Source: Escherichia coli | GTDB taxonomy: Bacteria > Pseudomonadota > Gammaproteobacteria > Enterobacterales > Enterobacteriaceae | NCBI RefSeq assembly: GCF_044324875.1 | Contig: NZ_CP172185.1 | Length of the DNA stretch: 64,000 bases | Strand: one strand, 5' to 3' | Shown here: one piece after another, positions 1 through 64,000 of the stretch | How the letters are laid out: each line of letters starts with the position of its first letter | How positions within the stretch are numbered: position 1 is the first letter of the stretch | Made by a program: the position numbers and the translations under genes | Notes under the pieces: model-generated | Told to the model about the DNA's origin: nothing | The model's database searches: none | The model's input: only the letters and a program-made list of their open reading frames with translations

Positions 1-10471: not shown

Positions 10472-10624
10472 GCTCGCTGTTTTGTCTCTCTTGCCGTTAA
10501 AAATTAAGCTGAATTTTATAGCATTTTTTTAACTGGCCTGTCAGGCAGTGGTGCGTTTTTCTACCGCTATTGAGGTAGGTCAATTTGCGCAGGCGGATTA
10601 TTTTGTGGCAAACACGTGTTCTTT

Positions 10625-10638
10625 TTGATTTCGCGCAA
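10625..10638 (+). promoter_or_regulatory. Candidate FNR half-site pair TTGAT-N4-CGCAA upstream of fdnG
   Basis: TTGATTTCGCGCAA lies ~70 bp upstream of the fdnG ATG; fdnGHI is known to be anaerobically induced; the second half-site is imperfect. Confidence 0.4.
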
Positions 10639-10702
10639 AAAGATTCAGAATTTTACTGTTAGTTTCCTCGCGCAGTAATACCCCTGAAAAAAGAGGAAAG
10701 CA

Positions 10703-13700
10703 ATGGACGTCAGTCGCAGACAATTTTTTAAAATCTGCGCGGGCGGTATGGCTGGAACAACAGTAGCGGCATTGGGCTTTGCCCCAAAGCAAGCACTGGC
10801 TCAGGCGCGAAACTACAAATTATTACGCGCTAAAGAGATCCGTAACACCTGCACATACTGTTCCGTAGGTTGCGGGCTATTGATGTATAGCCTGGGTGAT
10901 GGCGCGAAAAACGCCAGAGAAGCGATTTATCACATTGAAGGTGACCCGGATCATCCGGTAAGCCGTGGTGCGCTGTGCCCGAAAGGGGCCGGTTTGCTGG
11001 ATTACGTCAACAGCGAAAACCGTCTGCGCTACCCGGAATATCGTGCGCCAGGTTCTGACAAATGGCAGCGCATTAGCTGGGAAGAAGCATTCTCCCGTAT
11101 TGCGAAGCTGATGAAAGCTGACCGTGACGCTAACTTTATTGAAAAGAACGAGCAGGGCGTAACGGTAAACCGTTGGCTTTCTACCGGTATGCTGTGTGCC
11201 TCCGGTGCCAGCAACGAAACCGGGATGCTGACCCAGAAATTTGCCCGCTCCCTCGGGATGCTGGCGGTAGACAACCAGGCGCGCGTCTGACACGGACCAA
11301 CGGTAGCAAGTCTTGCTCCAACATTTGGTCGCGGTGCGATGACCAACCACTGGGTGGATATCAAAAACGCTAACGTCGTGATGGTGATGGGCGGTAACGC
11401 TGCTGAAGCGCATCCCGTCGGTTTCCGCTGGGCGATGGAAGCGAAAAACAACAACGATGCAACCTTGATCGTTGTCGATCCCCGTTTTACGCGTACCGCT
11501 TCTGTAGCGGATATTTACGCACCTATTCGTTCCGGTACGGACATTACGTTCCTGTCTGGCGTTTTGCGCTACCTGATCGAAAACAACAAAATCAATGCCG
11601 AATACGTTAAGCATTACACCAATGCCAGCCTGCTGGTGCGTGATGATTTTGCTTTCGAAGACGGTCTGTTCAGCGGCTACGACGCTGAAAAACGCCAGTA
11701 CGATAAATCGTCCTGGAACTATCAGTTCGATGAAAACGGCTATGCGAAACGCGATGAAACACTGACTCATCCGCGCTGTGTGTGGAACCTGCTGAAAGAG
11801 CACGTTTCCCGCTACACGCCGGATGTAGTAGAAAACATCTGCGGTACGCCAAAAGCCGACTTCCTGAAAGTGTGTGAAGTGCTGGCCTCCACCAGCGCGC
11901 CGGATCGCACCACCACCTTCCTGTACGCGCTGGGCTGGACGCAGCACACCGTGGGTGCGCAGAACATCCGCACCATGGCGATGATCCAATTGCTGCTCGG
12001 TAACATGGGTATGGCTGGTGGCGGCGTGAACGCATTGCGTGGTCACTCCAACATTCAGGGCCTGACTGACTTAGGCCTGCTCTCTACCAGCCTGCCAGGT
12101 TATCTGACGCTGCCGTCAGAAAAACAGGTTGATTTGCAGTCGTATCTGGAAGCGAACACGCCGAAAGCGACGCTGGCTGATCAGGTGAACTACTGGAGCA
12201 ACTATCCGAAGTTCTTCGTTAGCCTGATGAAATCTTTCTACGGCGATGCCGCGCAGAAAGAGAACAACTGGGGCTACGACTGGCTGCCTAAGTGGGACCA
12301 GACCTACGACGTCATCAAGTATTTCAACATGATGGATGAAGGCAAAGTCACCGGTTATTTCTGCCAGGGCTTTAACCCGGTTGCGTCCTTCCCGGACAAA
12401 AACAAAGTGGTGAGCTGCCTGAGCAAGCTGAAGTACATGGTGGTTATCGATCCGCTGGTGACTGAAACTTCTACCTTCTGGCAGAACCACGGCGAGTCGA
12501 ACGATGTCGATCCGGCGTCTATTCAGACTGAGGTATTCCGTCTGCCTTCGACCTGCTTTGCTGAAGAAGATGGTTCTATCGCTAACTCCGGTCGCTGGTT
12601 GCAGTGGCACTGGAAAGGTCAGGATGCGCCGGGCGAAGCGCGTAACGACGGCGAAATTCTGGCGGGTATCTACCATCATCTGCGCGAGCTGTACCAGGCC
12701 GAAGGTGGTAAAGGCGTAGAACCGCTGATGAAGATGAGCTGGAACTACAAGCAGCCGCACGAACCGCAGTCTGACGAAGTGGCGAAAGAGAATAACGGCT
12801 ATGCGCTGGAAGATCTCTATGATGCTAATGGCGTGCTGATTGCGAAGAAAGGTCAGTTGCTGAGTAGCTTTGCGCATCTGCGTGATGACGGTACAACCGC
12901 ATCTTCTTGCTGGATCTACACCGGTAGCTGGACAGAGCAGGGCAACCAGATGGCTAACCGCGATAACTCCGACCCGTCCGGTCTGGGGAATACGCTGGGA
13001 TGGGCCTGGGCGTGGCCGCTCAACCGTCGCGTACTCTACAACCGTGCTTCGGTGGATATCAACGGTAAACCGTGGGATCCGAAACGGATGCTGATCCAGT
13101 GGAACGGCAGCAAGTGGACGGGTAACGATATTCCGGACTTCGGCAATGCCGCACCGGGTACGCCAACCGGGCCGTTTATCATGCAGCCGGAAGGGATGGG
13201 ACGCCTGTTTGCCATCAACAAAATGGCGGAAGGTCCGTTCCCGGAGCACTACGAGCCAATTGAAACGCCGCTGGGCACTAACCCGCTGCATCCGAACGTG
13301 GTGTCTAACCCGGTGGTTCGTCTGTATGAACAAGACGCGCTGCGGATGGGTAAAAAAGAGCAGTTCCCGTATGTGGGTACGACCTATCGTCTGACCGAGC
13401 ACTTCCACACCTGGACCAAGCACGCGTTGCTCAACGCAATTGCTCAGCCGGAACAGTTTGTGGAAATCAGCGAAACGCTGGCGGCGGCGAAAGGCATTAA
13501 TAATGGCGATCGTGTCACTGTCTCAAGCAAGCGTGGCTTTATCCGGGCGGTGGCGGTGGTAACGCGCCGTCTGAAACCGCTGAATGTAAACGGTCAGCAG
13601 GTTGAAACGGTGGGTATTCCAATCCACTGGGGCTTTGAGGGTGTCGCGCGTAAAGGTTATATCGCTAACACTCTGACGCCGAATGTCGGTGATGCAAACT

Positions 13701-13750
13701 CGCAAACGCCGGAATATAAAGCGTTCTTAGTAAACATCGAGAAGGCGTAA
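10703..13750 (+). CDS. fdnG: Formate dehydrogenase-N alpha subunit, selenocysteine-containing molybdoenzyme with Tat signal
   Basis: Two same-frame ORFs (10703-11290 and 11339-13750) joined by an in-frame TGA at 11288-11290 (Sec196); twin-arginine motif SRRQFFK; 1015 aa total. Confidence 0.95.
11288..11335 (+). other. Selenocysteine recoding site: UGA plus putative SECIS stem-loop immediately 3'
   Basis: In-frame TGA followed by CACGGACCAACGGTAGCAAGTCTTGCTCCAACATTTGGTC, which can pair (GGACCAA with TTGGTC, AGCAAG with CTTGCT); exact fold not computed. Confidence 0.6.
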
Positions 13751-13762
13751 GGGGGCGAACAG

Positions 13763-14647
13763 ATGGCTATGGAAACGCAGGACATTATCAAAAGGTCCGC
13801 AACTAACTCCATCACGCCGCCTTCTCAGGTGCGTGATTACAAAGCAGAAGTCGCGAAACTTATCGACGTTTCCACCTGTATCGGTTGTAAAGCCTGTCAG
13901 GTGGCGTGTTCGGAGTGGAACGACATCCGTGATGAAGTGGGGCACTGCGTCGGGGTTTACGATAACCCCGCCGATCTGAGCGCCAAGTCCTGGACGGTGA
14001 TGCGCTTTAGCGAAACCGAACAGAACGGCAAGCTGGAGTGGCTGATCCGTAAAGACGGCTGTATGCACTGTGAAGATCCGGGCTGCCTGAAGGCGTGCCC
14101 GTCTGCTGGTGCAATCATTCAGTACGCTAACGGGATTGTCGATTTCCAGTCGGAAAACTGCATCGGCTGTGGTTACTGCATTGCCGGGTGTCCGTTTAAT
14201 ATTCCGCGCCTCAACAAAGAGGATAACCGGGTATATAAATGCACGCTCTGCGTCGATCGCGTCAGCGTCGGCCAGGAACCGGCTTGTGTGAAAACCTGTC
14301 CGACCGGGGCTATCCACTTCGGCACCAAGAAGGAGATGCTGGAGCTGGCGGAACAGCGCGTGGCGAAACTGAAAGCGCGTGGTTACGAACATGCTGGCGT
14401 CTACAACCCGGAAGGGGTCGGTGGTACGCACGTTATGTACGTGCTGCATCACGCCGATCAGCCGGAGCTGTATCACGGTCTGCCGAAAGATCCGAAGATC
14501 GACACCTCGGTAAGCCTGTGGAAAGGCGCGTTGAAACCGCTGGCAGCGGCTGGCTTTATTGCCACTTTTGCCGGGTTGATTTTCCACTACATCGGTATTG
14601 GCCCGAATAAGGAAGTGGACGATGACGAGGAGGATCATCATGAGTAA
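13763..14647 (+). CDS. fdnH: Formate dehydrogenase-N iron-sulfur (beta) subunit
   Basis: 294 aa with four Cys-x2-Cys-x2-Cys-x3-Cys ferredoxin motifs and a C-terminal TM anchor. Confidence 0.95.
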
Positions 14648-15293
14648 GTCGAAAATGATTGTGCGCACCAAATTTATTGATCGCGCCTGTCACTGGACCG
14701 TGGTGATTTGCTTCTTCCTGGTGGCGCTGTCCGGGATTTCGTTCTTCTTCCCGACGCTGCAATGGCTGACGCAAACCTTCGGTACGCCGCAGATGGGACG
14801 CATTTTGCACCCGTTCTTCGGCATTGCGATTTTCGTCGCGCTGATGTTTATGTTTGTGCGTTTTGTGCATCACAACATCCCGGATAAGAAAGATATTCCG
14901 TGGCTGTTGGACATTGTCGAAGTATTAAAAGGCAATGAGCACAAAGTGGCGGATGTCGGTAAGTACAACGCCGGGCAAAAGATGATGTTCTGGTCGATCA
15001 TGAGCATGATTTTCGTGCTGCTGGTGACCGGGGTGATTATCTGGCGTCCGTACTTTGCGCAGTACTTCCCGATACAGGTTGTCCGTTATAGCCTGCTGAT
15101 CCACGCGGCTGCGGGTATCATCCTGATCCACGCCATCCTGATCCATATGTATATGGCATTCTGGGTGAAAGGATCGATTAAAGGGATGATCGAAGGAAAG
15201 GTGAGCCGTCGCTGGGCGAAGAAACACCATCCACGCTGGTATCGTGAAATCGAGAAGGCGGAAGCGAAAAAAGAGAGTGAAGAAGGGATATAA
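14640..15293 (+). CDS. fdnI: Formate dehydrogenase-N cytochrome b556 (gamma) subunit
   Basis: ORF 14598-15293; start set at ATG 14640 ([19 protein letters not shown]), overlapping the fdnH stop by 8 nt; 217 aa. Confidence 0.93.
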
Positions 15294-15372
15294 TCTCTTT
15301 TGAACTTTAAGCTGAAAATGGCGCTGTAAAAGGCGTCATTTTCATATTGTAGACAACGTAGGCTTTGTTCAT

Positions 15373-15469
15373 GCCGGATGCGGCGTGACGCCTTATCCGG
15401 CCTACAAACCCTTCAAATCCAATAGATTGCAGTGAACTTGTAGGCCTGATAAGCGTAGCGCATCAGGCA
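15373..15469. repeat. REP pair (BIME-like): two inverted REP copies
   Basis: GCCGGATGCGGCGTGACGCCTTATCCGGCCTAC (15373-15405) and the inverted copy GTAGGCCTGATAAGCGTAGCGCATCAGGC (15441-15469). Confidence 0.85.
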
Positions 15470-15487
15470 ATGTTGCGTTTGTCATCA

Positions 15488-16196
15488 GTTCTAAATGGCG
15501 CTTTATAAAGCGCCATTTTTTTGTGCACAGAAAACCCCCAGCTAGGCTGGGGGTTCCGGAAAGCTTTCAGCTTTGAGCCAGTTATTAAAACCCCTTTTGA
15601 TTTGTTAAAACACCTTGCGGTCTGGCAACTGCAAGTGTCAAACAAGAAATCAAAAGGGGGTCCCAATGGGGAACGAAAAGAGCTTAGCGCACACCCGATG
15701 GAACTGTAAATATCACATAGTATTTGCGCCAAAATACCGAAGACAGGTGTTCTACAGAGAGAAGCGTAGAGCAATAGGCTGTATTTTGAGAAAGCTGTGT
15801 GAGTGGAAAAGTGTACGGATTCTGGAAGCTGAATGCTGTGCAGATCATATCCATATGCTTGTGGAGATCCCGCCCAAAATGAGCGTATCAGGCTTTATGG
15901 GATATCTGAAAGGGAAAAGCAGTCTGATGCTTTACGAGCAGTTTGGTGATTTGAAATTCAAATACAGGAACAGGGAGTTCTGGTGCAGAGGGTATTACGT
16001 CGATACGGTGGGTAAGAACACGGCGAAGATACAGGATTACATAAAGCACCAGCTTGAAGAGGATAAAATGGGAGAGCAGTTATCGATTCCCTATCCGGGC
16101 AGCCCGTTTACGGGCCGTAAGTAACGAAGTTGGATGCAAATGTCAGATCGTGTGCGCCTGTTAGGGCGCGGCTGGTAAGAGAGCCTTATAGGCGCA
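15488..16196 (+). mobile_element. IS200 (IS200/IS605 family), approximate boundaries
   Basis: Contains an IS200 TnpA gene; left end has the palindrome AATGGCGCTTTATAAAGCGCCATT followed by a T-run and a second hairpin CCCCCAGC-TAGG-CTGGGGG, both characteristic of IS200; ends placed by expected ~0.7 kb length, not by alignment. Confidence 0.7.
15666..16124 (+). CDS. tnpA: IS200 transposase TnpA (HUH/Y1 single-strand transposase)
   Basis: MGNEKSLAHTRWNCKYHIVFAPKYRRQVFY ... HIHMLVEIPPK (HuH motif); AAAGGGGG ribosome-binding site; 152 aa. Confidence 0.93.
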   Translation: MGNEKSLAHTRWNCKYHIVFAPKYRRQVFYREKRRAIGCILRKLCEWKSVRILEAECCADHIHMLVEIPPKMSVSGFMGYLKGKSSLMLYEQFGDLKFKYRNREFWCRGYYVDTVGKNTAKIQDYIKHQLEEDKMGEQLSIPYPGSPFTGRK

Positions 16197-16225
16197 TTTG
16201 AAAAACCTCCGGCTATGCCGGAGGA
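16197..16225 (-). terminator. Rho-independent terminator downstream of higA
   Basis: Hairpin CCTCCGGC-ATA-GCCGGAGG followed by TTTTT on the minus strand, immediately 3' of the higA stop. Confidence 0.65.
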
Positions 16226-16231
16226 TATTTA

Positions 16232-16516
16232 TTATTGCGTAACCAGACGGCGCAGTCGCGACACATCCACCGTTTTTTCTGCCTCTGCCAGACTCCAGGC
16301 GTTTTGCAGATTCAGCCACATTTGCGGCGAACTGCCGATCACCACGGAAAGTTTAATTGCCATTTCTGGCGTCAAAGCTGCTTTTCCGGTCAGCAATCGG
16401 CTTGCCGTTGAGGGCGCAATTTCCATTGCTCTGGCAAACTCGCGCAGGCTGACATTAAGTTCGTCCAGTGATTCCTGAATAATGTCCCCCGGGCGGGGAT
16501 GATTGGCCATTTTCAT
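16232..16516 (-). CDS. yddM: HigA-family antitoxin (XRE-type HTH)
   Basis: 94 aa; [45 protein letters not shown] is a classic HigA/VapI HTH; start overlaps upstream toxin stop by 1 nt (ATGA). Confidence 0.85.
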
Positions 16517-16794
16517 CAGTGATAGTCCTCGTAATCCAGTATGTATGCATCGCCATTGACGAATTCAAATGTGATTCGCCAGTTGCCCGAGACAGATATC
16601 GCCCAAATTCCATCGCGATCACCGCTTAACGGGTGTAGTCGGTAACCGGGCATATCGATATCAGCAAGACAGCTTGCTGCATCAATCACAGCGAGTCGGT
16701 GGCGTAATCGTTTGACTTGCGTCGGTATAACGCCGGAGGTGTTGCCGAGAAGAAACAAGTCACGCAATCCCTTGTGTCTGAAATTCATTATCAT
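16516..16794 (-). CDS. higB: HigB-family toxin (RelE/ParE superfamily, killer-protein type)
   Basis: 92 aa ending [21 protein letters not shown], the typical HigB C-terminus; translationally coupled to the antitoxin. Confidence 0.8.
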
Positions 16795-16805
16795 CTCTTC
16801 ATCCT

Positions 16806-16824
16806 TGTTCCTTCAAAAGGAACA
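16806..16824. promoter_or_regulatory. Palindrome TGTTCCTT-CAA-AAGGAACA just upstream of higB; candidate HigA operator
   Basis: Perfect 8-bp inverted repeat with 3-bp spacer, 12-30 bp upstream of the higB start codon. Confidence 0.4.
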
Positions 16825-16979
16825 CTATCACTATTGTTCCGTGCAGCGCAACAAATTTCGCTACGTTTTCGCGAATTGTGAGGGGAAAGATGGGGGAGGA
16901 AAAGAAGAAGAGTGAAATTGCGGAAAGCGTCTCGCAAAACAGGCTGCGACCCGAACATGGCAGTCGCAGCAAAGGCCTC

Positions 16980-17990
16980 TTAGCGGCGGAAATCAATCAC
17001 CATACGGCCACGGATTTTGCCTTCTTCCATCTCGGTAAAGATGGTGTTGATGTCCGCTAACGGACGCAGGGCGACTTTCGGCACCACTTTGCCTTCGGCC
17101 GCAAACTGGAAGGCTTCGGTTAGATCCTGGCGCGTGCCGACCAGCGAACCGACCACTTCAATACCATCCAGCACAAGGCGTGGGATGTCCAGGCTCATAG
17201 ACTCCGGCGGCAGACCGACAGCCACAACACGACCGCCTGCTCGTACAGCATCAACCGCCGAGTTAAACGCAGCTTTAGCTACCGCTGTCACCACCGCGGC
17301 GTGAGCGCCACCGGTTTTTTCTTGCACAATTTTGGCGGCGTCTTCGGTGCGTGAGTTAATCGCTAAATCTGCACCCATTTCGGTTGCCAGTTTCAACTGC
17401 TCATCATTGACATCAATGGCGATCACTTTGGCGTTAAAGACATTCTTCGCGTATTGCAGGGCGAGGTTACCCAGACCGCCAAGACCGTAGATAGCAATCC
17501 ACTGCCCTGGACGAATTTTTGACAGCTTAACGGCTTTGTAGGTGGTGACCCCCGCACAGGTAATGCTGCTGGCCGCCGCCGAGTCCAGACCATCTGGCAC
17601 TTTTACCGCGTAATCGGCGACCACGATGCACTCTTCCGCCATCCCGCCATCAACGCTGTATCCGGCATTTTTAACTGAACGGCAGAGCGTTTCGTTACCA
17701 CTGTTACAGTATTCGCAATGACCGCATCCTTCGTAAAACCACGCCACGCTGGCACGATCGCCTGGTTTTAATGAGGTGACACCTGGGCCAACTTCTGCCA
17801 CCACACCGATGCCTTCATGGCCCAGAATTACGCCGGTTTTGTCACCAAAATCGCCATTCTTAACATGAAGATCGGTGTGACATACACCACAACACTCCAT
17901 TTTCAGCAGGGCTTCGCCATGTTTCAGTGAGCGCAGTGTTTTATCCGTAACGTCAACATGATGATCCTTCGTAACAACTGCAGCCTTCAT
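16980..17990 (-). CDS. adhP: Zinc-dependent alcohol dehydrogenase, propanol-preferring
   Basis: ORF 16980-18020; start set at ATG 17990 ([14 protein letters not shown]) with AGGAGGAACT ribosome-binding site; 336 aa; GHEGIGVV zinc-ADH signature. Confidence 0.93.
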
Positions 17991-18123
17991 AGTTCCTCCT
18001 TTTCGGATGATGTTCTGCATAGCAGGTGAGGCAAATGAGATTTATTCGCCACTACCCAGTATGGATGAGATCTGAAAAAGGGAGAGGGAAATTGCCCGGT
18101 AGCCTTCACTACCGGGCGCAGGC

Positions 18124-19821
18124 TTAGATGGAGGTACGGCGGTAGTCGCGGTATTCGGCCTGCCAGAAATTATCATCAATGGCCTGTTGCAGAGCTTCGG
18201 CGGAGGTTTTCACCGCCACGCCTTGCTGCTGCGCCATTTTGCCAACCGCAAAGGCAATTGCGCGGGAGACTTTCTGAATATCTTTCAGTTCCGGTAGTAC
18301 CAGACCTTCGCCGTTCAGGACCAGCGGCGAATACTGAGCAAGCGTTTCACTTGCCGACATCAGCATCTCATCGGTGATACGTGACGCGCCGGAAGCAATA
18401 ACGCCCAGCCCGATGCCCGGGAAAATAAAGGCGTTGTTACACTGGGCGATAGGGTAGATTTTATCTTTCCATACCACTGGGTTAAACGGACTGCCAGTGG
18501 CGACCAGCGCGTTACCTTCAGTCCAGGCGATAATGTCCTGCGGTGTGGCTTCCACGCGTGAAGTCGGGTTAGACAGCGGCATCACGATCGGACGCGGACA
18601 GTGTTTATGCATCTCACGGATGATCTCTTCCGTAAACAGCCCGGTCTGTCCTGAGACGCCAATCAGAATATCTGGTTTTACATTACGCACCACATCCAGC
18701 AGTGACAGCACATCGCTGTCGGTATCCCAGTCACTGAGGTTTTCGCGTTTCTGCACCAGTTTGGTCTGGAAAGGCAGCAGGTTCGGCATCTTGTCGGTCA
18801 GCAGGCCAAAGCGATCGACCATAAAGACTTTCTGCCGCGCCGCTTCCTCGCTTAATCCTTCGCGCTGGGTCTGGGCGATGATCATTTCGGCAATGCCGCA
18901 TCCCGCTGAACCTGCGCCAAGGAAGACGATTTTTTTCTCGCTCAGTTGACCACCCGCCGCGCGGCTGGCTGCGATCAGTGTGCCGACCGTTACCGCCGCG
19001 GTGCCCTGAATGTCATCGTTAAAAGAACAAATTTCATTGCGATAGCGGTTAAGTAACGGCATCGCATTTTTTTGTGCGAAGTCTTCAAACTGCAACAGCA
19101 CGTCCGGCCAGCGTTGTTTCACAGCCTGGATAAATTCATCAACGAATTCATAGTATTCGTCGTCAGTGATACGCGGATTACGCCAGCCCATATACAGCGG
19201 ATCGTTAAGCAGCTGTTGGTTGTTCGTTCCGACATCCAGCACCACCGGAAGGGTATACGCCGGGCTGATGCCGCCACAAGCGGTATAGAGCGACAGTTTA
19301 CCGATCGGAATGCCCATCCCGCCGATGCCCTGGTCACCAAGCCCCAGAATACGTTCGCCGTCAGTCACCACAATCACTTTAATATTATGGTTCGGCACGT
19401 TTTGCAGAATATCGTCCATATTGTGGCGGTTCTGGTAAGAGATAAACACGCCGCGTGAACGGCGGTAGATCTCAGAAAAACGCTCACAGGCTGCGCCGAC
19501 GGTTGGGGTATAAATAACAGGCATCATCTCATCAAGATGATTGTTTACCAGACGGTAGAAGAGGGTTTCGTTAGTGTCCTGGATGTTACGCAGGTAGATG
19601 TGTTTGTCGATTTCGGTTTTGAATCCCTGATACTGGATCCATGCTCGTTCCGCTTGTTCTTCGATGGTTTCGACCACTTCCGGCAGTAACCCCAGCAGGT
19701 TGAAGTTACGGCGTTCTTCCATGCTGAAGGCGCTGCCTTTATTCAACAACGGAAATTCCAGCAGTACAGGGCCAGCGTAAGGAATATAAAGCGAACGCTG
19801 TTTTTTTGTTTTTGGTTCCAT
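18124..19821 (-). CDS. maeA: NAD-dependent malic enzyme
   Basis: ORF 18124-19857; start set at ATG 19821 ([23 protein letters not shown]); 565 aa; start could be 12 codons further upstream. Confidence 0.92.
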
Positions 19822-19977
19822 GTCACTCACTCTTTTTTGAATATCCATCCCTGGCACGCTTTTATCGTCTTTGCTTTACCGCCAGGGCGTCGGCCCCAAG
19901 TATAAAGCAGATAAAAACAAAAACACCATTGCGCAGGCAATGGTGTTTAATCGTCATTGAGGACTGATGGTTATGAA

Positions 19978-20115
19978 TTACTTTTCAGCGGGGCGTTTTC
20001 TGCCGGTTGGGTTATTTACCACGCTGGATTTGTCACCTTCGGTAACTATTTTGCGCTGGTTAGAAATTTTATGGTCCAGTCCAAGAATATGACGTGCCTG
20101 ACGGTTCGATTTCAT
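19978..20115 (-). CDS. sra: Stationary-phase-induced ribosome-associated protein (30S protein S22), 45 aa
   Basis: Hand translation gives [45 protein letters not shown]; not in the supplied ORF list because of its size. Confidence 0.85.
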
Positions 20116-20216
20116 TTTAACTCCTCAATCCTGTTGCTAGTTTTAAGGACAACATCGCCGTAGCGAAGAAACACGTGCTAAACCCCTAAATTAGGTTGCC
20201 GATCAAGCATAGCACC

Positions 20217-20432
20217 TTAAAGCGTAGGGTGCTGGCCACTGACCACATAATTGATCGTTTGCTGGTAGATATCACTGAGGATGTCGTTATCAGAAGCTTC
20301 CACCCATTTGGTCAGCTCCATGAGAATGTCATCTTCAGTGACAACACCGTGCTCTGCCCGAAGGCCTTGCTCAATGGCATTAACCAGAGCGGGTTCTGCT
20401 GTTGAATTTTCTGCCTGATAATAAGTAAACAT
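20217..20432 (-). CDS. bdm: Biofilm-dependent modulation protein
   Basis: ORF 20217-20495; start set at internal ATG 20432 (MFTYYQAENSTAEPALVNAIEQGL); 71 aa. Confidence 0.85.
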   Translation of the reverse strand: MFTYYQAENSTAEPALVNAIEQGLRAEHGVVTEDDILMELTKWVEASDNDILSDIYQQTINYVVSGQHPTL

Positions 20433-20776
20433 AGCGATTCTCCGTGTCTGTGTATTTTTGGTGTCTGCTACGGATCGCAGATATATAAAGCACATTCAGC
20501 ATGGCAAATATTTGCCGCTTCGTTGTTAAGATTAGTCCTGGTTGATAATTTTTATATTATAACACCATGATATTCATAGGGATTGTAATTGGGGCGATCC
20601 GATTAATATTGATACAATATCTTTTGGATTATATATTCCCCGTTATCTATTGTGGGAATTTAATTTAAGTACAGAGATAATGTTTTCGCCGGATTTTATT
20701 CGGAATATCCTGCTTATCCTCGTGCGGTTTCTCACGTAGTCTATAATTTCCTTTTTAAGCCCACAGGAGAGCAACA

Positions 20777-21208
20777 ATGACAATCCATAAGAAAGGTCAG
20801 GCACACTGGGAAGGCGATATCAAACGCGGGAAGGGAACTGTATCCACCGAGAGCGGCGTGCTGAACCAACAGCCGTATGGATTTAACACGCGTTTTGAAG
20901 GCGAAAAAGGAACCAACCCTGAAGAACTGATTGGCGCAGCGCATGCCGCATGTTTCTCAATGGCGCTTTCATTAATGCTGGGGGAAGCGGGATTCACGCC
21001 AACATCGATTGATACCACCGCCGATGTGTCGCTGGATAAAGTGGATGCAGGTTTTGCGATTACTAAAATCGCACTGAAGAGCGAAGTTGCGGTGCCGGGT
21101 ATTGATGCCTCTACTTTTGACGGCATTATCCAGAAAGCAAAAGCAGGATGCCCGGTTTCTCAGGTACTGAAAGCTGAAATTACGCTTGATTACCAGTTGA
21201 AATCGTAA
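20777..21208 (+). CDS. osmC: Osmotically inducible peroxiredoxin OsmC
   Basis: 143 aa; MTIHKKGQAHWEGDIKRGKGTVSTESG; GGAG ribosome-binding site; divergent from bdm across an AT-rich promoter region. Confidence 0.95.
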   Translation: MTIHKKGQAHWEGDIKRGKGTVSTESGVLNQQPYGFNTRFEGEKGTNPEELIGAAHAACFSMALSLMLGEAGFTPTSIDTTADVSLDKVDAGFAITKIALKSEVAVPGIDASTFDGIIQKAKAGCPVSQVLKAEITLDYQLKS

Positions 21209-21213
21209 AGCGT

Positions 21214-21250
21214 TGCCGGATGACGCGTCAGGCGCGTGATTGCCTGATGC
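21214..21250. repeat. REP-like palindromic element downstream of osmC
   Basis: GCCGGATGACGCGTCAGGCGCGTGATTGCCTGATGCG resembles REP units; also sits where an osmC terminator would be. Confidence 0.55.
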
Positions 21251-21263
21251 GTTGTTAGCGTCT

Positions 21264-22190
21264 CTACAGCGCCCGCCAGCACCGGATCTCACGTCCGTCC
21301 TCCCTTATTGTTAATGATTGCCGGACTTCACATCCGTGGGTTGCCAGAGGGCAGCGTTCGCGGAAAAAACAGCCTTGTGGCAACGTGCGGTTTCCTGGTA
21401 GATCCGTTTTACGTAATGCCCATTCTTCCTCCAGCGGTTTATCAATGGCGGGGAGGGAATCCAGCAATAATCGGGTGTATGGATGTGCCGGAGCTGTCAG
21501 CACCTGTTGCGCGTCTCCTAGTTCCACAATCTGTCCGAGATACATCACCGCCACCCGATCGCTCATATGACGTATCACCGAGACATTGTGTGAAATCAGC
21601 ACATAAGTCAGCCCGCGATTTTCCTGTAGCGTTACCAGTAAATTGAGGATCTGCGCCTGCACGGAGATATCCAGCGCCGAGGTTGGTTCATCAAGCACAA
21701 TCACGTCAGGCTGCGAAGAGAGTGCTCTGGCAATGGCGATACGTTGCCGCTGCCCGCCTGAGAACGCATGAGGAAAGCGATCGAGATACTCCGGACGAAT
21801 ACCCACCTGCACAGCCAGCTCCTCTGCCAACGCTCGCCGCTGTTGTTCACTACTACGCTTAGCTATCCAGAGCGGTTCTGTGATGATGCGCCACACCGGT
21901 AAGCGCGGATTGAGCGAAGAGAGCGGGTCCTGAAACACCATCTGCATAATGCGTTGTGATCTTGAACGGATGTACTGCCCGTGGCTCGGTTGCAGCATAC
22001 CCATTAAAAGCTGTGCGAGGGTGCTTTTGCCGCAGCCTGACTCACCGACGATCCCTAAGGTTTCACTACGACGGATCTGTAAATCAATACCATTGATGGC
22101 ATGAACATGTTCCGTAGTTTTACCAAGCCAGTTTTTTCGGGCCGGGAAATTGATATGGACGTCGCGTAACGTTAATAACGTGTCAGACAC
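21264..22190 (-). CDS. ddpF: D,D-dipeptide ABC transporter ATP-binding protein
   Basis: ORF 21264-22244; start set at GTG 22190 (VSDTLLTLRDVHINF) to give 308 aa; Walker A GESGCGKST. Confidence 0.88.
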   Translation of the reverse strand: MSDTLLTLRDVHINFPARKNWLGKTTEHVHAINGIDLQIRRSETLGIVGESGCGKSTLAQLLMGMLQPSHGQYIRSRSQRIMQMVFQDPLSSLNPRLPVWRIITEPLWIAKRSSEQQRRALAEELAVQVGIRPEYLDRFPHAFSGGQRQRIAIARALSSQPDVIVLDEPTSALDISVQAQILNLLVTLQENRGLTYVLISHNVSVIRHMSDRVAVMYLGQIVELGDAQQVLTAPAHPYTRLLLDSLPAIDKPLEEEWALRKTDLPGNRTLPQGCFFRERCPLATHGCEVRQSLTIREDGREIRCWRAL

Positions 22191-23169
22191 TAATGACCTC
22201 CTGCTGAGGATACCAACAGGCGCAGCGGTGGTTGTTGTCACCATACGCTGTTAGCGCCGGGACGTTTTCACACTGTGCACCTGCCGCATAGCAACGATCG
22301 CGAAAAGCGCAGCCGTCAGGCAAATGGGTGAGGTTTGGTACCGTCCCCGGAATAGCGGGTAATGGCTGGCGCGGTATTCCATGTTCCGGTGCGCATTGCA
22401 GCAAACCAATGGTATACGGATGCCGGGGATGATGGATAACGTCTGCCGTCACGCCGCTCTCAATCACGCTTCCGGCATACATCACGTAAACGCTATCGCA
22501 CAGTTGCGACACCACGGCCATATCATGGCTGATGAACAGTACCGCAGTTCCACTGGCGCGGGCTTTATGTTTAAGCAGACGCAGTACCTGCAACTGTACC
22601 GTGACGTCCAGCGCCGTAGTCGGTTCGTCGGCAATAATCAATTGCGGCTCGCAGGAGAATGCCAGCGCAATCATTACCCGCTGTCGCATACCACCTGAAA
22701 GCTCAAACGGATAGCGCGACATAACTTCCACGGCATCCGGGATTTGCATCTCTTCCAGCAGGGCAATCGCTTTAGCTCTGGCTTCCCGACGACTTTTTGG
22801 TTGATGATGGCGGATCACGTCCATCATCTGAAGACCTATTCGACGTGTCGGATTAAGGGCGGTCATCGGTTCCTGAAAGATCATCGCCACTCGTGCGCCG
22901 CGCCACTGACGAAGCTGTTTTTCCCGAGCGTTAAGAGCATCTTCTCCCAGCAGTGAAATATGTCCCCGATGTACGCAATAACTGCCCGTCGGTAACAGAC
23001 GCATAATCAACATTGCAGTGACTGATTTACCCGAGCCGGATTCTCCCACCAGACCGACAATTTCACCGCGGTTGATTTTCAATGACACATTGTTGAGCGC
23101 GTGAACATCACCGTTAAAACCGGGGAAACTCAAATGCAGTTGTTGAATGTCCAGAACGGGTTGGGTCAT
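22183..23169 (-). CDS. ddpD: D,D-dipeptide ABC transporter ATP-binding protein
   Basis: 328 aa; Walker A GESGSGKSV; overlaps ddpF start and ddpC stop. Confidence 0.92.
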   Translation of the reverse strand: MTQPVLDIQQLHLSFPGFNGDVHALNNVSLKINRGEIVGLVGESGSGKSVTAMLIMRLLPTGSYCVHRGHISLLGEDALNAREKQLRQWRGARVAMIFQEPMTALNPTRRIGLQMMDVIRHHQPKSRREARAKAIALLEEMQIPDAVEVMSRYPFELSGGMRQRVMIALAFSCEPQLIIADEPTTALDVTVQLQVLRLLKHKARASGTAVLFISHDMAVVSQLCDSVYVMYAGSVIESGVTADVIHHPRHPYTIGLLQCAPEHGIPRQPLPAIPGTVPNLTHLPDGCAFRDRCYAAGAQCENVPALTAYGDNNHRCACWYPQQEVISV

Positions 23170-24062
23170 GACTGCTTTCCTCCTGCTTTCGGGTCAAGCA
23201 GATCGCGAATACCATCACCAAAGAGATTAAACCCGACGGCGGTAAGCAAAATCGCTGCCCCCGGAAATGCGCAATACCACCATTGATCGAGCACATAGTT
23301 GCGACCATTCGCCACCATCGCCCCCCATTCAGCACTTGGTTGTTGAGCACCCAGGCCAATAAATCCCAACGTGGCGGCCATTAAAATCGCGCTACCGATA
23401 TCCAGCGATGCCTGCACAATCAGCGGCGGCAGGGAGTTACGTAAAATATGCCAGTTGATCAGATGCCAACGCGACGCACCAAAGGTTTTCGCCGCCTGAA
23501 CATAGGTATACTGGCGAACAAATAATGTTTGCCCCCGCGCCAGGCGCACATAAAAGGGAATTCGCACAATAGCAATCGCCAGCATGGCGTTAAACAAACT
23601 CGGCCCGAGAGCGGCTGCCAGTGCCATTGTCAGCACCAGCGAAGGAATCGACAGCATAATGTCCATGATGCGCATGATAATCGCGTCTGCGCGTCCGCCA
23701 AGCACACCGGATAGACACCCGAGTAGCGACCCCATCATACCTGCAATGGCGACCACCACTAATCCGGCGAGAATTGATTGCTGACTGCCGACCAGTACGC
23801 GGCTAAACAGATCGCGTCCCACTTCATCGGTGCCAAACCAGTGCGCCGCAGAAGGCGGCAAAAGGCGGGCGGTTAAATCAATGGCGTTGGGATCATGCGT
23901 CGCCAGCCACGGTGAAAAAATCATCATCAGTAGCATTAATACAATGATGACTGCGCCGGTCACGGTAAGCGGGCTGCCTTTCAGCATCCATACCAGTTTT
24001 GCACCGTTAAATCGCGTTTGTTTTGGTGGGCGCACGGCTGACGTTTCCTCGCTTAGCATCAT
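23166..24062 (-). CDS. ddpC: D,D-dipeptide ABC transporter permease
   Basis: 298 aa polytopic permease; 4-nt overlaps with neighbours. Confidence 0.92.
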   Translation of the reverse strand: MMLSEETSAVRPPKQTRFNGAKLVWMLKGSPLTVTGAVIIVLMLLMMIFSPWLATHDPNAIDLTARLLPPSAAHWFGTDEVGRDLFSRVLVGSQQSILAGLVVVAIAGMMGSLLGCLSGVLGGRADAIIMRIMDIMLSIPSLVLTMALAAALGPSLFNAMLAIAIVRIPFYVRLARGQTLFVRQYTYVQAAKTFGASRWHLINWHILRNSLPPLIVQASLDIGSAILMAATLGFIGLGAQQPSAEWGAMVANGRNYVLDQWWYCAFPGAAILLTAVGFNLFGDGIRDLLDPKAGGKQS

Positions 24063-25081
24063 TCACCACCTCCACGTCCGATACGCGGATCAATCCACAA
24101 ATAGAGCAAATCCACCACCAGGTTGACCAGCACATAAGCAAACGAAACCACGACGGCAAATCCCATCACCGCAGGGAAGTCGAGCGCCTGTATTGATGTC
24201 ACTACCCATGCCCCCATTCCGGGCCAGGCAAAAACGGTTTCGGTGAGCACTGCGCCATACAACAAATCGCCCAGCGCCAGACCCAATACGGTAATCGAGG
24301 GGATCAACGCATTGGGTAGCGCATAACATAAAACGATATACCAGCCGGGCAAGCCGCTGGCCCGGGCGGTACGAATGTAATCTTCACTCAATTGTTCCAG
24401 CATAGCTGAGCGGATCTGGCGAGCGACAATTCCCAGGTGAACGAACGCCAGCGTTAATGCCGGTAAGATGAGATGTTGCAGCGCATTGAAGAAGACTTCA
24501 CCGTTGCCTTCAAGCAGCGCATCGAGCAGATAAAAGCCGGTAACGTGCGTTGGTGGATCCAGCCAGTCATCAAGCCTTCCGCCGCCGGGAAGAATTTGCA
24601 GATGACCATAAAACAGCACAATGACGCCCAGCCCAAGCCAGAACGCAGGTGTGGAGATTCCGGTAATGGCCATTATTCGCACCAGATGATCCAGCCAGCG
24701 ATTTCGCCAGACTGCAGAGAGTATGCCCAGCGGGATGCCAATCAGGAGTGCCAGCAGCAGGGCACAAAAAGCCAGTTCCAGCGTCGCCGGGAAAAATATA
24801 CGCAACTCTTCCAGCACCGGACGCCCGGTACGAATGGATGTTCCCAGGTCACCCTGAAACAGGTCGCTGACGTAGCGGTAAAACTGTACGTACAGTGGCT
24901 GGTCCAGTCCCAGTTGCTGGCGAATATTATCCACGATAGCATCGCTGGCGCGGTCACCCGCCAGTAACCGCGCCGGATCGCCGGGGATCAGGTGCGAGAT
25001 AATAAACGTTATCACACAGACGCCCGCCACCACGAGCACCAGCCCCCAGCAGCGTTGGCGTAAAATACTCCAGAAGGTCAC
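24059..25081 (-). CDS. ddpB: D,D-dipeptide ABC transporter permease
   Basis: 340 aa permease (DppB-like). Confidence 0.92.
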   Translation of the reverse strand: MTFWSILRQRCWGLVLVVAGVCVITFIISHLIPGDPARLLAGDRASDAIVDNIRQQLGLDQPLYVQFYRYVSDLFQGDLGTSIRTGRPVLEELRIFFPATLELAFCALLLALLIGIPLGILSAVWRNRWLDHLVRIMAITGISTPAFWLGLGVIVLFYGHLQILPGGGRLDDWLDPPTHVTGFYLLDALLEGNGEVFFNALQHLILPALTLAFVHLGIVARQIRSAMLEQLSEDYIRTARASGLPGWYIVLCYALPNALIPSITVLGLALGDLLYGAVLTETVFAWPGMGAWVVTSIQALDFPAVMGFAVVVSFAYVLVNLVVDLLYLWIDPRIGRGGGE

Positions 25082-25082
25082 G

Positions 25083-26633
25083 TTATTTACTCATGGTATT
25101 GATATTGAAGACCTGTTCCAGCATGGGATTGAACACAAAACCTTTCACCTCTTTGTTCATCGCCAGTTGGTAGTTTTTCTGGAACAGGTACACATAAGCA
25201 GCGTCATCAATGACGATTTTCTGTGCCTGCTGGTAGTCCCGAGTACGCTGCGTCTGGTCGGTGGTCGCTAGCGCATTGCGCAGTAACTTATCGACCTCAC
25301 TGTTTTCATAGAACGAGCGGTTACCCGGCAGACCTTTTTTGTCTGACTCAAACCAGTAATTCATAAACATATACGGGTCGGCAAAATCCGGACTCCAGTT
25401 GCCAATCGCAATGTCATAATCACCTTTTCCCACTCTGTCGCGCATGGTGGCGTTCGCCAGCTTTTCCAGCTTCACGTTGATGCCCAGCTTGTTGAGACTG
25501 GATTGTGTCGCCAGAGCAATAGGCTCCCAGTTCGGATCATTATCAGAATAGAGAAACGTCAGGCTGGTGGGTTTGCTCGTCACTTTATCCCATTCGGCTT
25601 TGGCTTTCGTTTCGTCATGGTTGTATTGCATTGCCGTCGCATCGTATCCCCACATGCCTTCCGGAATCGGGCCGCGCATTTGTTTTCCGTTACCACTCAG
25701 AATGCCGTTAACCATACCCTGATAATCGGTAGACCAGGAAATGGCCCGACGCAGATCCGCCTGATTAAGTGGCGCTTTGCTGTTATTCAGATACAGATAG
25801 GTGACGCGCAGTGACGGATACTCTGCCACATTGACTTTGTTTTCCTGCTTCAGTGCGTTGAGTTGATCCACCGGCAGCGCATCGGCAATGTCAATGTCGC
25901 CACGGGAGAGCTGCAGGCGACGGGAAGCACTTTCACCGATAATTTTTACCGATACCCGTTTGAAATTCGGTTTATTGCCGGGGTAATGCGGATTTGGCAC
26001 CAGAACTAATTGCTGACCTTTTTGCCAGCTTTTCAGCATAAACGGTCCGGAGCCAGCGGTATTTTGCGCGAGGAAACCACGTGCATCATCCGCCGCATGC
26101 TCCTTTAAGACCGCCGGATTGATAATGGATGCACCGTCATTCGCCAGCGTGTAGAGGAACGGTGCGAATGGCTGGCTAAGGGTAAACCTCACTGTATGTT
26201 CGTCGGGAGCATCAATCTTTAAATCTTTGGGAAATGCTTCTGCTGGCCCCTGGCCGATTTTTAGTAACCGCTCAAAAGAGAGTTTTACTGCTTCGGCAGT
26301 GACAGGAGTGCCATCGGCAAATTTAGCATTATCCTTCAGGGTGAATGTCCACTCTTTTTGATCGTCAGACGCTTTCCAGCTACTCGCCAGATCGCCTTCA
26401 ACGTCGGTTGAGCCTTTATCACCGTCCGTTTTGTACTGAACCAGTCGCTGATAAGACGGGTAGGTCACTGTCCAGTCGTTATTATCAATTGTCACCGCTG
26501 GGTCGAGGGTTTGTGGGTCGGCAGCTTTACCGATCACCAGCATATCTTTCGGTACGGCGGCGTGCGCAACCGGCATTGTTGTGGCAAGGACGATCGCGAG
26601 CAATGTAGGACGAAACAAAATCGATCTCTTCAT
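25083..26633 (-). CDS. ddpA: D,D-dipeptide periplasmic binding protein
   Basis: ORF 25083-26768; start set at ATG 26633 (MKRSILFRPTLLAIVLATTMPVAHA, signal peptide) with AGGA ribosome-binding site. Confidence 0.9.
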   Translation of the reverse strand: MKRSILFRPTLLAIVLATTMPVAHAAVPKDMLVIGKAADPQTLDPAVTIDNNDWTVTYPSYQRLVQYKTDGDKGSTDVEGDLASSWKASDDQKEWTFTLKDNAKFADGTPVTAEAVKLSFERLLKIGQGPAEAFPKDLKIDAPDEHTVRFTLSQPFAPFLYTLANDGASIINPAVLKEHAADDARGFLAQNTAGSGPFMLKSWQKGQQLVLVPNPHYPGNKPNFKRVSVKIIGESASRRLQLSRGDIDIADALPVDQLNALKQENKVNVAEYPSLRVTYLYLNNSKAPLNQADLRRAISWSTDYQGMVNGILSGNGKQMRGPIPEGMWGYDATAMQYNHDETKAKAEWDKVTSKPTSLTFLYSDNDPNWEPIALATQSSLNKLGINVKLEKLANATMRDRVGKGDYDIAIGNWSPDFADPYMFMNYWFESDKKGLPGNRSFYENSEVDKLLRNALATTDQTQRTRDYQQAQKIVIDDAAYVYLFQKNYQLAMNKEVKGFVFNPMLEQVFNINTMSK

Positions 26634-26646
26634 GACAGTTTCCTGA

Positions 26647-27228
26647 TTAACTGGCGTGCTGTGTGCCAGGGGATATAAAACAGGTGAATTGATCAGCGAG
26701 TAGTGGGTAACTCGCTGCCTGGGGTAATTCGAAGTGCCACCATTCGCTCGGGATACCGACAAAGCCACCGCCAGTCATAATCGCATTCAGCAACAGCCGA
26801 TTGCGCTGAGCGGCGGGCGGGACGGAAGGGTGATAAGCATGGGAACGTTCGTGCATTTCATCGAACTCTGCACCCATATCCAGGATGTTCCCGTGCTCAT
26901 CACGAAGCGTCAGGTCGATCGCCGTGCCACGGCTGTGATTAGAACCGACCGTCACATCAACAACATATTGCGGGTCTGGGCAGGTTTGCCACAACATCGC
27001 CTGTGCTTGTTGTGGGCGATACGCATCGTAAATCACCAGTTGTAAGCCTGACAGCTGGGCGATACTGATACTTTTCGCCAGCGCAGTAATCGCATCCTTG
27101 TGTAACAGACAACGCGCTTGCTGATAAATAGCTTTGCCTGTGATGTTATCAGCGCAGGCGTATTTCAGTTCGATCTCCAGATCAGGGAAGATCACGGCTA
27201 AATCAACCAGTTCGGTGGTATCCGACAT
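26647..27228 (-). CDS. ddpX: D-Ala-D-Ala dipeptidase (VanX homologue)
   Basis: 193 aa; sequence matches DdpX including the SNHSRGTAIDLT zinc-binding region. Confidence 0.93.
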   Translation of the reverse strand: MSDTTELVDLAVIFPDLEIELKYACADNITGKAIYQQARCLLHKDAITALAKSISIAQLSGLQLVIYDAYRPQQAQAMLWQTCPDPQYVVDVTVGSNHSRGTAIDLTLRDEHGNILDMGAEFDEMHERSHAYHPSVPPAAQRNRLLLNAIMTGGGFVGIPSEWWHFELPQAASYPLLADQFTCFISPGTQHAS

Positions 27229-27451
27229 AAACGGTTCCTGTATAAGACAAAAATTGCTGCGCTTTCCGCTTATGCAGATCTCATGCCATGCCGGGATAAG
27301 CGCCAGAATGCTGGCTTAAAGTTATATTTTTTAACTTTTGATCAACATTTGTGCAGCGTAGTGCAGTTTTGGTGCAAGAGGGGAAGTTAAGGAAGGAATC
27401 TCCCGGAATCGTAGCTGAAATCACAGTATTTAAGTGACAGTGTCACTTTAA

Positions 27452-27475
27452 AGGAAAACCCGCGAGTGCGGGCGA
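27452..27475 (-). terminator. Rho-independent terminator downstream of the dosCP-derived gene
   Basis: Minus-strand hairpin CCCGCACTCGCGGG followed by TTTTCC, about 12 nt past the stop codon. Confidence 0.6.
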
Positions 27476-27485
27476 GAGGAATTTG

Positions 27486-30400
27486 TCAGATTTTCAGCGG
27501 TAACACACTGCTCATCCAGCCTGGAATTTCTTCGGCGGGCAGGGGGCGGGAAAAGAAATATCCCTGAATAACGCGACAGTGGATCTTGCGTAGCATCTCA
27601 AATTGCTCTTTGGTTTCGACGCCTTCCGCCACGACGGTTAAATTAAGGCTTTGCCCAATGCTGGTAATGGCTTCAAGTAAGGCAAGGATGCGTTTTTCGG
27701 TCAGACAACGATCGACAAAACTTTTGTCAATTTTGATTTCCGTTACCGGAAGACTGACTAAGCGGGATAATCCGGAAAAGCCCGTGCCAAAATCATCTAC
27801 CGATAAACCCACGCCCATATCGCGCAGGATCTGAATGCGCTTAAAGATTTCGGTATCGTGTTCCATCATCATGCTTTCCGTGATTTCCACCGTCAGCTGG
27901 TGGCCGTCAATACCCCAGGCGTGCATTGCATCAGACACCTGATTAGGCAGTTGATTACTGCGAAAGTGCAGCGCCGACAAGTTAACGGATAACGCCGGGA
28001 TATGAATATTCTGGCTACGCCATTCTGCTAACTGACGGCAAGCTTCCGCGATGACCCAGCGCCCAATATTTTCGATTTCACCGATCTCTTCTGCGAGAGG
28101 AATAAACCGTGAAGGGGGCACATGACCATGCAGGGGATCGTGCCAGCGAGCAAGGGCTTCGATGCCGTACAGTTCACCCGTTTCTGCGAAGATTTGCGGC
28201 TGGTAAACCAGTTTCAGTTGGTTATTGCTAATTGCTTCTTTCAGCGCCGCGCCTAAAACCAAACGCTCTTTTACCATTTCGTTCATCGCCGGGCTGAAGA
28301 ACTGCCAGCCGTTACCGCCATTTTTGCGAATAAAATCCATTGCATTGTGAGCAGTGGAGAGCAGGTAATCGCGGTTTTTACCCACGTCGTAGCTGATGCC
28401 AATGCTCAAGGTGAGCGGGAATGGCTTATCGTCAATCATTATCGGCTTGCTGACCACATTCCGTAGCTCATCGGCGATTTGCGTAATGTTACTGACGTCG
28501 TTTTCCAGGCTCACGAGGACAAACTGCGTACCTTCGATACGACAGAGATATTGATCCGGTTTGAGTTTTTCACGAAAGCGATTGACCACTTCCAGCAATG
28601 CCTGATCGGCCCACGCATAGCCAAGGCTATCAATCACATCCTGAATATGGTCAACACTGATGAGATAGACCACCGGAGAGACGGCTTTGTCGACCAGGTC
28701 ATCGAGGTAATTGTGCAGGTTATTGCGATTTGGCAGACCGGTCATCGGATCAAATTGGATGAGTTGTTCAATATGCTGACGGCTTTTTTCCTGTTCCAGC
28801 GCCAGCGCGGCCATATGCTGGCTGATATCTGCCACGCGTTCGATAAAGGCGCTGGTTTCTGCTCCTGACGAGGTTTTAATTTGCAGGATCCCCGCAGGCG
28901 CACCATCACGCTGACGAATGGTCGCTGACCAGCTTTGCGCATTTTGAACTTCTGCACCGTGCGAAGATGACGCCCAGTGTATCGGCATCCCGTTGCGCAG
29001 CGCGAACAGCGAAACATGCGATTCGTTGAGTACAGATTCGATGTTACGACAAATGATTTCCCCCATTTCATGAAATGGCGGGCTGCTGCACATGGCGGCG
29101 AGAATATTGCCTTCAAGCTGGCGGATTTGCCGTTCTTCGGTGATATCCGAGAAGGTCATTACCAGGTTCTGCAGATGCGCGAGCACGTCATAAACCGGGC
29201 TGATAGAGGCTTTAATCCAGATTTTTTCACCGGTGCGCGTCAATAGCAGAAATTCGTCCTGATCGCGGGCGGTTTTCCAAAGCAACTGTTGTAAACGAAT
29301 GCGGTTATCGGCAGGGAATTCAGGAATGTTCAGGAGTGAATCGGGCTGCATACCGCTGGCTTCGCTAATGCAGTAACCAAACATTTCGGTAAATGCGCGA
29401 TTGCACTGCACAATATGGCGTTCCGGATCGAGGACAATCACCGGTCGGTCGAGATGGTCAACGGCAATAATCAATTGTCGGGTCTGTTCTTTTTGCGCCA
29501 TTTCTACGCTGGCATCCCGTACCAGCGCCAGGTAATAAATTTTACCCTCGGCGCTCACTTTCGATAGCGCAAAACGGGTCCAGATTTTACTGCCGTCTTT
29601 TTTCTCCAGCTGCAGCTCCCGACTCATCCCCTCGACGCGCGCTTTACCGCCTTCACGGTTGTGACGGATGTATTCAGGATGCGCGGGACGCAAATCCCGT
29701 GGAATCAGCATATCAATGTTATTGCCAATGACTTCTTCACGTTTGTACCCCCAGAGCTTCTCTGCGGCGGGGTTGAAAAACATCACTTCATCATTTTCGT
29801 TAATTAACACCGCGCCCATCATATGGCCCACTTCGGCTATGCCGCTAAAATAATGTCGACCTTTATGGTTAAACCACAGGCCAAAATCAGCCTGGCTTAA
29901 AGGCAAACTACTGCCTAAATCAGAATCCAGCAGGACTTTATAGATAATATCTATTTCCCATGAAAGTAATGAGGCTATTTGCCGTTCTTTTTCTTCTTCG
30001 GCATTTTCCAGTAACGAGAAGATACGATAGTTTTCATCTTCCTTTGAGGCACTACTGTCACTAAAGGTAAACGCGCGGGTCATCACTTCCATAGCGATAT
30101 CAATACTGTTAATAGAGAAATGGTAGACCTGAAGTTTTTCTGCGGCGGAATAATCCGAAGAGAAGATGACTGGATAGAGGATTTTTTTCAGCACCCGAAA
30201 CCCCATCTCGACAATTTCTACCGGAATTCCTATGCGGGCATGCACTTCCGCGACGGTATGCTGGATTTGTATTAGCCTTTCGACATCGTCAACCTGGGCA
30301 GAAAGCACGTTAATAATCCAGCGTTCCATCGCACTTTTCAACTGCCGCTCAACTTGTTCATTACTCAAGAATTCTTCGGCATGCGGGTCGATACGGACAA

Positions 30401-30533
30401 TTCGGTAAAACTCAATACTCAGATAATGGGCATGCGCAACGGCAATTTCCGCGGCTTTAGCACGAATGAGCGGATCTGCTTGTTCGACAAGCCCGGTCCA
30501 CTCATCTTTCATTCTTTTAAAATACATCTCCAT
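27486..30533 (-). CDS. dosP: In-frame fusion: DosC globin-sensor N-terminus (about 237 aa) joined to DosP (PAS-PAS-degenerate GGDEF-EAL phosphodiesterase) from about its residue 22
   Basis: Single uninterrupted 1015-codon ORF; N-terminus MEMYFKRMKDEWTGLVEQADPLIRAKAAEIAVAHAHYLSIEFY is the DosC globin domain; from ...GIAEVGH|MMGAVLINENDEVMFFNPAAEKLWGYKREEV the sequence is DosP through its C-terminus; no RYGGDEF motif (DosC cyclase) anywhere in the window. Confidence 0.85.
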   Translation of the reverse strand: MEMYFKRMKDEWTGLVEQADPLIRAKAAEIAVAHAHYLSIEFYRIVRIDPHAEEFLSNEQVERQLKSAMERWIINVLSAQVDDVERLIQIQHTVAEVHARIGIPVEIVEMGFRVLKKILYPVIFSSDYSAAEKLQVYHFSINSIDIAMEVMTRAFTFSDSSASKEDENYRIFSLLENAEEEKERQIASLLSWEIDIIYKVLLDSDLGSSLPLSQADFGLWFNHKGRHYFSGIAEVGHMMGAVLINENDEVMFFNPAAEKLWGYKREEVIGNNIDMLIPRDLRPAHPEYIRHNREGGKARVEGMSRELQLEKKDGSKIWTRFALSKVSAEGKIYYLALVRDASVEMAQKEQTRQLIIAVDHLDRPVIVLDPERHIVQCNRAFTEMFGYCISEASGMQPDSLLNIPEFPADNRIRLQQLLWKTARDQDEFLLLTRTGEKIWIKASISPVYDVLAHLQNLVMTFSDITEERQIRQLEGNILAAMCSSPPFHEMGEIICRNIESVLNESHVSLFALRNGMPIHWASSSHGAEVQNAQSWSATIRQRDGAPAGILQIKTSSGAETSAFIERVADISQHMAALALEQEKSRQHIEQLIQFDPMTGLPNRNNLHNYLDDLVDKAVSPVVYLISVDHIQDVIDSLGYAWADQALLEVVNRFREKLKPDQYLCRIEGTQFVLVSLENDVSNITQIADELRNVVSKPIMIDDKPFPLTLSIGISYDVGKNRDYLLSTAHNAMDFIRKNGGNGWQFFSPAMNEMVKERLVLGAALKEAISNNQLKLVYQPQIFAETGELYGIEALARWHDPLHGHVPPSRFIPLAEEIGEIENIGRWVIAEACRQLAEWRSQNIHIPALSVNLSALHFRSNQLPNQVSDAMHAWGIDGHQLTVEITESMMMEHDTEIFKRIQILRDMGVGLSVDDFGTGFSGLSRLVSLPVTEIKIDKSFVDRCLTEKRILALLEAITSIGQSLNLTVVAEGVETKEQFEMLRKIHCRVIQGYFFSRPLPAEEIPGWMSSVLPLKI

Positions 30534-30908
30534 AATTCACACCCTTATAAGGCTGGGAAAGCAGACGGAATCAAAACGAAACGCAACGTGCGAGGTCGAC
30601 TAACTGCACCATATTCTCCTGAAATATGAAGATATACTGAAAACAAATAAGCGACTTAGGACAGTTTCAATCTACGCTACTGTTCTTCAGAAGAGTATAG
30701 CCCATCGTAATTATTTTTCGGTGACAGCGAATATCGTATGTTTTTTCATATTCATACATTTTTATTAGGGGATTTATGACTGTTTAACTAAGTGTGGTTA
30801 ATTGCGTAGTTAATTTGACTTAAGTAAGCATGATTACTAGTGGGATATTTCAAGAGGGTAACAAGCCGGGGGAAAAGCACCGGCTTGTTACAAAGTAAGA
30901 ATGGGAGT

Positions 30909-32228
30909 TTAACTGCCCCAACGACTTTGCAGATAGCTGACCGCTTGTTGAGTCTGTGGCTTATTCAGATAGTCCTCACGGAACAAGATTGTGCCGCTAA
31001 TTTCTGGCACGGCATCGTTAAGATCGAGCTGCTTTTTCAGTTCCGGTACGCCGCCGTTAATCATCCAGTCTGGCTCTATTTTTGAAGGTTCACCCACTTT
31101 ATAGAAGGCGATACCGATATACAGGCGGGTCCTGGTCGGTTTAACGACATCCGCCCACCATTTTGCCAAAACGTCATAACGTGCGGCACTCCGTGAGAAC
31201 GGCCAGTAAATTTGGGGAGCAATGTAATCCAGCAATCCTTGTTCCACCCATCGACGGGTGTCAGCGTAGGATTCGTCATAGGCTGCCGCGCCTCGGGTAT
31301 CGGAACCGAGCGGATCGTGTGATCGGTTACGCCACACGCCTGCCGGGCTAACGCCAAATTCGACTTCCGGCTTAATGCTTTTAATGGTGTGCGATACCTT
31401 CGCAATTAACTGCTGAGTATTGTTGCGCCGCCAGTCTGCTTTTGACGCAAATGCGCCTCCGTATTTGCGGTACGTTTCGTTATCATTTAGCCGTGAACCC
31501 GGTGACTCAGTATAGAAATAGTCGTCAAACTGCACGCCATCTACCGGATAGCGGGAAACCACTTCCGCGACTATTGATGTGATCCAGTCCTGAACTTCAG
31601 GGATGCCCGGGTCGAGGACAAAGCGATCGCCGGACGTTCTGATCCAGTCGCGGTGTTGCACATAGACGCTCGCTGGTTGTTGAGCCAGAGTGCTATTCAG
31701 TTCCCTGATAGTACCGGGCTTCGTATTAACCGATACGCGATAGGGGTTAAACCATGCGTGTACTTTCATCCCACGCTTGTGGGCTTCGTCGAGCATGAAT
31801 TGCAGCGGATCGTAACCTGGATTTTCACCAATCTTTCCGGTCATAAGATCGGACCACGGCAAAATTTTTGATGGCCACAGGGCGGTACCGTCCGGCTTGA
31901 CCTGGAAAAAGACCGTGTTTATGCCGAGACGTTGCAGATGATCCAGTTTGTCGATCATCGCCTGTTGTTGTACACGGGCCCGGCTGGTGGGGTTACTAAT
32001 GTTAACCGAGGAAACCGGTGGCCAGTCGAGGCGAGACACCGTGGCCAGCCAGATGCCACGCATCGGTTGTGACGATTGTTGCGTCGTGGCTGGTGGCTTT
32101 GAACCCGCTGGTGGTGTCACCATGGACTCTGGAGGCGTGTTTTTACAACTACACAGTAAAAGTGCCAGTGCAACCAGTATCGCTGGTCTTCTAATCGCTA
32201 ATTTCTCGTTTCGGGAGCAGATATCCAT
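30909..32228 (-). CDS. yddW: Lipoprotein YddW (family-10-like glycoside hydrolase fold, DUF4015)
   Basis: 439 aa; lipobox LLLCSC near the N-terminus. Confidence 0.88.
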   Translation of the reverse strand: MDICSRNEKLAIRRPAILVALALLLCSCKNTPPESMVTPPAGSKPPATTQQSSQPMRGIWLATVSRLDWPPVSSVNISNPTSRARVQQQAMIDKLDHLQRLGINTVFFQVKPDGTALWPSKILPWSDLMTGKIGENPGYDPLQFMLDEAHKRGMKVHAWFNPYRVSVNTKPGTIRELNSTLAQQPASVYVQHRDWIRTSGDRFVLDPGIPEVQDWITSIVAEVVSRYPVDGVQFDDYFYTESPGSRLNDNETYRKYGGAFASKADWRRNNTQQLIAKVSHTIKSIKPEVEFGVSPAGVWRNRSHDPLGSDTRGAAAYDESYADTRRWVEQGLLDYIAPQIYWPFSRSAARYDVLAKWWADVVKPTRTRLYIGIAFYKVGEPSKIEPDWMINGGVPELKKQLDLNDAVPEISGTILFREDYLNKPQTQQAVSYLQSRWGS

Positions 32229-32358
32229 ATGTGCTGGTTTCCGGTAAACAGATGTGCGCTCATTCTCGTACTTATCCCGGTTAAGTCAATACGACAGCAA
32301 GCACGAAAAAGGGAGCGATGAATTATCGCTCCCTTATCTTATAACCATTCAGACATGG

Positions 32359-33894
32359 TTAGTGTTTCTTGTCATTCATCACAATATAGTGTGGTGAACG
32401 TGCACGCGGGTGCAGGAAGAAGTGACCTTTTGGTGCGTTCTGACTGTTGATTGGCTCCAGAGTGACGCCGGTATTCCCTTTGCCTTTACGATCATGAACA
32501 GCATAGAGAATAAAGGGCAGGGCAAGTACCACCAGGAAACTAACGACCAGTAATTCAACATACATATCGGTAGAGTCACCCTGGATGTTATCCGGCGGCA
32601 GGAAGGAAACAATAAACGCCATAATTGAAGTCAGCAGACCGACAACAGCCACGACCAGTTTCACCCCTTTACCACCAGGGATATTAAATGTGCGTTTTAA
32701 GTCAGGATGTTTAAGAACCAACACAATGTAGCCAATAAACAGCATGAAATAAGCACACAGATAAATCACCACCGTCAGCGCCAGTGCGATCAGGAAGGAC
32801 ATGTTGTTACCGCCACCGGTATTGGTGAGGATGATCAACGCGATAGAAGTAATCACCAGCTGCGAAATGACCAGCGTTACCGGTACGCCATTTTTGTTCA
32901 TTTTAGCGAATGCTGCTGGCAGCAGGTTTTTCTGCGCTGTGACATACATCCCGCGAGAAGGACCAACAATCCAGGAGGCGATTTCCGCCAGAACACCCAG
33001 CAACAGCAGTGCGGAGATCACGCGAACCGTCCACTCAATTTCCGGTGCCACATGGGACATCAGAACGGTAAAGGTTTGCATTACACCTGCGGAGAGGTTG
33101 ATTTCATTACCCGGAATGACCATCGCAATAGACAAACCGCCAACAGAGCTTAAGCAGATTGCCGCCACCATCAGCAGTAACATAGCCAGTGGATAGTCGC
33201 GCCCTGGATTGCTCATTTCATTGACGTGGGTTGCGGAAGCTTCAACGCCCATATAACTCAAAATGAAGGCAACAAATACAACCAGGGTGCCCACTTTAGA
33301 GAAGTCAGGGAAGAAGGTCTTCGAATCCATTTCGATAGCAACGGGGGCACCGGAGTGCAGATAAATAGCCGCTAATGCGATCAAAATAAATGCAGGTAAC
33401 AGGATACCGGCGAAGAAGCCAACTTTAGCAATTCGCGCCGTGTATTTCGTGCCACCAAACTGCGTTAATGCCAGCGCCCAAAGAATGATGAGTGCTGCAA
33501 TAGTTTTGGTAATGGGGTCTTCATTCAGCGCTGGCCATTTCAGGATGTAGGAGAGTGCCCCTAACACGAAATAGAGCATCGGAATAAAACCAATGGCGAT
33601 TTGCAGATAGCCAAATGAGATCGCTGCAAATCCCCACCTCGGCCCCAGAGTATTTGATACCCAGGCGAAGACACCACCTTCTTCCCAGCCGTCGACGGTG
33701 GCCATTTCCGCAGCACAAAGTCCCACGGGAATAAACCATAAAATCCCGCCTAATAGCAGGAAGAAGACTAATGAAAAGCCCGATGTTGCGAAGGTAGGGT
33801 ATTCATAAACAGCCATTACCATCGATGCCGTTATGGCAAAGAATCCGAGTAATGTGAGCTGCTTAGCTTTACCTGTCTGTACTGATGTAGCCAT
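32359..33894 (-). CDS. gadC: Glutamate:GABA antiporter
   Basis: 511 aa, 12 TM APC-family transporter; immediately downstream of gadB. Confidence 0.93.
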
Positions 33895-34049
33895 ATTATC
33901 CCCCTAAAACGGTATTCCTGTCGGAACCGCACCTGTTTTGTTCTGAAGCGTATTCAGAACAATATTTTCCGTTGCTAATGCCAGTGAACAGACTTTGGAA
34001 ATTGTCCCGAAACGGGTTCGTTTCGGGACACCGTTACCGTTAAACGTTA

Positions 34050-35450
34050 TCAGGTATGTTTAAAGCTGTTCTGCTGGGCAATACCCTGCAGTTTCGGGTG
34101 GTCGCTGAGATATTTCAGGGAGGCTTTGTAGTCTTCCAGCAACAGTTCAGCAAAGTCCATTTCGAAGCCGCGACGACACATAATGCGCATCACCACGATG
34201 TCGGTGGCTTCACCGCCAAGAGTGAAGGCCGGAACCTGCCAGCCGCGCAGACGCAGACGTTCAGAGAGGTCGTACAGGGTGTATCCCGGATCTTCACCAT
34301 CTTTCAGTTTGAAGCAAACCGCCGGGATGCCTTCGTCCGGGCGACCGGTACAGATGAACTCATACGGCCCCAGTTTGGCGATTTCATCCGCCAGATAAGC
34401 GGCAACCTGGTAAGAGGCGTTCTGTACTTTGGTATAGCCTTCACGACCGAGGCGCAGGAATTCATAGTACTGTGCAATTACCTGACCCGCCGGGCGGGAG
34501 AAGTTGATGGCGAAAGTCCCAATCTGACCACCGAGGTAGTCAACGTTGAACACCAGTTCCTGCGGCAGCGCTTCTTCATCACGCCAGATAACCCAGCCGC
34601 AGCCCAGCGGAGCCAGACCGAATTTATGGCCTGAAGCACTGATCGATTTCACACGCGGCAGGCGGAAGTCCCAGACGATATCCGGGGCGACGAACGGTGC
34701 CAGGAAGCCACCGCTGGCGGCGTCGATGTGCATGTCGATGTCGATACCGGTGTCGGCCTGGAATTTATCCAGCGCATCGTGCAGCGGTTGCGGGAACTCA
34801 TAGTTACCGGTGTAGGTCACGCCGAAAGTCGGCACCACGCCGATGGTGTTTTCGTCGCAGGCTTCAATCATGCGTTTCGGGTCCATAAACAACTGACCGG
34901 GGCGCATAGGGATCTCACGCAGCTCCACATCCCAGTAGCGGGCGAATTTATGCCAGCAGATTTGCACCGGACCGCACACCAGGTTTGGTTTATCCGTTGG
35001 TTTGCCTGCAGCTTCCATACGCTTGCGCCAACGCCATTTCATCGCCATCCCGCCGAGCATACAGGCCTCGGAAGAACCAATGGTGTTGGTGCCAACGGCC
35101 TGACCATTTTTCGGCGCAGGCGCATGCCACAGATCGGCAACCATGTTTACGCAACGCAGGTCGATGGCTGCAGATTGCGGATATTCTTCTTTGTCGATCC
35201 AGTTTTTGTTAATGGATAAATCCATCAACTTGTGGACATTTTCGTCGTCCCAGGTCTGGCAGAAAGTGGCCAGGTTCTGACGAGCGTTGCCATCAAGATA
35301 TAATTCGTCATTGATAATCTGAAATGCGACATCGTCGCGCATTTCGTGCAGCGGAAAACGTTTTGATTCTGCGATAGTGGAAATAGACTTCGCACCAAAA
35401 CGTGAATCGAGTAGTTCCGACCTTAAATCCGTTACTAGCTTCTTATCCAT
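34050..35450 (-). CDS. gadB: Glutamate decarboxylase beta (PLP-dependent)
   Basis: ORF 34050-35519; start set at ATG 35450 ([23 protein letters not shown]) with GGAG ribosome-binding site; 466 aa; [13 protein letters not shown]-lysine motif; called gadB rather than gadA because gadC follows. Confidence 0.93.
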
Positions 35451-35529
35451 TTTAAACTCCTTAAAATGATTGGATCGCATTAAAAAAGTAGGATTTATCG
35501 ATAAAGTAAGCAAGTGCAAAGGACTCGTG

Positions 35530-35549
35530 TTTAAATAACAAAATCCTAA
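35530..35549 (-). promoter_or_regulatory. GAD box (GadE/RcsB binding site) upstream of gadB
   Basis: Minus-strand sequence TTAGGATTTTGTTATTTAAA, identical to the 20-bp gad box consensus as I recall it, ~80-100 bp upstream of the gadB start. Confidence 0.8.
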
Positions 35550-35811
35550 TGTTATTTATCGTGAGATATTATGCGAATAATATTTTTTCATTGAAAATCA
35601 ATACATTATTGAATTATTGGGTGGTAGCAAGGTGTTTTGTGTTGTTATTTTTATGCACTTTCTACGCCTCCTGAATTATCACGTAAAAATCAGACCTTAA
35701 AATATCACTATTAGTACTTGGTTATTATTTTGAACGCATTTATAAAATTATTACATAAAAATAGCGAATATTGATAAAATCCCCGCCAACGATGTGTTGA
35801 CGGGGCTGTTA

Positions 35812-38595
35812 TTATTTTGGCAATAATACTCCGGTATAGGTATTCACCGGATGAGAAAGATATTGTTTAACGGCAGTGTTAACATTCTCTACCGTCATTT
35901 GTTTCAATAATTGCTCCTGCTCAGTCCATGCTGCAGGATCGTCATATTGAATAAGACTATTTACAATGGTGTTCGCTAATTGTTGAACGCTACGCTGTTG
36001 GATATCGAGGCTGCGCTGAACGTTTTGCTGGTATTCGTTCAGTTCTTGCTCACTGATCCCTTTAGCCAGACGCTTAACCATCACTTCATTCGCTAACGTT
36101 AACAGTTCATCATGTCGTTCCGGTTGACAAGTAAAAGCCAGCAAATGACTGATATCTTTGGCCTGAGGATCAACCGAGAGGCGAGAAGAAACGCTGTATG
36201 CCCCAGAGGCCTGTTCACGAATATTAACGCGTAGATCTTTTGCCAGTGCGACGTTAAAAGCATCGAGCGCCATACGCGTCTCCAGATTAACCGGTGTCCG
36301 GGAATCATAACGCTTCCACTGTGAAACCTGTGCCACAGGTTCATTTTGTTCTTTTACAGTAACCGATGCGTTGTCCGTCGCGCGAGTTAATGGTTTACCT
36401 GCGGCTAATGGCGAATCAGAGTGTTTGATTGATCCTAAGTAAAGCGTAATTAACGGCAGGAGTTTGTCTTCTGCGACATTACCGACAATGACAAACGTGA
36501 TATCCGCTGGAGATGAAAACAACTGGCGATCGGCAGCCAGCGCATCTGCGGCAGTAAACTGTGCAATCTGATTTTCTTGCAGTAATTTCGTGCGGTCATC
36601 AGCATAGCGCGTCTCATACATCTGCTGGGCGAATTTCTCCGCTGGACGCTGGTCGAGCGTTTTCAACGCCTGAATTTGAGCATTTTGTAGCGATGCCCAA
36701 ATATTATCGTTAATCGTGCTGTGGGTGATTCGCTGGTTAATCAACTGGAAACCAGGTTCAGGGTTATTAGTCCGCGCGCTAACAGAGAGCAATGTATTCA
36801 TGCCACTGACTTTACTGCTCAAGGTTACCGAGTTTTCCGCACTCCAGCGTTTCAGGCTGGAAGAGGAGAGTTCACCAACGCCGCTTCCGCTTACTGCTTT
36901 ATTTGCCAGCGCGATAAGTGATTTTTGCTGCGCAGGGAAACTTAAATCGCCTTTATAAGATACGGCAGTAATTTGTAGCTTTTGCTCTTCACCCGCGGAT
37001 TTTGCCAGAATAACCCTGGCACCATTGGAAAGTGTTAATGATGTCAGATTCTCAGCCAGCGTTTCTTTGCTGCTAATTTCCGCCTGTGGGTCAGCGTCTA
37101 CTGTTAACGATAAATTTCTGCCTGGGAAGATGTAAGCCGCCAGCTTTTTGTTGGCGTACTCTTTTTCCAGCGCCAGGATAGCCGCAGGAGACAATGCTTT
37201 TTTGGCAGCAACCTCATTGTTTACCATTTGCTCCCAAAATGCATCCTGGTTCTTTCTTAACTGCTGCCATTTTTCCGCCAGACTTTGCACGGTAATTTGC
37301 TGCCACAGACGTTTCGAAAGTTGATATGTCTCTTCCGGCGACAAGAACGGCGTATTATTTAATGAGCTGGATGCCAGGCGACTGGTCAGCATACGTAAAT
37401 CACGTTCAGCTTGCTGATCAACCGCATTTTTCAGCCAGGTGAGGCGGGTAGATTTGACATCATCGAGTTCTTCAGCAGAAAAACCATGCTGATCAATAGT
37501 TGCCAACTCTGCCATTAATGCATTCGCAGCATCCTGCATATTATCGTCTCGTGCATTTACACGGAAAAACAGCGACTGATAATCGGGTGCAATTTTAACG
37601 CTGCGCGCAGTGCCGCCAGAAATAGTCTTCAACTCGCCCGACTGTATGCGTTCCTGCAGACGCTGATTGAACAGCTGAACCAACATGCTCCATTCAGCTT
37701 GTTCGATAAAGCTTTGCTCATCGCTCACTTGCACCATTGGCAGGCGATAATAGAGTGCGATGCCGTTCACCCGGTTTTCTTTATCATTAATGATATTAAA
37801 GCGCAGGTGGTTTTCGGCTTTTGTCGGCCAGACGCGATTTTCAGCTGCTTTGTTAGCCGGAAGCTTACTTAAATTATCCTTAATCAGCGCCAGCGCTTCT
37901 TTACTGTCGATATCGCCGACCACGATAAAGGTCATATTATTTGGTTGATACCAGCGTTGATAAAATTGGCGCAATTGTGCCGGTGTGACCGTAGCGACAG
38001 TATCCATCACGCCGATAGGTTCACGGTCTAAATTACGGGTATTTGCCAGCAGGAAAGGGCGGCGCGCCTGAGAGGTGCGCCATTTCGCATCCTGATGGGC
38101 ACGCCATTCCTCAGTAATTACGCCGCGTTCAGCGTCTACTTCGAGTTTTTCAAAGCTTGCGGCATTACTCCATTCACTAAAGATTGCCATCACTTGTTGC
38201 AGATTTTGTTTCTGCGTAGTCGGCAAACTCACCTGATACACCGTTTCGTCATAGCTGGTATAGGCATTAACATCGCGACCAAAACGCAGGCCCATTGACT
38301 CAAATGTTTCGATGACTTTATTACCCGGCCATGTTTTTGTGCCGTTAAACATCATATGTTCTACAAAATGAGCCACGCCGCGCTCATTGTCCTCTTCCTG
38401 CAATGAACCGGTATGAATTTGCAGCCATAAATTTACCTGATCCTTTGGTTGAGCATGCGGATAAATCATATATCGCAAGCCATTGTCCAGTTGCCCGGTA
38501 ATTAACTTTTCATCCTGCGGTAAGGCGGCGGCAATCAGTCGCCCGGGGAGCAACAGAGTTGCCACTAACGTCAGTAAGAAACAGAGGTTTCTCAT
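35812..38595 (-). CDS. pqqL: Periplasmic M16-family zinc metallopeptidase
   Basis: ORF 35812-38622; start set at ATG 38595 (MRNLCFLLTLVATLLLPG, signal peptide) with GGAG ribosome-binding site; HFVEH inverted zinc-binding motif. Confidence 0.9.
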   Translation of the reverse strand: MRNLCFLLTLVATLLLPGRLIAAALPQDEKLITGQLDNGLRYMIYPHAQPKDQVNLWLQIHTGSLQEEDNERGVAHFVEHMMFNGTKTWPGNKVIETFESMGLRFGRDVNAYTSYDETVYQVSLPTTQKQNLQQVMAIFSEWSNAASFEKLEVDAERGVITEEWRAHQDAKWRTSQARRPFLLANTRNLDREPIGVMDTVATVTPAQLRQFYQRWYQPNNMTFIVVGDIDSKEALALIKDNLSKLPANKAAENRVWPTKAENHLRFNIINDKENRVNGIALYYRLPMVQVSDEQSFIEQAEWSMLVQLFNQRLQERIQSGELKTISGGTARSVKIAPDYQSLFFRVNARDDNMQDAANALMAELATIDQHGFSAEELDDVKSTRLTWLKNAVDQQAERDLRMLTSRLASSSLNNTPFLSPEETYQLSKRLWQQITVQSLAEKWQQLRKNQDAFWEQMVNNEVAAKKALSPAAILALEKEYANKKLAAYIFPGRNLSLTVDADPQAEISSKETLAENLTSLTLSNGARVILAKSAGEEQKLQITAVSYKGDLSFPAQQKSLIALANKAVSGSGVGELSSSSLKRWSAENSVTLSSKVSGMNTLLSVSARTNNPEPGFQLINQRITHSTINDNIWASLQNAQIQALKTLDQRPAEKFAQQMYETRYADDRTKLLQENQIAQFTAADALAADRQLFSSPADITFVIVGNVAEDKLLPLITLYLGSIKHSDSPLAAGKPLTRATDNASVTVKEQNEPVAQVSQWKRYDSRTPVNLETRMALDAFNVALAKDLRVNIREQASGAYSVSSRLSVDPQAKDISHLLAFTCQPERHDELLTLANEVMVKRLAKGISEQELNEYQQNVQRSLDIQQRSVQQLANTIVNSLIQYDDPAAWTEQEQLLKQMTVENVNTAVKQYLSHPVNTYTGVLLPK

Positions 38596-38651
38596 AATTA
38601 TCTCCATGCGAAAACCGGGCAAATTTACCCGGTTAAGTAAAATCCGAACTA

Positions 38652-41024
38652 TTAAAATTTCATGCTGACATCAAGCCAGAAAGTACGGCCACTGGCGTAG
38701 GTCGCCACACCGGTATTCGTTGTATCAACCGCGGTTTTGCTATCCAGTACATTGAGAATATCGGCACTGATCGTCAGGTTTTGTTGTTTCAGAAATTGTG
38801 GCGTCCAGGACAAGCGGGTGTCCCAGGTCAGGCTGCTATCCAGTTTTTCGTCAACATACTGCTTGTAATCTGAATATTCGCTGATGTATTGCGCATTCGT
38901 CTTACCCAGGATAATGCGAGCTTTACGCGCTTCTTGCCAGGTCAGCGTATTCGCCCACACCAACCCGCTCGGTTGATGCGTGAAATCCATGTTTAAGGAG
39001 ATCTTTAGTGGATTATTAAAATCCGCCACTGGAACGCTATCGTAAGAGACCAGATTACCGTTATAAACCACCCGGTTATCACCGGTATTGCTCTCCTCAT
39101 AACCATTGTTTAACGACAAGTTGCCCTTGCTCTTGATATAGCTAAAGACAATTTGCGGGTTAATATCTACCTGGCTGATATGCAGGGGTTCGGCCAGTTC
39201 AAAACTGAGGTTGAACGAATGCGTTTTGGTTTTGCCGTCGTTGTTATATTCAGTAATGGTGGTTTTAGTCGCGCTGTCGGTACGACTGCTTTTACTGATT
39301 TGATCATGCGCTTCACGATAAACATAGTTTGCACGCGCAATAACGTTCTTACCGATTTTCTGCTGCAACCCCATTGCCAGTTCATCGTTATAAGGCGTTT
39401 TCAAATCCTGATAACGCGTCAGGGTTTTATTGCCTGATACCGATTCCGTCCAGCTATTGCGGATATCACGTAATCCCATATCAAGAATATTCCCGCCATA
39501 GTAACGGTTATAACCTGCGGTAATCATTGAGGTTTGATCAGCAAAAATATCCCATTCCGTCATAAATCGCGGGGAGATATTGTGGTTTGACAGATAGTTG
39601 TCATAGTCATACCGCACACCGGGCATTAACGACACATTCCGCCAGCTAATGCGATCCGCCATATACAGCGTGTAGTTGTCAATTCCCAGACTGCCTTTAC
39701 CTTTATGGTAAATGGTATGGTTAGTTTTCTTTCCTGCAGCATTAATCACATAGGATTCAGACTGGTTATGGCGTTCAGTCCAAGCATCGGAATAGATGTA
39801 TTCCGCGCCGAAGTAGGGTTGATGCGAAACATTACCCACGGTGAATTTTTGCCAGTCCAGGCGTGTTTTGAAGGTGTAATTATCTACAGCCTGGGAAATG
39901 TGTCCTAATCCGCCACGGGTGCAACGCCCTGTAATATCACCATATGTACATGAAAGTTCGGTGTACCAGATGTCATGATCGTGACGGGTATAATCACTAA
40001 TATGATCCCGACCAACGGTGGTACGTAGTTTGGCCCTTGCGAGCTGCGTATCCATATCCCATGCCAGACCGTAGGATTTATTACCCATTTCACGATCAGA
40101 CTGCGGGAAGGTGCTGGTATTATAATCACGACTGGAGCCGGTATATTTTAATGTTAAATCGTGGGTAAAGCGGTCGCTGGCAAACCAGGTAAATTTGCTC
40201 ACTGCGGTATCGATAACGTTTTTATACTGTGCCCGACCGGCGACAATGCCGTCATTCGAAACATAATCCGCGCGGGTGATATCAGACTGGCGGCGCGATA
40301 AACCGGCGGTAACGCCGAAGTTATCAGCCAGTTCCTGATTAAACGACAAGGTATAAAAGTTCTTTTTAAAATCTGGAGAGTAATAAGTACTTCCTGAAGA
40401 ACCTTGATTAAATGCGCTCTTGTTATTCTCATCGATATGCGATGTTAACCAGTCCGAACGCGTAGTGCGATAACCCAGTTTCACGCTGCTATCATCAGCA
40501 TTGAAGCGTTTGATCTTTGCATCAATTACCCCGCCATTGAAGCGACCAAATTCAACCGGCACAAAACTGTCATAAAGCGTCACATTGTCAAGTAAGCTGA
40601 CATCTAGATAATACCCCTGTGACATCCCGCTAATATTGGTTGCACTACTGGCATCGGACTCATTCGCTGGGTTCAGGTTATTAGTTGCACTAATACCATC
40701 AATCAAATAGGCATTCTGGTAGGGCGACGCACCGTGAATAGAGATTTTCTCAGGGCGAATATCTCCCTGGTTCAATGAGGTACTTTGCGTTGAATCCATG
40801 CGTACCGCAGGGTTGGTTCTCAGCAGATCGCTGATATTGCCATTCCCGGTCGGTAAACGCTCGATGCTTTCACTGGTGTAATGCGTGTTGCCGTTTACGG
40901 GTACAGGGACAGGAGCATAGACCGTCATCTCTTCAAAAACATGCATGTACATGTTTTTGTCATCGACGGCCTGCGCCACATCAGCGCCACATAAAATGAC
41001 GCCAGGAATAAGAACTCGCTTCAT
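38652..41024 (-). CDS. yddB: TonB-dependent outer-membrane receptor
   Basis: 790 aa; signal peptide; N-terminal plug and C-terminal barrel ending in F. Confidence 0.9.
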   Translation of the reverse strand: MKRVLIPGVILCGADVAQAVDDKNMYMHVFEEMTVYAPVPVPVNGNTHYTSESIERLPTGNGNISDLLRTNPAVRMDSTQSTSLNQGDIRPEKISIHGASPYQNAYLIDGISATNNLNPANESDASSATNISGMSQGYYLDVSLLDNVTLYDSFVPVEFGRFNGGVIDAKIKRFNADDSSVKLGYRTTRSDWLTSHIDENNKSAFNQGSSGSTYYSPDFKKNFYTLSFNQELADNFGVTAGLSRRQSDITRADYVSNDGIVAGRAQYKNVIDTAVSKFTWFASDRFTHDLTLKYTGSSRDYNTSTFPQSDREMGNKSYGLAWDMDTQLARAKLRTTVGRDHISDYTRHDHDIWYTELSCTYGDITGRCTRGGLGHISQAVDNYTFKTRLDWQKFTVGNVSHQPYFGAEYIYSDAWTERHNQSESYVINAAGKKTNHTIYHKGKGSLGIDNYTLYMADRISWRNVSLMPGVRYDYDNYLSNHNISPRFMTEWDIFADQTSMITAGYNRYYGGNILDMGLRDIRNSWTESVSGNKTLTRYQDLKTPYNDELAMGLQQKIGKNVIARANYVYREAHDQISKSSRTDSATKTTITEYNNDGKTKTHSFNLSFELAEPLHISQVDINPQIVFSYIKSKGNLSLNNGYEESNTGDNRVVYNGNLVSYDSVPVADFNNPLKISLNMDFTHQPSGLVWANTLTWQEARKARIILGKTNAQYISEYSDYKQYVDEKLDSSLTWDTRLSWTPQFLKQQNLTISADILNVLDSKTAVDTTNTGVATYASGRTFWLDVSMKF

Positions 41025-41061
41025 TTATTTTTATCTCCGTACAGCAGGGCTTTTATTGTTT

Positions 41062-42747
41062 TTATAAAACCGCGCTAATGTCACAAATATCATCAGCCAG
41101 GTTCCAGACACCGGGTTGATGTGTAACCATAATGACGCCGCTTGTGGGTAGTTTTTCACGCACTAAACGCAGTAAGCGGATAGCCTCTTGTTCCTCAAGA
41201 TGAGAGGTAGTTTCGTCAAGAAATATCCATTTCGGACGTCGTAAAATTAATCGTGCCAGGGCGATACGTTGTTTTTCGCCGCTGGAAAGAATATCTCCCC
41301 AGCGATCGTGGTCATGAATACGCGCAGCCAATTTCCCCAGACCAACCTGATGCAGTATTTCGCTCAACGATTTATCGTCTACGGGCAGGGGAAGTGCTTT
41401 ACAAATAATCTCTTTCAGTAAGCCGGTTTTGATTAACGGTGTTTGTGACACATACCAACTGTCAGCAGGAGAAGAAATATCACCTTTGAACCACGGCCAG
41501 CAGTGGGATAATGTTTTAAGCAGTGTGGTTTTTCCCGCACCAGAGTAACCTTTCAGTAATAGCCATTTGCCTGGCGAAACATGAAAGTTCAGGTTCTCTA
41601 ATATGATCTTATTATCAGGAGTACGAATACTCGCGTCAGCCACTTGTACCGCATGTTGGCAATTTTTAGGCTTATTCGTAGGGCGCTGTTCGGTGAGTTG
41701 ATGGAACTCATACAAACGATCGATAACAGCAGCCAGTTCAGCAAGTTCGTCATATTTATAAATAAACCAGCTTAAATTGTTCGATACCAGCATAAATGCC
41801 TGGCGCGATTTCATCAGTCCGCCCAGATTGATCTGTCCGCTAATAAACTGTGGCAATAACAGAAAGTAGGGAAGAACGCTAAGCGAGCGCGAATAAATAT
41901 TCTGCCAGTAATCAAGCCAGCGCTGACGATTCATTAAACGATGCCAGTTCTCTTTAATGGTATGAAAATTGTCGCTCAACTCCTGGCGTTGTAAAGACTC
42001 AGCATTGCTTAGCGCAATCAGTTCTGCCTGCTTATTATGCTGCACAAGATTAGTTCGAAATGTCGCTTCGCTACGTTGTTTTTCCACATTAAGCGGACGA
42101 ATACGTTTACCAACCTTATGAGTAAATAAAGTTCCACCGATCACAATGAGCACAACGGTATAGACCATATACCCCTGGATATTCCATTCTGTTCCACCAA
42201 CAGTGAATGAGAGCGTACCCGCGCTTTGCCAAAGAATAACGGTAAAGGTGATCAACATGCTAAGTGACTGGATGAAGCCAAATGAAAGACTGAGCGTTTT
42301 GCTGATCAGTAAGAGAATGTCTTCAGCGATACGTTGGTCAGGGTTATCTGTATTTTTATGCTCACCGTAGATCTGCGTGAAGTAGTAGTTTTTATCTGCA
42401 AACCAGCGATTAAGGTAGTAATCTGTTAACCATTCGCGCCAGCGAATAGTCAGTAGTTTAATTAACCATGTTTTGTTTACGGATATTAATACAAAGATCC
42501 CCAGCAGGGCAGGGAACCAAAGAACAAGCTGCCAAAGCTTATCGGTTTCTTTCTGGCTTAGCGCATTGAAAAAATCATTATTCCAGTCGTTTAACCAGAC
42601 CTGAATTTTAACCACGCCAAGGATCATGGCGAGGATAATAATGATTAACAACACTGAAGTTTTATTATTCTTACGCAGCCAAAAGGGCTTCAGCAGACAG
42701 AGATACTTTGCTATCAACATACGAAACGTAATGGGAATGGTTATCAT
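41062..42747 (-). CDS. yddA: ABC transporter, fused permease and ATPase
   Basis: 561 aa; N-terminal TM domain and C-terminal NBD with Walker A GYSGAGKTT and signature LSSGEKQR. Confidence 0.9.
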   Translation of the reverse strand: MITIPITFRMLIAKYLCLLKPFWLRKNNKTSVLLIIIILAMILGVVKIQVWLNDWNNDFFNALSQKETDKLWQLVLWFPALLGIFVLISVNKTWLIKLLTIRWREWLTDYYLNRWFADKNYYFTQIYGEHKNTDNPDQRIAEDILLLISKTLSLSFGFIQSLSMLITFTVILWQSAGTLSFTVGGTEWNIQGYMVYTVVLIVIGGTLFTHKVGKRIRPLNVEKQRSEATFRTNLVQHNKQAELIALSNAESLQRQELSDNFHTIKENWHRLMNRQRWLDYWQNIYSRSLSVLPYFLLLPQFISGQINLGGLMKSRQAFMLVSNNLSWFIYKYDELAELAAVIDRLYEFHQLTEQRPTNKPKNCQHAVQVADASIRTPDNKIILENLNFHVSPGKWLLLKGYSGAGKTTLLKTLSHCWPWFKGDISSPADSWYVSQTPLIKTGLLKEIICKALPLPVDDKSLSEILHQVGLGKLAARIHDHDRWGDILSSGEKQRIALARLILRRPKWIFLDETTSHLEEQEAIRLLRLVREKLPTSGVIMVTHQPGVWNLADDICDISAVL

Positions 42748-43037
42748 TAGCGAAAATTGATTGTGCCATCCAATGATTATCTATGGCAATGATTTACTGA
42801 TGAAATTTATTTAAGTATCCTTTAACAATATGAAATATAAAGGAATATTTCATTTTCAGTGGTTATGGTTATGCTATTGATAATCAAGGATATTGCTAAT
42901 GCCCTGACGCATACCACGTAAGCCAGGATTTTCGCAAGGGAAGATGATGATGACGAAACACCCGACAGGAATATGTGTCGGGTGCATTGTTAAGGTCATA
43001 AGAAGGAGGCTAAGACTGGAGCTAAGAGGGAGCGTTA

Positions 43038-44210
43038 TTAATTATTCTCCATTTGTTTTGCAACATCCATGATGTGGTAAAGCGGTACTCTGTTCTTAGC
43101 TAACTCCACCATGGCGTTCATATAAGGTACCATGGTTGAAAAAAGGATTTTATAACCTTCGCAAAAATAAGAAACAGTCTCATTGTTTACTTTAGTAATA
43201 CGATGCTTAGGACAACCGCCATTGCAGATAGGTTTATATGCACATTGCTGACATTTCGCTGAAATCCGTTTTTTTTGCGCTGTCAGTTGTACACTGTTCA
43301 TTGTTTTGAGTTCAGATTTATTAATGTTTCCAATTTTGTACTGTGGATAGACAAAATGGTCGCATTCGTAAATGTCTCCATTACTTTCAACAACCAGATT
43401 ATCCTTGCAGGACTCCTGGAAAATACAACTGGTATGCCCATTCCCCAAAAAACGGCTGACAAAGCTTTCAAACTGACGGATGAAAATTTCACCCACATCG
43501 TTTTTAACCCATTGCATAAAAATGGTTGACATAAACTTGCCATAAGCCGTAGGAGGCACAGAAAAATCAATGATACGGAATGTGTTCTCACTATGACCAC
43601 TGAAATCAATATTCGGCGTCCCGGTTTCGAGCAATTCGATAAATTGCATATGTTTACTGCCGATAGATTTTAAAAAATGATAAACCTCAAGAGGGTAATG
43701 GACATTAATGTTATTAATGACGGTTAACGTATTAAACTCTACTTGATATGATTTCAGACGCTCGATGGCTGCTATCACTTTTGCAAAAGTACCGTTACCA
43801 GAATTACTGCGTCTGTAACGGTCATGTAGCTCCTGGGGTCCATCGATCGAGATACCAACCAGAAACTCATGTTCTTTGAGAAAGGCACACCATTCATTAT
43901 TCAATAAAATGCCATTCGTTTGTAATGCATTAAAAATACGTTTTTGGCCTGCATAGCGTTGTTGATAGTGAATAACTTTACGGAAAAAATCCAGACCAGC
44001 CAGAGTGGGTTCACCGCCTTGCCACGTAAAATAGACCTGATTGCCAGACGCTGCGATATATTGTTTGATGAACTCTTTCAGAGTGCTGTCATCCATCCAT
44101 TTTTCATGAGTAAACTGCGACTCTTTTTCAAGGTAAAAACAGTAATCACATTTGAGATTACATTGAAAACTGGAGGGCTTGGCTGTAACGTGCATCGCTA
44201 TCTCGCTCAA
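43038..44210 (-). CDS. ydeM: Radical-SAM anaerobic sulfatase-maturating enzyme homologue (AtsB-like)
   Basis: 390 aa ORF; [10 protein letters not shown] radical-SAM cluster motif plus C-terminal Cys-rich auxiliary cluster motifs; true start may be the ATG 5 codons downstream. Confidence 0.88.
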
Positions 44211-44246
44211 TAAGGCGGCGGAAAAATCCGCCGCATGAAGGTTTAG

Positions 44247-45929
44247 TTATTTCGCTTCGCTTAGTGCTTTCTTGATATTGTTAAACTTCTCCTGATTTAC
44301 CTCGCTAAGCGGTGGCTGGCTGCTGTCGATAAACTCTCTTACCACGCCTTGCATCTCTTTAACGACCTGTGGATTGGCGGCGGCAAGGTTATCTTTTTGC
44401 TGTAGATCCGTCAGTTTGTATAGACCTAACTGATTGTTTTCTACTGTATAGACAAGCGAATAATCGTTATTTCTCACCGTATAAGAGAATTGGCTTAAGT
44501 CCTCGGTATTGGGGTTATGCGGGTAATCGTCTGACTGATGGCGGACAAATTTGTGGTAATTATCCCAGAATGGAATATTTTCCTCGTCAAACCAGTGAGA
44601 ATAAGAGGTTATCCAGGTCAGATTTTTATGTGGCTCGCCTTGTTTCTTATCTTGCAACCACGGCAGCAAGGAAACGCCATCCAGCTTAAGGTCTTTTGGA
44701 ATGCTGATATCGGCTGCATCAAGAGCTGTCGGGTAGAAATCCATTGCGGAAATCAGCTTGTCATAATTACCTGGTTGAAGTTTTCCTTTCCACCACATAA
44801 ACATTGGGGTGTGAGTACCGCCAGGATAAGTCTGACTCTTATAGCCTTTTTGCGCCCCGTTCAGCGGCAGAGGACCATCGATAACCGCACCATTATCGGA
44901 GGTAAAGAGAATAATAGTATTGTCATACTGTCCGTTTTTCTTCAGTTGTTCGAGAATGCGTTTTACACCCTGATCAACAGAATAAACGGAAGCGTAGTAG
45001 TTATCTGCTGTTTGACTACCGGTATTAAATTGCTTCTGATATTGCTCCGGTGCAGGATTATCATTTGGCAGGTGCGGAGCATTATAAGCCAGGTAAAGCA
45101 TAAAAGGCTGGTCAAGTGTTTTGGCACGATCAACAACGCCAATTGCCTCATCGGTTAACTGATCGCTGATATAACCTTTTGCGGGGACGCGTTCACGATT
45201 TTTGAACAGTGAAGGGGAGTTGTAATATGCCGTTCCTGCAGCGTGGAATCCCATAAAGTAATCAAAGCCACGGTTTTGAGGTTGCCATTCTTCCGCAGAA
45301 AATGTGGTGAAGTTGTCATGATAGTCACGCGTTTGTTTATCTTCCGGTACTGGCACATTACTGATTTTTGACAAGTGCCATTTACCTACTGCTGCAGTGT
45401 AATAACCATGATTCTGGAATAATTCAGGCAAGAAAGTTTCTGTTAGCGGAATACCATCCTGAGCATCGGTATTGGAATAGACACCAAAGCGGGCGGGCGC
45501 TCGACCGGTCATTATTGCGGCGCGGGAGGGGCCGGAAACACCGTGCGCCACATAGCCGTTAGTAAAACGTACGCCTTCATCCATTAATGAAAGGAGCGTC
45601 GGCGTTGATTTTTGCGCAGCTTCAATGGCTTTATCTATCCCTATTTTGTAGGTATCGACAACTTCACGATTTTCCATTGTTTTTGGGTCAAAAGATTCCT
45701 TATCAAAAGGAAGTTGTCCATAACCAAGATCATCCATGGTCAGTACGATAATATTTGGCTTTCCTTTGGTACTGTATTCAGTCGGCGTAAAGTCTGAGAA
45801 AGCAACGTTTGTTTTGGTTGCTTTCAGCTTTACATCATCTGCCGCATGAGCAGCAAATGCAGCCATACCAGATGCCAGTATCAAAGATATCGAGGTACTT
45901 ACGACACTTTTCTTTAATGCAGACTTCAT
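44247..45929 (-). CDS. ydeN: Ser-type sulfatase, periplasmic
   Basis: ORF 44247-45962; start set at ATG 45929 (MKSALKKSVV...) with GAGGA ribosome-binding site; signal peptide; sulfatase signature S-G-P-S-R within VSGPSRAAIMTGR. Confidence 0.9.
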   Translation of the reverse strand: MKSALKKSVVSTSISLILASGMAAFAAHAADDVKLKATKTNVAFSDFTPTEYSTKGKPNIIVLTMDDLGYGQLPFDKESFDPKTMENREVVDTYKIGIDKAIEAAQKSTPTLLSLMDEGVRFTNGYVAHGVSGPSRAAIMTGRAPARFGVYSNTDAQDGIPLTETFLPELFQNHGYYTAAVGKWHLSKISNVPVPEDKQTRDYHDNFTTFSAEEWQPQNRGFDYFMGFHAAGTAYYNSPSLFKNRERVPAKGYISDQLTDEAIGVVDRAKTLDQPFMLYLAYNAPHLPNDNPAPEQYQKQFNTGSQTADNYYASVYSVDQGVKRILEQLKKNGQYDNTIILFTSDNGAVIDGPLPLNGAQKGYKSQTYPGGTHTPMFMWWKGKLQPGNYDKLISAMDFYPTALDAADISIPKDLKLDGVSLLPWLQDKKQGEPHKNLTWITSYSHWFDEENIPFWDNYHKFVRHQSDDYPHNPNTEDLSQFSYTVRNNDYSLVYTVENNQLGLYKLTDLQQKDNLAAANPQVVKEMQGVVREFIDSSQPPLSEVNQEKFNNIKKALSEAK

Positions 45930-46258
45930 AAATGTTCCTCTTCTTATTGTACTTAATTCCAAAGTAATTTTACGAAGAGAAATAAGTGAATGTAAGTGAA
46001 GTTAGTCACATAAAGAGATAGCAGATTTAGCTAAAAAAGGGAAATAACAGTCCATGAAGCGTTGACATTACTTTCTATTCTACTAAGTAATTTCTCGACG
46101 ATAAACAACTAATCTATTGATATTTAATAAATTATTGTATTTTACTGACAAAATGCCGAATTGAGATCATAAATAATCATGCAACAGGTTATGCAAATGC
46201 ATAAATATGTGATGAATGTCACTTATTTATTTCAATAAATATATCGCCTAAAAACAAC

Positions 46259-46290
46259 GCGGGGCAGGGAATGGCTGCCCCATTTTAATT
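46259..46290. terminator. Bidirectional Rho-independent terminator between ydeN upstream region and ydeO
   Basis: Hairpin GGGGCAGGGAATGGCTGCCCC flanked by T-rich runs on both strands, just 3' of the ydeO stop. Confidence 0.65.
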
Positions 46291-46330
46291 TTTACGTAGG
46301 GTGCGTGGTTGACTACTCGTTAGCAAATAA

Positions 46331-47092
46331 TCAAATAGCTAAAGCATTCATCGTGTTGCCCTTATTCATACCCGTGTGCCTTTGACAACGGTACTCCTTA
46401 GAAACTCTCTTTGGACTGTTGCCAAAATGTTTGCGGAACGCATAAATAAAATAAGATGTACTCGCATAACCACATTGTTCGGCAATTTTATTGACTGAAC
46501 CTTCTACGCGTATCAAATTTTTTGCGTGCTGCATTCTGGCATCTAAAAGAATCTGTGAGAATGTCGTTTGCTCTTGCTTTAGTTTTTTCTTCAACAGGCT
46601 TTCACTGATGTACAGGCAGTCACAAATATCTTTCAGCTTCCATGGGTGCGCCAGCTTCATGTTGACAATATTTCTCACTTTCCCGGAAACGGATAGCACA
46701 CCGTTAGTTAATAGTGTAATGAAACCTTTGCATGTGGCAAAAATAGACAGGCAAGAAAAAAGCAAAAGTTCTGAAAAATTATGATGATTGCGTTCTTCCG
46801 AGTTGAGATAAGCAATCATTTCATTAAGCAATCCAGTCGGTACATTTGAAGCACGTAAAAACTTCGCAGGAACAGGCACCGTCACTGTCTGGATGTTAGT
46901 GCATTGTAGATATTTTTTAATGGTATTTTCATTAAATCCGATTTCTTTGAAATGCCGCTCATAAGGTTCAAAATGCGTACGAACAGCGTTATCTACCATC
47001 AGGATCTCGCCGTCAGAGAAGGCGTAATCTTTATCTAAAATGTTAGCGTTGAAGGCATGATGAATAAATATAACAGAACAAACGAGCGACAT
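46331..47092 (-). CDS. ydeO: AraC-family transcriptional regulator of acid resistance
   Basis: 253 aa; C-terminal AraC HTH (GYASTSYFIYAFRKHFGNSPK); downstream of safA. Confidence 0.9.
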   Translation of the reverse strand: MSLVCSVIFIHHAFNANILDKDYAFSDGEILMVDNAVRTHFEPYERHFKEIGFNENTIKKYLQCTNIQTVTVPVPAKFLRASNVPTGLLNEMIAYLNSEERNHHNFSELLLFSCLSIFATCKGFITLLTNGVLSVSGKVRNIVNMKLAHPWKLKDICDCLYISESLLKKKLKQEQTTFSQILLDARMQHAKNLIRVEGSVNKIAEQCGYASTSYFIYAFRKHFGNSPKRVSKEYRCQRHTGMNKGNTMNALAI

Positions 47093-47166
47093 TTTATCTC
47101 CTTAAAACAATAAAGTTTTTATCGATACTTTTTTAACATTTCATATTTATAATTTGCTGTTTATTT

Positions 47167-47364
47167 TCAGTCTTGCAAACTATTGATAATGAAATGTGTA
47201 AGATCCCTTGCAATGCGCCCCATTTCTGAAATACCCAGCTGATCAATTGCCGAAAAAATGGCTATCAATGTAAGGGTCAGTAATAAGACAACCACAATTA
47301 CAGACATGATCCCTTTATAGTTGTCTCTTTGCGTGATTTTATTTTTCACTATGGTCGCATGCAT
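47167..47364 (-). CDS. safA: Two-component-system connector membrane protein SafA
   Basis: 65 aa, single TM segment; matches SafA (MHATIVKNKITQRDNYKGIMSVIVVVLLLTL). Confidence 0.85.
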   Translation of the reverse strand: MHATIVKNKITQRDNYKGIMSVIVVVLLLTLTLIAIFSAIDQLGISEMGRIARDLTHFIINSLQD

Positions 47365-47601
47365 TTCAAATGTGTTTATTAAACGAATGACGTTAATCAG
47401 TATGCTTAATATAACAGGCTGGAGAATAGAGGAAATAGGACTGGCGCTTCAGTACTGAGCGGAGTTTCTTACAGCTGTAGGCGGAGGTATATATCTTATA
47501 ACGAGCAGTTTAATTTAGCACATGTGAGTAAATTGCGCGACAATGGTCAATGAGGAATTCTTCTGCTGTGCGGATGACAGCAGAAGAAATGAGGAGGCGA
47601 A

Positions 47602-49881
47602 TTAATTTGATGGTTCTAATTCAACCGGAATACTTTTATAGCCAGGAATGCCACTTAATGGATCGTGGTTATCAAGTGTTAGCATGTGATTCGATTCTGG
47701 AAAATAGGTCACCAGTGAGCGGTCAGCCATAGGGTAAATGACCACTTTTAATCTATCCATGCGGCGTGAGCTTCGCTTACCGTCTGGCGTAAGCGCAATA
47801 AGATTAACTCTTTCGCCGTTTTTTACACGGCAAATTTTAGCTTGTTTAGCACTCATAAAGACCACATCTCGTTGACCGAATACCCCTCGATAGCGATCAT
47901 CCATACCATAAATCGTCGTGTTGTACTGATCGTGACTGCGTACTGTCGCCATGACTAGCTTACTGTTAAACGCTGAAGAGGGATCTTCTAACAGCCCTTT
48001 ACTGGTAATGAAATTAGCCTTACCTGACGGCGTCATCCAGCGCCTTTCAGCAGCTGCGTTTATCAGGTGAAAACCTCCAGGATGTCGGATGCGCTGGTTA
48101 TAGTCGGCGAACTCTGGCAGCACAGCTTCAATGTCATTGCGAATGCGATCATAATCTTCCACCAGATACTCCCAGGCTACCACGCTCTGGGGTAGTGCCG
48201 CCTGCGCGATACCCGCGACCACTGCACACTCTGATTTCAGCATTACACCGGCGGGTTTTAACACGCCACGCGAGGCATGAATCATCGACATTGAATCCTC
48301 AACGGTTACCGCCTGCGCACCGCTTTTTTGCATGTCAATCTCGCTACGTCCCAGAACCGGCAGAATATAGCTATGCCGTGCGGTCAGCAGATGAGAGCGG
48401 TTAAGCTTAGTGGCTACGTGTACCGTCAGATCTAATTGTGTTAACGGTACAGCGCTTGCTTCCCGATCTGGCATTGCCAGTGCAAAGTTGCCCCCCATGC
48501 AGATCAATGCTCGAGCCTGCCTCGTACATATTGCTTGCATGCTGGCAATTGCTGCATGTCCAGGTGCATGAGGTGGGGTGAAACCATAGCGCTCACCCAG
48601 GCGAGCCAGAAACTCTGCAGACGGTTTCTCGGTGATACCGACGGTTCGGTCGCCCTGTACATTAGAGTGACCTCGTAGTGGGCAGATACCCGCACCAGGC
48701 TTGCCAATGTTACCTTTCATCAACAGCAGATTGACCAGTTGCTGTACATTCTGGGTACCATGTTCGTGCTGAGTGATCCCCATTCCGTAACAGATAATGG
48801 TGCGTTCGGCAGCGGCATATGCATCAGCCAGTTCGGCGATTTGAGTCTGACTTAGTCCAGAAATACGCTCGATATCTTTCCACTCGGAATTGAGAACGTC
48901 ACGGCGTAGCTCGTCAAAGCCGACGGTATGCGTTTGAATAAATTCGTCATCCAGCAATGAGGGCCGACCTGCGGCGCTTGCAGCATCATCGCGCTCAATT
49001 AACAGGCGCATCATCCCCTTGAGCAACGCCATATCACCACCAATGCGCACGTTGTAGTAGGCACTGGCCAACTGAGTCTCAGAGTTCGTCAGCATTTCAA
49101 ACGGGTTTTGCGGTGCGGTAAATCGCTCCAGGCCACGTTCCTGTAGAGGATTGATGGCGATCATTTTCGCTCCCCGTTTCACTAAAGCGCGCAACGAAGT
49201 CAACATGCGAGGGTGGTTTGTACCAGGGTTATGCCCAATGCAAATGACTAAATCGCATTTCTCAAAGTCTTCCAGCAACACGGTCCCTTTACCTACACCG
49301 ATACTCGCTGCCAAACCCACACTGGTCGGTTCATGGCACATGTTGGAGCAGTCGGGGAAGTTATTGCTCCCGTATTCACGAGCAAAAAGCTGATAAAGAA
49401 AGGCAGCTTCATTGGAAGTGCGGCCCGAAGTATAGAATTCAACCTGATTGGGATCACTATAGCTTTGAAGGCGTTCGCCAATTTCGTCGAAAGCTTGTTG
49501 CCAGCTTAATGGCTTGTAACAGTCGCTGACGGCATCATATTTCAAAGGCTGGGTGAGACGCCCCGCAGCCTCAAGCTCGTGATCTCCCCAGTTAAGTAAT
49601 GATTGAACCGTATTCTCAGCAAAGAAAGAGGCATTTACCTGCTTATCCGTGACTTCCCAGGCGATTGCTTTTGCGCCGTTTTCACAAATGTCGAATGACG
49701 CACTGTGCTTAGGATCTGGCCATGCACATCCCGGACAGTCAAAGCCCTCTGGCTTATTCATGTCAAACATGGCAATAACATCCTGGCGTATATCCATCTG
49801 CTTACGTACTGCATTCGCTACGGATTTAACAGCACCCCAACCACCGGCAGCTCCCTGGTAGGATTCAATTTTTTTCTTCAT
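47602..49881 (-). CDS. ydeP: Molybdopterin oxidoreductase of the formate-dehydrogenase-like family (Cys-type, no selenocysteine)
   Basis: 759 aa; N-terminal Cys cluster motif CPGCAWPDP ... C...C; no in-frame TGA. Confidence 0.9.
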
Positions 49882-50213
49882 TTGCTTATCCTGTGTGGAA
49901 ATGAATTATTAGGATTTGTAATAGCGATGATGCACAGTATATACAAAGGGATTATCGTCAACATGGATATATAAGAGTAGGGGACTACTCTCTTTCTATT
50001 TTAATCTATTATCGTTAAACAAAAGATTAAATACGATAAATTAAGCATCATCTCTCATAGTGTTTAAATTAACATATTTTTCAATATAAAAAATAAGACT
50101 CTGGCTTCAATTGTGCGCGGATTTTCTTACAGATGTAGGATAATAGCCTTCACAAAATAATTATCCGCGCAATCTTCGTGAATGGAGCGCATAGACCAAT
50201 GTCAAAATCACAA

Positions 50214-51128
50214 TTATTCATAGATAAAAGTGACACCAATGACTGACTGGACGGTTCCGGCTGCAACCTTGTTTCCTGTTTGTCCATAGGTTGCGCTTAA
50301 ACCCAGAGGTACTTTGCTTTTATTTACTGTCCCCAGGGAGACGTTTTCTCCCGTAGCCAGTATTTTTCCATTACGCATCAGAGAGACACCCACTCCCGAT
50401 GCTTTTGTTGCATCTGGTGCTGTGTTAGCAAACACTTGTCTGGCACTGTCAGTGGTAGCACCCGAAAGATAAAATGAGAGCTTTTGTTCACTTGAGCAAT
50501 ATACGCCAAGGGGTATTTCTGCGCTTCCAGGAAAGTCCGGGAGATTCACGTTGACATTACGACTATCAACGGTGCAGCCGCCTGTTGGCATAACAACACT
50601 GTTATTTGAAATAATATTCCACGTAAAATTACGCGGATTTCCACTTCCTAACGTGGCAATTTTATACATATGAATACGGGCAATAACTTCCCCGGCTTTT
50701 ATGACAACTCCACCGGCCGCACCGACTGGGGTAATATAGAGTTTTAACGGTAATGGCATCGGTGTCTTATCACCAATATCTAATACATTAGTATTTGTCG
50801 TCAACGGGAAGGGGTAGGTCACATTATTCCAGTACAGCGATCCTTTATATGACTGTAGAGAGCCTGCGAAAGCTGAGCCTTGTACCAGGTTTATATGATC
50901 AGTGTCGTACCAGCCGCCGTAATCATTCCAGCAACTTATATGCTGAGACAAGTCTACAACCAGATTCTGGCCCGGTTGTATTACAGGGTCGAGATTAACA
51001 TAAACAGAGGTTGTACCTGCTCCAATACTTGACCCGCCATCGACATTACAACTGAAGGCAAAAACTTTGCCTGCCATTAATAGAAGATAAATACCGAACA
51101 GAAGCTTCATACTTATTGTTTTACCCAT
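50214..51128 (-). CDS. ydeQ: Fimbrial tip adhesin, FimH-like
   Basis: 304 aa with signal peptide; two-domain adhesin organisation at the distal end of a chaperone-usher operon. Confidence 0.85.
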
Positions 51129-51186
51129 GATATATCCTAAGGTTAAAAAATTGATTTAAAAAGAGGCTAAGAAAATCGAATCGACG

Positions 51187-51690
51187 TTATTGCCAGGTGT
51201 AGATCACATTGATTAGCGCCTCGATCGTTCCCTGGCTTGCGTTTCCATTCACCGTGATAGCTCTTGCCTTAAGTGGAAACTGTGCATTACGAGTGATCTC
51301 ATCAACAATAACCGTTTTGCTATCGCCATTTTTTAACGTCGCATCCTGGTCATCCCTTAGCTCTATCTGAATATTTTCGGCAGTACCTTCATTTTTGTAA
51401 TAACCCGTATTGTCAGTTGAACCTGTCACGATTGCCGTCACTGCACTTGTTTCAACCGGACAATCGGTTAATGACAAAGTAATATTGTGCCAGCCTGATG
51501 CAGAACCAGGTTGTTGCAGATTGCGCGTATAAAGATCCCCGAGATTAACGTTAGCTTCTTTGGTTTGAATAGTGCAGGGTTTAGCGACTACCCGACCATT
51601 AACAGTGATAGTGACATCGGCGGCCTGGAGAGTTGCTGTGAATAACGCGCAAAACGTAGCTAACAGGAACCTCTTGTGAAGTCTTTTCAT
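51187..51690 (-). CDS. ydeR: Fimbrial minor subunit, FimG-like
   Basis: 167 aa; signal peptide; pilin domain ending ...NVIYTWQ. Confidence 0.85.
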   Translation of the reverse strand: MKRLHKRFLLATFCALFTATLQAADVTITVNGRVVAKPCTIQTKEANVNLGDLYTRNLQQPGSASGWHNITLSLTDCPVETSAVTAIVTGSTDNTGYYKNEGTAENIQIELRDDQDATLKNGDSKTVIVDEITRNAQFPLKARAITVNGNASQGTIEALINVIYTWQ

Positions 51691-51702
51691 ATCTGACTCT
51701 GA

Positions 51703-52233
51703 TTATTGAAATTCAAGGGTAAAGGTTGCCGAAGCCCTCACCAGTCCCGGATTGACGGACTTCTGAGTTGACTTCAGACGAGCGGAGTAAGGCAAAATAT
51801 TGTTCTGTTCTGGTACCAGTGGGATCCACTGCATCCCGGCATGAAGGTCATTCAATTTCACCGGACGCATATTTCCGTCCAGTATTTCTATACCCAAACC
51901 GGAGGCCGTATTGCTTCCTTCATCCAGTTTCAACAGAGTATTATTTTCTGCATCCTCAATCCCGTTAAATGCAACCCGAACCCCCGTTGTCCCTTTACTG
52001 CATTCACTTAACGTAATCTGAAAAGGGACGGCTGGACTTGTGCTACCGGTCGTTGGAAATTGTCTGGCACTGTATTTTTGGAGATCTACGGTAAAATTAA
52101 GCGAATCCGATGAGACTGTGCAGCCATAATCGAGGACGCGCCCGCTAATTTTAATAACGCTATCTGCGGATAAAGCAGAATAGGTGGTTAACCCCAGACA
52201 TAAACCGAGGAAAATAATGTTATTGTATTTCAT
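51703..52233 (-). CDS. ydeS: Fimbrial minor subunit, FimF-like
   Basis: 176 aa; signal peptide; pilin domain. Confidence 0.85.
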   Translation of the reverse strand: MKYNNIIFLGLCLGLTTYSALSADSVIKISGRVLDYGCTVSSDSLNFTVDLQKYSARQFPTTGSTSPAVPFQITLSECSKGTTGVRVAFNGIEDAENNTLLKLDEGSNTASGLGIEILDGNMRPVKLNDLHAGMQWIPLVPEQNNILPYSARLKSTQKSVNPGLVRASATFTLEFQ

Positions 52234-52246
52234 AATCTATTGTTCC

Positions 52247-54898
52247 TTAGCGACAGATTGCTGTCTGCTGGTTCAGTAAGGTACCAGGAGAAACTTCAGG
52301 AAGCTTGTACTCGACAATACAGTTTGAGTTTTTATCTTTGCCCCATGAAACCTGTAATTTCCCTGACTGTGGAAGTCCAGTCAGATAAACCTGACCGTTT
52401 TCCGCGACAATGCTGCCATTTTTATTCTTTCCGTGAGTGACAATTGCACCGAATGGAACGCTCTTATTACCGTACTTCAACGTCATTAATACTTTCCCGC
52501 CGATTTGTGCATTAAATGTTGCTCTGGCAATAGCACCGTGAGTTGGGATGACAGTGACCACGGTTTCATCCAGTTCAACATTATCTGCAAGGGAATTCGC
52601 GTTAAGAGCGACACGATTTTCTCTATATTCTGTCGCAAATGGTAATATGGCATAGCCACGCCAGTCGGTATGAATACCGGTCTGGTTCTCTATTTTGACA
52701 TTATCAGCGCCAGGAGCCTTAACCAGAACCATTGTGTCGCCCAGCGGCTGTCCAAAGGTGATGCCATCAGCATGAGCAATAATGCCACCACTCATTCCGT
52801 AATAAATCTGGCTGCTGTCACCACTCCGACTGTAACCGACATTCGTATTACCGTAAGCTCCACGATAATTAAGAGAACTGTAACCACTGGTGCCAGACGA
52901 TGTATTACCCCCGTGGGTGTTACCGACCTGAACACTATAATTCAGGTTATTATCCGGCAGCAGAGTGCCATAAACTCCCGATAGATTGGTCATGCCGCCT
53001 TTCAAATCGTTTGACTTACTGTAACTGGCGTTTGAATTACGAAATGCCGACTGACTGTCTGTACGCATCCAATGACTGAAGGGAACATTAAGCGTAAAAG
53101 CAAGTAAATGATCCCGATCGTTTTGCCATATATTATTGGAATAGCTGTAATTCAGCGAAGTCGTAATATCACCAAACGGCACATTTAATCCAAATGATAT
53201 TTGCTGGTCGCTGCGTGACGTGTTCCAGTAACTTTGGCGACTGGCACTAAAAAATGTCGTACCGTAATTTCCAAGCTGCTGAGAGATGCTTATTTGTTCC
53301 TGACCACGCTTACTGTAGAACAGATTAAAATAATCAATAAATTGTGTCTGCTCGTTGCTGTCTCCGGTAGGAGGCTTGACGGTGTAACCACTCATTCGAC
53401 TGTAGGCACTGTCGGATAAGTTATAAAAACCTTGCGTAGAATAGCGATATCCTGCGACCTGGATATTGGTTCCCGTCTGGTAGAAGGATTTGCTGTAGAC
53501 GGATTTAATCGATTGCCCGCTGTGACGGGTGCCATCTGCAAGTGTCGTATTGGCCTGCGTGATATCGAAAGAAAAGGCACCAAAAAGTCCTAAATCTTTA
53601 CCAATACCAAGGTTGAAGGCCTGATAATCTTCTGCAATTTGCATTCCGCCATAAGGTGTCCAGTTTCCTTCCAGTCCATGCATCAAGCTACCTTGTATGA
53701 ACTTGGGGGAGCTTTGCAGGTTATTTCCACTACGATATTCCCCCATGGCAAGCGCATAACGCGTATATCCAGCACGTTGGAGAACCGGAACAGACGAATA
53801 AGGAACATATAATGTCTGAATACTGCCGTCTGCCTCTTTTATGGTTACTTGCAGATCACCACCATTGGCCGCAGAGTTGATATCATCAATAGTAAAAGGG
53901 CCGGGTGGGACAGTAGTCTGATAAACATCGTATCCATTCTGTTTTACACTCACTTGTGCGGTGCCGCGGGCAATACCATGAATCACCGGAGCGAAACCAT
54001 GTTGGCTATCGGGCAACATCGCTTCTGTTGAATTTATTTTGAGGCCACGAAAGTTCACACTATCAAAAATATCGCCATCGGTATAACTATCACCTACCGT
54101 TAAGCGTGAGCGTAAGGGAATAATGTCACGTTCAGCCGACGTATTGATATGCTGCCATTTATTGCTGTCAGATGAATTGCTACTCCCACTGTTATAACTC
54201 CACGTTGAGTTATCGCGCAGTCGCCAACTACCAATGTTGATGCCACTCTGTAAATTCAAATATGCATAGTTGGATTTTCCTGCATTATGGTTACTACGAT
54301 TATTAATAGAATTACCATTAAAACTATAGTTTAGAAGCCCAGCATTTATTCCTTCTTCCCACAGATCAGGAGAAACATAGCCGCGAGCCATTCTGCCAAC
54401 ATAAATTTGCGGAACGGAGAGTGACAGATGTTGCTGACCAACATCAAACTCAGTTGATGCGTCGGCCAAACGATCCTGAAGTGGTGTGCATGCGCTGTTG
54501 TCCGGCACATGTTTTTCTGCCGAATGTTCTTTATTGTCTAATAACGCTGATTTTTTTATGCCAAGACTGACTAGAAGATCTGTACTCAGGCATGGGATGA
54601 GATCTGCGTTATTATCATCTGCAATAAAAGTAATATCCCGACTAGTAATAAATTCGTCGTTCAAATAAATGTCGACCCGATATGTACCAGGTGGTGCCTC
54701 GCGTCCCTTAGTAAAGGCGGATAAATCGACAGATTCAGCAAGATCATTGCTTAAAAACCGTGGATTAAAATAATACTCTGCGTCAACGGGAAATACCGCA
54801 GTTGCTAAGCCAAGGGCAATGGTAAGCCGTGCAAAGCGAGGCAGTAGTAACACCTGATGCATACGATATGCCTTAAATGCGGCACGAAAGGCTGTCAT
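52247..54898 (-). CDS. ydeT: Fimbrial usher (FimD-like), full length
   Basis: 883 aa ORF with uninterrupted usher domains; the true start may be the internal ATG 12 codons in. Confidence 0.88.
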   Translation of the reverse strand: MTAFRAAFKAYRMHQVLLLPRFARLTIALGLATAVFPVDAEYYFNPRFLSNDLAESVDLSAFTKGREAPPGTYRVDIYLNDEFITSRDITFIADDNNADLIPCLSTDLLVSLGIKKSALLDNKEHSAEKHVPDNSACTPLQDRLADASTEFDVGQQHLSLSVPQIYVGRMARGYVSPDLWEEGINAGLLNYSFNGNSINNRSNHNAGKSNYAYLNLQSGINIGSWRLRDNSTWSYNSGSSNSSDSNKWQHINTSAERDIIPLRSRLTVGDSYTDGDIFDSVNFRGLKINSTEAMLPDSQHGFAPVIHGIARGTAQVSVKQNGYDVYQTTVPPGPFTIDDINSAANGGDLQVTIKEADGSIQTLYVPYSSVPVLQRAGYTRYALAMGEYRSGNNLQSSPKFIQGSLMHGLEGNWTPYGGMQIAEDYQAFNLGIGKDLGLFGAFSFDITQANTTLADGTRHSGQSIKSVYSKSFYQTGTNIQVAGYRYSTQGFYNLSDSAYSRMSGYTVKPPTGDSNEQTQFIDYFNLFYSKRGQEQISISQQLGNYGTTFFSASRQSYWNTSRSDQQISFGLNVPFGDITTSLNYSYSNNIWQNDRDHLLAFTLNVPFSHWMRTDSQSAFRNSNASYSKSNDLKGGMTNLSGVYGTLLPDNNLNYSVQVGNTHGGNTSSGTSGYSSLNYRGAYGNTNVGYSRSGDSSQIYYGMSGGIIAHADGITFGQPLGDTMVLVKAPGADNVKIENQTGIHTDWRGYAILPFATEYRENRVALNANSLADNVELDETVVTVIPTHGAIARATFNAQIGGKVLMTLKYGNKSVPFGAIVTHGKNKNGSIVAENGQVYLTGLPQSGKLQVSWGKDKNSNCIVEYKLPEVSPGTLLNQQTAICR

Positions 54899-54939
54899 TA
54901 TTAATTCCGATTGAGTTTATTATTAATTAGGTCACTGGC

Positions 54940-55659
54940 TTACTGCATGGTTGCCTTAATACGCGGAGTTAATGCACCGTAATCATTGATCGTCTGAAAA
55001 CTGATATCCCCGGTTGCAGCATGCGGGATATCCACCGATACTTCACCTTTTGGCGGCACCATGGTGTTTGGGAGATTGCTATTTCCTGCTTTCAAATTTG
55101 TTACGGTAATGAAGTAGGGCGTTGGATTAATAAGAGTGAGTTTGCTGCCGCTGCGACGAAACCGAAGCATTGCAGGCGCTTCTTCAGGTGCCATTGCCAG
55201 GTTCGTGGGGCGATAAAACATTTTTATGCGGCTAATAATTGCCAGCTGTAATGTATTCTCATTCTTCTGATCTTTTTCCATAGCAGGAATAGCTTTAACA
55301 TTAACCCAGAACAGGCTTTCACGGTCGCCTGGTAACTGATGATTAGTGGCGTTGATTATCCGCAGCGTATTCTCTTTTTTACCTTGCATGGAAAAAAGCG
55401 GTGGCGTAATGACAAACTGGGTGTCTTTTTGGTCACCTGCATTTTCTATCCATGACTGAATGAGATAGACACTGGCAGGATCATTATTCGTGACAGGCAA
55501 TAAAACCTGTTTCTGGTTTGCCGGATAAATTACCCGCGTCGCACCCAGTGCGACAGCTGCGTTGGCAATGGTGCTATGGCAAGCAAAGAGCAATAAAAGT
55601 AACACTGTCGCCATAAAGGAAATAGAGTAGGGGGTACGCGTAGTTTGCATCTGATGCAT
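54940..55659 (-). CDS. Periplasmic fimbrial chaperone (FimC/PapD-like)
   Basis: 239 aa ORF; signal peptide MATVLLLLLFACHSTIANA suggests the real start is 15 codons downstream (55614); typical PapD-like domains. Confidence 0.85.
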   Translation of the reverse strand: MHQMQTTRTPYSISFMATVLLLLLFACHSTIANAAVALGATRVIYPANQKQVLLPVTNNDPASVYLIQSWIENAGDQKDTQFVITPPLFSMQGKKENTLRIINATNHQLPGDRESLFWVNVKAIPAMEKDQKNENTLQLAIISRIKMFYRPTNLAMAPEEAPAMLRFRRSGSKLTLINPTPYFITVTNLKAGNSNLPNTMVPPKGEVSVDIPHAATGDISFQTINDYGALTPRIKATMQ

Positions 55660-56012
55660 TCTCCATGTGTTAAGAGGATAAGCGGGAAAACCGTTACATC
55701 AGACAATCAGTAAATATTGCTAATACATTGGCGACTCGCCGGGTTTCCAGACTTAATGCGTTTGTAATAAATGTTGGTTCTCTTTTAATAGGAAAACCTT
55801 GCTACAAAGTAAATATTTTAAATAACAGTAAGTTTAACTACTGTTGTTTATTGATCGTTTAGATATTATGTGATTTTTTCATACCGCTCCAAAACACAAA
55901 CTATTCCTCATTAATAATGAGATGAACATTGGTGAATTGCTCGGGTGTGCGTAGCCATGCTACACACACCCTGTTTCAATTTCAGATGACGTATAGCCAC
56001 CTTAAGATTGAA

Positions 56013-64000: not shown

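Follow-up and report, generated by a model that had tools for sequence, protein, structure and literature searches.

The window analysed here is a stretch of 64,000 nucleotides of Escherichia coli DNA (RefSeq assembly GCF_044324875.1, contig NZ_CP172185.1; one strand, 5' to 3'), in which an IS200 element lies between fdnI and a convergently oriented toxin-antitoxin operon (higBA, yddM being the antitoxin gene). The features of this interval and the evidence for each are as follows.

14640–15293, plus strand: fdnI, formate dehydrogenase-N gamma subunit (open reading frame list; RefSeq annotation of the aligned comparison loci L001–L007)
15314–15343, plus strand: first of two terminator-like hairpins, a degenerate version of the one at 15493–15522 (local alignment)
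15373–15468, no strand: REP pair, the two units inverted to each other across a linker of 34 nt, a mosaic of BIME type (fold, copy number, partial Rfam matches)
15493–15522, plus strand: intrinsic terminator, a stem-loop at 15493–15518 with a run of seven T at 15516–15522 (terminator scan, fold, empty-site alignment)
15523–16233, plus strand: IS200C, complete, 711 bp (a 711-bp insert relative to empty sites; copies at other loci)
15533–15555, plus strand: IS200 left-end hairpin (exact-match search; fold of −11.7 kcal/mol)
15533–15656, plus strand: full-length match to Rfam RF01405 STnc490, tnpA 5'UTR (146.4 bits, E = 4.4e-31)
15666–16124, plus strand: tnpA, Y1 HUH transposase, 152 aa (Pfam, NCBIfam, translation)
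16206–16224, no strand: IS200 right-end hairpin (terminator scan of both strands; fold of −10 kcal/mol, z = −4.3)
16232–16516, minus strand: higA/yddM antitoxin, 94 aa (identity to PDB 2ICP/2ICT; TIGR02607)
16516–16794, minus strand: higB-type toxin, 92 aa, intact (PF05015; PDB 4MCT_B)
16806–16824, no strand: putative HigA operator 1, TGTTCC-N7-GGAACA, a perfect 8+3+8 palindrome (repeat search)
16835–16853, no strand: putative HigA operator 2, TGTTCC-N7-GCAACA, imperfect (direct repeat family D1)
16943–16970, minus strand: adhP terminator hairpin, which bounds the higBA promoter region upstream (inverted repeat I5, arms of 8 nt with 100% complementarity)

An earlier note, made from the sequence of the window, had listed a REP pair, an IS200 copy and a HigB/HigA-like pair in this order between fdnI and adhP. 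All of the parts that it named are present at or near its coordinates, but the element does not abut the REP pair, since the terminator at 15493–15522 intervenes.

The single gene of the element encodes a Y1 HUH transposase of the ~150-aa class, which matched Pfam Y1_Tnp (PF01797) at 1.7e-37 in a profile search and the NCBIfam equivalog transpos_IS200 (NF033573) at 6.7e-43 (145.9 bits, cutoff 55); its translation contains the HUH motif (as HIH) and a YY near residue 125. Upstream of it lies the structured tnpA 5'UTR (STnc490/art200 region), for which the Rfam gathering score is 56. The left-end terminator hairpin anticipated from the letters is indeed present and occupies nt 11–33 of the element, while nt 12–34 of IS200 have been described as a bidirectional terminator at the left end of an otherwise dormant element (PMC4513863). 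Both ends carry subterminal hairpins that resemble each other (AAAACCCCCAGC.../AAAACCTCCGGC...), each preceded at its 5' foot by a conserved GAAAA, and terminal inverted repeats are absent. In its sole gene for a 152-aa Y1 HUH transposase, its left-end hairpin, 5'UTR and right-end hairpin, and in the lack of both terminal inverted repeats and a target duplication, the element is a typical member of the IS200 group of the IS200/IS605 family, as represented by IS200 of Salmonella and IS1541 of Yersinia. Because the copy is complete, nothing contradicts the earlier claim that tnpA is embedded in a complete IS200.

Over its 711 bp the element matches annotated IS200C copies from other strains and loci with 100% identity, including those at uspE/ynaJ and emrB/luxS (0 differences), whereas 5–10 differences separate it from IS200C copies at its own site. 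It has probably transposed recently. Identical copies at several loci would lend indirect support to transposition through a single-stranded circular intermediate. Relative to IS200C the element itself shows no difference at all; what is unusual is the combination of its flanks, a REP-bearing haplotype on one side and a toxin-bearing allele on the other. A search of 5426 complete E. coli genomes found this combination with IS200 in none, and the left junction of the window at high identity in none either.

The ends of the element were set by alignment with empty sites and with copies elsewhere, the right flanks of copies at different loci diverging immediately past ...ATATTTATT; a TT shared by element and target leaves the exact cleavage positions uncertain by 2 nt. 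The comparison with IS-free strains that the earlier note had proposed recovered the pre-insertion sequence. The empty site in locus L002 reads CCATTTTTTT followed directly by ATTGCG, and the window reads CCATTTTTTT, the 711-bp insert and then ATTGCG, with no target-site duplication. Aligned with the empty sites L002 and L003, IS200C begins directly after the last T of the T-run at 15516–15522, i.e. at the end of an intrinsic terminator with a stable DNA fold (−12.1 kcal/mol, z = −4.6). We considered whether this upstream hairpin could be a part of the element and rejected the idea, because the sequence of the hairpin differs at every locus and remains in the empty sites. It aligns over ~45 nt with the terminator-like hairpin at 15314–15343; the short haplotype (L001, L007) has a single hairpin and lacks the REP pair.

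The same site has been occupied elsewhere. IS200 matches roughly 10,700 places in the 5426 complete E. coli genomes. Its junction with yddM occurs in 308 of these genomes, and among five such loci read in detail the junctions vary by 0–4 nt, one of the five elements being an IS200 variant that has diverged by 25 differences. The T-tract between fdnI and yddM has been struck by two or more IS200 variants that can be told apart, although repeated independent hits could be mimicked by gene conversion among IS copies or by recombined flanks.

The earlier note had also proposed that the hairpins of the REP pair drew the element to this place. The REP pair itself is genuine: its two units (15373–15405 and 15440–15468) are imperfect GC-rich palindromes of ~30–35 nt, inverted to each other, which fold together at −25.9 kcal/mol (z = −5.0), partially match the REP-derived Rfam families naRNA4 and ES036, and belong to a repeat with many extragenic copies (queries containing REP had a median of at least 20–23 places per genome, in 5425 of the 5426 E. 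coli genomes). A Y1 transposase recognising these hairpins and landing alongside would be in line with a relationship between IS200 TnpA and REP-associated tyrosine transposases (a weak match to NCBIfam REP_Tyr_transpos, 1.5e-07, below its cutoff), and at three further E. coli loci (tkt, ccmH and an MFS gene) IS200C likewise lies downstream of a REP. At all three, however, a locus-specific hairpin with a T-run separates the REP from the element, just as in the window, where the REP pair ends 54 bp away from IS200C and the terminator at 15493–15522 stands between them. Moreover, the five same-site loci from other genomes (5/5) all carry the element in the haplotype that lacks the REP pair, at a junction that recurs in 308 genomes; at uspE/ynaJ and emrB/luxS, IS200C again follows a terminator, and the 70 upstream bases read at each contain no REP; and the 115 insertions from other genera described below show a hairpin with TTNTT and none of them depends on E. 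coli REPs. Attraction by the REP pair is already largely refuted on these grounds, and we regard it as very improbable. In the window it is the terminator, with its GC-rich hairpin and the TTNTT behind it, that looks like the target, and not the REP pair.

As a separate observation, a terminator of this kind is directly duplicated at three loci with REP mosaics. These mosaics are associated with a Y1 transposase related to that of IS200, and the duplications hint at a shared affinity for terminators.

To see how far the association with a terminator extends, the 5' flanks of IS200-group elements in other bacteria (Yersinia, Vibrio, Mailhella, Bacillota, Oxalobacter, Brenneria and others) were compiled, yielding 115 unique flanks of independent insertions, drawn from few genomes and with ~45 from Y. 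pestis alone. The frequency of T in these flanks is 100% at position −1, 99% at −2, 87% at −4 and 97% at −5, which defines the consensus TTNTT. A GC-rich hairpin is found within 15 nt upstream in 87% of them; the same hairpin score was reached by 20% of random positions, 15% of TTTTT sites and 12% of T-rich sites outside long open reading frames. Six further E. coli loci obey the same rule of a hairpin followed by TTNTT. In Y. pestis, tandem copies of IS1541 occur in which the left end of one directly follows the right end of another. The pattern of hairpin plus TTNTT in the flanks is solid, and the general idea of the earlier note that IS200 prefers hairpin-forming DNA has held up, the REP having been the wrong hairpin to name.

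Such a pattern could in principle arise with no targeting at all, if IS200 inserted approximately at random in AT-rich DNA and only the copies at harmless spots between convergent genes survived. All of the E. coli IS200 sites that we have seen do lie between convergent genes, where an insertion does least harm, and the first described insertion of IS200, hisD984 in Salmonella, was a polar one (PMC4513863). On the other hand, survival alone would not be expected to place the element with nucleotide precision, always at the end of a T-run (T at −1 and −2 in 99–100% of the 115 flanks), nor to yield a hairpin in 87% of flanks against 12% at T-rich sites outside long open reading frames on the same contigs, nor to bring at least two distinguishable variants to the same fdnI/yddM T-tract. 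This reading is therefore unlikely in our view, albeit somewhat less so than attraction by REP. Selection against gene-disrupting insertions nevertheless contributes to the positions of surviving copies, an influence that the controls lessen but do not remove. An attempt to assign the top strand of the element to the lagging-strand template from the GC skew of the window was uninformative, the values being small and mixed. On the K-12 map, the three E. coli IS200 sites presumably do not share one common replication orientation.

How an IS200 transposase might read a terminator can be sketched by analogy. In the guide-target pairing model of the IS200/IS605 family, a guide tetranucleotide located 5' of the hairpin foot of IS608 and ISDra2 pairs with the target (Barabas 2008, as reviewed in PMC6006769 and PMC5027513). 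The element in the window resembles IS608 and ISDra2 in its insertion 3' of a short specific sequence without duplication, in the GAAAA located 5' of its hairpin feet and in its T-rich cleavage sequences (TTNTT in the flank, TTATT at the right end of IS200). We infer from this likeness that the GAAAA just 5' of each hairpin foot would pair with the T-rich cleavage site, and that the terminator, as a hairpin followed by a T-tract, would mimic the element's own right end (hairpin + ATATTTATT). The likeness has a limit, as the target of IS608, TTAC, needs no neighbouring hairpin, whereas 87% of targets of the IS200 group have a GC-rich hairpin upstream. As a general rule, the selection of intrinsic terminators by the IS200 group with nucleotide precision, through pairing of GAAAA with the T-tract and mimicry of the right end, is a tentative proposal that we hold to be possible but doubtful. 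It is also in part already reported, since a 2025–26 preprint describes an enrichment of terminators upstream of IS200/IS605 elements (bioRxiv 10.1101/2025.07.22.666184). Apart from this family-level enrichment, no explicit statement that IS200 targets terminators was found in the literature searched, which did not cover the older IS200/IS1541 papers.

If the rule were true, it would explain the near-harmlessness and the dormancy of IS200, the repeated hits in the fdnI/yddM T-tract and the tandem copies. In particular, it would give the dormancy of IS200-type elements a structural account, because tnpA would always come to lie behind a host terminator and the element's own. Precise recognition of terminators would further make insertion sites of IS200-type elements predictable and would make such an element a natural case of structure-plus-sequence targeting by a very small transposase.

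At the locus itself the insertion appears neutral. The fdnI terminator is intact upstream, and the stop codon of yddM is preserved or regenerated: this TAA occupies 16232–16234, so that in the junction alignment two of its bases overlap the last TT of the element and may now be supplied by it. The right-end hairpin is followed on the minus strand by TTTTT and therefore constitutes a terminator-like structure just past the yddM stop. In turn, tnpA lies behind two terminators, that of the host and its own, which fits the known dormancy of IS200.

An effect on the toxin-antitoxin pair, through an altered 3' end or terminator of higBA or through IS200-derived small RNAs, with the insertion retained for that reason, was considered as well. 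The right-end hairpin with its TTTTT does replace a native, weaker minus-strand terminator ~8 nt past the yddM stop, and in Salmonella, RNAs that originate from the IS200 5'UTR are reported to act as gene regulators (PMC5435999). Yet the toxin gene is missing from the majority of the 308 genomes that carry IS200 at the fdnI/yddM site, only 7 of which cover 80% or more of the interval with the toxin included, and a function of this kind seems to us highly unlikely. With a neutral insertion retained as the preferred reading, we are confident of the account as a whole: that a complete IS200C entered a terminator between the convergent fdnI and higBA (yddM) at the 3' end of its T-tract and duplicated no target sequence, presumably by guide pairing, apparently without consequence for its neighbours and beside a known HigBA pair. 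The element, the toxin-antitoxin pair and the other parts are all of known kinds and only the targeting of terminators is modestly interesting; at this locus, a well-behaved insertion of a known element beside a catalogued toxin-antitoxin pair has little import.

The assignment of the neighbouring genes to HigB and HigA, made earlier from their translations, agrees with the profile searches. The 92-aa toxin matched Pfam HigB-like_toxin (PF05015) at 2.4e-17 (63.6 bits, cutoff 27), with no match in a search of NCBIfam models, and aligned over its full length with PDB 4MCT_B (E = 1.2e-31, residues 1–92 on 2–93). It shares 52 of 92 residues (57%) with HigB of Proteus vulgaris, and H54, N71, R73, D90, Y91 and H92 are conserved, with H54, D90, Y91 and H92, the residues critical in the P. 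vulgaris enzyme (PMC5027501), identical at the same positions. The 94-aa antitoxin matched TIGR02607 antidote_HigA, an equivalog of HTH-XRE HigA proteins, at 4.5e-27 (93.7 bits, cutoff 47.7) and is 100% identical to PDB 2ICP/2ICT ("antitoxin HigA"; 2ICP is from E. coli CFT073). The toxin gene is the first on the minus strand and its TGA stop overlaps the ATG of the antitoxin gene as TGATG.

The pair is the known HigBA of the CFT073/NRG857c type, described as ParE-2/HigA-2 (TA20), a 279/285-nt pair with a 1-nt overlap that is shared with CFT073 and of which K-12 has the antitoxin only (PMC7232551). The genes in the window have the same sizes and overlap and show no difference from TA20; in K-12, yddM is kept and the toxin is absent. 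The HigB-HigA pair of the P. vulgaris plasmid Rts1 is comparable in that the toxin gene comes first, the 92-aa toxins align end to end, the HigA proteins match (1.3e-18) and, in the window, the toxin start is preceded by two operator-like palindromes; it differs in being plasmid-borne and in its 104-aa HigA, the pair in the window being chromosomal with a HigA of 94 aa. Like HigB of P. vulgaris, the toxin would cleave mRNA as a ribosome-dependent endonuclease, and its translation would be coupled to that of HigA. No published functional test of this E. coli toxin was found in the literature searched.

The palindrome at 16806–16824, which had been pointed out as a putative operator, proved in the repeat search to be a perfect inverted repeat. 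It lies 12 nt upstream of the toxin ATG, its half-sites are conserved in all 7 comparison loci including the toxin-less allele, and the second, imperfect operator follows at a spacing of 29 bp. HigA would most likely repress the operon by binding to these two TGTTCC-N7-G(G/C)AACA motifs at the presumed place of the promoter. A promoter scan of higBA gave no convincing −35/−10 hexamers; its sole consensus match overlaps the toxin start codon and was rejected as the promoter.

The toxin gene is present in 1330 of the 5426 complete E. coli genomes. The K-12-like allele without it is diverged and is not a simple deletion of the toxin gene, an explanation that we rejected as the two alleles cannot be aligned on either side of the operators. 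Both putative operators are kept in it, and loci with and without the toxin encode an identical antitoxin protein. This presence/absence polymorphism of the toxin offers a convenient natural system for the role of an orphan antitoxin. The adhP terminator hairpin is likewise conserved in both alleles.

The interval under study lies on the Escherichia coli chromosome after fdnG-fdnH-fdnI (plus strand) and before adhP and maeA (minus strand). All the parts named in the earlier note were found there, and profile and Rfam matches bore out the identification of IS200, HigB and HigA:

15373-15405 and 15440-15468: REP pair in inverted orientation, 34-nt linker (fold -25.9 kcal/mol, z = -5.0)
15533-15555: IS200 left-end hairpin
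15666-16124: tnpA, Y1 transposase (Pfam 1.7e-37; NCBIfam IS200 equivalog 145.9 bits)
16206-16224: IS200 right-end hairpin, resembling the left-end hairpin
16516-16794, minus strand: 92-aa ORF, HigB-like in the profile search (PF05015, 2.4e-17)
94-aa ORF: HigA (TIGR02607, 4.5e-27), joined to the 92-aa ORF by a TGATG overlap
16806-16824: palindrome, a perfect 8+3+8 inverted repeat

All of these components were already known, and the finding as originally written is ordinary. The most useful by-product of the analysis is a precise hairpin-plus-TTNTT target rule, together with evidence for the T-tract as a recurrent insertion site.

The fdnI-yddM spacer of the window (yddM being the antitoxin gene) was aligned with its counterparts at seven loci in complete E. 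coli genomes. One of these, the empty site L002, represents the window's haplotype minus the IS, reading ...GCCATTTTTTT|ATTGCG... where the window reads ...GCCATTTTTTT[711 bp]ATTGCG..., with no target duplication at the junctions. IS200 copies at other loci agree through ...GGAGGATATTTATT and diverge beyond it. The empty-site alignment and this point of divergence place the element at 15523-16233 (a 2-nt shift of the boundary is possible from a shared TT). Annotated IS200C copies at uspE/ynaJ (strain 042) and emrB/luxS (several strains) match its 711 bp with 100% identity. The IS200 is therefore complete, and the possibility of a tnpA outside a complete element, named in the earlier note as counter-evidence, falls away. 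Matches to IS200 occur in 3094 of 5426 complete genomes, with full-length copies in 2063.

The suggestion that the nearby REP had attracted the element is not supported. The IS200 and the REP pair are not adjacent: AAATGGCGCTTTATAAAGCGCCATTT, a distinct hairpin with seven T behind it, intervenes. It is an intrinsic terminator by score, and its final T is directly followed by the IS. Of the 5426 genomes, 308 carry the IS200-yddM junction; in the loci read (L001, L004, L005 and L006) as well as the top matches, the haplotype is a short one that has a single hairpin and lacks the REP pair. The window's left junction, combining the REP haplotype with the IS, was found at high identity in no complete genome searched. 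The hairpin relevant to IS200 insertion is the terminator, not REP.

Queries containing the REP pair match some 20 or more places per genome in essentially all E. coli genomes. At three loci a REP-linker-REP mosaic is flanked on both sides by copies of the locus-specific terminator hairpin, aligning over ∼45, 38 and 23 nt in the window (15314-15343 vs 15493-15522), downstream of tkt (L132) and downstream of ccmH (L133), respectively. At fdnI, only one hairpin is seen in the haplotype lacking the mosaic; thus, presence of the mosaic accompanies a direct duplication of the terminator. The duplication may have been made by insertion, or the mosaic may have been removed by deletion between the repeats.

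The generality of terminator targeting was assessed by searching a single genome of each species for exact copies of the 21-nt left-end hairpin and reading the 5' flanks. This yielded 115 unique flanks (from Yersinia, Vibrio, Brenneria, Budvicia, Pluralibacter, Edwardsiella, Dickeya, Oxalobacter, Mailhella/Desulfovibrio, Bacillota and other assemblies) with the consensus TTNTT, T being found at positions -1, -2, -4 and -5 in 100%, 99%, 87% and 97% of cases and position -3 being free. A hairpin with 5 or more pairs, 3 or more of them G-C, ending within 15 nt, was present in 87% of these flanks, as compared to 20% of random positions and 15% of TTTTT sites in the same contigs, and 12% of T-rich TTNTT sites outside long ORFs. 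The rule fits six further E. coli loci (uspE, emrB, tkt, ccmH, an MFS gene and the short fdnI haplotype). Wherever the E. coli locus is annotated, tnpA is co-oriented with the upstream gene and the next gene is convergent. A recent preprint reports an enrichment of terminators upstream of IS200/IS605 elements and reads it as limiting transposase expression (bioRxiv 10.1101/2025.07.22.666184); the pattern is thus at least partly known already.

At all E. coli sites examined, including uspE/ynaJ (L128), emrB/luxS (L129-L131) and L132-L134, IS200C lies between convergent genes, its right end 0-30 nt from the downstream gene's stop codon. The exact 21-nt hairpin also occurs in distant groups (Bacillota, Peptococcaceae, Mailhella/Desulfovibrio, Oxalobacter, Saccharibacteria, Elusimicrobiaceae and Vibrio), with numerous copies in many assemblies, frequently at contig ends. 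This points to near-identical IS200 ends having spread horizontally over a very wide range, or to mis-binning of some metagenome contigs.

IS608 and ISDra2 each carry, 5' of the hairpin foot, a guide tetranucleotide that base-pairs with the cleavage site (PMC6006769, PMC5027513). In this IS200 and all variants seen, GAAAA lies 5' of the left hairpin foot, and a GAAAA run also precedes the right hairpin; the flank cleavage sequence is TTNTT, that of the right end TTATT. By analogy, A:T pairing of GAAAA with TTNTT/TTATT, tolerant at the middle position, would account for target choice, and a terminator (GC hairpin plus T-rich tail) would resemble the IS right end (GC hairpin plus ATATTTATT). In Yersinia pestis NCTC5923 (L083, L084, L086 and L100) IS1541/IS200 copies occur in tandem, their left-end hairpins spaced by 710 nt and the left end of one joined directly to the right end of another; these junctions agree with the proposed resemblance.

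Relative to the window's copy, same-site IS200 copies have 5-10 substitutions, the copy in L006, a distinct variant, has 25, and copies at other loci have none. In the spacer alignment the right junction varies by 0-4 nt between strains. We read this as a single T-tract struck repeatedly and independently by IS200; recombination or gene conversion could lie behind part of the same-site pattern.

The insertion looks neutral for its neighbours, since the fdnI terminator upstream is intact, the left-end hairpin of IS200 is described as a bidirectional terminator blocking incoming transcription (PMC4513863), and yddM retains its stop codon TAA (complement of 16232-16234). If the boundary is placed at 16233, the IS now supplies two bases of this codon through its terminal TT. 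In addition, the right-end hairpin on the minus strand is followed by TTTTT, forming a terminator-like structure a few bases past this stop.

The antitoxin is 100% identical to the "antitoxin HigA" of PDB 2ICP/2ICT, a structure cited as HigA of E. coli CFT073 (PMC6987408). Over its full length the toxin aligns with P. vulgaris HigB (4MCT_B; E 1.2e-31, 52/92 identical) and keeps His54, Asp90, Tyr91 and His92, all critical for HigB activity (PMC5027501). The pair has been catalogued as TA20, ParE-2/HigA-2, in NRG857c and CFT073, with the antitoxin alone in K-12 and HS (PMC7232551); a literature search found no published functional test of this E. coli toxin. Of the 5426 genomes, 1330 carry the toxin gene. 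In L007 (strain AVS0967) it has a 1-nt deletion at window ∼16697 and is annotated as frameshifted, and several ST131-type matches fall 1 nt short across the same query, suggesting that they carry this deletion too. Part of the toxin-positive genomes therefore probably have a dead toxin beside an intact antitoxin. The antitoxin accession WP_000781370.1 is common to toxin-bearing and toxin-less loci.

A second, imperfect site (16835-16853, TGTTCC-N7-GCAACA) lies 29 bp from the palindrome at 16806-16824 (TGTTCC-N7-GGAACA). When the K-12-like toxin-less loci L003 and L004 are compared with the window, this block is conserved, only its spacers varying, amid flanks that do not align on either side, which supports a putative functional operator pair. 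Such pairs are usual among HigA-type antitoxins; P. aeruginosa HigA, for one, requires two palindromes (PMC6987408). No -35/-10 hexamers of the higBA promoter could be placed with confidence. The K-12-like allele was also considered as a simple toxin-gene deletion and rejected: the yddM protein and both operator sites are conserved, but neither the yddM 5' leader nor the stretch upstream of the operators is related in sequence to the toxin-bearing allele (L003/L004 vs window 16517-16942).

Two Rfam matches concern the IS itself. The left-end hairpin and structured 5'UTR (15533-15656) match STnc490 full length on the tnpA-sense strand (146 bits, vs a weak 23.5 bits on the opposite strand). Since STnc490/art200 is described as antisense to the tnpA 5'UTR (PMC4513863), the strand of the Rfam model may differ from that of the antisense RNA. 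The Yersinia sRNA Ysr202 gives a weak partial match at 16201-16305 on the minus strand (29.5 bits vs a gathering score of 315), spanning the right end of IS200 together with the yddM 3' end, which most likely reflects IS1541-derived sequence within that Rfam family.

What the first reader, a model, noticed from the sequence alone, without database searches (positions are those of the whole stretch)
27486..30533. dosC and dosP are fused in frame into one gene, deleting the DosC diguanylate cyclase domain
In K-12 the dosCP operon encodes two proteins: DosC (globin-coupled diguanylate cyclase, ~460 aa) and DosP (haem-PAS c-di-GMP phosphodiesterase, ~799 aa). Here one 1015-codon ORF starts with the DosC globin-sensor sequence and switches at ...GIAEVGH|MMGAVLINE... 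(junction near 29820, DNA ggccatATGATGggcgcg) into DosP from about residue 22 to its C-terminus. 237 + 778 = 1015, so the deletion is in frame and removes the GGDEF domain, the dosC stop, the intergenic spacer and the first ~21 codons of dosP. The product would carry two different haem-based O2/NO sensor domains on one phosphodiesterase and no cognate cyclase, which should shift the local c-di-GMP balance. The short AT/ATAT identity at the junction is consistent with a microhomology-mediated deletion.
Basis: partly seen in the sequence, partly recalled or inferred. Interest (0 to 1): 0.65.

Follow-up and report, generated by a model that had tools for sequence, protein, structure and literature searches.

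The report
Natural in-frame dosC–dosP gene fusion
A 759-base deletion in one rare E. coli lineage has joined the oxygen-sensing c-di-GMP cyclase gene dosC to its partner phosphodiesterase gene dosP, removing the cyclase; it is real, but it is one of many deletion alleles at a locus that E. coli often degrades.

Summary
The ORF at 27486..30533 (-) encodes 1015 aa, made of DosC residues 1-237 followed by DosP residues 22-799.

Compared with E. coli 042, about 9.4 kb around the locus is 100% identical except for one clean 759-bp (253-codon) deletion. Its endpoints share 4 bp of microhomology (ATAT). The deletion removes half of the DosC middle domain, the whole GGDEF cyclase domain, the dosC stop codon, the 24-nt spacer and dosP codons 1-21.

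It is not a mis-assembly. The identical protein is on record under at least four NCBI accessions and on 24 contigs that were read, from NCBI and Logan assemblies. None of 5,426 complete E. coli genomes has the junction, so the clone is rare.

Both haem pockets and the EAL catalytic module are intact, and so are the dosC promoter and ribosome-binding site. The break falls exactly at DosP Met30 (historical numbering), a residue shown to be essential for O2 activation. The leftover middle-domain segment models poorly.

The fusion is not unique. I found at least seven independent in-frame dosC-dosP junctions, one of them (923 aa) widespread, plus out-of-frame and B2-type dosC deletions.

The most likely effect is loss of the cyclase, with a phosphodiesterase that is still made but probably mis-regulated. 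Interest is modest.

The parts
27486..30533 (-). Chimeric dosC'-'dosP ORF, 1015 codons plus stop (DosC 1-237 followed by DosP 22-799)
   Evidence: ORF list; alignment to 042 DosC and DosP; the exact protein is public as P0001; it passes the NCBIfam DosP equivalog NF008467 with 1601.8 bits against a cut-off of 857.
30534..30908 (-). digH-dosC intergenic region carrying the native dosCP promoter and the dosC ribosome-binding site, unchanged
   Evidence: All 375 nt are identical to E. coli 042. The consensus scan finds no strong sigma-70 site here. This fits the RpoS dependence reported in the literature, but the promoter was not mapped here.
30024..30533 (-). DosC globin (protoglobin) haem sensor domain, residues 1-170, intact
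   Evidence: Pfam Protoglobin matches residues 27-155. PDB 4ZVA and 4ZVB (DosC globin) match residues 1-170. Y43, L65 and H98 are present. AF2 pLDDT is 75-94.
29823..30017 (-). Remnant of the DosC middle domain (residues 173-237, about half of the four-helix bundle, including the pi-helix residues H223/K224)
   Evidence: Pfam DosC_2nd matches only model positions 1-70 of 110. PDB 4ZVC matches chain positions 1-70 of 126. AF2 pLDDT is below 50 for residues 166-182 and 212-237. The four-helix-bundle description comes from PMC7033309.
29821..29824 (-). Deletion junction: the single retained copy of the ATAT microhomology (both endpoints in the ancestor carry ATAT)
   Evidence: Prefix and suffix identity to 042 overlap by 4 nt. 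No longer direct or inverted repeat brackets the endpoints. The chance of 4 bp or more is 1.8%.
29466..29822 (-). DosP haem-binding PAS-A domain lacking its first 21 residues (fusion residues 238-356); the first residue is Met30 in historical numbering
   Evidence: PDB 1V9Y, 1S66 and 9CMF match from fusion residue 236/237 onward. M30, H77, M95, R97, R131 and E136 are present. The role of M30 comes from PMC11543664. AF2 pLDDT is 64-89.
29127..29462 (-). DosP PAS-B (PAS-PAC) domain
   Evidence: Pfam PAS_4, PAS and PAS_9 match residues 358-469.
28311..28754 (-). DosP degenerate GGDEF (EGTQF) domain, a silent cyclase fold and not a replacement for the DosC cyclase
   Evidence: Pfam GGDEF matches residues 594-741. 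The EGTQF motif is at residue 667. It is described as a 'silent diguanylate cyclase' in PMC11543664.
27543..28247 (-). DosP EAL phosphodiesterase domain, intact
   Evidence: Pfam EAL matches residues 763-997 with E = 3.8e-69. PDB 4HU3 matches. The EAL motif is at 792 and DDFGTG at 913.
27458..27476 (-). Terminator-like GC-rich hairpin followed by a T run, just downstream of the stop codon
   Evidence: Terminator scan. The sequence is identical to the 042 dosP 3' region.

Best explanation
This is a real, lineage-restricted allele of the dosCP operon. Shown: a single 759-bp deletion between two ATAT tetranucleotides, of the kind produced by replication slippage or illegitimate recombination, joined dosC codon 237 in frame to dosP codon 22. 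The surrounding haplotype is otherwise identical to the E. coli 042 type. Shown: the allele lacks the DosC GGDEF domain and half of its middle domain, so the O2-sensing cyclase activity of this module is gone. The dosC promoter, ribosome-binding site and start codon are untouched, while dosP's own ribosome-binding site and start codon are deleted. The DosP moiety can therefore be made only as the C-terminal 778 residues of a 1015-aa chimera. Inferred: the chimera forms a parallel homodimer like DosP. The DosC globin would hang from the N-terminal tip through a poorly structured remnant of about 70 residues. The EAL domain would keep at least basal c-di-GMP phosphodiesterase activity. O2 control through the PAS haem is probably weakened or uncoupled, because the segment preceding Met30 at the PAS-PAS dimer interface has been replaced. 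The expected net effect in the cell is a dosC loss-of-function with the phosphodiesterase retained. That means lower local c-di-GMP in stationary phase, a state that E. coli reaches repeatedly by other dosC deletions.
For: Deletion anatomy: (0 mismatches in 9,401 nt outside the deletion; the upstream 375 nt are identical). Not an artefact: the exact protein is in the public collection under EHS0462121.1, EII4856014.1, EIQ9234190.1 and EIX4565056.1, on 31 contigs. It is indexed in 47 blocks, and 24 contigs from NCBI and Logan were read. L004 is 100% identical to the window over 15 kb, and L003 and L005 differ by 2-3 SNPs. A one-residue variant, P0002, also exists. Microhomology: 4 bp, with a chance of 1.8%, and no longer repeats at the endpoints. 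Domains and residues. The middle-domain remnant has low confidence while both haem domains fold. M30A abolishes O2 and CO activation of DosP (PMC11543664). N-terminal MBP and FLAG fusions of full-length DosP were purified, and the FLAG form was used for structures. EcDOS truncated of its haem domain kept activity toward cAMP (PMC4263535). Loss of dosC is common in nature: B2-type deletions in 1,048 of 5,426 complete genomes, truncated forms in Shigella, and literature reports (PMC5635171).
Against: There is no expression, stability, haem-binding or activity data for the chimera. AF2 used a shallow, artificially paired 26-row alignment and a monomer, so low confidence in residues 166-237 does not prove disorder. 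A half four-helix bundle could expose hydrophobic surface and lead to aggregation or proteolysis, which would make the allele a double null. The carrier lineage is so young (0-3 SNPs per 15 kb) that its conservation says nothing about selection. The rest of the source genome could not be inspected for a second dosC, although the locus is single-copy in nearly all genomes (median 1 place per genome).
Confidence: 0.7

Rival explanations
1. Double null: the chimera is misfolded or rapidly degraded, so the deletion inactivates both dosC and dosP. The ORF is an intact-looking pseudogene in a young clone.
For: Only about half of the DosC middle four-helix bundle remains, and it is modelled with pLDDT below 50. 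The DosP N-terminal segment next to Met30, which lies at the PAS dimer interface needed for the ON state, is replaced. The clone is too young for an ORF to have decayed. Elsewhere dosP is also found with stop codons or frameshifts (HH45; B-11870), so losing both genes is tolerated.
Against: Both flanking domains are complete, independently folding units with solved structures, and both model confidently. The DosP N-terminus lies at the distal tip of an elongated dimer, and large N-terminal fusions such as MBP were purified. The EAL, EGTQF and PAS-B regions are untouched.
Confidence: 0.22
2. Gain of function: the chimera is a working dual-haem sensor in which the DosC globin (higher O2 affinity) also gates or biases the DosP phosphodiesterase, or keeps DosC-type protein contacts. 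It would be retained because it rewires O2-to-c-di-GMP signalling.
For: Both haem pockets are intact. The conserved pi-helix His-Lys (H223/K224), implicated in globin-to-output signalling, is retained. The DgcO globin domain itself contacts the GGDEF and EAL domains of PdeR in two-hybrid assays (PMC5635695). A natural protoglobin-haem phosphodiesterase, Azorhizobium Chp1, is listed in a review. In-frame dosC-dosP fusions recur, and one is widespread.
Against: The junction results from an arbitrary 4-bp microhomology, not a domain boundary. It truncates the transmitting middle domain and the PAS N-cap. AF2 shows no defined connection between the domains. Out-of-frame boundary-spanning deletions and complete dosC losses are also common, so nothing indicates selection for fusion as such. 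The clone is rare: 0 of 5,426 complete genomes.
Confidence: 0.08
3. Assembly or sequencing artefact: an assembler collapsed the region, and the real genome has intact dosC and dosP.
For: Only the general possibility. No complete (long-read) genome in the 5,426-genome collection shows the junction.
Against: There is no repeat longer than 4 bp at the endpoints that could cause a collapse. The identical junction appears in at least 24 contigs from separate samples assembled by different pipelines (NCBI submissions, NCBI TPA, Logan). A single-residue variant of the same fusion also exists.
Confidence: 0.01
4. Internal translation restart at Met238/Met239 yields a free DosP lacking residues 1-21 alongside a 237-aa DosC fragment, so the fusion is effectively two proteins.
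For: Two consecutive ATG codons lie exactly at the junction. A weak purine-rich stretch (GAAGTGGG) lies upstream of them.
Against: No stop codon precedes these ATGs, so there is no termination-reinitiation. Predicted anti-Shine-Dalgarno pairing is weak: -4.8 kcal/mol, against -7.1 for the native dosP site (now deleted) and -6.0 for the dosC start.
Confidence: 0.04

Closest known systems
Wild-type dosCP (dgcO-pdeO) operon of E. coli K-12 / 042: DosC (460 aa, globin-middle-GGDEF cyclase) and DosP (799 aa, haem-PAS, PAS, EGTQF, EAL phosphodiesterase)
   Same: Same locus between digH and ddpX, and the same promoter region. The DNA is 100% identical to the 042 allele outside the deletion. The globin domain and DosP residues 22-799 are unchanged.
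   Different: There is one polypeptide instead of two. The GGDEF cyclase domain, half the middle domain, dosP's own ribosome-binding site and start, and DosP residues 1-21 are missing.
The 923-aa DosC-DosP fusion allele (P0018 family; for example strains ECONIH4/5, ABWA45, O15:H12 2273-PO3, MS 115-1)
   Same: It is also an in-frame deletion fusing dosC to dosP at a short microhomology (2 bp, 1035-bp deletion). NCBI gives it the same product name.
   Different: It keeps the complete DosC globin, middle and GGDEF domains (residues 1-436) and loses both DosP PAS domains, so it is potentially a globin-controlled cyclase-phosphodiesterase. It is far more common: 750 collection blocks and about 23 of 5,426 complete genomes. 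The window allele is the reverse type, with the cyclase lost and the PAS sensor kept.
Other in-frame dosC-dosP fusion alleles: 1054/1050 aa (P0003/P0004), 944 aa (P0007), 983 aa (P0011), 885 aa (P0059), 539 aa (P0122)
   Same: Each is an independent deletion across the dosC-dosP boundary with 0-8 bp of microhomology, and all are in frame. P0003 is the most similar: it breaks DosC at residue 247, ten residues from the window's break.
   Different: The junctions differ. P0003 keeps all of DosP, including its N-terminal segment. P0007 loses the haem-PAS domain. The others keep the cyclase. All are rarer than or comparable to the window allele (1-10 contigs).
B2-phylogroup dosC deletion (for example ATCC 11775) and truncated dosC in Shigella
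   Same: The outcome is the same for the cyclase: DosC is lost while dosP is kept. Literature notes that DosC is frequently absent in natural isolates.
   Different: In B2 strains two deletions remove the dosC 5' end and the promoter-proximal region, leaving a 165-bp 3' remnant. dosP keeps its own start and there is no fusion. These deletions are common: 1,048 of 5,426 genomes.
Natural globin-coupled c-di-GMP phosphodiesterases (for example Azorhizobium caulinodans Chp1, as listed in review PMC8846402)
   Same: The concept of a protoglobin haem sensor upstream of a phosphodiesterase output.
   Different: Those are evolved architectures with a complete linker. I did not compare sequences or architectures directly, so this is a lead from a review table and not a test. 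The window protein also carries a second, PAS-type haem domain.

Membership tests
DosP (oxygen-sensing c-di-GMP phosphodiesterase; NCBIfam equivalog NF008467) | Whole-protein score above the curated cut-off | tested here: met
   1601.8 bits against a cut-off of 857.
DosP (oxygen-sensing c-di-GMP phosphodiesterase; NCBIfam equivalog NF008467) | Haem-binding PAS-A with the proximal His77 and the Met95/Arg97 switch residues (historical numbering) | tested here: met
   H285, M303 and R305 of the fusion correspond to these residues. PDB 1V9Y and 1S66 match.
DosP (oxygen-sensing c-di-GMP phosphodiesterase; NCBIfam equivalog NF008467) | Complete N-terminus, meaning the segment preceding Met30 that belongs to the PAS-PAS dimer region | tested here: not met
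   Profile positions 1-20 are unmatched. DosP residues 1-21 are deleted.
DosP (oxygen-sensing c-di-GMP phosphodiesterase; NCBIfam equivalog NF008467) | PAS-B, degenerate GGDEF (EGTQF) and EAL catalytic domain present | tested here: met
   Pfam domains. EGTQF is at residue 667, EAL at 792 and DDFGTG at 913.
DosP (oxygen-sensing c-di-GMP phosphodiesterase; NCBIfam equivalog NF008467) | O2-stimulated hydrolysis of c-di-GMP to pGpG | not testable with these tools
   This needs purified protein. The M30A precedent suggests regulation may be impaired.
DosC / globin-coupled diguanylate cyclase | N-terminal sensor globin with the distal Tyr43 and proximal His98 | tested here: met
   Pfam Protoglobin matches residues 27-155. 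PDB 4ZVA and 4ZVB match. Y43, L65 and H98 are present.
DosC / globin-coupled diguanylate cyclase | Complete middle domain (four-helix bundle) | tested here: not met
   Only model positions 1-70 of 110 (Pfam) and 70 of 126 residues of 4ZVC are present. AF2 pLDDT is below 50.
DosC / globin-coupled diguanylate cyclase | Catalytic GGDEF domain | tested here: not met
   DosC residues 238-460 are deleted. No DosC GGDEF sequence occurs elsewhere in the window. The only GGDEF-fold domain is DosP's EGTQF. The protein is therefore not a diguanylate cyclase.
Microhomology-mediated (illegitimate) deletion | A short direct repeat at both ancestral endpoints, with one copy left at the junction, and no inserted or foreign sequence | tested here: met
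   ATAT is present at both endpoints in 042 and once in the window. Both flanks are 100% identical. The chance of 4 bp or more is 1.8%.
Microhomology-mediated (illegitimate) deletion | No long repeats, IS elements or recombinase sites that would point to another mechanism | tested here: met
   The repeat scan of the intact locus finds nothing bracketing the endpoints. There is no IS element at the junction.

The most novel reading that the evidence does not exclude
The chimera is a stable, working phosphodiesterase with two haem domains (globin and PAS). Its globin moiety changes the O2 range, or the partner contacts (PdeR, RNase E/PNPase), of the DosP output. On this reading, the repeated appearance of in-frame dosC-dosP fusions in E. 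coli (at least seven junctions, one in hundreds of assemblies) reflects selection to keep the phosphodiesterase translated, or to rewire O2-to-c-di-GMP signalling, whenever the operon suffers a boundary-spanning deletion.
Probability: 0.1. Interest if true: 0.6.

Novelty: new member of a known kind. Interest (0 to 1): 0.3.

Why it matters
DosC is reported as the most highly expressed diguanylate cyclase in stationary-phase E. coli, and DosP as the most abundant phosphodiesterase at that stage. Together they form an O2-tuned source-and-sink pair linked in the literature to PNPase and the degradosome, curli, PNAG and swarming.

An allele that removes the source but keeps the sink should lower local c-di-GMP in its carriers. 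It adds to the evidence that natural E. coli repeatedly dismantles this module.

For biochemists, the allele is a ready-made construct. It tests whether the DosP haem-PAS domain can signal without its N-terminal segment, and whether a globin can influence an EAL output.

The broader point is that the dosCP operon is a deletion hot spot that yields many chimeric proteins, all annotated simply as 'DosP'. This may be more useful than the single allele. Genome annotation and c-di-GMP gene censuses will miscount cyclases and phosphodiesterases at this locus if these chimeras are not recognised.

Tried and rejected
- **Mis-assembly.** Rejected. The endpoints share only 4 bp, and the same junction is present in many independent assemblies.
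- **A displaced dosC copy within the window.** blastn with the deleted 759 bp and tblastn with DosC 238-460 found only chance 12-18-nt matches and no protein hit.
- **Repeat- or hairpin-driven deletion.** A scan of the intact 042 locus with 6-nt seeds found no repeat pair bracketing the endpoints.
- **Internal translation restart at the junction ATGs.** Anti-Shine-Dalgarno pairing is weaker than at the native sites, and no stop codon lies upstream. Not supported.
- **Identifying the source lineage.** The two 24-kb flanks match the best complete genomes at only 99.3-99.6%, and different strains match on each side. The lineage is not among the 5,426 complete genomes, and I could not assign a sequence type or serotype.
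- **Literature on dosC-dosP fusions.** Three searches (the last was poorly targeted) found no description. The Povolotsky and Hengge 2016 census of GGDEF/EAL genes was not available, so I cannot exclude that some of these alleles are mentioned there.
- **The representative-library search** was dominated by multi-PAS proteins and gave few DosC relatives. MAFFT misplaced isolated PAS fragments onto the globin region, so I built pseudo-paired rows for the AF2 alignment.
- **Testing for an excess of in-frame boundary-spanning deletions.** I counted 7 in frame and 3 out of frame. The two hit lists are incomplete and unevenly ascertained (one search did not even return the query's own cluster), so no inference is drawn.
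Full report
**Observation.** The window has a 1015-codon ORF on the minus strand at 27486..30533. Its product begins with the DosC sequence and switches at ...GIAEVGH|MMGAVLINE... into DosP. The DNA at about 29820 reads ggccatATGATGggcgcg. Megablast against 5,426 complete E. coli genomes showed that the best matches (strain 042, Ecol_316, THO-008 and others) are 100% identical. They span 4,160 bp against 3,401 bp in the window, always as two aligned pieces. I fetched the 042 locus, which is annotated gadC-digH-dosC-dosP-ddpX-ddpA-ddpB. Base-by-base comparison gave 880 identical bases on the left and 2,525 on the right, with a 4-nt overlap (ATAT, window 29821-29824) and 759 bases missing. Over the full 10-kb locus there are no other differences, so 9,401 of 9,401 shared bases are identical. 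This includes all 375 nt between digH and the dosC start codon. In codon register the deletion removes dosC codons 238-460 plus the stop (672 nt), the 24-nt spacer and dosP codons 1-21 (63 nt). The product is therefore DosC 1-237 followed by DosP 22-799.

**Is it real?** The deleted 759 bp and any DosC-type GGDEF domain are absent from the rest of the window. The endpoints share only 4 bp, and no longer direct or inverted repeat brackets them in the intact locus, so an assembler had nothing to collapse. The exact 1015-aa protein is already in public collections under NCBI accessions EHS0462121.1, EII4856014.1, EIQ9234190.1 and EIX4565056.1, on 31 contigs, where it is named 'oxygen-sensing cyclic-di-GMP phosphodiesterase'. 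The gene index lists it in 47 blocks. Twenty-four contigs from separate NCBI and Logan samples were read, and all have the same neighbours. One of them, from GCA_040438525.1, is 100% identical to the window over 15 kb, and two others differ by 2-3 SNPs. A variant differing by one residue also exists. The allele is therefore carried by a real, closely related set of isolates. It is rare: no complete genome has the junction in one piece. The window's flanks are only 99.3-99.6% identical to the best complete genomes, so that collection does not represent the source lineage.

**Mechanism of origin.** One copy of ATAT remains where the ancestor had two copies 759 bp apart, and no foreign sequence lies at the junction. 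Random dosC x dosP endpoint pairs reach 4 bp or more of microhomology in 1.8% of 200,000 trials.

**What the protein contains.**
- Pfam finds Protoglobin (residues 27-155), DosC_2nd (180-251, but only model positions 1-70 of 110), two PAS domains (241-340 and 358-469), a GGDEF fold (594-741) and EAL (763-997).
- Solved structures match accordingly: the DosC globin (4ZVA, 4ZVB) over residues 1-170; the DosC middle domain (4ZVC) over only its first 70 of 126 residues; the DosP haem-PAS domain (1V9Y, 1S66) and full-length DosP cryo-EM models (9CMF, 9BGV and others) from residue 236/237 to the end.
- The haem and signalling residues are all present. In DosC these are Y43, L65, H98 and the pi-helix pair H223/K224. 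In DosP (historical numbering) they are M30, H77, M95, R97, R131 and E136. The EGTQF, EAL and DDFGTG motifs are also present.
- The only GGDEF-fold domain is DosP's silent EGTQF domain, so the protein cannot be a diguanylate cyclase.
- It passes NCBI's curated DosP equivalog model, with 1601.8 bits against a cut-off of 857, matching profile positions 21-800 of 800.

**Where the break falls.**
- *On the DosC side.* The middle domain is a four-helix bundle with a pi-helix. In related sensors it is required to position the globin relative to the output domain (PMC7033309). The break, 13 residues after the conserved His-Lys, leaves about half of the bundle.
- *On the DosP side.* The 2024 cryo-EM study uses a numbering with eight extra N-terminal residues, so its Met30 is UniProt Met22. 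This is exactly the first DosP residue after the junction, fusion residue 238. That study showed that Met30 of one monomer contacts beta-G and beta-H of the other in the O2-bound ON state. It also showed that M30A lowers O2 affinity and gives a weak phosphodiesterase that neither air nor CO can activate. Met30 itself is kept, but everything before it is replaced by DosC sequence.
- *Structure prediction.* I predicted residues 1-364 with AlphaFold2, using a 26-row alignment built from DosC-N and haem-PAS homologues. The rows were paired arbitrarily to force correct register. The globin (pLDDT 75-94) and the PAS domain (64-89) fold confidently. Residues 166-182 and 212-237 fall below 50, and the junction is modelled as coil. 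The alignment is shallow and the model is a monomer, so I read this only as 'two folded haem domains joined by a poorly defined tether of about 70 residues'.

**Expression signals.** The dosC promoter region, ribosome-binding site and start codon are unchanged, and a terminator-like hairpin follows the stop codon. The dosP ribosome-binding site and start codon are deleted. The two ATG codons at the junction have weaker predicted anti-Shine-Dalgarno pairing (-4.8 kcal/mol) than the native dosP site (-7.1) or the dosC start (-6.0), and no stop codon precedes them. The DosP moiety is therefore expected to be made only as part of the chimera.

**Most likely consequence.**
- *Shown.* The O2-sensing cyclase is gone, and the phosphodiesterase module is intact and translationally fused.
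- *Inferred.* The chimera dimerises like DosP, whose N-termini lie at the distal tip of an elongated dimer. N-terminal MBP and FLAG fusions of full-length DosP were handled successfully. The chimera probably retains basal EAL activity, since EcDOS truncated of its haem domain was active toward cAMP. O2 control is probably impaired because of the altered context of Met30.
- *Net effect.* A dosC loss-of-function with the sink retained. DosC (DgcO) is reported as the most highly expressed cyclase in stationary phase and as an interaction hub, so lower local c-di-GMP is a reasonable prediction. It is untested.
- *Main rival.* The half-bundle may destabilise the protein, which would give a double null. 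I rate this at about 0.2. A true dual-sensor gain of function is possible but unsupported, at about 0.1.

**Context: the fusion is not singular.** A search with the fusion protein returned several other proteins that start as DosC and end as DosP. Mapping them gave these independent in-frame junctions:
- DosC 1-247 joined to the region just upstream of DosP residue 1 (1054 and 1050 aa)
- DosC 1-279 | DosP 135-799 (944 aa)
- DosC 1-449 | DosP 266-799 (983 aa)
- DosC 1-436 | DosP 313-799 (923 aa)
- DosC 1-445 | DosP 358-799 (885 aa)
- DosC 1-279 | the DosP EAL region (539 aa)

For the five of these junctions that I examined at the DNA level (all except the 539-aa allele), microhomology ranges from 0 to 8 bp. 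The 923-aa allele keeps the whole cyclase and loses both PAS domains. It is widespread: 750 collection blocks, 30 of them with contigs over 1 Mb. Its junction is present in one piece in about 23 of 5,426 complete genomes of diverse strains, often with an IS element just upstream.

Out-of-frame boundary-spanning deletions also exist: P0129, P0272, and the 381-aa Shigella flexneri form with 419 member sequences. So do fusions of DosC to ddpX, ddpA or ddp ATPases, and many internal dosC deletions. B2-phylogroup strains such as ATCC 11775 carry two deletions that leave only a 165-bp dosC remnant upstream of an intact dosP. That pattern accounts for 1,048 of 5,426 complete genomes. Published surveys also note that DosC is frequently absent. 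The dosCP region is therefore a deletion hot spot, and loss of DosC is a recurrent natural outcome. The window allele is a new, rare member of that set. I counted 7 in-frame and 3 out-of-frame boundary-spanning junctions, but the hit lists are incomplete and unevenly ascertained, so I draw no conclusion about selection for in-frame events.

**Comparison with known systems and novelty.** The protein is a member of the DosP family by the curated model, except for its missing N-terminal segment. It fails two defining features of globin-coupled cyclases, namely a complete middle domain and a GGDEF catalytic domain. Natural globin-coupled phosphodiesterases are listed in a review (Azorhizobium Chp1), but I did not compare them directly. 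I found no paper describing dosC-dosP fusions. The most relevant census paper was not available. I classify the finding as a new member of a known kind: a deletion or fusion allele of a frequently degraded operon. The recurrent family of chimeras, especially the common 923-aa form, is the more noteworthy by-product.

Noticed in passing
L007-L012 (gene at 3001-5772 in each locus); junction probe L007:4229-4389: A different in-frame dosC-dosP fusion of 923 aa (DosC 1-436 | DosP 313-799, 1035-bp deletion, 2-bp microhomology). It keeps the globin, middle and GGDEF domains and loses both PAS domains. It is widespread: 750 collection blocks, and about 23 of 5,426 complete genomes, including ECONIH4/5, ABWA45, O15:H12 2273-PO3, O125ac:H10 and MS 115-1. 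RefSeq annotates it as dosC plus dosP. It could be a globin-controlled bifunctional enzyme.
   Followed up: partly
L013 (983 aa), L014 (944 aa), L015 (1054 aa), L016 (885 aa); proteins P0003, P0004, P0007, P0011, P0059, P0122: At least five further independent in-frame dosC-dosP fusion junctions. For the four examined at DNA level (L013-L016), microhomology is 0-8 bp and the deletions are 642-1149 bp. Each is seen in 1-10 contigs.
   Followed up: partly
L002 (ATCC 11775) 2989-3199; L006 (HH45) 2986-3421: B2-type strains carry two separate deletions in dosC. These leave a 47-bp island (dosC codons ~214-229) and the last 165 bp upstream of an intact dosP. HH45 shares the first deletion but has a different second one, and also has a dosP internal stop and a frameshifted ddpX. 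The left edge of the retained island (042 locus ~3806-3809) is shared by both, which suggests a common first event. This pattern is present in 1,048 of 5,426 complete genomes.
   Followed up: partly
Proteins P0129, P0272, P0275 (Shigella flexneri, 419 member sequences), P0270 (Shigella sonnei, 881 members): Out-of-frame deletions from dosC into dosP, whose tails read an alternative dosP frame, and truncated DosC forms fixed in Shigella lineages. The cyclase-phosphodiesterase pair is degraded there too.
   Followed up: partly
Proteins P0123, P0124, P0125, P0169 (and P0049, P0055, P0057, P0073, P0052 by their Pfam content): Larger deletions fuse the DosC N-terminus in frame to DdpX, DdpA or ddp ABC-transporter ATPases. 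By their Pfam content, some DosP variants also appear fused to neighbouring genes (ddpX, ddpA, digH); I did not examine those sequences. The whole digH-dosCP-ddp segment looks deletion-prone.
   Followed up: no
Proteins P0005 (971 aa) and P0006 (920 aa): DosP variants with internal tandem duplications. P0005 has a segment of about 85 aa before the EGTQF domain repeated three times, and P0006 has part of the EAL domain repeated twice. They could be real duplications or assembly artefacts.
   Followed up: no
L007, L008 2170-2867; L009, L010, L012 ~1830-2811: IS1 or IS5-family transposase genes are inserted between digH and the start of the 923-aa fusion gene in several carriers. They lie in the promoter region of the operon and may change its expression.
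   Followed up: no
window 3000-27000 compared with 31000-55000: The two flanks of the locus have different closest relatives among complete genomes. The left flank is 99.0-99.3% identical to wastewater and porcine O139:H1/ETEC strains, with IS3-family elements and several aligned pieces. The right flank is 99.6% identical to the 042/THO-008 group. The dosCP segment itself is 100% identical to 042. This suggests a recombinant mosaic background.
   Followed up: no
Representative-library hits P0121, P0126-P0152 and others: Very long proteins (up to about 5,500 aa) consist of up to 13 or more tandem PAS repeats. The repeats closely resemble the DosP haem-PAS domain, including the conserved His and the 'G.SR' motif, and many of the shorter examples fetched carry MCP-like C-termini. 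They may be multi-haem sensor arrays.
   Followed up: no

Follow-up and report, generated by a model that had tools for sequence, protein, structure and literature searches.

Two adjacent genes of Escherichia coli, ydeN and ydeM, very probably form an operon for a formylglycine sulfatase of the Ser-type and its dedicated maturase. They occupy the minus strand of the 64,000-nucleotide stretch analysed here (the window) from 45929, the first base of the ydeN start codon (ATG, preceded by AAGAGGA), down to 43038, on which the stop codon of ydeM ends. The ORF coordinates agree with the RefSeq models (560 and 385 aa) and both reading frames are intact. As a finding the pairing is ordinary, since both genes have names, carry annotation in thousands of genomes and already appear in the literature as a putative sulfatase of the Ser-type with its maturase. 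The analysis adds a Ser-type group that is sister to an all-Cys clade, nearest folds in subfamily S1_19 and an intercistronic hairpin in five taxa. The features of the locus are as follows.

45930..46259, (-) strand: ydeN upstream promoter/regulatory region, between the ydeO terminator and the ydeN start codon
44247..45929, (-) strand: ydeN CDS, 560 aa, RefSeq ydeN; by sequence a Ser-type S1 formylglycine-dependent sulfatase, predicted periplasmic
45840..45929, (-) strand: predicted Sec-type signal peptide of YdeN, MKSALKK...AAFAAHA/A, about 29-30 residues, from sequence features
45501..45536, (-) strand: putative formylglycine motif S132-G-P-S-R-A-A-I-M-T-G-R, with the Ser132 codon TCC at 45534-45536
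44215..44234, (-) strand: intercistronic GC-rich hairpin, GCGGCGGA-UUUU-UCCGCCGC, inside the 51-nt gap between ydeN and ydeM
43038..44195, (-) strand: ydeM CDS, 385 aa, RefSeq ydeM; by sequence a radical-SAM/SPASM anaerobic sulfatase-maturating enzyme
44139..44162, (-) strand: radical-SAM motif C12-N-L-K-C16-D-Y-C19 of YdeM (CxxxCxxC), invariant in 5/5 orthologues
43161..43427, (-) strand: SPASM region of YdeM with C257, C263, C278, C315, C318, C324, C328, C345 and Asp279
42952..42984, (-) strand: terminator-like hairpin, CACCCGACA...UGUCGGGUG followed by UUUCGUC, starting 54 nt past the ydeM stop codon

Judged by its sequence, YdeN is an S1 sulfatase of the Ser-type subclass, with formylglycine formation and sulfate-ester hydrolysis as its putative chemistry. 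It matches the full-length Sulfatase profile of Pfam (PF00884, positions 1-301) with E = 2.1e-70 and 237.9 bits against a cut-off of 25. The AlphaFold model (pLDDT 92.2, pTM 0.90; residues 1-44 disordered) has the alpha/beta/alpha core and the C-terminal sub-domain of the S1 fold, and S1 sulfatases made up 50/50 of the Foldseek matches listed, with target-normalised TM-scores of up to 0.82. HMMER alignments to solved sulfatases place Ser132 on the Cys of 'CGPSR' in 9HH3 and match it to a Ser at the formylglycine position in the deposited 9HH2 sequence; 6PSM, a relative of these two, is titled as a C77S variant. The Ser that the original prediction had read at the formylglycine position is thereby confirmed there.

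The motif, with its S-x-P-x-R-x3-M-T-G-R recognition pattern, is invariant among orthologues. The formylglycine column holds Cys or Ser in all 86 sequences of the YdeN family alignment, and within the YdeN group it is Ser in 17/17 orthologues, encoded by TCC, TCA or TCT. D66, D67, R136, H185, D345 and K364 are invariant across the 86 sequences, and K183, H286 and N346 are kept in 85, giving a complete set of metal-binding (Asp/Asp/Asp/Asn) and sulfate-binding (Arg/Lys/His/His/Lys) residues. The N-terminus (MKSALKKSVVSTSISLILASGMAAFAAHA, followed by Ala) contains three Lys, an uncharged hydrophobic core of about 20 residues (Kyte-Doolittle ~2) and an A-H-A site in an A-x-A region conserved among orthologues; a twin-arginine motif was not found in it. 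Because it combines a Lys-rich n-region, a hydrophobic core and an A-x-A site and lacks RR, the leader looks like a Sec-type signal peptide, and the signal peptide claimed for YdeN stands on these features.

The sequence of YdeM identifies it as an anaerobic sulfatase-maturating enzyme, putatively converting Ser to formylglycine. Pfam recognises Radical_SAM (E = 2.7e-22) and SPASM (E = 3.5e-06) domains, and the only NCBIfam equivalog cut-off that YdeM passes is that of the anaerobic sulfatase maturase model TIGR03942 (504.6 bits against 349.45, E = 1.5e-151, model positions 1-362 of 363). Together with the Pfam score of YdeN, this agrees with the proposed sulfatase-maturase pair, and scores of this size leave no room for chance resemblance. 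The eight auxiliary-cluster Cys and Asp279 are invariant in 5/5 orthologues, the start Met-His is invariant among orthologues, and YdeM and four orthologues keep the full set of 11 Cys of the Clostridium perfringens enzyme anSMEcpe along with its catalytic Asp.

The enzyme families suggest how the pair could work. YdeM would act in the cytoplasm as a radical-SAM/SPASM enzyme that carries three [4Fe-4S] clusters and binds the motif S132-G-P-S-R-(x3)-M-T-G-R of unfolded YdeN; a YdeN-derived peptide that is a candidate substrate is …AHGVSGPSRAAIMTGR…. YdeM would reductively cleave SAM and take the C-beta hydrogen from Ser132, and with Asp279 as base Ser132 would become C-alpha-formylglycine without O2. 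YdeN would then be exported via Sec and its leader cut off. In the periplasm, the hydrated formylglycine, Ca2+ (held by D66, D67, D345 and N346) and R136, K183, H185, H286 and K364 may together hydrolyse the sulfate ester. We infer the oxygen independence of this maturation from the chemistry of the enzyme family. A maturase also depends on SAM, on a reductant and on Fe-S assembly, as the sulfatase does on Sec export, so the 'self-contained' module of the original prediction is self-contained in a relative sense.

Both ends of the unit and the gap between its genes carry candidate control elements. The 8-bp stem of the intercistronic hairpin dominates the centroid structure (centroid -17 kcal/mol), and the E. 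coli hairpin folds only modestly better than shuffled sequence (z = -1.75). An equivalent stable hairpin of unrelated sequence occupies the sulfatase-maturase gap in 5/5 taxa examined. The terminator scan did not flag the E. coli hairpin because its U-tract is weak. Its role is probably that of a leaky terminator or of an element for RNA stability, and it probably keeps expression of the maturase below that of the sulfatase. The hairpin 3' of ydeM (folding energy -17.5 kcal/mol) likely marks the end of the operon; the terminator consensus scan did not flag it, since its 8-base tail has just 4 T. Upstream of ydeN, the promoter scan found two weak sigma-70-like matches (46159-46131 and 45996-45967).

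Earlier literature describes ydeM as co-transcribed with ydeN and already calls YdeM a putative YdeN-specific maturase. AraC is reported to need arabinose for binding upstream of ydeN, and ydeMN expression to be higher in an araC deletion strain; the AraC site was not placed here, as matches from a consensus scan of the region were no commoner than chance. The ydeM gene is also among those up-regulated in a mouse-gut-adapted mutant without araC. YdeN protein has been listed in the outer-membrane-vesicle proteome of a tolA mutant and detected in an anaerobic rumen-fluid proteome. Literature searches found no report of formylglycine in YdeN, of YdeN activity or of maturation by YdeM.

The pair is conserved well beyond this window. 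At least 80% of the ydeNM stretch is present in 5322 of 5426 complete E. coli genomes. A sulfatase gene followed directly by a maturase gene also occurs in Yersinia pestis, Aeromonas veronii, Anaerobiospirillum and Proteus (4/4 taxa), where the flanks are otherwise unrelated, and on Proteus/Providencia plasmids. Outside E. coli, ydeNM adjoins IS elements or integrases in some taxa. Across genera synonymous sites are saturated (pS 0.76-0.90) and pN is just 0.125-0.34; within E. coli, dN/dS of ydeM is 0.03. Purifying selection on both genes is strong. That the two stay adjacent as a unit on plasmids, and in four distant taxa whose flanks are unrelated, strengthens the idea of a module; against its stricter form, a plasmid-borne E. 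coli paralogue of ydeN has no maturase on its plasmid, and strict pairing is therefore not obligatory.

The relatives of YdeN provide a lead to its substrate, which literature up to 2024 states as unreported, as the original prediction also held. The YdeN sequences form a monophyletic group (60/60 bootstraps) that is sister to the PB_3285 clade (51/60 bootstraps), with which they share 38-41% identity and in which the formylglycine position is Cys in 21/21 sequences. A placement of YdeN inside that clade was rejected, as its group falls outside. PB_3285 (protein P0406) of Photobacterium sp. QA16 is a characterised chondroitin-sulfate GalNAc-6-O-exosulfatase (PMC8819143). It is the closest biochemically characterised relative of YdeN found (40% identity over 504 aa, 4 gaps), has a signal peptide, as is predicted for YdeN, and shares with YdeN a segment of about 33 residues linking the DDLG motif to the formylglycine helix, but it is Cys-type (C109) where YdeN is Ser-type. 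The one member of this clade whose surroundings were examined, that of Plesiomonas, lies in a GalNAc/chondroitin utilisation locus, and a more distant Cys-type relative in Ancylomarina adjoins chondroitin-type lyases. In Salmonella enterica a YdeN orthologue (82% identity) coexists with a PB_3285-clade member, suggesting that their specificities may differ.

The best PDB matches of YdeN are the S1_19 carrageenan (D-galactose-4-) sulfatases ZgCgsA (9HH2/9HH3), PsS1_19A (6B0J) and PsS1_19B (6PSM), with 181 bits, a Foldseek E of 3e-35, target-normalised TM-scores of 0.80-0.82 and the same active-site residues. Identity in the structural alignment is just 26-29%, and for this reason YdeN was not filed under SulfAtlas S1_19 despite these matches. 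The S1_19 structures also lack an insertion of about 25 residues and part of the C-terminal region of YdeN (query-normalised TM-score ~0.66), and the enzymes themselves, marine and Cys-type, have algal polysaccharide as their substrate. Among solved folds, the nearest are those of S1_19 and S1_16, which desulfate position 4 of galacto sugars. With a GalNAc-6-O-exosulfatase in the sister clade and galactose-4-sulfatases as nearest folds, a galacto-sugar sulfate is a plausible substrate. We tentatively propose a small one, for example GalNAc or Gal sulfated at position 6 or 4 and derived from the breakdown of host glycosaminoglycan or mucin, as a possibility somewhat short of an even chance. Sugar- or glycosaminoglycan-utilisation genes do not neighbour E. 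coli ydeNM, and the lead therefore rests on relatives just 40% identical; GalNAc/chondroitin utilisation genes are likewise absent from the ydeNM loci of Yersinia, Aeromonas, Anaerobiospirillum and Proteus. The two leads also disagree, since the characterised relative points to 6-O-sulfate and the solved folds to 4-O-sulfate.

Some of the evidence would also suit a broader enzyme. If the pair is real and YdeN scavenges sulfur as a general arylsulfatase, in the manner of Klebsiella AtsA, and is not a carbohydrate sulfatase, its best NCBIfam sulfatase matches ('arylsulfatase' and 'choline-sulfatase' models), the lack of flanking sugar-utilisation genes in E. coli and the report that the sulfonated azo dye FD&C Red 40 induced ydeN and no other gene would all fit. 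Those matches, however, fall far under their cut-offs (123.9 bits vs 481), a carbohydrate sulfatase has been characterised in the sister clade, every one of the closest solved structures is a carbohydrate sulfatase, and control by AraC and arabinose suggests a link to sugar metabolism instead of sulfur starvation. We regard a scavenging arylsulfatase as unlikely. In another reading Ser132 itself serves as nucleophile, as happens elsewhere in the alkaline-phosphatase superfamily, and YdeM is a RiPP-type peptide maturase unrelated to YdeN. Against it, the ORF list has no precursor-peptide gene between or beside ydeN and ydeM. YdeN does match Phosphodiest (PF01663, E = 1.3e-07) and YdeM has sub-threshold NCBIfam matches to the peptide maturases DynA, DarE and DarW, but the Sulfatase score is far above the Phosphodiest score, the full recognition motif is invariant, and YdeM reaches just 218 bits against a cut-off of 450 for DynA while passing the anaerobic sulfatase maturase cut-off and no other. 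Direct catalysis by Ser132 seems to us hardly credible.

Whether YdeM acts on YdeN in vivo touches on the other maturases of E. coli. The literature names AslB and YdeM together as putative maturases, suspects a third maturation system besides them and reports that a foreign Ser-type sulfatase gained activity in E. coli with no maturase co-expressed. AslB, at about 40% identity to YdeM, could stand in for it, and together with the plasmid paralogue of ydeN that lacks a maturase these points would suit a YdeN matured by AslB or another system, with YdeM redundant or directed at some other target. Such an arrangement would leave unaccounted for the adjacency of sulfatase and maturase in 4/4 distant taxa despite complete change of flanks, and the selection on all cluster and catalytic residues of YdeM. 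The suspected third system reportedly concerns Cys-type sulfatases, for which Benjdia et al. are said to have described it in 2007. We infer YdeM to be the maturase in vivo and consider another maturase improbable. A still smaller chance attaches to ydeNM as a horizontally acquired, silenced remnant with no present function in E. coli. G+C is low (ydeM 38.6%, ydeN 44.1%, window 47.5%), mobile elements adjoin the locus in other taxa, and the literature offers no phenotype, deletion of ydeN leaving azo-dye depletion unaffected; yet the intact frames, the near-universal retention in E. coli, the low dN/dS of ydeM, dN far under dS across genera, the detection of YdeN by proteomics and the regulated transcription all speak for a gene pair in use.

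A wider proposal concerns the history and role of the pair, and we put it forward as conjecture slightly more doubtful than the substrate class itself. The YdeN group may be a Ser-type branch off a Cys-type GalNAc-6-O-exosulfatase lineage, now a mobile cassette of sulfatase and own maturase, that would let gut facultative anaerobes strip sulfate periplasmically from small galacto sugar sulfates released by other microbes from host glycosaminoglycans or mucin, with the conserved hairpin setting a high sulfatase:maturase ratio. The organisms concerned are Escherichia, Salmonella, Yersinia, Proteus, Aeromonas and Anaerobiospirillum. If the cassette exists in this form, E. coli would have a defined part in the cross-feeding that sulfated host glycans support, and there would be a concrete panel of substrates for it. 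YdeN lacks a reported substrate although no bacterium is better studied than E. coli. With the sister-clade enzyme and the nearest solved folds identified, the search narrows from the aryl or carbohydrate sulfates named in the original prediction to GalNAc/Gal 6- and 4-sulfates and unsaturated chondroitin disaccharides. Should the substrate guess be right, it would tie E. coli to sulfated host glycans as a resource in the anoxic gut and help to explain the up-regulation of ydeM in the gut-adapted mutant.

Three known systems resemble ydeNM in different respects. AslA/AslB is the other putative sulfatase and maturase pair of the same species; AslA is Cys-type, AslB-type maturases share about 40% identity with YdeM, and YdeM stays under the AslB-type NCBIfam model (362 bits vs 484). 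The maturase anSMEcpe (PDB 4K36-4K39) matches YdeM over residues 4-359 (4K36, E = 5e-63). Its radical-SAM ligands C15/C19/C22 correspond to YdeM C12/C16/C19, the CxxxCxxC motif recognised in the original prediction, and the additional Cys clusters suspected there resolve one-to-one onto the Aux I ligands C255/261/276/330 (YdeM C257/263/278/328) and the Aux II ligands C317/320/326/348 (YdeM C315/318/324/345); D277 corresponds to D279. The natural substrate of anSMEcpe is a Cys-type sulfatase and its gene is not known to belong to a two-gene cassette, and YdeM falls under the NCBIfam model of its orthologue group (256.6 bits vs 441). AtsA/AtsB of Klebsiella pneumoniae, the paradigm to which the original prediction referred, couples a periplasmic Ser-type S1 sulfatase with an adjacent three-cluster radical-SAM enzyme that makes the formylglycine before export. 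YdeM passes the NCBIfam equivalog model of AtsB's enzyme class, although one Klebsiella maturase is just 41.8% identical to it and in that locus the maturase gene comes first, whereas ydeNM begins with the sulfatase gene.

The interval 43038-45929 holds two ORFs, both on the minus strand, and the original prediction placed it exactly, matching both ORFs and their gene models. The locus has the following features:

44247-45962, minus strand: ydeN ORF (annotated ATG at 45929, 560 aa)
45501-45536, minus strand: motif S132-G-P-S-R-A-A-I-M-T-G-R, Ser132 codon TCC
44215-44234, minus strand: 8-bp all-G/C hairpin in the 51-nt ydeN-ydeM gap, from folding
43038-44210, minus strand: ydeM ORF (annotated ATG at 44195, 385 aa)
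42952-42984, minus strand: terminator-like hairpin after ydeM, from folding
46260-46282: terminator after ydeO, from the consensus terminator scan

The ydeN start is supported by a Shine-Dalgarno sequence (AAGAGGA) and the ydeM start by the invariant Met-His start of its orthologues. With positions 42800-46300 as the megablast query, 5322 of the 5426 complete E. coli RefSeq genomes contained 80% or more of the locus; ydeN is labeled there a sulfatase-like hydrolase/transferase and ydeM an anaerobic sulfatase maturase. E. coli 042, at 99.1% identity, has gene models of exactly 1683 and 1158 bp; yddA, yddB and pqqL lie downstream of the pair, while ydeO, safA and ydeP lie upstream. Of 5387 matching records, only 186 are at least 99% identical over the locus. 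The ydeN gene is nucleotide-identical between the window and E. coli 042, and the adjoining ydeM differs (dS 0.036, one amino-acid change), which suggests from sequence comparison that a recombination boundary falls inside or close to the operon. G+C content is low (0.35-0.45) at 42000-47500, covering the 5′ part of yddA, ydeM, ydeN, ydeO and safA, and reaches 0.50-0.53 in ydeP; the low-G+C stretch is consistent with horizontally acquired DNA. RefSeq also places a 40-aa hypothetical protein opposite ydeM (around 42950-43072; 6151-6273 on the plus strand of the E. coli 042 locus, L001). This ORF, which overlaps the ydeM 3′ end and the terminator-like hairpin, probably reflects an annotation artefact.

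YdeN spans the whole Pfam Sulfatase profile (E = 2.1e-70). HMMER alignments to solved structures place Ser132 on the Cys of the CGPSR motif in the carrageenan sulfatase 9HH3. Paired deposited sulfatase sequences that differ in Cys/Ser at the catalytic site served as references: the 9HH2 sequence carries Ser at that same position and the related structure 6PSM is titled explicitly as a C77S variant. Ser132 therefore occupies the formylglycine position, as predicted. In an 86-sequence family alignment this column holds only Cys or Ser, and the metal- and sulfate-binding residues D66, D67, R136, K183, H185, H286, D345, N346 and K364 are invariant or nearly so. An AlphaFold model built on this alignment (pLDDT 92.2, pTM 0.90) is disordered only at the N-terminus; it replaced a discarded model based on 17 orthologues (pLDDT 46.5). 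The N-terminus has Sec-type features, in line with the predicted signal peptide.

YdeM matches the Radical_SAM and SPASM models and scores 504.6 bits against the NCBIfam equivalog "anaerobic sulfatase maturase" (cut-off 349.45), while it falls below the cut-offs of the peptide-maturase models DynA, DarE and DarW. We computed the residue correspondence to the structure-defined Clostridium perfringens maturase anSMEcpe (4K36, E = 5e-63), and every cysteine could be mapped. C12/16/19, the CxxxCxxC motif, correspond to C15/19/22, the radical-SAM cluster ligands. C257/263/278/328 correspond to C255/261/276/330 (Aux I), C315/318/324/345 to C317/320/326/348 (Aux II), and D279 to D277. From the published structure, we take these cysteines to be the ligands of the respective anSMEcpe clusters and D277 to be the catalytic base. 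The additional cysteine clusters ascribed to YdeM are thus these eight residues. A misplaced serine or missing auxiliary motifs would have counted against the pair; given the Ser132 alignment and the cysteine mapping, neither is the case, and the observation stands.

By the established mechanism of the enzyme family, cytoplasmic YdeM would act on unfolded YdeN. A SAM-derived 5′-deoxyadenosyl radical would take the C-beta hydrogen from Ser132, giving formylglycine without O2. YdeN would then cross the membrane via Sec and hydrolyze sulfate esters in the periplasm.

Orthologues of YdeN, 70-84% identical to it, are found in Leminorella, Salmonella, Citrobacter, Yersinia, Proteus, Shewanella, Aeromonas, Iodobacter and Anaerobiospirillum, and SGPSR is kept in all 17 aligned orthologues. 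A radical-SAM gene (386-391 aa) comes 42-222 bp after the sulfatase in four of four loci, from Y. pestis, A. veronii, Anaerobiospirillum and a Proteus-type locus. The flanks differ: an ABC transporter and IS200 in Y. pestis, IS elements and a porin in A. veronii, an SNF transporter and NUDIX gene in Anaerobiospirillum, and an integrase with phage genes in the Proteus-type locus. These four maturases share 53-66% identity with YdeM and retain all 11 cysteines and the aspartate. The pair is also found on Proteus and Providencia plasmids. Between genera, synonymous sites are saturated (pS 0.76-0.90), pN is 0.125-0.21 for ydeN and 0.22-0.34 for ydeM, and the codon of the formylglycine-position serine is TCC, TCA or TCT. 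Saturated pS, low pN and varying codons indicate that both genes, and the serine itself, are under purifying selection. Together with adjacency in four distant taxa and the plasmid occurrence, this supports the original reading of the pair as a module. In Y. pestis (L002), an AfuABC-like ABC transporter comprising a periplasmic binding protein, a fused permease and an ATPase (1505-5520) lies before the cassette, and an IS200-type transposase gene (9703-10161) lies after it. Many database proteins (P0002, P0003, P0004, P0008, P0013 and others) are YdeN fused to YdeO, YdeP, fimbrial or PqqL parts; each comes from single Logan assemblies and is probably a gene-calling or assembly artefact.

The E. 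coli IncF plasmid p14EC033d (NZ_CP024151.1; L006, 4769-8980) encodes a Ser-type ydeN paralogue (77.5% identical, SGPSR…LTAR) with a porin gene directly before it and an 85-aa hypothetical ORF and IS1 after it. At least 13 other plasmid records from E. coli also carry the paralogue gene. No YdeM-like gene was detectable in the 13.7-kb plasmid locus, and none of those plasmids appeared in the maturase search; the product is an orphan sulfatase, presumably dependent on a chromosomal maturase. Porin_1-family genes lie upstream of the sulfatase in A. veronii (L003, 3156-4235) and on this plasmid (4769-5905), and the two porins are 32% identical to each other. The Plesiomonas sulfatase locus holds a KdgM-family porin. 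Such porins hint that the substrate has an outer-membrane uptake route of its own.

The terminator after ydeO gives ydeN its own upstream region. The consensus scan flagged neither the intercistronic hairpin nor the one after ydeM. A stable GC-rich hairpin is present in the sulfatase-maturase gap in all five taxa, with unrelated sequences; in the other four, the gaps in which folding shows it are:

L002 (Y. pestis), 7672-7728: gap with hairpin
L003 (A. veronii), 7681-7738: gap with hairpin
L004 (Anaerobiospirillum), 7663-7884: gap with hairpin, the hairpin followed by a U-tract as in a true terminator
L005 (Proteus-type locus), 7675-7716: gap with hairpin

We infer that this element is a leaky terminator or an RNA-stabilizing structure that keeps the maturase sub-stoichiometric. 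An AraC half-site scan (TAGC-N7-TCCATA) returned 40 matches where chance predicts 51, and the ydeN promoter had none; the scan thus did not locate the AraC site described in the literature, for which the primary paper is Stringer et al. 2014. According to the literature, AraC occupies the region upstream of ydeN only with arabinose present, ydeM shares a transcript with ydeN, and an araC deletion strain expresses ydeMN at a high level. Proteomics has detected YdeN in outer-membrane vesicles of a tolA mutant and in rumen-fluid cultures grown anaerobically, and a sulfonated azo dye induced ydeN alone among genes, although ydeN was dispensable for dye reduction.

In a whole-library HMMER search the YdeN orthologue group stands apart: its next relatives share no more than 45% identity with it, and most of them are Cys-type. 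Plesiomonas, Photobacterium, Vibrio, Salmonella, Edwardsiella, Providencia and Pasteurellaceae are represented in the closest group. One member, P0406 (535 aa with C109, P111 and R113), is named [quoted passage not shown] in nr and matches PB_3285 of Photobacterium sp. QA16, a characterized exo-6-O-sulfatase acting on reducing-end GalNAc6S (PMC8819143). YdeN and this enzyme share 40% identity across 504 aa, and their alignment contains only four gaps. In a neighbor-joining tree, the YdeN group is monophyletic (60/60 bootstraps) and sister to the all-Cys PB_3285 clade (51/60). The Plesiomonas shigelloides member (L007, CP050969.1) has as neighbors a KdgM porin, a radical-SAM maturase and GalNAc catabolic genes of the aga type. 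A second sulfatase also lies there and matches very strongly the solved chondroitin/dermatan 4-O-endosulfatase 6J66 (956 bits, E = 4.6e-287). An Ancylomarina relative adjoins two PL8 lyases and a GH88 hydrolase. The Plesiomonas region (L007, 1-13350) further encodes sorbose-family PTS components, AgaS- and KbaZ-like genes, a DeoR regulator, a PF10022 protein, an aldolase and a PfkB kinase; its 412-aa maturase accompanies Cys-type sulfatases, including the YdeN-like one. It is apparently a chondroitin-disaccharide/GalNAc utilization locus.

The solved structures closest to YdeN are S1_19 carrageenan sulfatases followed by S1_16, and enzymes of both subfamilies desulfate galacto sugars at the 4-position. 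The sister clade, the loci of relatives and the structural neighbors together point, tentatively, to a galacto-configured sugar sulfate as the YdeN substrate. The leads disagree between 6-O (PB_3285) and 4-O (S1_19/S1_16), there are no glycan-utilization genes beside E. coli ydeNM, and Salmonella carries members of both the YdeN group and the PB_3285 clade; for these reasons we hold the assignment to be doubtful and file YdeN in neither family. We weighed placing it in S1_19 or among the GalNAc-6-O-sulfatases and decided against both. A GlcNAc-6-sulfatase, proposed in the literature from 33% similarity to BT4656, is disfavored because BT4656 (5G2V) ranks far below the S1_19 and S1_16 structures and PB_3285.

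The ydeNM observation is confirmed and its interpretation supported, and all of it is already in annotation and literature; the finding is ordinary. Deletion mutants of aslB, which encodes the second maturase homologue of E. coli, and of ydeM are said to have been made by Benjdia et al. in 2007. Both genes are described as putative maturases in the literature, which also terms YdeM the "YdeN-specific sulfatase-maturating enzyme". We modestly add that the YdeN group is sister to the clade of a characterized chondroitin GalNAc-6-O-exosulfatase, with Cys and Ser cleanly separated between the two, that ydeNM behaves as a mobile cassette and that the intercistronic hairpin is conserved. Among known systems, Klebsiella AtsA/AtsB is the functional analogue of YdeN/YdeM. 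The maturase of a Klebsiella locus (L009), where the N-terminal part of the sulfatase ORF lies in another frame, is 41.8% identical to YdeM, and anSMEcpe is the structural reference for YdeM.
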